DNA from: the human T2T-CHM13v2.0 reference genome, Homo sapiens
NCBI GenBank assembly: GCA_009914755.4
Contig: CP068257.2
Span: 23,104,001-23,168,000 of the forward strand
Direction: 5' to 3'
DNA: 64,000 nt
Shown: positions 1 through 64,000 of the stretch, piece after piece
How the letters are laid out: each line of letters opens with the position of its first letter
Numbering within the stretch: the first letter of the stretch is position 1
Program-made: the position numbers and the translations under genes
Notes under the pieces: generated by a model
Told to the model about the DNA's origin: nothing
What the model saw: the letters and a program-made list of their open reading frames with translations, nothing else
Databases searched by the model: none

Positions 1-99
1 GTCTATCTTAGTTACTGCTAACTATATAGATCTAATAGATTAGTGACCATACTTTGTAAATGTGAACATTTATTCCTCTGGACATGATTTTTGTCCAAC

Positions 100-470
100 T
101 TGGAGTAACATAATCCATTTATTATAAGACTGGGTGCTATGGACTAAATGTTTTTGTTCTCCCAAACTTTATGCGTTAAAATTCTAAACCCCAATATGAT
201 GGTATTAGGAAGGGGACTCTTTGGAAGGTGACTAAGTCAAGAGTGGAGCTCTCGTGATGGGATTAGTGCAAATTACTCTAGAGCTCCGAGTTACCATGTG
301 AGTACCAAGCAAGAAGGCCGGGTCTATGACCAGGATTTGGCCCCTCACCAGAACCTGACTATGCTGACACCCTGATCTTGGACTTCCAGGATCCAGAACT
401 ATGAGGAGTAAATTTCTGCTGTTTATAAGCTACACAGTCTATGGTACTTTATTAAAACAGCCACAAATTA
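100..470 (+). repeat. Ancient LTR-like interspersed repeat fragment (family not determined)
   Basis: Resembles a widespread mammalian LTR-type consensus ending in '...ctgatcttggacttccagga(t)ccagaactatgagg(a)gtaaatttctgctgtttataagctacacagtctatggtactttattaaaacagcc'. I recognise the motif but not the exact RepeatMasker family. Confidence 0.4.
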
Positions 471-679
471 TGACACCGAGAAAAAATATCAGATATAAAA
501 TAATACTACATCATTTATGATCTTGTTTTTGTAAGGTACAATAACAGCAAAACCCTTTTAGGAGTGACAATAGCAATTACTCAATGATCCTTACAGGAGT
601 TGGTAAGTAGTGACTGGAAAGAAAGGGCTTTCTAGGAATGGGTTAATGTGAAAACTCAGCAACTTGCATACTTGCATAT

Positions 680-2645
<1,966 letters not shown>

Positions 2646-3291
2646 GACCATATTAAAAATAAGCACAGGCTTTTAACAATACCAGTGATGCAATATAAAG
2701 ATGTTTACAAACAACTAAAAACACTGATTAAATTATGCTACTACACAATGAAAATTATTATATTACATTTTGTGTTTAATCAAAATAAGCTTATTTTCTT
2801 TCCATGTATATTAGTTTACATTTAAACTATATTTTATCTTCAGAAACATTTCGACATAACTTACAAAACTCCCAGTTCGGTAGTGGCAATTTGCTAGTTA
2901 TTAAAATACATTTTTTAAAATGTATAATTTAATTTTTAGTATCTTTTTTCTCATTCAGACATGATCTAGTATTGTTGATAATTTATAGGGCCACTTTATC
3001 TAAATAAGTTACTGAAAGTACTTCCAGTTTTTTACAATAAATAGATAAGAGCACAAAGATAATTGCAATACATTTTTGTAGCTTCTAAACATTTTATCAT
3101 TCTGTATTTACATTTTAATTTGATTTTTAGTTTATATTTTAGTTATTGATACATATTTGGCCACAAGTACTAAAATTGTGTCTTGATTAGCTAGATATAA
3201 TTTGCAGTTGTCAATTCTCTTATATAAATTATTTACTTGAAAATCCAATGCTAAATATAAAGTTTTATTTTGAGAATTATGCTCACAACTC

Positions 3292-3337
3292 GTGTGTGTG
3301 TGGGTGTGTGCCTGTGTGTGTATGTTTGTGTGCGTGT
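3292..3337. repeat. Imperfect (TG)n microsatellite
   Basis: Sequence 'gtgtgtgtgtgggtgtgtgcctgtgtgtgtatgtttgtgtgcgtgt'. Confidence 0.9.
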
Positions 3338-5461
3338 TTATTTCCTTTATCCTTCAGCTCTTAAAGAGGAGGGACATTTAAAAATTTTATAGTCATCAAA
3401 GTCTTCTTTACTTGAGAAAATGTTTAAGAAACGCATTGAAATATACATATTTTGGAATTATTGCCATCAGAAGGAATGTTTCACTTGGTTCCATGAACTC
3501 CCTGAAGAGCATCCTCGAATGTCCAGATCATTAGTAAGACCTTGGAGATTTAGCAGCCTTTCAATAATTCTTAATAGTACTACAGGTGTTTTTAAGATCA
3601 TATTAAATAAAGCCACTGACAATTTAATTTTTTAAAAAGAAAATAATAAAATATATTTGAAGGGTTTGAAGGATCCACAGGGCAGAATAGATGATGTATA
3701 AAATGAGGTTTGTGAGTCGGTCTTCTTCATTAAATTTTAGTTCACTATTTTTCACTAATCAATTCAAAGACTCTAAGTACTTCTTTTTTATAGTAGAAGT
3801 AATAGAAGTTGGTACAAGTGGGACAAAAAATAGGACTTCTGATACTGGATCTTGCTGTAAAATAAAAGCTGCAAGTTTATTTTCACTCTTGTTGAAGCCA
3901 AAAATGGCCATTTTGGGTTAACATCAAGAATGTAAATTCCAACCAAATGAACATATTGGGGATGAAAAAATATAAGTTGATAAAACATGAAACACAACAA
4001 TTTAAAGAACAAACATTTTGAAAAAATATTTAATAGTTATATTAATGAATATTTATTTTAAAATAAATTTATAATATTTGTTTTCTTTTTCTTTACATAA
4101 AAACTAAAATAGTTTTATAATTTATGCCTATTTTTCTGACACTCATGCAGGAAGTATTTTAAAGTGCATAAATAGTTACTAAAATCCAATCCATTCACAA
4201 TCTTTTGAAATATTTAATTAATATTTATGTAAATTGTTTTTATCACAAGACAATAATTTTTCTCCATTTTCTTGTGTTTTGATGTTAGAGGGACACATTT
4301 TCTTTCTAGTTAATGTAATAAGAAAAGTTAATGAGAATCTATTTTTAATAAACATGTCTAAGAATAAAACATTAAAATCTGTCCCTAAGGGTTATAATTG
4401 TGAAATGTTCTAATTGCACACATAATCAATTTTGATGCACCAAAATTAATTTCAACATCAAAAAATAATATTTCTTAACTAGCCTCTTTTTTGTGTATAT
4501 ATATTATGTGCAATTAACTTTGGTAGACTGAGAAGATAGCTAGCTTCTGGTGAGAGTCTATTATAGTGAACTGGTCTCATAGGCACATTCCAGCTACCTG
4601 AACTGCTTAAACATCAAAACCCTCAAGGGCCAAATAGAACCAGGTACAGATTATACACCCAATTACTATTTCTAAATAATAATGAGAAGCTGATATGTCT
4701 TGCCCCAACATAACTAGTGAAATTCTGGTAACCAAGTATCATTTATATGTAGTTTATATATTCCATGGTGTTCCTCATTGGATCCCCAGAATTCTCCAGG
4801 CAGTTCTAGAGATTAGCATGTGGTCAATCCAGGCCAGCAGATACTAACTCATATGTTATAGATAATTTCAGCTGTTTAAAGCATTTCGTGATATAGAAAC
4901 ACTCTGGCCATCACAATCTCTTACCAAGTGGCCCCATCTCCCTCTCTAGCTTGTTGGTTTACTTTCCTACTGCTCCCAGCCCTGGGGCCCGCTGTGCTTT
5001 ACTCAGCTTTATGATGAAGGCCTTCTAATTCTTCCTCCAAAACCTGGACCTCCCTCACCTTCAGGCCCTTGATACTCTTTGCAATGCTTTCTACACAGTC
5101 TTTTTGTGAGACCACCCCTTCTCATCACAGATCCATACTCACCTTCTCAGGGAGACCTTCTTTCAACATTGTCGGGGAGGAAACATTTCTCCCGTATCCT
5201 GTTGGCATCTCTGGCTGGGCCTAAGAATTAAACTGACATAAAACATATTAACAGGAGAAAAGAATACAACTTTTTTAAGACGTTGGGTGGCATGTTCTAA
5301 ACTCCTTGAATATCCTACCTATGAGAGTCCGCCTCATGGCAGTGCACACAGGCTGATATATTATTTCTCCTCTGTTTCTCCCATTTAAATGTAAAGCACG
5401 TGAGATCAGAAACAGCGTATTTCCAGTTCCTTAAACTATGTTTGTCGCATGTTATTCTGGC

Positions 5462-5500
5462 TTACATTTGCGAATTTACATTTGCATTTACATTTGTGAA
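5462..5500. repeat. Short tandem repeat, ~13-bp unit x3 ('ttacatttg[c/t]gaa')
   Basis: Sequence 'ttacatttgcgaatttacatttgcatttacatttgtgaatt'. Confidence 0.6.
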
Positions 5501-6792
5501 TTCATAACAATGAATTTACCTTATTAGCCTCATCACTTAGATAAGCAAAACAATTAGATTTGAAAAAATAGTTTAAATATTGAAGTCATTTTACGTATAT
5601 TGGTGGATATTATTTATATTCAGAATGATCCATACACACTCGATCATTGTGTGATAAATGTCAGCTCTACAAAGGTCACCAAAGAGTCACCTAATTTTTA
5701 ATTACTGTTGATATTGAAAGGTTGATAAGATCAAACCTAGTCTGTGTCTCCAGACTTTCATGTTGTCAATGTGTCATAAAAACATATAGGCCATATCTTG
5801 CATTTTCTATTAATGTGACAAACACCATGCTTTTGAAGCCATCTTTTCCCAGTTGCTGGTACAGCTTAATGGCTGTAGAAAGTCTATATTTGTATCATTT
5901 TATTGTTTTTTCTTCTTTTTCTTTTTAGGTTTCAAAAATATCTTGAGAAATTACATAGAAACCGAATAATACTCAAAGAAAAAAACATTCCTCACCTTCC
6001 AATTAATGTACAAATTATACCTAAAAGGAAATTTTACAGCAGTTGATGTTTTTTATCAGCAATAATATAGCTTATCATCTGCTTTGGGGAACATAATTTG
6101 GAGAATTTATTTTCTTCCCCATTTTTTCAGGTTAACCAAGCCTAACTCTTCTTTTCAAATTACACTGAAACTTGAAGAATTAATCATTTGGGGTAGATGA
6201 TGCTCCAGGGTGCTTTTGAGAATGTGAATCACCTTTAAACCCATGGTGTTGCTCTGAACATGAGGCCACCAATCCTGCCCTGAGCCATAATTCAAATTTT
6301 TCTGAGCCTTGACCACTAGTTCTAGTGACAAATGGAACAGATTCTACAAACTACCTTGCACAAATAATGCTTTTGGATTCCTTGTTGTACTCACTTGCAG
6401 AGCTAAAAGACCCATTTGTCTTCTAACCCTTAAGGACAAAAATGCATTAGTCTTTCTACTTCTAATCCAATCAGTGCCATTTTTCTCTTGTGAGTGAATG
6501 GTTGTGCGGAGCCTCTGTCTGTCATTTTAACCACTGGCTTATGAAAGCTTTCAGTGTGATTCAGAACTCTATATTCTCCTGTAACCTTCATCACAGGACT
6601 TTAGTTGAAAAGAAAAAGGGAGATGCCTCAGAATAAAGCTGTTTTTAATCTTAGTGGTGTCTTAACTTTATATAGCACTTCAAGGAATAAAATCACTATG
6701 TTAAATGATCTATATGATAGAATAACAGGTAATATTAATTTTTACAAAATATAAAATATATTTGTTAAATTAAAATGTTCTAATTAGTTTGA

Positions 6793-6985
6793 ATGGAAGC
6801 ATAGTGTACCGGTCAAGACCATGAACTTAGAACACAGATACCTGGGTTTAAATCTCAACCAGAGCCAAGACCTCACTGTGGGGCTGTGGGCCAATTCTTT
6901 AATTATGTTGTGATGATCACCTCTGTTTCCTCAATTACGAGATGTTAATAAGAACAGTAGGTATATAAGTGACAAATTTAGGTAT
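6793..6985 (+). mobile_element. MIR (mammalian-wide interspersed repeat) SINE fragment
   Basis: Core similarity to the MIR consensus: '...cctgggtttaaatc...(c)cactgtggggctgtgggccaattctttaa...tctgtttcctcaattacgagatgttaataagaacagtagg' versus MIR 'cctgggttcgaatc...tgtgtgaccttgggcaagt...tcagtttcctcatctgtaaaatggggataataatagtacc'. Confidence 0.6.
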
Positions 6986-8464
6986 CCTGTGTTTCTGGAT
7001 ACCTCAAATATGTATCTATGTTTTACCTCATGTAGATTTTAAATTATTTACAGAAAATTTTGATGAATCAAACTGTGCCCAACGTTAGTTTGCACATACT
7101 TTGTGTCTAACAAATAACAATTGAGTGCTTGATTTTGAAATTTAAAAAAGCTAAATTTATTATTAATTTTGTCATACAAATTTTGTGCTGATCATGATAG
7201 CAGAGTTTGGCTAATTGGGAAAATATTCTTTAAAATTATAAGGGAGATGTTCTTGGTAGCCAGCCACTCCCGAACATACTTCTTATAAACTTCCAGGAAA
7301 TTCTGCTATGACTGTTGCAATTAAGGGTGTATAATAAAGAACTACATTGGCAGAGTATCCCATATGTCTTTGTCTTGGTCTCAACTTAGATGGTATCTCA
7401 TAATCAGGAGTTCTGATTTTGGATCCAACTTAGTACCCTCCTTAGCACTGGTTACTTCCCTCTTAACACAGTGACCAATACTTCAGGAAGAGGGAGCTAG
7501 ACTAAGAGGCTATGATACAGTATAGAATGATAATAGCTACTACTGAACTGCCAAGTCAGCAGGTGATTTAATGAAAGATATATTGCATCAGACAAAAAGC
7601 AGATGCAAATCAGATTAATTAAAGAGAATGTGGAATGATAAGTTCTAGGCAAATGTTGGCATACAACATTCTAATTTTCCCATTCTATTTTGGGGCTAAA
7701 GATGATTTCATGTTTGCTCTACTATTGTTAGATGTTACTGTTCTATAAATGTCAACAAGGACAAGTCAGTTAATAGCATCCTTCTGAGTCTGCTAAGTTT
7801 CTATCTACTCTTTCTATTAATTAGAGAGGAGAGTTGAAATCTGTGAGCATGACTTTATATTTTTCTATTTTTCCTTGCAGTTATATCAGTTGTGTGCCAT
7901 ATACCTTGAAGTACAGTTACAAGATTTATAAACATTTAGATGTTCATGTGTTCTTATTGAATTGATAACTTTATTATTTTAAAATGACCCTCTAGGAATG
8001 TTCTTTATTCGAAATCTATTTTGTCTTATAATAATATAGCCATTCCAGGTTTCTCTTGATTGTTCTTAGCAAAATTTTAATTATATTTGCTAAATAAAAA
8101 GTTCTAATTATACTTAAAGTGAGTTTCTTGTAACAGCATATAGGTAGGCCTTGTCCTTTTTATGCAATATGACAATCTGCATTTTAATGGGCATTGAAAC
8201 CGCTTAATCTAATGTATTATTGACATCTTCGAGTTTAAATAAATTTACTATCTTGCTATTTCTTTTCTATTTGTCCTACTTGTAGTTTGTATCATCTTTC
8301 CTGTTTTTTTTTGTTTGTTTTTGTTTTTTTTAAGTGCCTTATATGTATAAATCAATGATTTTTTTAACTGCTCCTTGCAGAGAAGGGCCACCCATAGGAA
8401 GTGTGCTTTGAGTAGCCCCAATGATTTTTTGTGATTCTGTTTTATCAACTTTTTTGGCTTATTA

Positions 8465-8505
8465 GCTAGGATGTGTATGTGTGAGCTAGGATGTGTATGC
8501 GTGTA
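8465..8505. repeat. 20-bp tandem duplication ('gctaggatgtgtatg[t/c]gtg' x2) followed by a (TG/TA)-rich tract
   Basis: Direct reading: 'gctaggatgtgtatgtgtga' then 'gctaggatgtgtatgcgtgta'. Confidence 0.7.
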
Positions 8506-8799
8506 TGTATGTTTGTTGTCTTAGTAGTTGCTTCATGATTTATAATATATATCTTTAACTTTTTACAATCTACATCCAATAATATTATACCGTTTATGTG
8601 TAGTGAAAGAACCTTACAAAGATATGTTTTTATTTAAAATCCCCTGACCTTTGTACTGTTGTTCCCATGTACTGTGTGTCTATATGGTCCACAATACAAT
8701 TATTTTTAAATAGCTATTACCTTCAAGCATATTTAAATAAGAAAATTATTTTACATTTAACTCTGTAATTATCATTTATGCTTTTTGATTTTCTTTATT

Positions 8800-10000
8800 T
8801 TCTTGTGTGGATCCAGATTTCTCTCCAGTATTTCTTGCCTCCATTTCAAACACTTCCTTCTACTGGCTATAAATTCTGTCAATAACCCTTTGTTGAAAAT
8901 GTCCTTATTTCATCTATATTTTAAAATACATTTCTACTAGGTAAAGAATTCTAGGTGAACAGTTATTGTCTTCAGTACTTTAAACTTTTTGTTTCATTAT
9001 CTGAAGATGCTCATATTGCATATGATAACAAATGGTTTTTTAAAAAAATTTACTTTGTGTATAATATGTATGTTTTTCTGGCTGCTTTTAAGATTTTCTT
9101 AAATATTTTGTAAAGATGTTTAAGGTTTTAAAAAGATTTTCTTAAAATGAACGACAAACACATTTTAAGCACTTTGGGTACGATAGACTTTGGTCAAATT
9201 TTGTTCATTTTGTTGTACTTCAGTTTCTTAACCTTCCTTGATTTTGGAGTTTAGTGTTTCTTCCACTTGGACAAATTTTGACTATTATTTCTTCAATTTT
9301 CTGTGTGTTTGGTCCTGTTTCTCTCCCTCTCCCTTGAGAGCTTCAATTACATATAAATCAGGCCAATAACCTGAAGTTACTCCATATCTCACTGATGCTT
9401 TTCACCTTATTCCAGTCTTTTTCTCTTTGATTTTTACCATAGATTCTATTTATTTTCAGATTAATTAATGCTTCCTCCTTCAATGTTTACGCATTTGTTT
9501 TTCCAGATAAGTGCATTTTTTACCTCAGATATTAAAGCTTTTATTTATAAATGTGTGATTTGGGACTTTTTAAATATCCGTGTCTTTAGTTACCATGAGC
9601 AGTCTTTTTGCTGGCTTCTGGGAGATATAATAATAACTATTTTAATAATTTTGCTGTTAATATCTTCATCTTTTCTGGGTCATAATTTATTGATTTTTTT
9701 CAGTATTATGAATTACCTTTTCCTTCTTCTTTACCTTACTGGTAAATCTCAACTGAATGACATATATTAAGAATTGGCATTTTCGGGGTCCTGGATACTT
9801 TGTATTCCTATAAAAAATATTTAGCTTTGCTCCAGTATGTAATTAAGAAATATGATGTATTACTCACCATATTAGTTTTTAAGTTTGTTAAGGACCAGAA
9901 TAACATTTATTCCACAGTCAATTTGAATAATTATCATATTGTAAGAATATCAAAAAAACTTCAATATATTCTGTATCATGGCTCATGAATTACAGGTTCA
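8800..10000 (-). mobile_element. Probable ancient L1 fragment in antisense orientation (old L1M/L1P, ORF1-ORF2 junction region)
   Basis: T-rich strand with the characteristic antisense-L1 'word' pattern ('...tttctgggtcataatttattgatttttttcag...'). There is no intact ORF and the family is unassigned. Confidence 0.35.
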
Positions 10001-13000
10001 GCATCCCAAATCTAAAACAATCTGAAATCAGAGACATTTTTGGTCCTAAGCATTTAGACTAAGGGATATTCAAACTGTATCAGGTCTCCTCTCTAACTTG
10101 TAAGAATAGGCACTATGCCGTATATTGACTACATTTACTTTTGCCTGTAATTTTTTTGGGCAGTTCTTTCCATAATTTTCTCTCTATAAAGTACTCTACT
10201 CTCTGGTGGTCTGCCCTAGGAACTCTAACTGCCTTGGTCTCTCCAGATTCCCAACTCAGTTCCAGCTCAACTCAGTGATCCTTTGCTTGACCTGGATTGC
10301 TACTCCTTATGTTGCAGCCTGGAAATTTTCTCTAACCAGTAACTAAACTGGGCTTTGCTGATGGAAAATCTAGGACATTCACTCTCAGAGATCATTTACT
10401 CTTAAAAACTTTTATTGACTCAGGATCAAGTAGAACCAAGTCTCACTTAAGATTTGACAGAGCTATCACTGTACAAAGAAATTTTTAATAAAATGTATTT
10501 TCAAAATGAATTATTGAAACTAAATGAAAGTGACAGGCTCCAGAAAAAACAAGAAAAATATGTTATTCTGAAAGCAAATGTAGCTTTTAATAGAAAACAT
10601 CCAAAGATAAATTAGGATTATTCATTTAGTCAAAGAACTGCTAGGGCAATTTTAATGGCTGTTTAATCTATTAATGGCACTAAAACAGACTCTTGATAAT
10701 CATTAAATCAAGGTAGTCTCAATTAAACTATAAGGATGTAGAACTAAAAAAAGGTAATATGATTTGTGCAAGGTGATATGATTTGATGCAAGAGTACTTA
10801 ATTCTGTTTATTAATTCTGGGATCTGGTCTCTATAACCATATTACATAAATTACATAAATAAATGATGTTAGTGAAGACATACTTAAAAATAATCACTAG
10901 AAAATATATTATATAGATGGTTACTCAATTTATTCATATGTAGGAACTTTTATTGTATCACTGCAAACTTTTTGGGCCATTTAGAACTGAATTGCCCCTC
11001 AAGTCCCATATTTGAAAACTGATCTGACAAAAGAATTATCTAAAAACTGGAAGTAAACGCTGAGCCTACTAATTTATGCCAGCTTCAATTCTCAAAATAT
11101 GCTATGTTCTTATTGCTAAGTCTAAGTGAGAACAGGTGTATTTAATTTGTATTTATTTCAGAACAGACGGCAATGTAATTTGTCATGCAAAATATCTATT
11201 ATAGTGTCATTGTGTTATATGGCTGTTATATAGACTTTGTGATCTGGACTAGCTAATGACAGTAGAAAGATTTAGCTAAAGATATAGTCATATACATGAT
11301 ATGTTTCTAAAGGAACTTGACTGAGAAGTGACCTCTTTCCTTTATTATTAGAATTTATTGACATTTTTTCATGCCACATTCAGCAATTTCATTTGTTTAA
11401 ATGCAAGCTATATTCATACACTTTATTCCATTTTTTAATAATTTGAAAAATATTGTTATGAATTTCAAAAGTTGCTCATAATTTTTATAAATTACTATCA
11501 TATAGCAGTCTATTCTTAAACAATAGACATAGAATTCTGTATGGACACAAATACTATTTTTCTACTTATTAGGTGTTATTTCTACTTCATATGCTAACAT
11601 TCTGAAAAACAGTAAATGACCTCTTGATACATTAAACTTTTTTTAACATCAAAGATTTTCCAATAAACTTTGTGCCTCTTAAAGGAATAATTTCAACATG
11701 CTAACTAATTTTCATAATTGTAAGCTGTCCAAGATAGCAGAAAGTGCCTGTTAGATTCTCAGAATATATCCTTTGTAGTCTCTGCCATTTATTTGTTATT
11801 TGACTTGAGGCTCTTTGAATTGATCAAACTGTATCTAGTTGTTCACAAAAGGCAGTTGGAATTGCATTAACTGTGACAACTCTCTGAAAGGGTGGTTTCT
11901 AGAATAAAATTATGTAGAATGGATAAAGATGTATTGAAAGTCACAAAATTTTTTCAAATTAACACTGACTGAGAAAAATGAAGTGTCATTGTTACTTGCA
12001 GAGGTTAGTGTATTGAAACTGGAGAGAAGAAAAATGAAAGCAATTGTCATATCACAAAGAGAATTTTGATTCTGATCATTTTATGTTATCTGGTCAAATT
12101 TGGGTATTTCAAAAGAAAAACTCTCTACAGTGTCTTAATTATGTTATAAAGTGTACAGAGCAGCTCAGCTTGTTCCCACATTAGTTTCTATTTATGGTGC
12201 ATTACAGAATTCTGCCATATTATGTTGAAGACTCAAAAAGAGCATTGATAACACATCACTTAAATGTGACACCTTAATATTGCCTTCTTATTGCTAAAAG
12301 TGCTCATAAAAATTTGATGAGATTAAATTGGTACCTTTTTACTTACTTTGGCTATTAAATTCAATTGATATTTGATCTTTTTATAGAAAGAAAGGAGGCA
12401 AAGTATAACTTTCAATGGTTTCCCCCCACCCCCCGAGGACTAATAACACTTGGAAGAAAGATTCAACACAACTAAACAAATTGGATGCAGCAAGAAAATC
12501 TCTTTCCTTGCCTTAATATCAAACACTACTCCAGGTGCAGCAAAAGCTTAAGTGTAGTAGGTTTAGCCCTGTAGCTCCACTTCCACTCAGAAGTTTTAGA
12601 GAAAAATTATAACTGGATGACACAGTACTCATTTTCCTTCTTATTCCCTTCTTTCAAAATGTACAGCTTACTTCATCACAGCCTCATCATTAGAGCATTT
12701 CCTTATGCATTACCTGTAGTCATCTCCTTGGTACTATTCAAAAGATGAACAGTTTACTTATCTCTCCCTTATAAGATCTAGTTATTCACTGAGAAATGTT
12801 CCTTAAAAATACTTACAGGATGAATGAGAACAAGTTATGTGAAAATACATAAGTTTCATTTAACCTCAACATCAAAGGGTATGTTGAAATCAAAGAAATT
12901 TTAAACGCCAAATAGTTATTATAAAATACATGTTTGAAAGCCCCTTGAGAACTTCATAAAATCAAGAAAGAGGAAATGGATGAGTCCTTAGCAACTCACA

Positions 13001-13959
13001 GAGCCAGTTTCACAACCTCCTGGCCTTGTGGCTTAGCTATACGAAATAGATGAAAAATAGAAAGCTTTTATTCATCACTCATGTTGTTCTCCAACTAAAG
13101 TCCTTTAAACAGAGAGGAAATGCAAATCCAAGTTGCCTTCTGTAAAAAAAAAAAGTCTGCAAACTGACATTTCAATGTCTTTATACATTGACCTCTAAAA
13201 CAGTATAAAGTAATAAAAACTGTTGGGTGAAGGATAAAGACAAGCAATAGCTTTATAACATATTCATAAAAGATGCCACAATACTGCCATCTACAGCTTC
13301 AGTATTTGCCATTTTTAGATATTACAATGCATGTTTCGTATTTTAAAATAAGAAGAACATGTGACTTGAGTTGTGTGAACATGTGATATGAGTTGAGGGT
13401 CATGTTGGGTGAACTGCTGTTAATAAAAGTATAAGTGGATTTCAGGATGGAGATGAAATGTTAACAATGAACAAATCAATTTATAATTATTTACATACAA
13501 CTGTAATTGAGGTTATTTATAATGTTTAAAATTAGTATGAAATTTACACCACCATTCTACATATTTCAGTTTTGATAATGGTCTGCTTGAAGAAAAGGAA
13601 AGAGAAAAAAGGAGACTCCAAAATCTTTTTCTTGTCAAAGAGACACACCAAGAAGATTGTCACTGCTCCTGTTTCTTTCCAAAGTCATTGATTGCCCTTG
13701 ACCTTAATACAGCCTCACATTAAGATCTATGGAGATGAACAGACTGTATTAGAAACTAATCTACTTTCAGAATTCTAGTGTCTTCTCAGACCCTGTATTG
13801 AAGATCTGGGATCAAACCTCACCACCATTTTCAGCTCCTGAAATACAAGGGTAAAAGACCTCGGTGAGAAATCATGCAAGCAGCCTTTCAATTCTAAATT
13901 AAACACCCTTTTTTGTTTGCTTTGTTTAACGGACGTGATAGAATAAATTTTCTGGTTAA

Positions 13960-14291
<332 letters not shown>

Positions 14292-14532
14292 AAAAATAGA
14301 CTTTATTTCTTAGAGCAGCTTTTCTATCCAAAGGTAAATGCTATTTTGCTATTTTATTCTTGTTTTGTTTTTAGTGAGAGTGCATATTGTACCACTCTTG
14401 CTTTGTTTTATTTGGCTGAATCTAAGGGGCAGATTGGCCTATACTACCCTTTGACTGTGCTGATTCTGTCTAGTAGGACAGGATAACAATGACTTGCTAC
14501 TATACAGAGAACTCACTAAGGAGAATTCTTTT

Positions 14533-15118
14533 AACTTGTATTTTAAGTTCAGGGCTACAAATGCAGGTTTGTTCCATAGGTAAACTTGTGTCATGGGGGT
14601 TCGTTGTACAAATTATTTCATCACACAGGTATCAAGCCTAGTAACTATTAATTATTTTTCCTGATCTTCTTTCTCCTCCCACCCTCCAATCTCCAAAAGA
14701 CTCCAGTGTGTGTCGCTCCCTTCTGTGTGTCCATGTGTTCTCATCATTTAGCTCCCACTGATAAGTGAGAGAATATGCGATATTTGGTTTTCTTTTCCCG
14801 TGTTAGTTTGTTAAGGATAATGGCCTCCAGCTCCATCCATGTCCTTTCAAAGAACATGATCTTGTTCTTTTTTATGGCTGTATAGTATGCTATGGTATAT
14901 ATACACCACATTTTCTTTATCCAGTCTATTATTGATGGGCATTTAGGTTGATCCTTGTCTTTGCTATTTTGAATAGTGCTGCAATGAACACATGTGTGCA
15001 AGTGTCTTTATAATAGAATGATTTATATTTCTTTGGGTATATACCAAGTAATGGCATTTCTGGGTCAAATGGGATTTCTGTCTTTAGGTCTTTGAGGGAT
15101 CGCCACACTGTCTTCCAG
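14533..15118 (-). mobile_element. L1 3' end (ORF2 C-terminus plus 3' UTR), the sense-continuous segment of a twin-primed L1 insertion
   Basis: Reverse complement of the L1 3' terminus ('...tttaagttcagggctacaaatgcaggtttg...ttatggctgtatagtatgctatggtatatatacaccacattttctttatccagtctattattgatgggcatttaggttg...ccaagtaatggcatttctgggtcaaatggg...gggatcgccacactgtcttcca'). Track ORF 14744..15001(-) gives 'CPSIIDWIKKMWCIYTIAYYTAIKKN', the ORF2 C-terminus. Confidence 0.85.
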
Positions 15119-15278
15119 GATTACCCAGCATCTATAAGGAGCTTAAACAAATTTACAAGAAAAAACACACACATTAAAAAAAGTGGGCAAAGGATGTGAA
15201 CAGACAATTCTCAAAAGAAGCCATACATACGGCCAACAATCATGCGAAAAAAAAGCTACATCACCGATCATTAGAGAA
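15119..15278 (+). mobile_element. L1 ORF2 internal segment in the opposite orientation, the inverted segment of the same twin-primed insertion
   Basis: Sequence 'acccagcatctataaggagcttaaacaaatttacaagaaaaaa...aaagtgggcaaaggatgtgaacagacaattctcaaaagaagccatacatacggccaacaatcatgcgaaaaaaaagctacatcaccgatcattagagaaa' is sense L1 ORF2 ('IYKELKQIYKKK..KKWAKDMNRHFSKEDI..ANKHMKKCS.SLAIREM'). It is joined head-to-head to the minus-strand 3' segment at about 15118/15119. Flanking TSDs are 'aaggagaattctttt' (14518-14532) and 'aaggagaactttt' (15279-15291). Confidence 0.8.
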
Positions 15279-15787
15279 AAGGAGAACTTTTGCATATGCC
15301 TCACTCTATTGAAATCTCGTAATGTGGTTAATATTTTGTTTGTTTTTCATTAAAATTTCTATTGCTCTGGTGTTGCTGAATTTGGATAAATAACTTAGAC
15401 ACATCAAAGAGATTAGTCTGACAATTTTTATGTTAAGAATTATGGAATGTATTGATGGTTGATTGTCCATGTATTTCTGATCAAATAGTCAGAACACCTA
15501 AAAGACAGGCAAAGTTTCAGTATAGAAAACCAGGAAAACTGATCAATGATGAAAACAATATGGCAAAGCAATAACCATAGAAATAGACCCACTGAATGTT
15601 TCTCCCTGTCAGAAATCAGTGTTTCAATAAGCACAGGGCAGCCATTACTCTCCTTTGAAGAATCAGGCTCAGCTACTTCATCCCTTCCCTACTTCTCCAT
15701 TCCCCGCTCAGAGAGGGTAACATGCCTCTGAAATGGTTAAGATTAAGCAAGGCAATATGCCCTTAGGAACAAATAAGCAGAAGCAAA

Positions 15788-16485
15788 TTGCCACACACTT
15801 TGTGGCTTAAAGCAGCAAAAATAACAAATACACATTTCATTGTAGTTCTGGAGGTCAGAAATTCAAAGCAGGTCTCACTGAGCCAAAATCAAGGTGTTAG
15901 GAGGCATGGGTTCTTTTTGGAGGCTCTAGCAGAGAATCTAGAGTTTCCTAGACTTTTCCACTTTCTAGAGGCCACCAGCATTCACTGGCTCCTGGTGTAT
16001 TCCTTCCTCAATTCAAAATGTATCACTCCACTTTGCTTCCTTTGTCATATCTCTTTTCTCTAATCTTTATATTTTTGCCTCCATCTTATAAGGAATTTTA
16101 TGATTACTTTGGGCCAATCTGGGAAATCTAGGATAAAATCTGGAGCACACTGGTTTGATCATGGCTCACTGTAGCCTCAAACTCCTAGGCTCAAGCAATC
16201 TTCCTGCCTCAGCCACTGAGTAGCTAGGACTATGGGCATGCACCCCCTTCACCTACCTAATTTTGTGTGTTTTGTAGAGATGGGATCTCCCTATGTCACC
16301 CAGGCTGGTCTGAACTCCTGGCCTCAAGCAATCCTCCTGCCTCAGCCTCTCAAATTATTGGGATTACAGGCATGAACCATTGCACCCAGCCTCAAGATAT
16401 TTAATTTAGTCATCTGTAAAGTTCCTTTTCCATATAAGGTAACATATTTACAGATTCTGGGGATTGGGACATAGATATTTTTGAA
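15788..16485 (-). mobile_element. MLT1-type MaLR solo LTR (minus), bisected by an Alu at 16135-16391
   Basis: The left part matches the reverse complement of the MLT1 3' end ('gtggcttaaagcagc...ttctggaggtcagaaattcaaag...ctcactgagccaaaatcaaggtgttaggagg...ggaggctctagcagagaatc'). The right part after the Alu ('...ccatataaggtaacatatttacagattctggggattgggacatagatatttttg') matches the reverse complement of the MLT1 5' end ('tgccatgtaaggtaacatattcacaggttccagggattaggacgtggacatctttgg'). Confidence 0.7.
16135..16391 (-). mobile_element. Alu (old, AluJ-like), lacking its A-tail and terminal ~20 nt, inserted in the MLT1 LTR
   Basis: Sequence 'ctggagcacactggtttgatcatggctcactgtagcctcaaactcctaggctcaagcaatcttcctgcctcagcc...gggattacaggcatgaaccattgcacccagcc'. 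It shows higher divergence than the other Alus. Confidence 0.9.
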
Positions 16486-17102
16486 GGAGTGAGTGGGGCA
16501 GTGCTGTTAGAAATATTCAGTTTGCCACAAATGCTAGTCACATGCAAGGGACGTAGCTTCCAGTGACAGTTTTGCAACACTTAATAGTCTCGGACACAGT
16601 GAACATTAAAAACTCTATTTTTCCTTCACTATCACAATTCTGCAATAACTTCCAATACATAGGAAAGGTGCCAAAATAATTATTATGGAATAAAATATCT
16701 TCTGTGAACTCACAATGACTGAAATTTACCATTTTAGGTTATTCTCTTCTGCTTTCCTTGTTTTATTCACAAAAGCATTTATTTTTCCAGTTCTTGAAAA
16801 GTGCCAAGTTCTTTCCCTTCTTGGTGCCTTCACATATAATTAATTTTCTGCACCGCCGAAGTCTTATAGCCGAATCCACTTTTTAATAGAATATTTAATG
16901 CCTTATGGTCTTCAAGCTTTTGTGTGTGTCTGACTTTGCATCATCACTATAAGGTGGACAAGGGAAATATCCTGAACACTGAGTTAATTGCTGTTCCTCT
17001 AAAAACAAATAAATAAATACAAACAAAAAAAGCTGTTTTGTAGTAAATTGTGAATTTGTTTTAAATTTTCAAAATGTGTAAATTCATGATTAATGTAAAA
17101 CT

Positions 17103-17430
17103 AGCCAGGCGCGGTAGCTCACGCCCATAAATCCCAGCAGTCTGGGAGGCTGAGGCATGCGGATCACCTGAGGTCAGGAGTTAGAGACCAGCCTGACCAA
17201 CATGGAGAAACCTTGTCTCTACTAAAAAATACAAAATCAGCTGGTCGTGGTGGCGTACACCTGTAATCCCAGCTACTCGGGAGGCTGAGGCAGGAGAATC
17301 GCTTGAACCCAGGAGGCGGAGGTTGCAGTAAGCCAAGATTGTGCATTGCATTCCAGCTTTGGCAAAAAGAGTGAAACTCTGTCTCAAAACAAATTAATAA
17401 ATAAAAATAAAAAAATTAAAACATCCAAAC
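17103..17430 (+). mobile_element. Full-length Alu (plus) with A-rich tail
   Basis: From 'agccaggcgcggtagctcacgcccataaatcccagc' to 'gtgaaactctgtctcaaaacaaattaataaataaaaataaaaaaattaaaa'. Confidence 0.95.
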
Positions 17431-18984
17431 AATGCGAATATATTTAAATAAAAAGTGTAATATCAACATCAGCCCCTCCAATCCTAACCTCTCTCCAAAG
17501 GTTTACACTTTGTAGCTCAAAGCAGGAGTCACCCAGGTATCTCACTTTTTCAGTGGGATTTTACATTGTCTCTGCAATGCTAGGATTGCAGCTCCTGGTT
17601 GTCAAAGGGAGAATTCACCAGGAACATGGCAAGGGTTTCAATGAACTCCAAACTATAAATGTTTGCAAAACACTGTAGAATTCTTGTAGCTGGGAAGTAG
17701 CCAGCTTGAATAGAAATTGCCGTTCATTGAGGGATAGTTGACTCTGGTCAACAGGTGGTAGTTGGTTTGCTTTTACAAAAATGAGAGCAGAGAGAAATAT
17801 GTATGGAGCCATGTCACTATTGGTCCCTCCTAGCTCTTCACTGATCCATTATAATGGTGAATGGATATGAGCAGCAACCCTTCCTGAAAGGAACACGGCT
17901 TCCATTGACTCAATAATGATGGCTGGTGTCACACTAATGAATAGTTCACTAAAAACTACCAAAGTGAAAGCAAAGGGCAAGAATAATTTAGAATGAATAG
18001 TATAGGAGAGAGAGAGAATGAGTACCAGTTGCAAGCTGGAGACCGTCTGCAGAGATGGAGCCTATATTTCATTCTATTAATCTCCCTCTTCTAAATTTTC
18101 TTACAGGAAGAGAAGTCTCCAGCAGCCATGGAGGAGCTATTCTCTAACACTGCTTAGAAAGTGGATCTGTGTGGCCCAAGTGGTAGACTGTGCTCACCAG
18201 GAAAACAAGTACTCAGATCTACTGCTTCTGGGAAATCTGCATAATTGACCAATGGCCTCAGTGCTACCCCACTGTTATAAAATGCACAGGAGACAAGGAC
18301 TAGAAAGAGAAACCTTCAACATATATAAGACATGTTTTTCCTTCCAGACATTTGCCAGGTTATGAAGCCACATGTGGTTAAAATCTAATAAGCTAAACTC
18401 AAAATATGCAAAGGCTAGAACTTCCAGGAAGATGTAACAAAGATCTGCCAAGTCCAGTGAAGTTGATACCTCAGTGGTCGTGGGCTGGACCTGAAAGGCA
18501 GTGTGAAATATTGAGAGGCATAGTCCTCCTTAAAGCAGAACCCTGCAGCATGTATACCAAAGTCACATCTTCAAAGCTAATCGCTGTGACCTGTTATTGA
18601 AACAGACATTTTACTATGACATTGAGGTGACCTCTCATGCCTTTCACCTGTTAACACAGGAGTGGACAGATACTCACAGGAAATAAATAATGAACTCAGT
18701 AGAAAAAAAGACCTATGAACTGAAAGAGAATACAATAGAAATTATATTTAGTAAAGCACAAAGAGAAAAATGAGTAACAAGAAGAGAACTTTCTATATGA
18801 TGCATATGGAACACAGTCAAGTAAAGACTAAGCAGAGCATCATAACAGCCTATATGTGGAAACTTCTCTATTCATTTATTACATTACATTTGTTTGTATC
18901 CTTTAATTGTACCCTTACTTTTTATCCTGTCAGCTTTATTCTTTCTGGCCAGTATCATTTATGTAAAAATTGATAGGTAGGACT

Positions 18985-19298
18985 GGCTGGGCGCAGTGGC
19001 TCACGTCTGTAATGCCACCACTTTGGGAGGCCGAGGCAGGCGGATCACCTGAGGTCAGGAGTTTGAGACCAGCCTGGCCACATGGTGAAACCCTGTCTCT
19101 ACTAAAAATAAAAAAATAATAAAAATAAAAAAAATAGCTGAGCATGGTGGCGGGTGCCTGTAATCCCAGCTACTTGTGAGACTGAGACAGGAGAATCGCT
19201 TGAACCTGGGAGGCGGAGTCGCAGTGAGCCAAGATCATGCCACTGTTTTCCAGCCTGGGAGACAAGAGCAAAACTCCATCTCAAAAAAAAAAAAAATT
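18985..19298 (+). mobile_element. Full-length Alu (plus) with 12-bp TSD
   Basis: Runs from 'ggctgggcgcagtggctcacgtctgtaatgcc' to 'ctccatctcaaaaaaaaaaaaaa'. TSD 'ataggtaggact' at 18973-18984 and 19300-19311. Confidence 0.95.
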
Positions 19299-20833
19299 AA
19301 TAGGTAGGACTAACCAGATGTATTTCTATCAATATTATTTTTAATATTTTTCTTTTTAATCAAAATTTAAAAGTAAAAATATGCATAGGGAAAATGAGAC
19401 TAGTATTTATTTATTAGCTATTTAATTTCTACCAACTCTATTAAATCTTTTGGAATGTCTTAAAGTATAATTTATATTTTAGTTTGGATAAAGACATAGC
19501 TATATATTAACATGAATATGAAGTTATATATTGATTTATATTATATTTCCTATAAAATCACATAATACATAGTAAGAATGTATAAGATGATACAAGTCAA
19601 ATCATGGATGCTTGGAGATCTTGTGATGAAGCCTGTTCTTCCCTTGGTAGCTGGGCATGATGTGGCCCATCTTCATGCTAGGCCAGCATTCCCTTGCTTC
19701 TGTATACCTAATTTCTCCTTCTCAGATGCACTCCCAACAATGTATGCAGAAAGCTAAAAAAATGAATGAGTGTAGTTAATAAGATGCTATTGAAACTGAG
19801 CCCCAAATCTAGCTCTGAGCACAATGATAGCTAAAACTTAAGGAGAGGCAGATCAAATAGATTTCATCACCAAAGCACAGAAGCATATTTGTTCAACAAC
19901 AGAGCTTTGCATTTACAAAAGAGAAAAGAGCATGTTTGGGGTAATTTATTTTGAAATTGCTCTGTCAAAAGCTAATTTCATTTTGTTCCATGAGGCCAAT
20001 TTGGCTCATATGTTTGTGCTTTGATAAAGGCATAGGAATAATATTAAAATTGTTGCAACTCTACGGAGATTATAAAACTTTCTCAAGGCAAATTTCTTGT
20101 CTCTGGAAAGAAAGAATGGTGAATAATGAATGACGGAAATTTGAAAATGAATTCGTTCAACAAACACTTATTGAGTGAATGCTGTGTGCCCGATGCGTTA
20201 AGTCTAAATCATCTAGTGCTGCAGTGAGTGAGCCAGGGTGAGAAAACAATGAAAAGAGCAGACAGGTTGTTATTCAAAATGTCTTTTTTTTTCTCCATGC
20301 AATGTTTCAAATTTGGAGAGTCATAGTTTGTTATTGATCCATCAAATATTATGAACTATAAGACCCCAATATACAGTGGCTTAAAAATAGAGATATATTT
20401 ACCTCTCACCTAACATACCAGGGCATTTCCAGGTTTTATAGTAGCTTAATCATGTCAGGAAACCACACTTCTTTCATCTTCTACTCCTCTATCCCTATAG
20501 GCCTTTGCCTATCATGTGAAAAAGAGTGTTAACCAGTGGGAAAAATAAAAAAGAAAAAAGGGAAGAGTAATTCATATCATTTGAATTAAATAACCTAGAA
20601 TTTGCACACATCATTTCTGCTTCTATCCTTTTAACCAAAATAGGAAGTTACGGAACACCTACTGAAGGAGCTGGGCATAGAGTTTTGCTGGGTAGCCAGG
20701 CAGGTTATTCTTCCCACAAATGAAAAACACTCATTTTTAATGCAATAACACAGGGATCTGTGTTACAGGGTAACACGCAGATCTATTCATTCACTATCGC
20801 AAGGTAAATCCCACAATTTTTTTTTTTTGATAA

Positions 20834-21188
<355 letters not shown>

Positions 21189-22408
21189 ACACCAGCAGGT
21201 TTTTGACTCATGGGCTAAATCAAATCCTCTCCGATATAAAATATAATAGAGAATAGGAATATGGTCACTACCATAATACTCTCATTTGGAAAATGGAAGA
21301 ATAAGAAACAAACATCCTCTTTTCTAAAGTAAATTAATACATACATGTGAAAAGTATCTGCTCTGCTACTCAAGAGATTTTCCTTGATGAATATTTATGG
21401 CAGTTCTGGGTTTCGCTCTCTTGAACGTTTTTCTCTGCTTAGAAACTTCTTGGCCACATCTGAGATTGGACTGAGAAAGAAAAATTATGTCCTTAAAACC
21501 TGCCTAACATTTACCCAAGTCATTGTAGTTTGTTGTTCATTTATTTAGGTAATAATACACTTGCTGCAAAACACACAGCAGGTTTTAAGTTTTCTTGCTT
21601 CTAATAAGTTTTGTGTGAAAATGATTAAACAAAGATTATATCTTTACATAGTTGGTTTGTTTTGTTGTCTGTTAATCTTTGAAATCTTGTTTGTTTTCTG
21701 GTGTTTACTGGCCACAGAACCTGCCATTTCTATCAATATAATGACAACTACTTTAAAGCAGGGCCTCAAAATGAGAGTTAGAGATGAGACACCACTTTGG
21801 AGGGATAGATTAGAAAAATAAACTTCGCTGGTGCTGCCGCGCTCCCCCAGGCATTAACTTAGCGAGTGGATAGTGCTTTTGTGAGAAGTAGATGCTCCTA
21901 TCTCTAGGCACAGCCAGCTTCAGTACATGTTGAATAAAGCTGAAGCAATGTTTCAGCCCTAGCCTGCTGCCTTCACTGGCAGCCTTTTAACAGTGTAGTT
22001 CGGCTGTGCAGACTGGACTTGCATTAAAGCATTCTGGTGCAATAAACCTGAGTGGTTAACGAATGTCCTTAATTTGATACTCGCAGTTGGACTGGCTTCC
22101 AAAGTCTAGCTGCAGAGGTAGAAAAAGCTTGAGGAAGAATGTTGGCTTCTGATCATGCTGCCTCTTTAGAAGCAAGCCAACTCTACGTAATAAAAGTTCT
22201 TCTCTGGTAGATCTTTACTAAGCGGAAAATATTTCGTGCTTTTTCAATTATTTCTGCTCAACAATCAAGCTATGTTGGTCTACCTTCCAGGGATCACTGG
22301 CGACATTTTTGCTATGACTTACCAAAGGTCATCAACTTCAGCAATAGTAGCTGTGAGTCCTTGTTCAGTCTTTTCCCTGTTCTGTTAGGGTAACACATTG
22401 TTTTGGGG

Positions 22409-22727
22409 TTTTTGGTTGTTGTTTTTGTTTGTTTGTTTTTTGCTTTGAGATGGAGCCTCACTCTTTTGCCCAGGCTCGAGTGCAGTGGCGCGATCTCGGC
22501 TCACTGCAACCTCTGACTCGCAGGTTCAAGCGATTCTCCTGCCTCAGCCTCCTGAGTAGCGGGGATTACAGGCATGCACCACCACAACTGGCTATTTTTG
22601 GCATTTTTAGTAGAGATGAGGTTTGGCCATGTTGGTCAGGCTGGTCTTGAACTCCTGGCCTCAAGCAATCCACCCACCTCGGCCTCCCCAAGTGCTGGGA
22701 TTACAGGCATGAGCCATCGAGCCCGAC
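22409..22727 (-). mobile_element. Full-length Alu (minus)
   Basis: From the T-rich tail 'tttttggttgttgtttttgtttgtttgttttttgctttgagatggagcctcactc' to 'gggattacaggcatgagccatcgagcccgac'. Possible TSD 'ttgttttgg'/'tgtttttgg'. Confidence 0.95.
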
Positions 22728-25199
22728 TGTTTTTGGTCTTTGTCCAGCATTTTCCTACATCTTTGTACCAAAATCCTTATGGTTAGAATGCAGGCTAAGC
22801 TGCTTGTATAAAGGACCACAAAACACAGTGACTTGAACAGTATATAAATTTGTTTCTTTTTTATGTGACAGTCACGTTAGGTGGACAAAGGCAAGCAGGA
22901 AAACTTAATGTTGTTAGAGAGGAAGATTATCTGTAGAATGGGTTGACAATCCACCGGGTTAAGGCTAACTCATCACACTATGTTGCAGTCTGTAACAGGG
23001 AAACGAAATGTGAAGATACAGCTTTTTCCTCCTTCCTAAAGACCCTTCCCAGAAGTTGCACACGTCTCTTCTGCTTCAATGCAAGACTAGAAATTATAGT
23101 CTGTAGTATGTAGTAAGAATATTAAAATATTCTTAGTAATAATAAAAATGGATAGATGTTGATGTAACCAACACCTTCTTTTAATAGAGTTTTGAATGTT
23201 TATTTTAAATATTTATAAGAATACAACTGAGGAAGCTAAAGGGTAGTTCATTTTTAAGTTATTTTATAGGTTATGTTGCCAGGTATTACATTAATAAAGC
23301 ATGTAACAAAGCACTAATGACACTTTTTCTTCAAAGTTATTTTCAAATAGAATTTTGAGGAAAAAGACCATTTTTCATTAAGCATGTAAAGACAAATATG
23401 TATAAACAATGAATGATATTCAACAAAATATTATGCAAAGACTTGAATAGAAATGAATGAGATGATCTGTTGGTAGTTGAGTATCTCTAGGCAACCTTCT
23501 TTTTATACCTCTCCTGCATCATGCCACCTTTTGTATCCCTCCATCAAAAGAAGCTGATTATCTGATTAATGTCCCATAAATTCGAAGTTGTTATTATAAA
23601 TGACCTGAAATCAGGCAAAAAATATATATAGAGACAAATTATATTAAACATACTAGCAATGAATTATCTTCTGCTATAGTTGAATGTAAGTTTAAGAAAA
23701 TATTAAAACATTCATAACAGAAAATAAATCTTTAATTCCTCTTGTTTCATAAAACACATTTTAAGTGCTTAAACTTATAATTAAGCATGTACTTTAGCCG
23801 CAGAGAAATATTACAACTACTTGATTATAAAAAAACAAAATTGTAGTTGTGTTGCACTTAAATTCTGAAGCTGATTATTTTTATCGGTTACAATCAGCAA
23901 ATAAGCTCAAAATGTTTTACAGGAGACTGCAGGTTAGTTTCTTCTTTGTCTAAATAAGAAATGTCTCAATGTCGAGGTCAACTTTTAAATACTTGACTAT
24001 TGGCACTCTCATGAGTCAAGTATGGAGTGAAAGAAGTGAACGGTATCGTTGGTCTGCATTGTGAATATTTAACAATACTTTTATTTCACATTTGATTGCT
24101 AATCATATTTTTAGGTTGAAAGTTCAGTTTTAACTCTTTAGCGTAACATAAATTAGGTGAGTTAATATAGATAGAAGATTTAGAGCAGTGTCTGATACAA
24201 AACATTAAATAAATATCAGCTTTTCTGTGTGTCTTATAAATGTTGCTCTATAAGTGTTTACGGAATATATTTAGAATATTTCATTTAATTTGTTTCTCAT
24301 AAAAAGACAGTATATCTGTAATTTTTTTCAATGAATTATTTTCAATATCAGTTTCAATTAGTAGCTTGATATTTGTCTTACAAAAACCCTTCTTGTTTAG
24401 TCAATTCAAAGAGTGAAGTCTACTTTATTACCACTCTACTTCAACTTTACTACTGGTGTCTTTTACTTTGCCTTACATACTTATGGAACCACACTAGTAA
24501 GTTGTGGGTAATTGCCTGCTTAAAATGTATAAATTAACTTTTCAAAAGTCATCTTTATTTGTGAAGTTCAGGCCAGCATAATCGTTAATTGCAAACTTTG
24601 AAGCCGATTGTCTCAGTTGGCCACTCCCTAACAGGTGAACAGTGCTTGTGTTTACAGGGTGTCTAGAGTAGAGTTAACTTACTAATTTTTCCATTTATAT
24701 CCAACATATGTCAACCATATGCTAATATAATTTCTATAATGGCTATTTTGGGAAAAGAAAATATATAATACAGAATATAAAACTGATTACTTACCAAAAT
24801 CTCATAATCATCATCACTTTAGAGAAGCGATTGGTTTTTGATTTCCAGTATGCACTCATCTATTACTAACCAAATTTCAGTGAGGACAATTCCAGGCACT
24901 GCCTTAATTTTTTTTAATTAAAATCCTCATTTTACTGGATACCGAAGAAAAGGAAATATGTTGATGTGTTTAGAAGCTTTAAACTAAAATACCTACTTAA
25001 ATGAGTATGTAGAAAAATGTTATAAAAGAGAGCATCTGACTTGAACTACTGCTTCAATCAATAATCAATTTCTGTAATTACTTTAAATCATTAAAACAAG
25101 GAAGAAAAGACACAAGCAACTGTATGTATTACACATTTCAAAGCAAGATGTTTAGTAACAGAAAATAACCTTGTAGTACTAAATTCAGATTGATAATTT

Positions 25200-25775
<576 letters not shown>

Positions 25776-25804
25776 AAAATCTAAGACTATTTTATGCTAT
25801 TCTT

Positions 25805-26273
25805 GTGTAGGAGGCAGAATAATAGTCCTAAAAAATACTCACTTCCTAATCCCCCAAAGTGTAAATATGTTACCTTACCTGGGATGAGGGACTTTGTAGA
25901 TGTGATTAAATTAAGGTTCTTGAATTGGTGAGATTGTCCTGGATTATTCCTGTGGGTTCAGTATAATCACAAGTGTCTTTACACATGTAAATGAGAGACG
26001 GGAGAGTCAGAGGAAGACATGTGAGCACCGAAACAGATTGCAGAGATGTGGCTGTGACCTGGGAGCCATGAGCCAAGGAGTGTCGTGCCTTTAAAAGCCG
26101 GAAAAGGCAATGACACAGATTCTCTCCTAGAGTCCCCAGAAGGAATGCAGCCCTGCGGACACCCACTTCAAGTCTAGTGAGACCCATTTTGGACTTTTAA
26201 CCTCCAGAAGTGTAAGATAATAAAGCTGTGTTGTTTTAAGCCAGGGAGTATATGGTAATTTGTTACAGAAGCA
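25805..26273 (+). mobile_element. MLT1-type MaLR solo LTR (plus)
   Basis: Sequence 'gtgtaggaggcagaataatagtcc...cccaaagtgtaaatatgttaccttacctgggatgagggactttgtagatgtgattaaattaaggttcttgaattggtgagattgtcctggattattcc...ataatcacaagtgtctttaca...ggagccatgagccaaggagtgtcgtgcc...gccggaaaaggcaatgacacagattctctcctagagtccccagaaggaatgcagccctgcggacacc...ccagaagtgtaagataataaagctgtgttgttttaagccagg...ggtaatttgttacagaagc' follows the MLT1 consensus ('tgtggcagaattctaagatggtcccc...ctgtgaatatgttaccttacatggcaaaagggactttgcagatgtgattaagttaaggatcttgagatgggg...gtggtaatttgttacagcagc'). Confidence 0.75.
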
Positions 26274-26739
26274 TTAGGAATCTACGGTCTCTGACACATT
26301 TACAGAATTCAAGAAGCCTGAGGTCTAATTTAAGAAATACTATTAATCTTTTCTCTACTCATTTTCTTCAACTGCCAAGTGAGTATTGTAATGCCAGTCT
26401 TACATACCTCACATCATTATGTAAAGATAACATTAATGTTTAAAATAACGCATTACTTTTTCTATAGTTTAAATAGCTTGCTCCCATAACGCATTCACTC
26501 AACAAGTATTAATGGAGTTCCATCTAGATTCTCTCGACCCTGGGGATAAAGCACTGAACAAACATTCACAACAAACATTCACAACTTCCTGTGATTATGA
26601 AATATATATTCTAGTGGTAGGGAAGTGCATAAACAATAAATATGTAGTGTGTCAGATGATGATTAGTGCACTGGAGGAAAAGAAATGATAAAAAGACGTA
26701 GAAAATGGGGAGCTTTAATTTAAGCTGGAGTCATTCTGA

Positions 26740-27540
26740 AAAGTCTCAGTGATGGGGGAATTTGTGTAAAGACCTCAGTGAGGTGAGAGAGTGTGAGTCT
26801 CATGTATATTTAGGGGTAGGTGTTCCAGTCTCCTCAAAGGTCTTCTGACTGACATGTGTCTGAACTATGGGGAGGCTAATGTGTGTGGAAGGAAGTTACA
26901 GAGGGAGCCTCCCATGGCAGGAGATGAACGCAGAAGATAAGCAGGAGACTAATGGAGTTACAGGAGATAATTATGGGCTTCCTTTGTCTTTGTTAGGACT
27001 TCAGTTTTTACTCTGTGAGAGAATGGATGTCCTTGGGGTATTGAGCAGAAGAGTAACATGATTGGAAATAAGTTTTTAAAAGATGCTTTCTAGCTGGTAT
27101 GGTAAGAAATACCTGAGGTTGGGAGGAGACGAGGTAAAAGAAGATTGCAAAAATGCAGGTCATTGATCTTGACGGCTACGACCAAGGTGGTATTAGTAGA
27201 GGTAGTGAGATGTTGTTCAATTCTAAATATAATTTGGAGGTAGAGATTATGCAATTTGCTGATGCATTGGATGTAATATATCAAAGAAGAAAGGAGTCAA
27301 GGATGTTATCAAAGCTTCCAGACTGCACAGCTGAATTGAGGGTGTTTTCCCCAGCTCAGATGGGCAAGACTGAAGGAAGGATAGTTGGGAATGAGCAAGT
27401 GTTTTGTTTTGGATAAGTTAAGCATGAAATGCCTGTCAGCTATCCAGGTGTGGATGTTTTGATGGCATTTGCGTATGCCAGTCTGGGTTTCATGAATAGA
27501 GTCCAGGCTGGAAATAGAAATCCTCCTGCACAAATTATTG
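26740..27540. repeat. Probable ancient interspersed repeat (unclassified; possibly LTR-internal or DNA-transposon derived)
   Basis: Contains 'ggataagttaagcatgaaatgcctgtcagctatccaggtgtggatgtt', which resembles a motif I recall from a common mammalian repeat ('gttaag.ttgagatgcct...catccaagtggagatgt'). I cannot name the family. ORF 27153..27416(+) has no recognisable protein features. Confidence 0.3.
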
Positions 27541-28139
27541 CACTTATTAATTACAACTTTGTCAGATTTTCTAAGTAAAATTTAAATGCAGTAGTATCTA
27601 TAATTTTTACAGCAATTTTATGTCCCACTATTTAAGAGGCTGGAGCCAATATTGCCATAATGTGATATTATGCAATGATACTCAGGTAAATAAACTCTCT
27701 GCAAAAAAAAAAAATAATATTAACCTATAATTATTTTTGAAAATCATTCATATTGGATTTTTCGAAAATGCATATTGATTTCAACATTCAGGTAAAGTGA
27801 AACAGAAAGTGAAAGACACTCAAGATATGAACTACTTACTTATTGTAATGAGGATGCTGATTTTGCATATTTTTATAATTAAACTATACAAATCATCTCA
27901 TTATTTAAATACAGATTCCTTCTTAAAATATGAAGTCCACTTTGTTTTATTTACATTATGTGAGGCTCATAAAACACTTTGGAAAACTACTTCTTGAGAC
28001 ACGGCATTAAAGACTAAGTGGCAAAGTAAATAAGGATTATATCCCTATAATTATTCTGGATATATTTTTTAAATCTATCAAAAAAGGGAGGAGGGTCATC
28101 ATTAATTTTTTTTAATTTGCTTTTAACATATATTGTCTT

Positions 28140-28897
28140 TTTTTATTATTATACTTTAAGTTCTAGGGTACATGTGCACAATGTGCAGATTTATTACATA
28201 TGTATACATGTGCCATGTTGGTGTGCTGCACCCATTAACTCATCATTTGAATTAGGTATATCTCCTAATGCTATCCCTCCCCCCTCCCCCCACCCCACGA
28301 CAGGCCCCGGTGTGTGATGTTCCCCTTCCTGTGTCCGAGTGTTCTCATTGTTCAATTCCCACCTATGAGTGAGAACATGCGGTGTTTGGTTTTTTTGTCC
28401 TTGCGATAGGTTGCTTAGAATGACGGTTTCCAAATTCATCCATGTCCCTACAAAGGACATGAACTCAGCCTTTTTTATGGCTGCATAGTATTCCATGGTG
28501 TATATGTGCCACATTTTCTTAATCCAGTCTATCATTGATGGACATTTGGGTTGGTTCCAAGTCTTTGCTATTGTGAATAGTGTCACAATAAGCATATGTG
28601 TGCATGTGTCTTTATAGCAGCATGATTTATAATCCTTTGGGTATATACCCAGTAATGGGATGGCTGAGTCAAATGGTATTTCTAGTGCTAGATCCCTGAG
28701 GAATCACCACACTGTCTTCCACAATGGTTGAACTAGTTTACAGTCCCACCAACAGTGTAAAAGTGTTCCTATTTCTCCACACCCTCTCCAGTACCTGTTG
28801 TTTCCTGACTTTTTAATGATCGCCATTCTAACTGGTGTGAGATGGTATCTCATTGTGGTTTTGATTTGCGTTTCTCTGATGGCCAGTGATGATGAGC
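28140..28897 (-). mobile_element. Young L1PA-like L1 3' fragment (about 760 bp; ORF2 C-terminus plus 3' UTR, 5'-truncated) with 9-bp TSD
   Basis: Near-consensus reverse complement of the L1PA 3' end: 'ttttttattattatactttaagttctagggtacatgtgcacaatgtgcag...ccctcccccctccccccaccccacgacaggccccggtgtgtgatgttcccc...ttatggctgcatagtattccatggtgtatatgtgccacattttcttaatccagtctatcattgatggacatttgggttggttccaagtctttgctattgtgaatag...ggtatctcattgtggttttgatttgcgtttctctgatggccagtgatgatgagc'. Track ORF 28194..28595(-) reads '...TIAKTWNQPKCPSMIDWIKKMWHIYTMEYYAAIKK..FMSFVGTWM.LE.IILS.LSQGQK', the ORF2 C-terminus. TSD 'tattgtctt' at 28131-28139 and 28899-28907. Confidence 0.9.
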
Positions 28898-30384
28898 TTA
28901 TTGTCTTACAAGAAGAAGAATGAATTTCAGTATGTTTCCTTTGTTACCATAGCTGCTATAATTCACAGAACAAAATTTAATGTGCAACCAAATAGAGAAA
29001 GTTTCAAAGAGAAAGAGAAGGCCTGTGGCCTATGGCCCAAAAGTCAAGCTTGAGAGAAAGCTACTGGAAAGTATTGGAGTGAAATACTGAGAGCCAAGCT
29101 ATAGATATTACCTCTTTAATCTTCTGTTGAAAATCTTCAGTAAAATCTATATTTTTCTCTAGTGATTTGTGGATTCCCTCTCTTTTTTTGGTGGGTGTTG
29201 GAGATGTCTTATTGGTGAAGGAGAAAGCAATGAAGTGTTAAGTCTTGCTTCATGGAGCAGAAATAGAGGCTGCTCTTGAAAGACGGGAGATACAAGATTT
29301 GTACTTGCGTAAGAGATAATAATAATAATAATATAATTAGGAACATTGCCATGTTGGAAGGTATAAATTGAGAATGAATAGAAAGGGAAATTAACCCTGG
29401 TTTCACATGTCATGTTAATTCTGGAGAAAATGATGTCTAAACTAGAGTTAGAATTAGTTTTGATGGAGTTCAGAAAAAGCTGAAGATGTGAAATGTTTCA
29501 GGAGAAAGCAATTACATGTGAAAAGACCTAGGGGCAAAAGTTAAAGTAGCAGGTCTAGGAGCCTAGAGTGAGATGGAAGAAGTAGGAACTAGATACCCCG
29601 GAGAGGCACTTAAGGATAGTGTTGTAAACAGCCTTGTCAGATTCATAAGGGAGTTGTTCTTTAGCCTGAGAGCAATGAAGAGCCCAGCGAAGCCGATACT
29701 TTAATTACAATTGTGCAAACTTTTGGCAACAAAATGGAGAATGAAGCAGACAGTCTGTGCTTTCATTAAGTTTAAGTTCCCTGGGTGCAAAAGGCATTGA
29801 ACTCTTAACCATACAGATAAAATAATAATGCAATGGCAGCCCCACCTCCTTTTGACAGATCTGAAGAATATGTCCTGAGTGACTATGGGGATACCAATCC
29901 TCATTTACCTTACAAGTTTGTCTTTAATGCAGAGTCTCAGCAAAGAAGTTTCAGAGAGATTAGATTACAACTCAAAAAGTAAGCTGTAATGCTCTGACAG
30001 ACAATGAATTGGAATAGCGATGCCTAGTTTCAGGAAGACAGAAGAGGACTACCATACTTTACTGAGCAATTACTGGTGGAATTTCCACATTTCTTAGTCT
30101 ACTTATATTGTTTAATCATAGTAAGTGCACATTTTTATTCCTTTATTAATCTACTTCACTAATATATTTAAGTACCTACTCATTAGTAGAAACTGAGCTA
30201 ACTGGAGAGAGAAAATAGTAAGCAAATTCAATCCATGCTTTCATGAAACAAACTCCCTTAGATGCAGATAAAAATTACTATTTTTTATCAATAACATGGA
30301 AAAAGTTATACTGCACTATATCTTTATGATATAAAAAAGAATAAAATGACCAATGAAAGCATAATAAAGCATAATTTCATCTAT

Positions 30385-30565
30385 TCTTTTTTTAAAAAAA
30401 TGCAGGGTCTCACTCTGTAGCTCAGACTGGAATGTAGTGGAATGACCATAGCTGACTGCATCCTTCAACTTCTGGGTTGAAGTGATCCTCCCGCCTCAGC
30501 CTCCAGAATAGCTGAGACTGTAGGTGTGCACCACCACACCTGCTTCTAAATTTTTTTAATTTATG
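30385..30565 (-). mobile_element. Old, diverged Alu-derived fragment (right monomer only)
   Basis: Sequence 'tttttttaaaaaaatgcagggtctcactctgtagctcagactggaatgtagtggaatgaccatagctgactgcatccttcaacttctgggttgaagtgatcctcccgcctcagcctccagaatagctgagactgtaggtgtgcaccaccacacctgcttctaaattttt'. Confidence 0.6.
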
Positions 30566-31084
30566 AAATTTTAAAAGTACCAAGAGATCTTTTATATCTC
30601 AGTAAGGCATAGCTCTGAGTGATAAAATATTAACATATCAATGGAAGTTCCTAACTTTCCAAATATAAGCCTTTTAACTCCAGATAACTGTTAGGTCACT
30701 TTTGATAAGGAAGTTGTCTGTTTTCTTATGTAAGTTCACAGTTTTTTTATTTTTTTTTACACTCTTTACTTTTATTTTTTTTAGCCTTTAACTCTCAGGG
30801 AAGCAATAGATATACTTTAACACAAACTATAACAATTGTTTATTTTTATACTACAGAAAATGGATAGATGCTATTCTGAATTGTTCTAGTTTGTCACTAT
30901 ATGTTAGATTTTAAAATGTTTCAACATTTTTTTCTAGTTATATTTAAACTTAGATTTTACACTAAAATTTTCAGATATGCTACTAAAATATCAAGAAAAC
31001 TATAATTAATGGAAATCTTCCATAGGCAGAGAGACATTAATGTTCACAAAATGTTTTTGGTCTCTATATTAGTCACTTTATTTG

Positions 31085-31266
31085 CAAGAGGGAATCAAAA
31101 AGAATGACCTCTGCACGTATATGTAGAAAAACTCTGACCAACAGTCTTTACTTAAATATGGCACCGAATCAGGAAGATGCTTTATTATAGCACCACTTCT
31201 CCTTCTCTAAAAGGAAATCAACAGAGAATGGAGGTTCTAAGAGAACATCCCTATCAGTCGGCTGTC
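31085..31266 (+). repeat. Left arm of a ~620-bp palindrome (inverted repeat), unclassified
   Basis: Reverse complement of 31516-31700 at about 86% identity. For example, 'ggacagccgactgatagggatgttctcttagaacctccattctctgttgattt' (revcomp of the arm end) aligns with 'gaacagcagactgataggaatgttctcttagaacctctattctctgttgattt' at 31516. The alignment runs the full length of both arms. Confidence 0.8.
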
Positions 31267-31515
31267 CCTTCTTAAATATCAATGTAATATAATTAGAGTT
31301 TTTAATTATTATTCTTACATTAGTTTATTTTTAACTCAAATAATTAAATCACTCAAATCGCTGAATAGTGAATAATGATACACATTTATATTTAAGAGGG
31401 GATTCATTATCCCAAGATGATGCATTATTTTTAGTTTAAAAATAACTATTTAATTGTATGGAACAATCAGTTAAGTTTTGTCATTTTGGAGGATTCAGAA
31501 TTTGCATTATTTTCT

Positions 31516-31700
31516 GAACAGCAGACTGATAGGAATGTTCTCTTAGAACCTCTATTCTCTGTTGATTTTTTCTTTTGGAGAAGGGGGAAGAAGTGCTGTA
31601 ATAAAACACCTTCCTGATTCAGTGCGATATATAAATAAAGACCGTTGGTCAGAATTTTCCTACATGCATGTGCAGAGGCCAATCATTCTTCTAGGGTTTA
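31516..31700 (-). repeat. Right arm of the same palindrome
   Basis: See the left arm. An AT-rich spacer of about 250 bp (31267-31515) lies between the arms. Confidence 0.8.
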
Positions 31701-32856
31701 AACAATGTTTGAAATACATATTATTGGGCCACAAAACAGGTACTCAATTATGCTGGATTTCAAATTTTTTCTATGTCCAGCAGGTAAAAGCAACTAATTA
31801 AAATTATTGAACCTAGTTCTACTGGAGTTAATTTTCATGGGGAAGCACAAAGTCAGAATCAAAAGACCAATTTCTTGCTGCTTCTCAGATAGCTGAATGA
31901 TCAACAGTAAACAAGTGGAATTTCTAAGATTTATGGTCCTGTATCTACCTCATTCATCTTGGCTCTTATTGTTTTTACTCATGCCTTCCTACATTTTTCT
32001 CTTTGTGCCTGGTGTTCTTTGCATGAAATTTATTTTCCAATATAAAGCTGTTAGTCGACATGCTAGTATGATTAGGAAATAGAGTTATATTGCTCCCGTT
32101 GTCAGAGACACAGTTGCACTGGAGAGCACCCCATCAATTCATATGATCAGTCAGTTTAAAGCAAATCTGAATAACAACTACGGAGTCCAGTGAAGTACAG
32201 AATAATGATGGTTTGCCTTATTTTACTTCTTTCTTATTTGACTTTGTTTTCTTGTTGTTCGAGTGTCTCTTGGATACCAAATTAAAAATACAAAGAAAGT
32301 AAGTAATTACTTGGCAGGAAGGAAGTTAAAAAAAGTTGAATATAGGTGTTTTCTCTATATACATACTGTTTATCAGCAAGCTGAATTTGTTTATTTTATC
32401 CTCTTACCTATTTCTTTTGACTAATCTGGATTTATTATAGTAACTTATCTCCTTAGATGACTTTAAAGAAATCTCTTTGTGTACTTTACTCAGTGGGGTA
32501 CTTTGACAAAATGTACCAATTAGGCTTATGTGAGATGTCAAGTGAGAAGAATGAGTAAGAAAAATTGATCTCAAGTGAATGAACACATTTTATTCAGAGT
32601 GATTTTAAAATGTGAGCAAAAACACCACAATACATGATAAAATTAACCACCAGCTGAATTTGAATTATGTTCTTTATAGGATGCATCCTGAAACTTCATA
32701 GTATTAATGCAAAGGAAACAAAAGCTGTGGAAAATGATATTCAACATTGAACATCAGAAAAAACAATAATAATTTTTTATTTATATTTATCAATATTATT
32801 GTTTATTGTATGGACAGGCTTACAGACTGCAGTTGACAGGGGCTAGAGCTAAAATT

Positions 32857-33375
32857 CAGGGCACCTTCTGGAACTGCAATGGGACAGAGCCAGCATGCCT
32901 TTCGGACTGTCTCTCCCATGAGTTACCTACACGGGTCGGGTACGTCTGAGGCTGCAGCAGAGAAGGGTTGAGGCTGAGACAGGGTCCCATCAGGATCTGC
33001 TTTATGATGGATGCCAGCAAGCCCGTCCAGTTGGTGCTCATGGGCATATTTCTCAGCATCTCTCTGTGCCATCAGGATTGTTCCCAGGCTGCACTATAAA
33101 GAGGCTAGAGTTGAGCTTCAGGACCACTTAATCTGCTGTAGGATAGAGGCTGGTAATCCTGTCATGGTGGCACAGATGGGAGAGTCTCCCAACTGTTTCC
33201 TGCACAGGGAAGATTTCTCCCTGTCTGCAGCCAAAAGGAACTGGAGCTGAAACAGGGTCCCTTCAGGATACGCCATGGAATGAAAGCTGGCAAGCATATC
33301 CAGGTGACTCAGACAGGTGTCTCTCAACTGGTGGCTATGAGGCAATATTTTAAGACAACCAGTATAATTTTCGGC
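32857..33375. repeat. Ancient tandem duplication, ~262-bp unit x2 (about 70-75% identity)
   Basis: Copy 1 contains '...ctgcagcagagaagggttgaggctgagacagggtcccatcaggatctgctttatgatggatgccagcaagcccgtccag...'. Copy 2 contains '...ctgcagccaaaaggaactggagctgaaacagggtcccttcaggatacgccatggaatgaaagctggcaagcatatccag...'. The copies start in register ('cagggcacc' at 32857 and 'caggaccac' at 33119). Confidence 0.55.
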
Positions 33376-34144
33376 AAATGCAATCTGGCATTTAAATATA
33401 TTTATCAACAATTCTGAAAAGACTAAATATGCTGTAATTTCAAGTGCTCATTTAGTTGATGAATCATTAAGAAGTTATATGGATTAAATGTAGACTGTTG
33501 ATTGATATCATTTATAGTGAGATAGTAGTTGTGGTGATAAACAAAAATATTCTAAAATTCTTATGGAAAATTAAATGTCCAGAAGACTAAAAGGTACTCC
33601 GAAAGGGAGAAAAAAATGGGAACTTGCCATAAATCGTAGAAAATATGAAATATAATATATTTATTAATGTACTGATAAATTTTAGTCAATATTATTACAT
33701 AAATAGAATGTAATAAACCATTTTTTCAATATTGAATTATAACTTTTTAATATTGAAGTACAATGTTTCCACTTGACTGGTAAATAGTCGTTCATTACAA
33801 ATGTAACCAGTACTACTATATTTGAAAGAGTTATTATTTTTGTTAAAATAAAATAAAGTATAATTACACTCAGGAAGATAAAATATTGTGATTTTAAAAG
33901 TCAGAGACTGCCTTTACATGATTAACATGATTAACTATATTTTGTTTTTTTGTTTACATTGGTCAGAATGTTGTGTTATTAATGCCTTTTTGAATGCTAA
34001 TACCTAACCTCTGAAATTAAAAAAAAAAGCTAAAATATTTCAGATTAAATATGTAGATCCAAGTTATAAACAGCTAAATTCTTACCTAGTATCTGAAAAA
34101 GATGAGAAACAATTATTTTTTTCCTAATAATAAGACTAACTTTC

Positions 34145-34470
34145 AGCCAGGCACGGTGGCCCATGCCTATAATCCCAGCACTTTGGGAGGCCAAGGTGGA
34201 TATATCACCTGAGGTCAGGAGTTCAATACCAGCCTCGCCAACATGGTGAAACCCCGTCTCTACTAAAAATACAAAAATTAGCTGGGCGTGGTGGCACATG
34301 CCTGTAATCCCAGCTACTCTGGAGACTGAGGCAAGAGAATTGCTTGAATCTGGGAGATGGAGTTTACAGTGAGCTGAGATCATGCCACTGTACTCCAGCC
34401 TGGGCGACAGAGCAAGACTCCGTCTCAAAAAAAAAGAAAGAAAGAAAGAAAGAAACACAAAAAAAACTAA
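34145..34470 (+). mobile_element. Full-length Alu (plus) with a (GAAA)n-containing tail
   Basis: From 'agccaggcacggtggcccatgcctataatcccagcactttgggaggcc' to 'gactccgtctcaaaaaaaaagaaagaaagaaagaaagaaacacaaaaaaaa'. Probable TSD 'aactaactttcag'/'aactaacgtttga' (about 10 bp, one mismatch). Confidence 0.95.
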
Positions 34471-35138
34471 CGTTTGATTGGATTTCCCCTTATGTATAGA
34501 GAACAAAGCAATGATAGTAACTTCATATCATCATAGATCCCACTGTAATACAATAATTTGCTAACAAAGAAACAGTTTCAATGAAGTGTAGTGTTTACAA
34601 ACTACATTACAGCCTACAAATTATGTAAATGATTGTTACCCTTCTTATTATTTAAATGCATAAAGATTTTTCTTCTTCAAATACTGTCAGCTTCACAGTG
34701 AAAATAATTTTTGCTCAGCTGCTCTGACAGTCTTCTAATGGAAATTTTAAGTGGACCACGTCTATCTGCTGCATGATCTATGAATAAACTAAATATAGGT
34801 CTTTAAAGAGCCTTGTGGCGTTGATTGCTTTGACACATCCTGCATTTGCTCACTCTCCATTGTTTAATTTTTCACTAAGAAGAGAAGAAACAAGTACTCT
34901 GTCCTTGAATAGAATTAGCTATAGAGAACAGAGTGAGAATATACTTGAGATGACAGAAACTAAACAAATGCTTTGTAGCAGCCATAAAGGACTTGAGAAA
35001 TAAGGTCTTTAAAAGAGTAAAATTCAATGTGCCTGTACCTTAAAAGATAATTTCAAAACCGTATATAAGAGAAATATTTAACACTTTCAACCTATCAGAA
35101 ATTTTAAATGTATTTGTTCTTTGGAAAAATATTTAGTG

Positions 35139-35463
35139 TGGCCAGGTACGGTGGCTCATTCCTGTAATCCCAGCATATTGGGAGGCCTAAGCAATTGGAT
35201 CACCTGAGGTCATGAGCTCAAGACCAGCCCGGCCAACATGGTGAAAGTCCATTCCTACTAAAAATACAAAAAAAATTAGCCGGGCTTAGTGGCAGGTACC
35301 TGTAATCCCAGCTACTCGGGAGGCTGAGGCAAGAGAACCGCTTGAACCTGGGAGTCAGAGGTTTCAGTGAGCCGAGACCATGCCATTGCACTCCAGCCTA
35401 GGCAACAAGAGCAAAACCCTGTCTCAAAAAAGGAAAAAAAAAAAAAAAGGTAAGGAAAAAAAA
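35139..35463 (+). mobile_element. Full-length Alu (plus) with perfect 15-bp TSD
   Basis: Runs from 'tggccaggtacggtggctcattcctgtaatcccagcatattgggaggcc' to 'ccctgtctcaaaaaaggaaaaaaaaaaaaaaaggtaaggaaaaaaaa'. TSD 'gaaaaatatttagtg' at 35124-35138 and 35464-35478. Confidence 0.95.
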
Positions 35464-36725
35464 GAAAAATATTTAGTGAGGCCTCCAACATGCCAGATAG
35501 TAGTCTAGGAGTTGCTATTAAGGTGGTAATAGGACAGAAAAGCACTCTAATTTCTGGAGGTGATTTCTCCAGGGGCTTGTACGGCAATAGGTTTTTCAAG
35601 AAGGTGTTTGTGGAAAACTAATATCTGGGAAAGAAGAAACATAAATAGATAAGTAAGCAATCAGTATTCAAGAAGCTAACATTTGAATCTTATAAGAAAA
35701 TGGAGAGGTTTTAATATGAACTAGGTATTGATTATGCTATATGTATTGAGGGGTGGAAACTGGATTAGATTAACTGCCCTTATCAGTGGCAAGTATAAAG
35801 TTTGCAAAAGAATAAATCTTATGTTTACAATCCTCCTGAGCAAAAGCAGTTAAAGTGTATAAGATTAAATTATGTTGATAGCTATCAGAATAATATGCTA
35901 TATTTAAGTAAGTCCTTGAAGGCAATAGCTATATTTATCATATCTTTACTATGTAAAATATGTAATGTAAAAATTGTCAAACAAAAAACTGCATGTCCAT
36001 AACAAAGAAAAGTATGCTTATGAGTTCCACAATTGTTACTGATTAACCTTAATAAAGAAACAAACGAACAAACAAACTCAAATAAAAGAAGCTATTGACC
36101 AAGGAGAGCAAGAACAATTTCTCACATGTAGACAGACATTCATTACTTCTAATAATGCTTTATCTACACTTCAGAAGTATTTGGATAATAATTTTACTGT
36201 ATTTTCGCAGCCATAGGATAGAGGTAGGTGTCTGACTGTGCATGTATTTGTGTATGTGTATATATGTAATTTCTATCACTGTTGACCTCTAAAATTAAAG
36301 GGCAGAGTTCAAGAGAAAGAATTAATTATTTTTTGAGAAAAATGGAAGCTGGTTCATTGCTGTTTCTTATATGGAAAATAATAAAGAAAGCATAAATGGC
36401 TAATGAAAAATGAATACTATTTACATCAGAAATAGCAACTAATCAGTTTAGGGTGATGGCTTACAATATTGCTGATTATGTAAATGTGGAAAATCAATGA
36501 CCTAGTGAAAAATTTAAATATAAAAACGGAGTCAATAAGAGGAAAAAAAGAGGTATATAATTTGTGGAAATATTTCATAAGGAAATGGACATTTCTGAAA
36601 TGTGGACTCTGTGATGAGAGAAAGAATATTTGATATTATTGGACAATTTATCTGTTTTCAAAAATTGCTCACAAAGCACTTTTCAATTGAGTTGTTCACT
36701 AAGGCTGCAACTATTTAACAAATAA

Positions 36726-37078
<353 letters not shown>

Positions 37079-37813
37079 GAAATAATTATTTTCAATGCTA
37101 TTCTCAACAATTACCTAAAAGCTATTATTTATTTTGATTCAATTAGCCAAATCATATTCCTCTATTTCACCTAGGATTTATATAAAAGTTAAGTGTTTGT
37201 AAGAATTAAAGAATATCATGAACAGGTCATTATTTGAAGAAGGATTTCTTCATTAAAATTGATTACCTTTAAAAACAAAATTATTGTAAGGTTAGAAATT
37301 CTAATCAAACAACTCATTGCACGTTTATAATGAGAAGCTAAGCTTATCTAATTTATCACATAGTATACATATATGTACATACAGTTATATTTATGCGTGC
37401 TTATGCATATATTATATATAAATAAATAATGTATATATTATTTCATTCAGGCTGCAATAACAAAATACCATATATTGGGTAATCTGTAAACAATAGAGAT
37501 GTATTTCTCACAATTCTGGAGGCTAGTAATCCAAGATCAACGTAGCAACAAATTTGATATGGGGTGAGGACCCATTTCCTTGTTCATATGTTCTCACGGG
37601 ACAAACAAGCTCACTTGTGCCTATTTTATAAGGACACTAATTGCATTATGAAGGCCCACCCTCATGACCTAATCACATGTAAAAAGGCCCTGATACCTGA
37701 TACCTTCACCTTGGGGGCTAGGACTACAATGTATGAATTTAGGAGGTATATAAACATCCCAATCACAGCACATGAATACTCACAGACGTACACACACATT
37801 ATTATAAACGCAG

Positions 37814-37834
37814 ATATATATATATATATATATC
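37814..37834. repeat. (TA)n microsatellite
   Basis: Sequence 'atatatatatatatatatatat'. The adjacent 37350-37460 is also TA/AT-rich low complexity. Confidence 0.9.
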
Positions 37835-39846
37835 TTATTTATTACATCAACTGTACTTTAACACATGTGCTTTTCATGTAGAATATATTGTGCTTTCTCT
37901 AAAGGAGTTTTAAAAAAGGGTGATAAATTAAAGTACCAAGTTTGAAGAAAAGGAAAGATAAGAAATAGGCCATAGACTATAAACTCCTTTTCATTCATTA
38001 TGCTTCATAAATTATTTAATTGTATATTTGGAATATATGAAAGGACATTTTAAATTTTGTGTAGTGCATGAAGTAAAAATAAAAATGAGAAATACCTGCA
38101 TACCCCACTATTTAAAATAATTACAATATTACAAGCATTTTAGAGAAACCTGTGGCTTCTTCCAGATCCAATTACCTTCTCTTCCTCACATAGGCATAAT
38201 GAATGTTCTATTTTAAAAAGTTTATCTTTCTTGTACTTTCATCTGCAGTTTTTCTTCCTTTTGGATTTTTATGAATAGAATTAAACTGCACGGTGTTTTG
38301 ACTTGCCTGCATTCTCAACTTTATGTTCCTGAGAATCATCTATGTGGTCATATAAACTGTAGATCATTCATTTTTCATGGATGAAATTCATTTTATGAAC
38401 AAGCTACAATTTAATTTCTTGCTAATTTTGATGGGCATGTGGGTGGTTTCCAGTGTGGAGGGGTTACAAATAATGCTACTCTGAGGCTTTTTGCATATGT
38501 GTCTTGATGCAGATATGCAAGAAGATATCTAGGAATGAAATTGTTTGCTTCGAGTCTAAAGAGAAAAAGTAGAACCAATTTTGAGCATTTAAACCACAGG
38601 GAGTAAAATGCAGAAAATGTTTTACATGTATAAGAAGCTACCAGAGGGCAGTGAAGCCAGAAGAGGATAACAAAGCAGGAAGCCCCTGCTACCCTTTGGA
38701 AAAGTGACAGATGGGAAGACGGGTTTCCAGATGCTTGGTGCTGGTTACTGTTTGCTGAAGCAGGAATGAATTCTGCCCTGTCTTCCCCTTGAAATGTTTT
38801 CCTCTGTTTCCCATGGATGTAACTGAGCAGGAAAGCATCTGACTTTGGGACACGGGATGCACTGTTTTTAAGTAACAAACTCCATATGATACAGAGTAGA
38901 GCAGCAAAAGGGTGAGGAATAAATCAGATGAAAAATAGGCTTAGTACCAGCAAGTGTTGAGGTAGTTGTATTATTTCAAATACTTGTCTAAAATGGTTTT
39001 ACTATTTAAATTTCCACAAATAGTGTAAAAGCATTTGTTTTTAGTTCATATGCACAGTAATATTTAAAAATGTCATTTAATTGTGTGTCAGTCTTATGTA
39101 CATAAATATCTCATTGCGTTTCAGTGCCTTTATGCAGTTACTAATAAGGATAGAAATTTTCTGTAGTTTTTGACCATCTTTTCTCATTGCGAGCTATTCT
39201 GCTTTTGACCATTGTCCTGTTGTTTTTGTTTTGTTAATTATTTTAACAATTTCTTTATAGATTCTGGATATTATTTATTGTTTAGTTATACATGCTGTAT
39301 CTTTTTCAATGGCCTTAAATTCCAACTTCCATTTTGTGTCTTTCAATAAAAAGATATTCCTAATTATGTGGTTTATTTTTTATCGTTGTTTATTATTTGT
39401 GTGTGTTTTGTTTCTTGCTTAAGAAACCTGTTACTCTTTGTTAGTCATGAAAATACTCTTCTTTATTATCTTTTAAAGTTTTGTAGTTTCATGATTTCCA
39501 ATTAAGCCTTAAATAGCTGATATTTATTTGCTATGTGATGTGAGGGGATACATTTTCTTTCACTGTGTAGTTAGCTGTGCTAGGCCTATTTATTGAAAAC
39601 TGTGATTATCTACAATAGAAGCTATATCATAAAGCATATTCCCACATATGAACTGCTGGGTTTTCTACTCTGTTTCTTATATCAATTTATATATCTCTTG
39701 TCCAGCCTCATAATTACCATTGCTTACATTACCATGTTATTGTAACTGTGTTCTCTTTATAAAAATTATTGATATGTGGAAAGCAAAATCAACTTTATTA
39801 GTGAATTTATGATTCTGAGTCTTTTGTACTTAATATACATTACTTT

Positions 39847-39885
39847 CAATGGCAAAACAGCAATTTACTTTTGCACCAACCTAAT
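39847..39885. mobile_element. Partial MADE1 / Hsmar1-type mariner MITE (one half with terminal inverted repeat)
   Basis: Sequence 'tcaatggcaaaacagcaatttacttttgcaccaacctaa' matches the second half of MADE1 ('aatggcaaaaaccgcaattacttttgcaccaacctaa'). It is followed by 'ta', the mariner TA target site. Confidence 0.45.
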
Positions 39886-40080
39886 AGAACCAGTTTGTCT
39901 AATTCCATTAACATTTCAATACAAGTTTTAATTGAAAATAAATGGATCTATACTATCTAGAGAGATTTAGGAGAGATTGCTATTCTTACGGTATTGATTA
40001 ATCTCTTCCATTAACATGTACATCTCTTTCGTGTTTGTCTGCTTAAATATGTTACACTCCTCTTAAAAATGTTTTTGCAG

Positions 40081-40372
40081 TTAGGCGTGATGGCTCATGC
40101 AATACCAGCACTTTGGGAGGCTGAAACTAGAGCTTCACTTGAACTCAGGAGTTCAAGACCAGCCTAGGCAACATAGCGAGACCTAGCTCTACAAAACAAT
40201 TAAAAAAAAGTAGCCATGCATGGTGGCATGTGCCTGTAGTCAAAGGAAGTCGGGAGGCTAAGATAGAAGGATTGCTTGAGCCCAGTTGTTCAACGCTACA
40301 GTGAGCCATGATTGCTCCATTGCACTTCAGCCTGGGCAGCAGAGTAAGACAGAGCAAGACTCTGTCTCCACA
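40081..40372 (+). mobile_element. Old Alu (AluJ-like, plus), tail eroded
   Basis: Sequence 'ttaggcgtgatggctcatgcaataccagcactttgggaggctgaaactagagcttcacttgaactcaggagttcaagaccagcctaggcaacatagcgagacc...ccattgcacttcagcctgggcagcagagtaagacagagcaagactctgtctcca'. Confidence 0.9.
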
Positions 40373-52888: not shown

Positions 52889-55692
52889 GCTACACCATCC
52901 TCACTTTATCTTATCAAAATTTTTGCAATTTTTTTCTCTGACATACTTGTTTTTATTCATTGTATTTGGTTATAACTAAGAAAACCCTTAAAAATGTAAT
53001 TTCAAGCACATTATTTCTTAGTACATGCTCTTTTTGTCAACATTATCAAAATTATTTTTTCTTTATTACAGGAAATAAGTTTTTTACCGTGTGTAGTTAC
53101 CAAAAACAACAAAACTATATGACTTTGAAGAATTAATAAAAGCCAGTTTTATGTTTTAATAATTTAACATTTTTATGGACAGAGTTTTATGATAGAGACT
53201 AAATTAAGAAAAGTCAATGTCATCTTGAAGATAACCCATAAAAAATGTGTCTGAAATTTACATGTTTAGTGTAATTATTAGGTTTTGTTAAGACTATTTT
53301 TTAATACCAGAGAGAGACAAATGGTTTAGTGAAGAATTAGACTTACAGTTTAATAGAAATACGATTCTCAGAAAGTTATTTATAATTTCTGAGCTTAAAA
53401 ATGTTATTTTAAAAAATTATTATATGAATCACATTTATCCCCTCAGATATTCTGGGGTTATATGATATTTTTTAAAACGATACTTTGAAATATGTTTAAA
53501 ACTTTTAAGGTGCTAATATTTGTTTAAAAAACTTTAATATGAATTGGAGTTAAGAATTTTACTTCAACCTGAGTTGAATTTGTTAGACCTTGAGATTTCT
53601 ATGACTACTATTACAATCATGCAAAGAAGGCATTAATTAAACAAAAATAATATTTTATGCTCTTGGTATGGGATAATCATTTCCAGTACTAACACCTTCT
53701 CTCTGTGAAATTCAAATAATCGTAAGAAATTTATCCATATTTTTTACAATGTAGGAACTCCTCTCTTTAACATACATGAGTTAAATGATTTTTAAAAACA
53801 GCTTTATTGAGCTATAGCAGATATACAAAAAACTATGCATATTTAAAATATAAAATTTGATGAGTTTGAACATATATATCTACCACATCAAGGTAACAGA
53901 AATATCCATCAAGGTTTAATTTATACCATAATATTCATATTTAATGAGTAAGGAAAATATTGGCTTACAATATTTTTAAGCCAGTATTACATGTAATAGT
54001 CAGTAACAGGTAATATTTAGATGTTAACTATAATATACATAAATCTGGAGACCTTTTTATTGCCTACATGTGTTTGGATATTTCAGGTGCTATTGATAGA
54101 GATATAATATTTAATTCATTGGCTCCATATAATTCAAAAATGAAAAGACATGGAGTGCAGAGTGTTGGTTTTTTTACTAAATAACAGTTACAATCAATGT
54201 TTTATTTATATGAAATGGAGTCAAATAAGTTGAAGGCCATTGTAATTAATAAGTAGGAAATGAAGTGTGAACACATTTCAACGTCCCACTGGGAAATCTA
54301 GGTGACCAGGAGCAGTTAAACTGGACACCGGTTGTCATCTTCCCAGGAGAGCTCTTTGTCATCATCTTTAAATGAAGAATGCAAAACATCATTTTTAGAT
54401 ATTTTTGAATCCTTACAAGTCTGAAAGCCTTTAAACATCATAACTGAAATAATGAGAGACTATTAATAAATGTGATTGACTAAAAGAGTTGCCAGGTGGG
54501 TTTGATTCCCAAGTAAGCCAAAAAAAGGCAACAGAAGCTTATGAAATGTCACAACAATTTATGACAACTTTTGTTATCACAAAGAGAGTCATTCAATTTC
54601 CAAAATAATGTAATTTTAGAAACATGTTATTTCATTTGATCATAGACGCAAGTTCTATATTTTATTATTAAAATATTTTATTTTTCTTCTTTCTAAATAA
54701 AATAAAATTAATTAGAAACCTGAATAATCAACAGCAAAAATGTGGACTAAAGTTTTACAGTTGTGACACAATACTCCATTTGATGAACAAAGAGAAAACT
54801 ATTATATGGTTTAAATTGTTTCCTGAATTAAAAGTAATTAAATCTTTGGATTTGTAAAACTAAATACATACATTAATATGGTAGATGTAAAAGTAAAAGC
54901 CGAAATAATTTATCTGTTTCCACAGAAGAAAGAAAGGGGTAGGGAGAGAGGGTGAAAGAAGAAAGAAAAGCAATGAGCAAATATTCTTAGGCTTCAGTTC
55001 TGAACTCTAATTGCTGATTTATCTAACAAGTTGTGCCTTGTTTCAGAACCTTGGGGGTTATTTTAAATATAAGCGTTAGAAAAGTATGTTAGAAAAAACT
55101 GCTCACTTTTTATGTGAGAATGCCAAACTTGGCCAAAATGCAATATATTTATATATGTCCTAAGGTCAAGGTTTTCATCAATAAAAATACTAAACCTGCG
55201 TCCTAGACTCAATATAAAAACCATAAAAAGTGACTTTTATAATCCGAATATTTTTACCCAGTTCAGTTCTCAAATTATTTTTATTCTTCTGTCAAAGCCA
55301 CGTATATACAAGTCTTAGTGTCTCCCAATATCAACCAGGTTCTACTGCTTAAAATAGTCCTAAAGTGCTTTATTGTTTTAAAGATGAGGCAATAATGAAT
55401 AATTTCAATGTGCTTCTACACAACACACCTTACCCCTACAATTCAGAGATTCCAAATTGCCGATCTGGGATGATGTTGGGACATTGGTATTTTTGAAAAT
55501 ACTTGCCAAGTGTCTAATGAGTAGGCAAGATGTGAAGCACTTTATGAGGTAATTTCAAGTAAAGGTTCTTTGCTTAAAATGAAGCTAATGCTTCTGCTCA
55601 TTTATGTAACAAATATTATTGAGAAATAACTTCAGCACAAAGATTAATAAAACACTATCCTGTTCCATAATATACTTAAATTTTAATGGAAC

Positions 55693-55720
55693 GTGTTTGT
55701 GTGTGTGTGTGTGTGTGTGT
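55693..55720. repeat. (TG)n microsatellite, about 13 units
   Basis: Sequence 'gtgtttgtgtgtgtgtgtgtgtgtgtgtgt'. Confidence 0.9.
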
Positions 55721-57027
55721 AAAACATAGACAACCAAAAAGGTGTAATTGAATGACTCTCAAGTCCACATTCCCAGAACAAAAGCTGCTTCTCAAATACC
55801 TAAATGTTCTTCCATTCCTAAAATTCATCATGACCTAAACCAAACTCAGGATCATGTGTCATAAATTAGTTTATCCACCTGACGTTCTTATTTCTTAAAG
55901 TTTCAGCATTGTTCCTGTTGACCCAGTTTTATTCCTTAATTCAACTTTTAGACATTCCCAGACATTCTGAGTCAATTTTAAAAATCACTTTTAAATATTA
56001 CTTCAAAACTATATATTATATAAATCTGACTTTTCTCTTCCTACCACCAATATGCAGATTCTTGTCCTCATTACTTCTCAGTATAATTATTCTACCCACG
56101 GTCTCTAAGGGTTAAGCTTGGCATTGCCAATTATTACACTCTCAGAAAAATGTTTTGTACTCCCTCTGCCTTTGTATGGCAGAGAACACCAGCTATTTCT
56201 CAGGATTCGTTCTCCCCTCTTCTACAGTAACACACACACTGGTTTTCAGTAGGAATAGAGATAGTTTCTACCATCCTTGTTGTATGTATGAGGTGGAAAA
56301 AAAAATCCTGGTCAAAAGTATATGAGAAACTTCCAGGAAGTCTCCTTAGACAGACACAATGCAAATTTCTTCCTTTCCTTTTTTGGTTTCCCTTTTATTT
56401 TTTCTTTTAGGCTGGAATGTTTATGTTATTGATGGAACTTGGGGAGACACATTTGGTGACCTTGGGAATGAAGATCTATCTGTAGGGGATATAGAACACA
56501 CTTGGCTATGAGAAACTGTATACCACGATACCAGGCATAGAGCATTATATTTACATGAAAAATAAATAAACTGCTATGTACTTACCCACCGTTATGATGA
56601 GCTTTTGGTTACTCTTAAGTAAATATAATCCACTTTAAATTTCCCTCTTTCTATATCTGATGTAATATTATATTTCTCCTAGAAGTATCTTCTTGACTAT
56701 ATAACTACTCCATTCCTTGTTTTTAGATTACATCTTATCATTTGGTCTTTCAACTAGTGTTCAATGAGGACCTACTCTGTGCCAACCATATTTAAATTGC
56801 ATAGACGCCAGAGTTAAGTCAGATAAAACATTCAGCCCTCATGAACTCTATACTTAAGTTGAAGAAACAAGTAAACAAATGACTCAGGAAATTCATATTA
56901 TGTTATCTGGCAATAAGTGTATTGAAAAAAAAGTAAATTAAGAAAGAAGGATAGCAAACATCAGGGCTATGGGAGGATTGTGGAGGGGGAATTGTACTTT
57001 AAAATAAGCCAGGGAAGGCCTCAATTA

Positions 57028-57345
<318 letters not shown>

Positions 57346-57348
57346 TCA

Positions 57349-57545
57349 TGACTTGAGGAGAGAAGGAACCAACTACAATGGTGTGTGAGGATAGATACTG
57401 GAACCTACTAGAGGGAGGATAGAGGGTGAGGGACAAGGCTGGAAACTACCTATTGAGTACTGTACTCACTATTAAACCCCAATGTCATGTGATATACCCA
57501 CATAACAAACCCGCACATGTATCCCCTGAATCTAAAATAAAATTT
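57349..57545 (+). mobile_element. Old L1 3'-UTR terminal fragment
   Basis: Sequence '...ggatagagggtgagggacaaggctggaaactacctattgagtactgtactcactattaaaccccaatgtcatgtgatatacccacataacaaacccgcacatgtatcccctgaatctaaaataaaat' matches the L1 3' terminus ('...gatgaaataatctgtacaacaaacccccatgacacaagtttacctatgtaacaaacctgcacatgtacccctgaacctaaaataaaa'). Confidence 0.6.
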
Positions 57546-58221
57546 GAAATTATTTGAAAAAGAAAGAAAAATGTGGGGGCAGACCCTCCCTGACTCCCAA
57601 CTTTTGTTCGTGGTAATTTCTCTACCTGAAGGACCCTTTAACATTATGTTAGGTTTTTGAAATTCAAGATTTCTTTTAAGATCTCAAATACACTTTCTTT
57701 AAAAAGCCTTTTCTACTACCCTTGTCCAGGTGATCACTCCTCAGTGACATGATAGCCTGACTGATTTTACTTTCTATCTCTTACTAAAGTCTGGCTGTAA
57801 TTAAGTAAGTCTTAACCCTCTTCTCTGATATACTGTGTCCTGAAGTTATGCCTTGAAAGATAACATTTATCATGCAATACCAATTAGCACACAACAAAAC
57901 TCATTATATACCCATATATGCATGTATGTATACTTCTAACTCAACAACATGCCATTTTAATATCATACATTTTAGCACAATCAATTTTACTAATTAAAAT
58001 GTTTGTTTCCTTATATCAGGTATGCTGGAATTCTAGTTAAGTATGCACAAAGTAGCTTAGCAAGTGAGGATTATCAAAGAGAGAAGTGTAATGATAACAA
58101 TACTTTTTAGGCTATAAATGAGGATTAATGAAACAATTCTACATCAGATTTCTCACCAAACATACTAATTATTGTTGTCTTTTACTTGACTGACTGGCCA
58201 AGAGAAAGACTGTCAGATCCC

Positions 58222-58670
58222 TGTTTTCTGAAACAGCACAGTTCTATTCTTTTGCAGTTGTGGAGGCCAGAATTCAGAAATGGGTTTTACAGAGTCAAAA
58301 TCAATGCCTCTGAAGGGCAATGCTCTCTCTGGAGGCTCTAGTGGAGAATCCTTTTGCTTGCTTTTTCCGGCTTCTAGGTCTGTAATTCTTGTTTACCTTG
58401 CCTTACGGCCCCTTCTTGCATAGCCAGTCAACAGCACAGCACCTTGCTTCAGTTATCACATTGCCTTCTTCTGTGTAAAATCTCCCTTAGTTCAATCTTA
58501 AAAGTACACTTGGGATTATATTTACCAACTATTTGAGAATCCAGAATAATCACTCCATTTTAAGATTCTTAATTTAATTACATCTGCAAAATCTTTTTGG
58601 CCATAAAAATGCTCACAGGTTCCAGGCATTAGGACATGGATATCTCCAGGGGCCATTATTCAGCCTACCT
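58222..58670 (-). mobile_element. MLT1-type MaLR solo LTR (minus)
   Basis: Reverse-complement MLT1: '...ttgtggaggccagaattcagaaatgggttttacagagtcaaaatcaatgcctctgaagggcaatgctctctctggaggctctagtggagaatccttttgcttgctttttccggcttctaggtctg...ccccttcttgcatagccagtcaacagc...ccattttaagattcttaatttaattacatctgcaaaatctttttggccataaaaatgctcacaggttccaggcattaggacatggatatctccaggggccattattcagcctacc'. Compare the consensus revcomp '...ggaggctctaggggagaatccgtttccttgccttttccagcttctagaggc...cttaatcacatctgcaaagtcccttttgccatgtaaggtaacatattcacaggttccagggattaggacgtggacatctttggg'. Confidence 0.7.
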
Positions 58671-61402
58671 TCATGCCATATAATAAAACAATTTGGCTTG
58701 AGAAGACAAGCAGCGCTTTGTTCTGAGAAGAAAGTTCACCAGCACAAGCAGCACACACTGGAAAATTGAAAATATACTCCTTTTATATCTAGAATGCTTA
58801 AAATTTAAATTCCAATTCAAATATGCCACGCAAGTATTCCCTATAGCTGTGGCAGTAACATTCTATCTACGGCAGTCTCAAGTGGAATTCCTTCATGACT
58901 TCCTCAGGATTTTGCCCATGACAGGGAGGGAACTGACAAGTATACTGAACATATTCTGTCTCTTCCATCCTTACCATATTGCAAAGGGTCACTTCATACT
59001 GTAGATCGGATGGAGAAGAGATTCAAACCAAACATCCAAATTAATCCTTCCTTCTTGTATTTTCTTATAAAATAATTATTCTCACAAATTGAACTGGGAT
59101 GTTTGAGTTTAAAAGCCAAGAATTGGCCACCTCTCTTCTCTGGTGCTATCTGACAAATTCATTCTGGGGCAGATGGCAGTAGATGCCTTAATAGGGAAAC
59201 ATAATGTGGAAAAAAACCAGTTATCACCTAACATTATACACACACACAGAGTACATATTTTAAAACGTATTCATATTTCTTCCCCTTGAAGAGTGTCCTA
59301 AAATTTCAGCATGTGTCAGCATCACCTAGAGGCCTTTTTAAAAAAGATAGCCAAATCCTACTCCTAGAAAATCTGATCCAATTGGTCTGCAGTGGGGCCA
59401 AGAATTTCCATTTCTAGCAAGTTCCCAGATGATACTGGTCCTACATATTCAGGGACCACTGCTTTAAAATACAACTGATACTACGTCCTCAAGTTCTCAG
59501 TCCACAGTTGGTGACTAAAAAGCCGCTTTTATCATGGTTCTGAAATGAGATCAATTTCACCTATGATACACAGCCTACAAAAAAAAAAATGCCTTATAGT
59601 AGCTTTAATCTTGTATAAGGCATTTACAGAAGAGATTTTCACAGTGTCAGTGAACCTCAGATTTGTAGTGAATCTCAATCTCCTCCTACATGTAATTTTT
59701 CTCCTTATCATAAACCTCAACTAGAATTAGGGCAAGCCCCTCAGTGAGACTAAAATTCCATCAGCTTCAGGTAATTCCATTACCTACAGAAGTCTTTTCA
59801 GAAAGAGAACCTTTGATCAAGCTTCGAGGGTGTCATGATTTCTCTGAGAGATGGAAGGGAAAAAAATAAAATCCATTACCGCAAAATAACCAGCAGAGAA
59901 TCCTTCCTCACTCCCATCTCTAGTCCCCTTGCTGCATAATTGCTTTAAGGCTTATTATGGCCACATTAGGGTTTGAGCTCAAAGTCTTCTCTAAAACACA
60001 AAATGTAGAGAAGTAATTCTTTACGAATACCGAATAAAGCTTACATTTTTTGTACGTATTTTTATTAATGTGGAAATTCCATTTATTACCAATTCATGTG
60101 GCAGGAACATATTATCCTGTGAATTAAAATCTCTATGGTGACATGGCAAGACCCATCTAAGAAATTCTCAAATGAACATAAATTAAGATCACAAACCACA
60201 TAGATAAAGGGCAAGGAAATTTACCTTTTTCAAGATATTGTTAATTTTTAAAATGTTCTTTATTATGATTTTCCAGAATTTTAATCAAGCTCACATATGA
60301 GCTCTACTACTTTTTCTCCTACAAAACCAATTACTTAAAGCTCTACAAACATACGTTTACTGAAATGAGCAGCTTTGTCCTTTAGCCTTGCTGCGGGCAT
60401 CAAATACCATGGCAATTATGGAAAGACTATTCAATGTATACCAATTGGTGTCAAAAATCAATAAGACTTGGCATTGCCTCTTTATGTAAGGACGGTAGTT
60501 TACCTTCTAACATTATTATGATAGTTATTTTGTAATTCTTGCCCTGAACTCTGTTTTTAAAATCTGGATTATAAGGTAATTTATTGGGATTCTATTACTA
60601 GTTGGCATAAAAGAAATGAGTCTACTGGTGTGTTCCCTAGAGCTTACTTCAGATTTAATGCTACAGTAACAAACTTTTTGCCATCCCTGTGGAAAGCAAG
60701 AGACTCTCTTGAAAGGCTCTTAGATATCAATTATTGCCTTCATTTCCTGAAATTAAGCAGAACCATTGTGAATGTTACCAAATAAAGGACTACAGGACGT
60801 AAATCATATACACTTGAAAGAGGATATGGGAAGGGAAGGTCTGAAAAGGGCACCTGGAAGTTCAGAGAGAAGTCACCAGTAAGCCCTCTTGAAGCACTGA
60901 GGTCTGGAGACAAGTCTGAATTTTCAGGCTGGTCCAGACGCCACAGTGGAACCATGAAGGGAAGCTAATGGGAGCTGTTGCCTCTGTGCCTCTCAGTGGG
61001 CCTGAGATCACTGTGGGTCAGCAGAGAAGTAGGGAAGAAGAACTGGGTTAATTAGTGGGAGGGAACAAGGACAAGTTGGACCCCGCTGGCCTTTCTGCAG
61101 CTGGCTGTCACCTTGTGTAATCATGAAACCTTCAAAAGGCAATGGGTCTTCCTTCACCTCTAATTTCCAAATCTCATGAAATGCCTCCGTGGCCAACTCT
61201 AACTCAGAACCACACAGAGAAAGGGACTCAGGAAAACTTAGTTCCGGGTTAGATACATTGACACAGAGCAAAACTACCACTGTGGTTTTGTAATGGAAGC
61301 ATTACCTTTTGCTACTTCCTTATTAAAATCAAATAAATGTGTGTTTCAGTGTGTAAATGAGTACCTCGATGGCTAAATTCTGGTTTTGACTATATCCAAC
61401 AA

Positions 61403-61437
61403 ATATTATATATATATATATGTAAATATATATATAG
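61403..61437. repeat. TA-rich microsatellite-like tract
   Basis: Sequence 'atattatatatatatatatgtaaatatatatatag'. The downstream 61440-61570 is TA/CA-rich low complexity ('tatatttatatatgaatacgtgtgtattttacatataaacatatg'). Confidence 0.6.
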
Positions 61438-62160
61438 AGGGAGCATGCATAGATAGGTACAAATGCTATATATTTATATATGAATACGTGTGTATTTTAC
61501 ATATAAACATATGAATAAATATGTAAATATTTGGAGCTATTTTATGATACATACACATATAAGCACACACATATAGTCAAAGATCAGGGCTAGTTAGAGG
61601 TGTCTTCTGGCACTCAGCAATTCTTTTTCTCTTTGTAAGGAAATTTAATTAACATTATCATTGATCCCTCATATAATGAGGTTATATATTTTGCATGCTT
61701 AATTAAAAACTAGACCTGGAGAATAAACAAAATAAACAATGGTGGTAATAGTAAAACATGAGTTCCCAGGTGTTTTTTAGAAGTATCGGTATGTGATAAT
61801 TATCTATTTCTTGAAACATGTTTGAGGGTCAATTTTACTCTTTACAATTTTCCAGCATGATACAGTTGGTGTTAACTATGCTGATGATTCCAGTTAAAGA
61901 CACTTATAAATATCAGTGTATTCTACTGTGCAGATTCATAGGACAAAGTGATTTTAACTGGGACCAAAAACTGAAATGAAATGAGGTAAGCACACTGCCT
62001 TGGTGGGATTTGTTACTTAATCAGTTGCAGGACACACAGCAGTTGATGTATTCTGACAGGGAGAATGAGAAACCTGGATTATGCTAATCCTTTCATATGT
62101 TAATCCATAATCCTAATAAAAACAGATATGTTATTCTCTCATTTAGAAAGTTAAAGCAAA

Positions 62161-62466
62161 GGCCGGGCGCAGTGGCTCACACCTGTAATCCCAGCACTTT
62201 GGGAGGCCGAGGCAGGAGGATCAGAGGGTCAGGAGATCAAGACCATCCTGGCTAACATGGTGAAACCCTGTCTCTGCTAAAAATACAAAAAATTAGCCAG
62301 GTGTGGTGGCGGGCGCCTGTAGTCCCAGCTACTCCGGAGGCTGAGACAGGAGAATGGCGTGAACCCAGGAGGTGGAGCTTGCATTGAGCCTAGATTGCGC
62401 CACTGCACTCCAGCCTGGACAACAGAGCGAGACTCCATCTCAAAAAACAACAACAACAACAAAAAA
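62161..62466 (+). mobile_element. Full-length AluS-type Alu (plus), close to consensus apart from CpG decay, with a (CAA)n-containing tail
   Basis: Sequence 'ggccgggcgcagtggctcacacctgtaatcccagcactttgggaggccgaggcaggaggatcagagggtcaggagatcaagaccatcctggctaacatggtgaaaccctgtctctgctaaaaatacaaaaaattagccaggtgtggtggcgggcgcctgtagtcccagctactccggaggctgagacaggagaatggcgtgaacccaggaggtggagcttgcattgagcc...ctccatctcaaaaaacaacaacaacaacaaaaaag'. Most differences from the AluS consensus are CpG>TpG/CpA. Confidence 0.95.
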
Positions 62467-62467
62467 G

Positions 62468-62626
62468 AATCAGATCTCATGAGAACTCACTATCACAAGA
62501 ACAGCAAGAGGGTAACCACCGCCATGATTCAATTACTTTCCACAGGGTCCCTTCCACATCATATGGGGATTATGGGAACTACAATTCAAGATGAGATTTG
62601 GGTGGGGACATAACCAAACTATATCA
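62468..62626 (-). mobile_element. THE1/MST-type MaLR LTR 5' fragment (minus), abutting the Alu
   Basis: Sequence 'aatcagatctcatgagaactcactatcacaagaacagcaagagggtaaccaccgccatgattcaattactttccacagggtcccttccacatcatatggggattatgggaactacaattcaagatgagatttgggtggggacataaccaaactatatca' is the reverse complement of the THE1/MST LTR start ('tgatatggtttggctgtgtccccacccaaatctcatcttgaattgtagttcccataattcccacgtgttgtgggagggacccagtgggaggtaattgaatcatggggg...gtgatagtgaataagtctcacgagatctgatgg'). A weak continuation ('gggagaatgagaaacc', approximately 'gagagaatgagaacc') lies left of the Alu at about 62060. Confidence 0.75.
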
Positions 62627-64000
62627 CAAGTTTAAACAAATTTAACCTCTATTTCATAAAGGAAATTATTAAGACTAAAAATATGCTCATATGTGGGCTT
62701 TGCTTTACAAATGTGACCAAACTATTTCATATTAACTGTGAAAATATTATTAGCTTTGAGAATTAATAATATGAGCAAGTAAAATGAGCTTCTTCTCCTT
62801 CCTTTAAAAATGTGCCAACCAAGATGAAAACATTAGCTCTGCTTGTAATCATCAATTTTCAATAACTCATCAAGTCCCAATGCTTGATGTCACTCAGATC
62901 ACCCTACTGGCAATCGGTTTTCTCTAACCTTGTGATATTCTGTGTCTCTGATCCAGGGCCACCACAGCAGTTAACTTATTCAATCATGCCTGCAGCAATT
63001 CACTTTATACTTTAGAAAAATTAACCAGGAATAATGTTTCCAAATCATGTGGCCAAAACTAACTGTGCAAGGGACTATCATAACCCTTGCCCAGAGGATG
63101 AGTCAAGTTTCTTAACAAGCCCGTATGTCCATATCATGAATTGCTATTTTATGTGTATGGTGATGACTATGGAAGAGGAGAGGATTTGGATCTCTGCTAG
63201 AAAGTGTTGGTACATTTCCTACTCCTTTTTTATACTTCATTCCAGAAACAATCTGCTAGGCGCATTAGGAAAATGCCAGTTCAGTCATAACTTTGATCTG
63301 AAAATTAAGAATTTAGGGATCAAAGGAGAGTTAGTACTACTCTTAACACCCTCATAGGTGCAGGATCAAGAGTCAAGAAATAACTGACTTCAAACACTTT
63401 GAAACTGTGATGTCCACAGTTGAAGGATTGATTTCAAAAAAACCCACAAAAAGTCCGGCCACCTCCAAAATTTAAAAAGCATTAACATGTAAAAGAGTAC
63501 ATTATTTCTCAATAACACTTTCTACTTGTGGATATAGCTTAAGACTGGAAAGAAAGATCAAAATACTTGTAATGATTACATCATTTTTATGTATTGATGA
63601 GTATATTTTATAAGTTCAGAAATGTCAAATAATGTACCAGATTGTATATTTCTGTGCACTCATACTGAATTATTTCTGACCTAAAAACAAAATAAAATTG
63701 ACAACTACTAATTTAATATAAATATTTTGTGAGAAAAAGGAAAAACAATTCCAAATGAGATCAATTCATTTCACATAATGCTTCTTTGAAGCAAACTGGT
63801 GTCTGAGTTTCTGTTGGAAATTTACTATCCTATAGAATTTCTGGTATGTGTACATAAATAAAATTGCTTATATTCCTGAGTATTATTTTGTTTTTCCAGT
63901 TCATCTCTGGGCACAAATGATTTTGAAGAGTGGGAAGAATTTAGTCTTTATAAATAAAGAATATCTAATGGACAAAAGTAAGATTTCTGGATTATCATTA

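What the first reader, a model, noticed from the sequence alone, without database searches (positions are those of the whole stretch)
31085..31700. Unclassified ~620-bp palindrome: two ~182-bp inverted arms (about 86% identity) around a ~250-bp AT-rich spacer
The reverse complement of 31085-31266 aligns end-to-end with 31516-31700. For example, the revcomp of the arm-A end 'ggacagccgactgatagggatgttctcttagaacctccattctctgttgattt' aligns with arm B 'gaacagcagactgataggaatgttctcttagaacctctattctctgttgattt', and the match continues for about 180 bp. I do not recognise the arm sequence as Alu, L1 or MaLR, and the arms are far longer than typical hAT or mariner TIRs. Candidate explanations are a non-autonomous DNA transposon with long TIRs (I see no clear TSD), an ancient local inverted duplication, or the hairpin-forming part of a miRNA/siRNA-like precursor. 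Long inverted repeats are also replication-fragile sites. The divergence between arms implies the structure is old rather than an assembly artefact.
Basis: seen in the sequence. Interest (0 to 1): 0.6.

Follow-up and report, generated by a model that had tools for sequence, protein, structure and literature searches.

The report
Old decayed inverted repeat, primate DNA
The inverted repeat is real: two arms about 87% alike in AT-rich, repeat-rich primate DNA, most likely a 30-60-million-year-old local inverted duplication or a dead transposon relic, with no sign of function, so it is ordinary.

Summary
Window 31100-31265 pairs with 31518-31690 at 145/166 identities (87%), alignment score 204 against 18.7±2.4 for shuffles.

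New here: arm A continues to 31295 and pairs with 31373-31402 (0 of 3000 shuffles reach the score). The ancestral structure was therefore about 196-nt arms around a 77-nt loop, plus one 115-nt block (31403-31517) present only on the arm-B side.

The window is anthropoid primate DNA (Alus, an L1 tail, a MADE1 half). The arms match nothing else in the window and no Rfam family.

Mismatches look neutral: 17 transitions to 4 transversions, 5 at CpG, and no strand bias in G:U-compatible changes. K2P distance is 0.142.

No target-site duplication and no terminal transposon signature occur on both ends. The right end resembles a piggyBac terminus (TTTAAA-CCCTAG), but the left end does not.

Best reading (about 0.45): a fold-back or repair-mediated local inverted duplication, now decaying. 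Main rival (about 0.33): a dead long-TIR non-autonomous transposon. No primate genome or Dfam library was reachable, so copy number and orthologous empty sites remain untested.

The parts
31100..31265 (.). Arm A, main block (166 nt, 39.8% GC)
   Evidence: It aligns as a reverse complement to 31518-31690 with 145/166 identities, score 204 against 18.7±2.4 for shuffles. It sits between an AT-rich left flank (24-26% GC) and an AT-rich loop (20% GC).
31266..31295 (.). Arm A, inner extension (30 nt, AT-rich)
   Evidence: It pairs with 31373-31402 (25/29 plus one gap). The anchored score is 19 against 8.2±1.75, and 0 of 3000 dinucleotide shuffles reach it. It is also found by blastn and in the folds.
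31296..31372 (.). Inferred ancestral loop (77 nt, very AT-rich)
   Evidence: This is the interval between the two inner extensions. It has no significant self-complementarity to either arm.
31373..31402 (.). Arm B, inner extension (partner of 31266-31295)
   Evidence: It is colinear with the rest of arm B once the 115-nt block is removed.
31403..31517 (.). 115-nt block present only on the arm-B side. It is either an insertion into arm B, or sequence skipped or deleted from arm A.
   Evidence: It stays unpaired in all folds. It has no significant match elsewhere in the window.
31518..31690 (.). Arm B, main block (173 nt, 38.7% GC)
   Evidence: Its GC is continuous with the right flank, which is 33-38%.
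31691..31703 (-). Right flank CTAGGGTTTAAAC. Its reverse complement GTTTAAACCCTAG abuts the arm start AAGAATGA and resembles a piggyBac end.
   Evidence: It shares a 10-nt identity, AACCCTAGAA, with the T. ni piggyBac terminus (T. ni sequence from PMC4625184). There is an extra A between TTAA and CCC, no counterpart at the left end, and no similarity beyond the TIR. TTAA.?CCCT occurs 6 times in the 128,000 strand-positions of the window.

Best explanation
This is an old, single-locus inverted duplication of local DNA, not a gene and not a working mobile element.

Inferred mechanism: a break or stalled synthesis just left of the present loop left a 3' end. That end folded back on its own strand, or switched template to the complementary strand. 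It copied roughly 200 nt of the neighbouring sequence (today 31373-31402 plus 31518-31690) in reverse-complement orientation. The 115-nt block in between was either skipped during copying or lost from the copy later. The extended end was then rejoined to the left flank at 31099/31100.

On this reading arm A (31100-31295) is the copy, arm B is the native donor, and 31296-31372 is the native loop. Since then both arms have drifted neutrally for roughly 30-60 million years.

What is shown and what is inferred:
- Shown: the geometry, the neutral-looking substitution pattern, and the lack of transposon end features.
- Inferred: the direction of copying, the fold-back or repair mechanism, and the age.
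For: - Geometry. The arms are about 196 nt around a 77-nt loop, with sharp outer boundaries and nothing pairing beyond them. This is what fold-back or template-switch copying produces.
- Published precedent. The arm length and the short donor-to-copy distance match repair-mediated proximal duplications described in primate genomes. Those have a mean length of 162 bp, a maximum of 619 bp, and most lie within 3-5 kb of the donor (PMC2671141, read).
- No transposon hallmarks. No TSD of 3-11 bp appears at any plausible pair of boundaries. The best candidates are 7-9-mers with 1-2 mismatches that leave non-complementary termini, as expected by chance in AT-rich DNA. The shared arm ends read AAGAATGA, which is not the terminus of any superfamily I know.
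- Composition. Arm A is a 40% GC block set inside 20-26% GC sequence on both sides. Arm B (39%) is continuous with the 33-38% GC right flank. This fits arm A being the inserted copy.
- Single copy as far as can be seen. No other copy occurs in the 64-kb window. Scans with 18-22-nt pieces of the arm (the 18-mer extending into the right flank) found nothing related in viral, metagenome or prokaryote-genome collections. No predicted protein anywhere shares words with the arm ORF.
- Neutral decay. There are 17 transitions and 4 transversions, 5 of them at CpG sites. G:U-compatible changes number 7 on the + strand and 10 on the - strand. K2P distance is 0.142. Both strands fold equally well.
Against: - Copy number in the host genome could not be measured. 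A low- or medium-copy transposon family would look identical in a 64-kb window.
- The per-arm divergence of about 7% falls in the period of the last DNA-transposon activity in anthropoids. Activity is reported to have ended about 37 Myr ago (PMC2997546 abstract; PMC2268245). That coincidence favours a transposon.
- The right flank reads TTTAAA-CCCTAG, like a piggyBac end with its TTAA target.
- The compositional argument is soft. Removing the whole 31100-31690 segment also leaves a plausible sequence.
- No microhomology is visible at the junctions, although 14% divergence would hide it.
Confidence: 0.45

Rival explanations
1. It is a dead non-autonomous DNA transposon of the palindromic MITE or foldback type. 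It would have had about 196-nt terminal inverted repeats and a short AT-rich loop, inserted in an anthropoid ancestor and later been damaged at its left end. One sub-version is a piggyBac-like element whose right end CCCTAG/TTAA survives.
For: - The architecture fits: long TIR-like arms, a small non-coding AT-rich interior, and a total of about 475-590 bp.
- The age implied by K2P 0.142 matches the last wave of anthropoid DNA-transposon activity (PMC2997546; PMC2268245).
- The right end GTTTAAA-CCCTAG-AAGAATGA shares the 10-mer AACCCTAGAA with the T. ni piggyBac terminus (PMC4625184). TTAA.?CCCTAG occurs only here in the window.
- A 10-nt palindrome, ACATGCATGT, lies about 20 nt inside that end. 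This is where piggyBac-like elements carry subterminal inverted repeats (PMC12324416).
Against: - No TSD is present.
- The left end lacks CCCTAG and TTAA. Pairing stops 6 nt short of the putative terminus, and only 3 of the next 10 positions are complementary on a manual read. Searches show no outward extension.
- An extra A separates TTAA from CCC.
- The piggyBac reading therefore needs two ad hoc events, which makes it no more likely than a chance motif. I estimate the chance probability at about 0.005 after allowing for position slack and the several superfamily signatures I looked for.
- Known human piggyBac-like families have about 13-nt TIRs and a different size (MER85 is 140 bp) (PMC2268245; PMC12324416). 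Their ITRs are only 53-56% identical to T. ni (PMC4625184).
- No second copy was found anywhere I could search.
Confidence: 0.33
2. The arms are two independent insertions of the same short interspersed repeat, a roughly 170-200-bp family not represented elsewhere in the window, that landed 250 bp apart in opposite orientation.
For: - Inverted pairs of interspersed repeats are the commonest source of inverted repeats in primate DNA. The window has several Alu-Alu pairs at 71-84% complementarity.
- Both arms are GC-richer than the sequence between them.
Against: - The arms are not Alu, L1, MIR, L2 or MADE1. They match no other window sequence and no consensus I could supply from memory.
- Two copies of a rare family with the same outer and inner ends, 250 bp apart, would be a large coincidence.
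- The colinear inner extension with a 115-nt indel fits one ancestral palindrome better than two separate insertions.
Confidence: 0.07
3. It is a functional long-hairpin RNA gene, such as a miRNA or endo-siRNA precursor or a regulated ADAR substrate, maintained by selection.
For: Either strand would fold into a very stable hairpin: -277.5 and -280.1 kcal/mol, with z-scores of -28 and -32.
Against: - No Rfam family matches at gathering score. The weak hits (mir-8196, mir-1910 and others) have E-values of about 0.2-8 and score far below threshold.
- The transitions are not biased toward G:U on either strand (7 against 10).
- The stability follows automatically from any inverted repeat.
- Expression could not be tested.
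Confidence: 0.03

Closest known systems
Repair-mediated proximal duplications in vertebrate genomes (Pace, Sen, Batzer, Feschotte 2009, PMC2671141), and fold-back / template-switch inverted duplications
   Same: A copy of nearby unique DNA about 160-200 bp long (the published mean is 162 bp), placed within a few hundred bp to a few kb of the donor. It has no TSD and no transposon termini, and it is of primate age.
   Different: - The published set was detected only where the copy interrupts an annotated transposon. That is not shown here.
- Orientation statistics are not given in the text I read.
- The donor-copy distance here (77 nt ancestrally) is at the short extreme. That points to fold-back priming rather than capture of a more distant template.
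- The empty ancestral site has not been seen.
Palindromic MITEs of primates, for example MADE1 (an 80-bp element made of two Hsmar1 TIRs); a truncated copy lies at 39838-39884
   Same: A nearly complete palindrome with a short loop, non-coding, and of anthropoid age.
   Different: - MADE1 is 80 bp with about 37-nt arms, TA target duplications and thousands of copies (own knowledge).
- This structure has about 196-nt arms, no TSD and no second copy detected.
Human piggyBac-like elements MER75 / MER75A / MER75B / MER85 / Looper
   Same: - The right end carries TT(T)AA next to CCCTAG.
- A small subterminal palindrome is present.
- The age is similar to that of MER85 and MER75.
   Different: - Those families have about 13-nt TIRs and TTAA on both sides (PMC2268245, PMC4625184).
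- Here only one end shows the motif, and imperfectly.
- The inverted arms are more than ten times longer.
Palindromic AT-rich repeats (PATRRs) and other fragile palindromes
   Same: A palindromic structure a few hundred bp long in AT-rich DNA.
   Different: PATRRs are near-perfect palindromes with no or a tiny spacer and AT-rich arms (own knowledge). Here identity is 87%, the spacer is 252 nt and the arms are 39% GC, so cruciform extrusion and fragility are not expected.

Membership tests
piggyBac-like element (pble / MITE) | TTAA target-site duplication directly flanking both ends | tested here: not met
   The right side reads GGG-T-TTAA-AC (TTTAAA), one nucleotide out of register. The left side has no TTAA within 30 nt.
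piggyBac-like element (pble / MITE) | Both termini 5'-CCC...GGG-3' within short (about 13-19 nt) TIRs | tested here: not met
   CCCTAG is present only at the right end. The left end reads ATCAAA at the equivalent positions. The inverted arms are 166-196 nt.
piggyBac-like element (pble / MITE) | Sequence similarity to a known pble consensus (MER75/75A/75B, MER85, Looper) | not testable with these tools
The papers read give them only in figures or in supplements that are not held. Against T. ni piggyBac, similarity stops after AACCCTAGAA.
Non-autonomous DNA transposon with long TIRs (MITE / foldback) | Terminal inverted repeats reaching the element ends | tested here: met
   31100-31265(-31295) pairs with (31373-31402+)31518-31690 at 87% identity.
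Non-autonomous DNA transposon with long TIRs (MITE / foldback) | Target-site duplication flanking the TIRs | tested here: not met
   A systematic scan of 30 x 32 boundary pairs and TSD lengths 3-11 found only chance-level matches, and none of them adjoins complementary termini.
Non-autonomous DNA transposon with long TIRs (MITE / foldback) | Multiple dispersed copies with the same ends | not testable with these tools
   - There is no other copy in the 64-kb window, but fewer than 0.2 would be expected even for 10,000 genomic copies.
- No primate genome is searchable. The viral, metagenome and prokaryote scans were empty.
Repair-mediated / fold-back local inverted duplication | The copy derives from unique sequence a short distance away on the same chromosome | tested here: met
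   The only match of either arm in the window is the other arm, 252 nt away and 77 nt away ancestrally.
Repair-mediated / fold-back local inverted duplication | Length in the reported range (at least 50 bp, mean 162, maximum 619) and no TSD or transposon termini | tested here: met
   The arms are 166-196 nt, no TSD is present, and the published range is from PMC2671141.
Repair-mediated / fold-back local inverted duplication | An ancestral empty site: an outgroup with donor and loop but without the copy | not testable with these tools
   No orthologous primate locus could be fetched. Look-ups of three window ORFs found nothing on record.
miRNA / hairpin-RNA gene | A match to a curated RNA family, or structure-preserving substitutions biased to the transcribed strand | tested here: not met
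   - Rfam gave 0 hits at gathering score and only noise below it.
- G:U-compatible transitions number 7 on the + strand and 10 on the - strand.
Inverted pair of common interspersed repeats (Alu, L1, MIR, L2) | Each arm matches a common repeat family | tested here: inconclusive
   The arms match none of the Alu, L1 or other repeats present in the window. Rarer families cannot be excluded without Dfam.
Fragile palindrome (PATRR-like) | Near-perfect arms with little or no spacer | tested here: not met
   Identity is 87% and the spacer is 252 nt.

The most novel reading that the evidence does not exclude
The structure is the relic of an uncatalogued piggyBac-like element in an anthropoid genome. 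Its terminus (TTAA-CCCTAGAAGAATG) would be closer to the insect T. ni piggyBac end (10 of 13 TIR positions) than those of MER75 or MER85. It would also carry unusually long (about 196-nt) inverted arms. That would make it a third, possibly horizontally acquired, piggyBac lineage active about 35-45 Myr ago, immobilised by loss of its left terminus.
Probability: 0.07. Interest if true: 0.45.

Novelty: new member of a known kind. Interest (0 to 1): 0.15.

Why it matters
It matters little. Local inverted duplications and dead palindromic transposon relics are both well-described by-products of break repair and of past transposon activity in primate genomes. This one shows no sign of selection, coding capacity or a known RNA family.

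Its modest value is as a clean worked example. The anatomy (about 196-nt arms, a 77-nt loop, one 115-nt indel) makes two opposite and easily testable predictions for outgroup primates: either arm A alone is missing, or the whole 590 bp is missing.

If the region is transcribed, the hairpin would be one more long double-stranded RNA substrate among the many inverted Alu pairs nearby.

Only the low-probability piggyBac reading would be of wider interest, given current work on what PGBD5, PGBD3 and PGBD4 can still recognise in human DNA.

Tried and rejected
- **Other copies in the window.** blastn at word size 7 found none.
- **Rfam.** The whole window at gathering score, and the locus at E-values up to 10, gave nothing credible. 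There are no tRNA-like sequences.
- **Public DNA collections, using conserved 18-22-mers from the arms and the right end.**
  - Viral contigs, two scans: 0 hits.
  - Metagenome contigs, two scans: 0 hits.
  - Prokaryote genomes, two scans: one 22-mer hit in an Ignavibacteriales MAG whose flanks are unrelated, so a chance match.
  - These collections evidently hold little primate DNA, so the negatives say little about copy number.
- **Protein search with an arm ORF.** I searched the 71-aa ORF that spans arm B against 5.8 billion proteins, hoping to catch spurious ORFs from other copies. No candidate was found.
- **Orthologous or identical loci.** Exact-protein look-ups of three window ORFs found nothing on record.
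- **Literature string searches.** Six arm 14-17-mers and four terminus strings returned only unrelated primer hits.
- **MER75 / MER85 / Looper consensus sequences.** I looked in five papers. They appear only in figures or in supplements that are not held.
None matched the locus. This only turned up a MADE1 half and L2 fragments elsewhere.
Rejected.
- **TSD candidates.** ATTTGCAA/GTTTGAAA and AGGG/AGGG were rejected, because the termini they imply are not complementary.
- **Similarity to T. ni piggyBac beyond the TIR.** Not significant, p = 0.13-0.42.
- **Not attempted.** I considered reaching human PGBD4/PGBD3 loci through a piggyBac transposase search in order to read the flanking MER75B/MER85. 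I dropped it as unlikely to surface the human genes among thousands of closer insect hits.

Full report
**Setting.** The window is anthropoid primate DNA.
- A 23-nt Alu core motif occurs 15 times, against 0 expected.
- An L1 ORF2 C-terminal fragment lies at 28194-28595 on the minus strand.
- Half of a MADE1 element lies at 39838-39884.
- GC is 27-40% throughout, with no CpG-island-like segment.
- The tools are built mainly for prokaryotes and viruses. No primate genome, Dfam library or orthologous locus was reachable, and that limits what can be concluded.

**The observation.**
- The inverted repeat is real. Arm A 31100-31265 aligns with the reverse complement of arm B 31518-31690, with 145 matches, 21 mismatches and 7 gap columns in three indels. 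That is 87.3% identity, score 204 against 18.7±2.4 in shuffles. Two other tools confirm it.
Beyond 31100 and 31690 the flanks score no better than shuffled sequence.
- The spacer is 252 nt at 23% GC. The arms are 39-40% GC.

**New anatomy.**
- Arm A does not stop at 31265. The next 30 nt (31266-31295) pair with 31373-31402. When the alignment is anchored at the arm boundary it scores 19 against 8.2±1.75, and none of 3000 dinucleotide shuffles reaches it. The query length was chosen after seeing the alignment, so the true p-value is somewhat larger but still small.
- RNA and DNA folds of either strand recover the same nested arrangement.
- The ancestral structure was therefore a near-complete palindrome. 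It had arms of about 196 nt and a 77-nt loop (31296-31372).
- One 115-nt block (31403-31517) is present only on the arm-B side. It matches nothing else in the window.

**Substitution pattern.**
- Of the 21 mismatches, 17 are transitions and 4 are transversions, and 5 lie at CpG sites.
- Transitions that would be G:U on the plus-strand RNA number 7. Those that would be G:U on the minus-strand RNA number 10.
- K2P distance is 0.142.
- The two strands fold equally well, at -277.5 and -280.1 kcal/mol.
- This is what neutral decay of two once-identical copies in a methylated vertebrate genome looks like. Nothing indicates selection for an RNA structure on either strand.
- At commonly used primate neutral rates of about 1.2-2.2 x 10^-9 per site per year (own knowledge), 0.071 per arm corresponds to roughly 30-60 Myr.

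**What it is not.**
- It matches no Rfam family at gathering score. The sub-threshold hits (E-values about 0.2-8, scores far below the gathering cut-offs) are noise. There is no tRNA-like sequence.
- The arms match no Alu, L1 or other sequence in the window, and none of the consensus sequences I could type from memory.
- ORFs across the arms are short. The 71-aa ORF spanning arm B shares no words with any of 5.8 billion proteins.
- The other inverted repeats in the window with arms of at least 80 nt and spacers up to 3 kb appear to be Alu-Alu pairs (the Alu assignment rests on the Alu positions and the Alu-like hits, and was not checked pair by pair).

**Transposon or duplication?** A transposon with terminal inverted repeats should have a target-site duplication, and terminal nucleotides shared by both ends.
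- A systematic scan of all plausible boundary pairs and TSD lengths of 3-11 found only chance-level matches. None of them adjoins complementary termini.
- The shared arm ends read AAGAATGA, which is not a terminus I recognise for hAT, Tc1/mariner, piggyBac, PIF or MuDR (own knowledge).

The one suggestive feature is at the right end. Six nucleotides beyond the end of pairing, the reverse strand reads GTTTAAA-CCCTAG-AAGAATGA.
- It shares the 10-mer AACCCTAGAA with the T. ni piggyBac terminus (sequence from PMC4625184). TTAA.?CCCTAG occurs only there in the window.
- However, an extra A separates TTAA from CCC. The left end has neither CCCTAG nor TTAA. Similarity to T. ni stops after the TIR (p = 0.13-0.42).
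- The looser signature TTAA.?CCCT occurs 6 times in the window's 128,000 strand-positions. Allowing about 26 admissible positions and the several signatures I looked for, a chance occurrence has a probability of order 0.005.
- The piggyBac reading itself needs two ad hoc events: a 1-nt insertion at the junction and loss of the left terminus. Their joint probability is of similar size, so the motif does not discriminate.
- Known human piggyBac-like families have about 13-nt TIRs (MER85 is 140 bp). Their ITRs are only 53-56% identical to T. ni (PMC2268245; PMC4625184; PMC12324416). A match here would therefore mean an uncatalogued family, which has a low prior.

In favour of a duplication:
- The geometry is what fold-back priming or template switching produces: a copy placed in reverse orientation a few tens of nucleotides from its template.
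- Pace et al. 2009 (PMC2671141) documented hundreds of repair-mediated duplications in the human genome. The mean copy length is 162 bp, the maximum is 619 bp, and most lie within 3-5 kb of the donor. The arms here are 166-196 nt.
- Composition fits arm A being the inserted copy. Arm A is a 40% GC block flanked on both sides by 20-26% GC sequence. Arm B is continuous with the 33-38% GC sequence to its right. This argument is soft, because excising the whole element also leaves a plausible sequence.

In favour of a transposon:
- The palindromic MITE-like architecture.
- The age coincides with the last period of DNA-transposon activity in anthropoids, with no activity reported in the last about 37 Myr (PMC2997546; PMC2268245).

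**Verdict.**
- Local inverted duplication by fold-back or repair synthesis, with arm A the copy: about 0.45.
- Dead long-TIR non-autonomous transposon: about 0.33, of which about 0.07-0.1 is piggyBac-like.
- Two independent insertions of a rare short repeat: about 0.07.
- Selected hairpin-RNA gene: about 0.03.
- The remainder is unassigned.
- On every one of these readings except the last, the structure is a neutrally decaying relic.
- Fragility is not expected, given a 252-nt spacer and 87% identity (own knowledge of inverted-repeat instability; not tested).

**What would settle it.** A Dfam/RepeatMasker run, a genome-wide copy count of the arm, and the orthologous locus in outgroup primates. 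The duplication model predicts species that lack only 31100-31295. The transposon model predicts species that lack all of 31100-31690 with a single target site.

**What failed.**
- All scans of public DNA collections were empty or gave chance hits.
- Exact-protein look-ups for nearby ORFs found nothing.
- Literature string searches returned unrelated primers.
- The consensus sequences of the human piggyBac-like families were not available as text.

Noticed in passing
window 39838-39884: This is a truncated MADE1 (Hsmar1-derived palindromic MITE), with one TIR half ending ...TTTTGCACCAACCTAA followed by TA. It is useful as a marker that the window is anthropoid DNA.
   Followed up: partly
window 31662-31671 (arm B); equivalent 31115-31124 in arm A: A perfect 10-nt palindrome, ACATGCATGT, lies about 20 nt inside the right end of arm B. 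The arm-A copy (ACGTATATGT) has lost it through CpG and other transitions. Its position recalls the subterminal inverted repeats of piggyBac-like elements, but it could easily be chance.
   Followed up: partly
window 30403-30573: An old Alu-like fragment (a FLAM/monomer-type or very diverged Alu) lies about 530 bp upstream of the palindrome. It is 69-79% identical to more than a dozen Alus across the window.
   Followed up: no
window 34273-34434 / 36789-36950, 35262-35407 / 36814-36959, 50642-50758 / 51615-51731, 14165-14263 / 17130-17228: These are inverted pairs, apparently Alu-Alu, at 74-84% complementarity with spacers of 0.9-2.9 kb. They are the ordinary kind of long inverted repeat in this window and a useful comparison for the finding.
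   Followed up: no
window 50937-51109: A long (AGAA)n microsatellite with 43 copies and 95% matches. It sits next to Alu sequence and is likely polymorphic.
   Followed up: no
window 28194-28595 (minus strand): A 133-aa ORF that is the C-terminal end of L1 ORF2 (…MEYYAAIKK…). It marks the 3' part of a primate L1. 29841-29939 is 76% similar to 27995-28095 in inverted orientation.
   Followed up: no
window 46962-47030 and 46108-46174: A 34-bp unit duplicated in tandem (2.0 copies, 91% matches), and a nearby AT-rich 30-bp, 1.9-copy repeat. These are small local tandem duplications in very AT-rich sequence.
   Followed up: no
They are probably ancient L2 fragments.
   Followed up: no
L001 6495-6516 (Ignavibacteriales MAG JBIQJD010000006.1): An exact 22-mer match to arm A (GAATCAGGAAGATGCTTTATTA) inside bacterial sequence. 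The flanks are unrelated, so this is a chance hit (about 0.3 expected for the collection size).
   Followed up: yes
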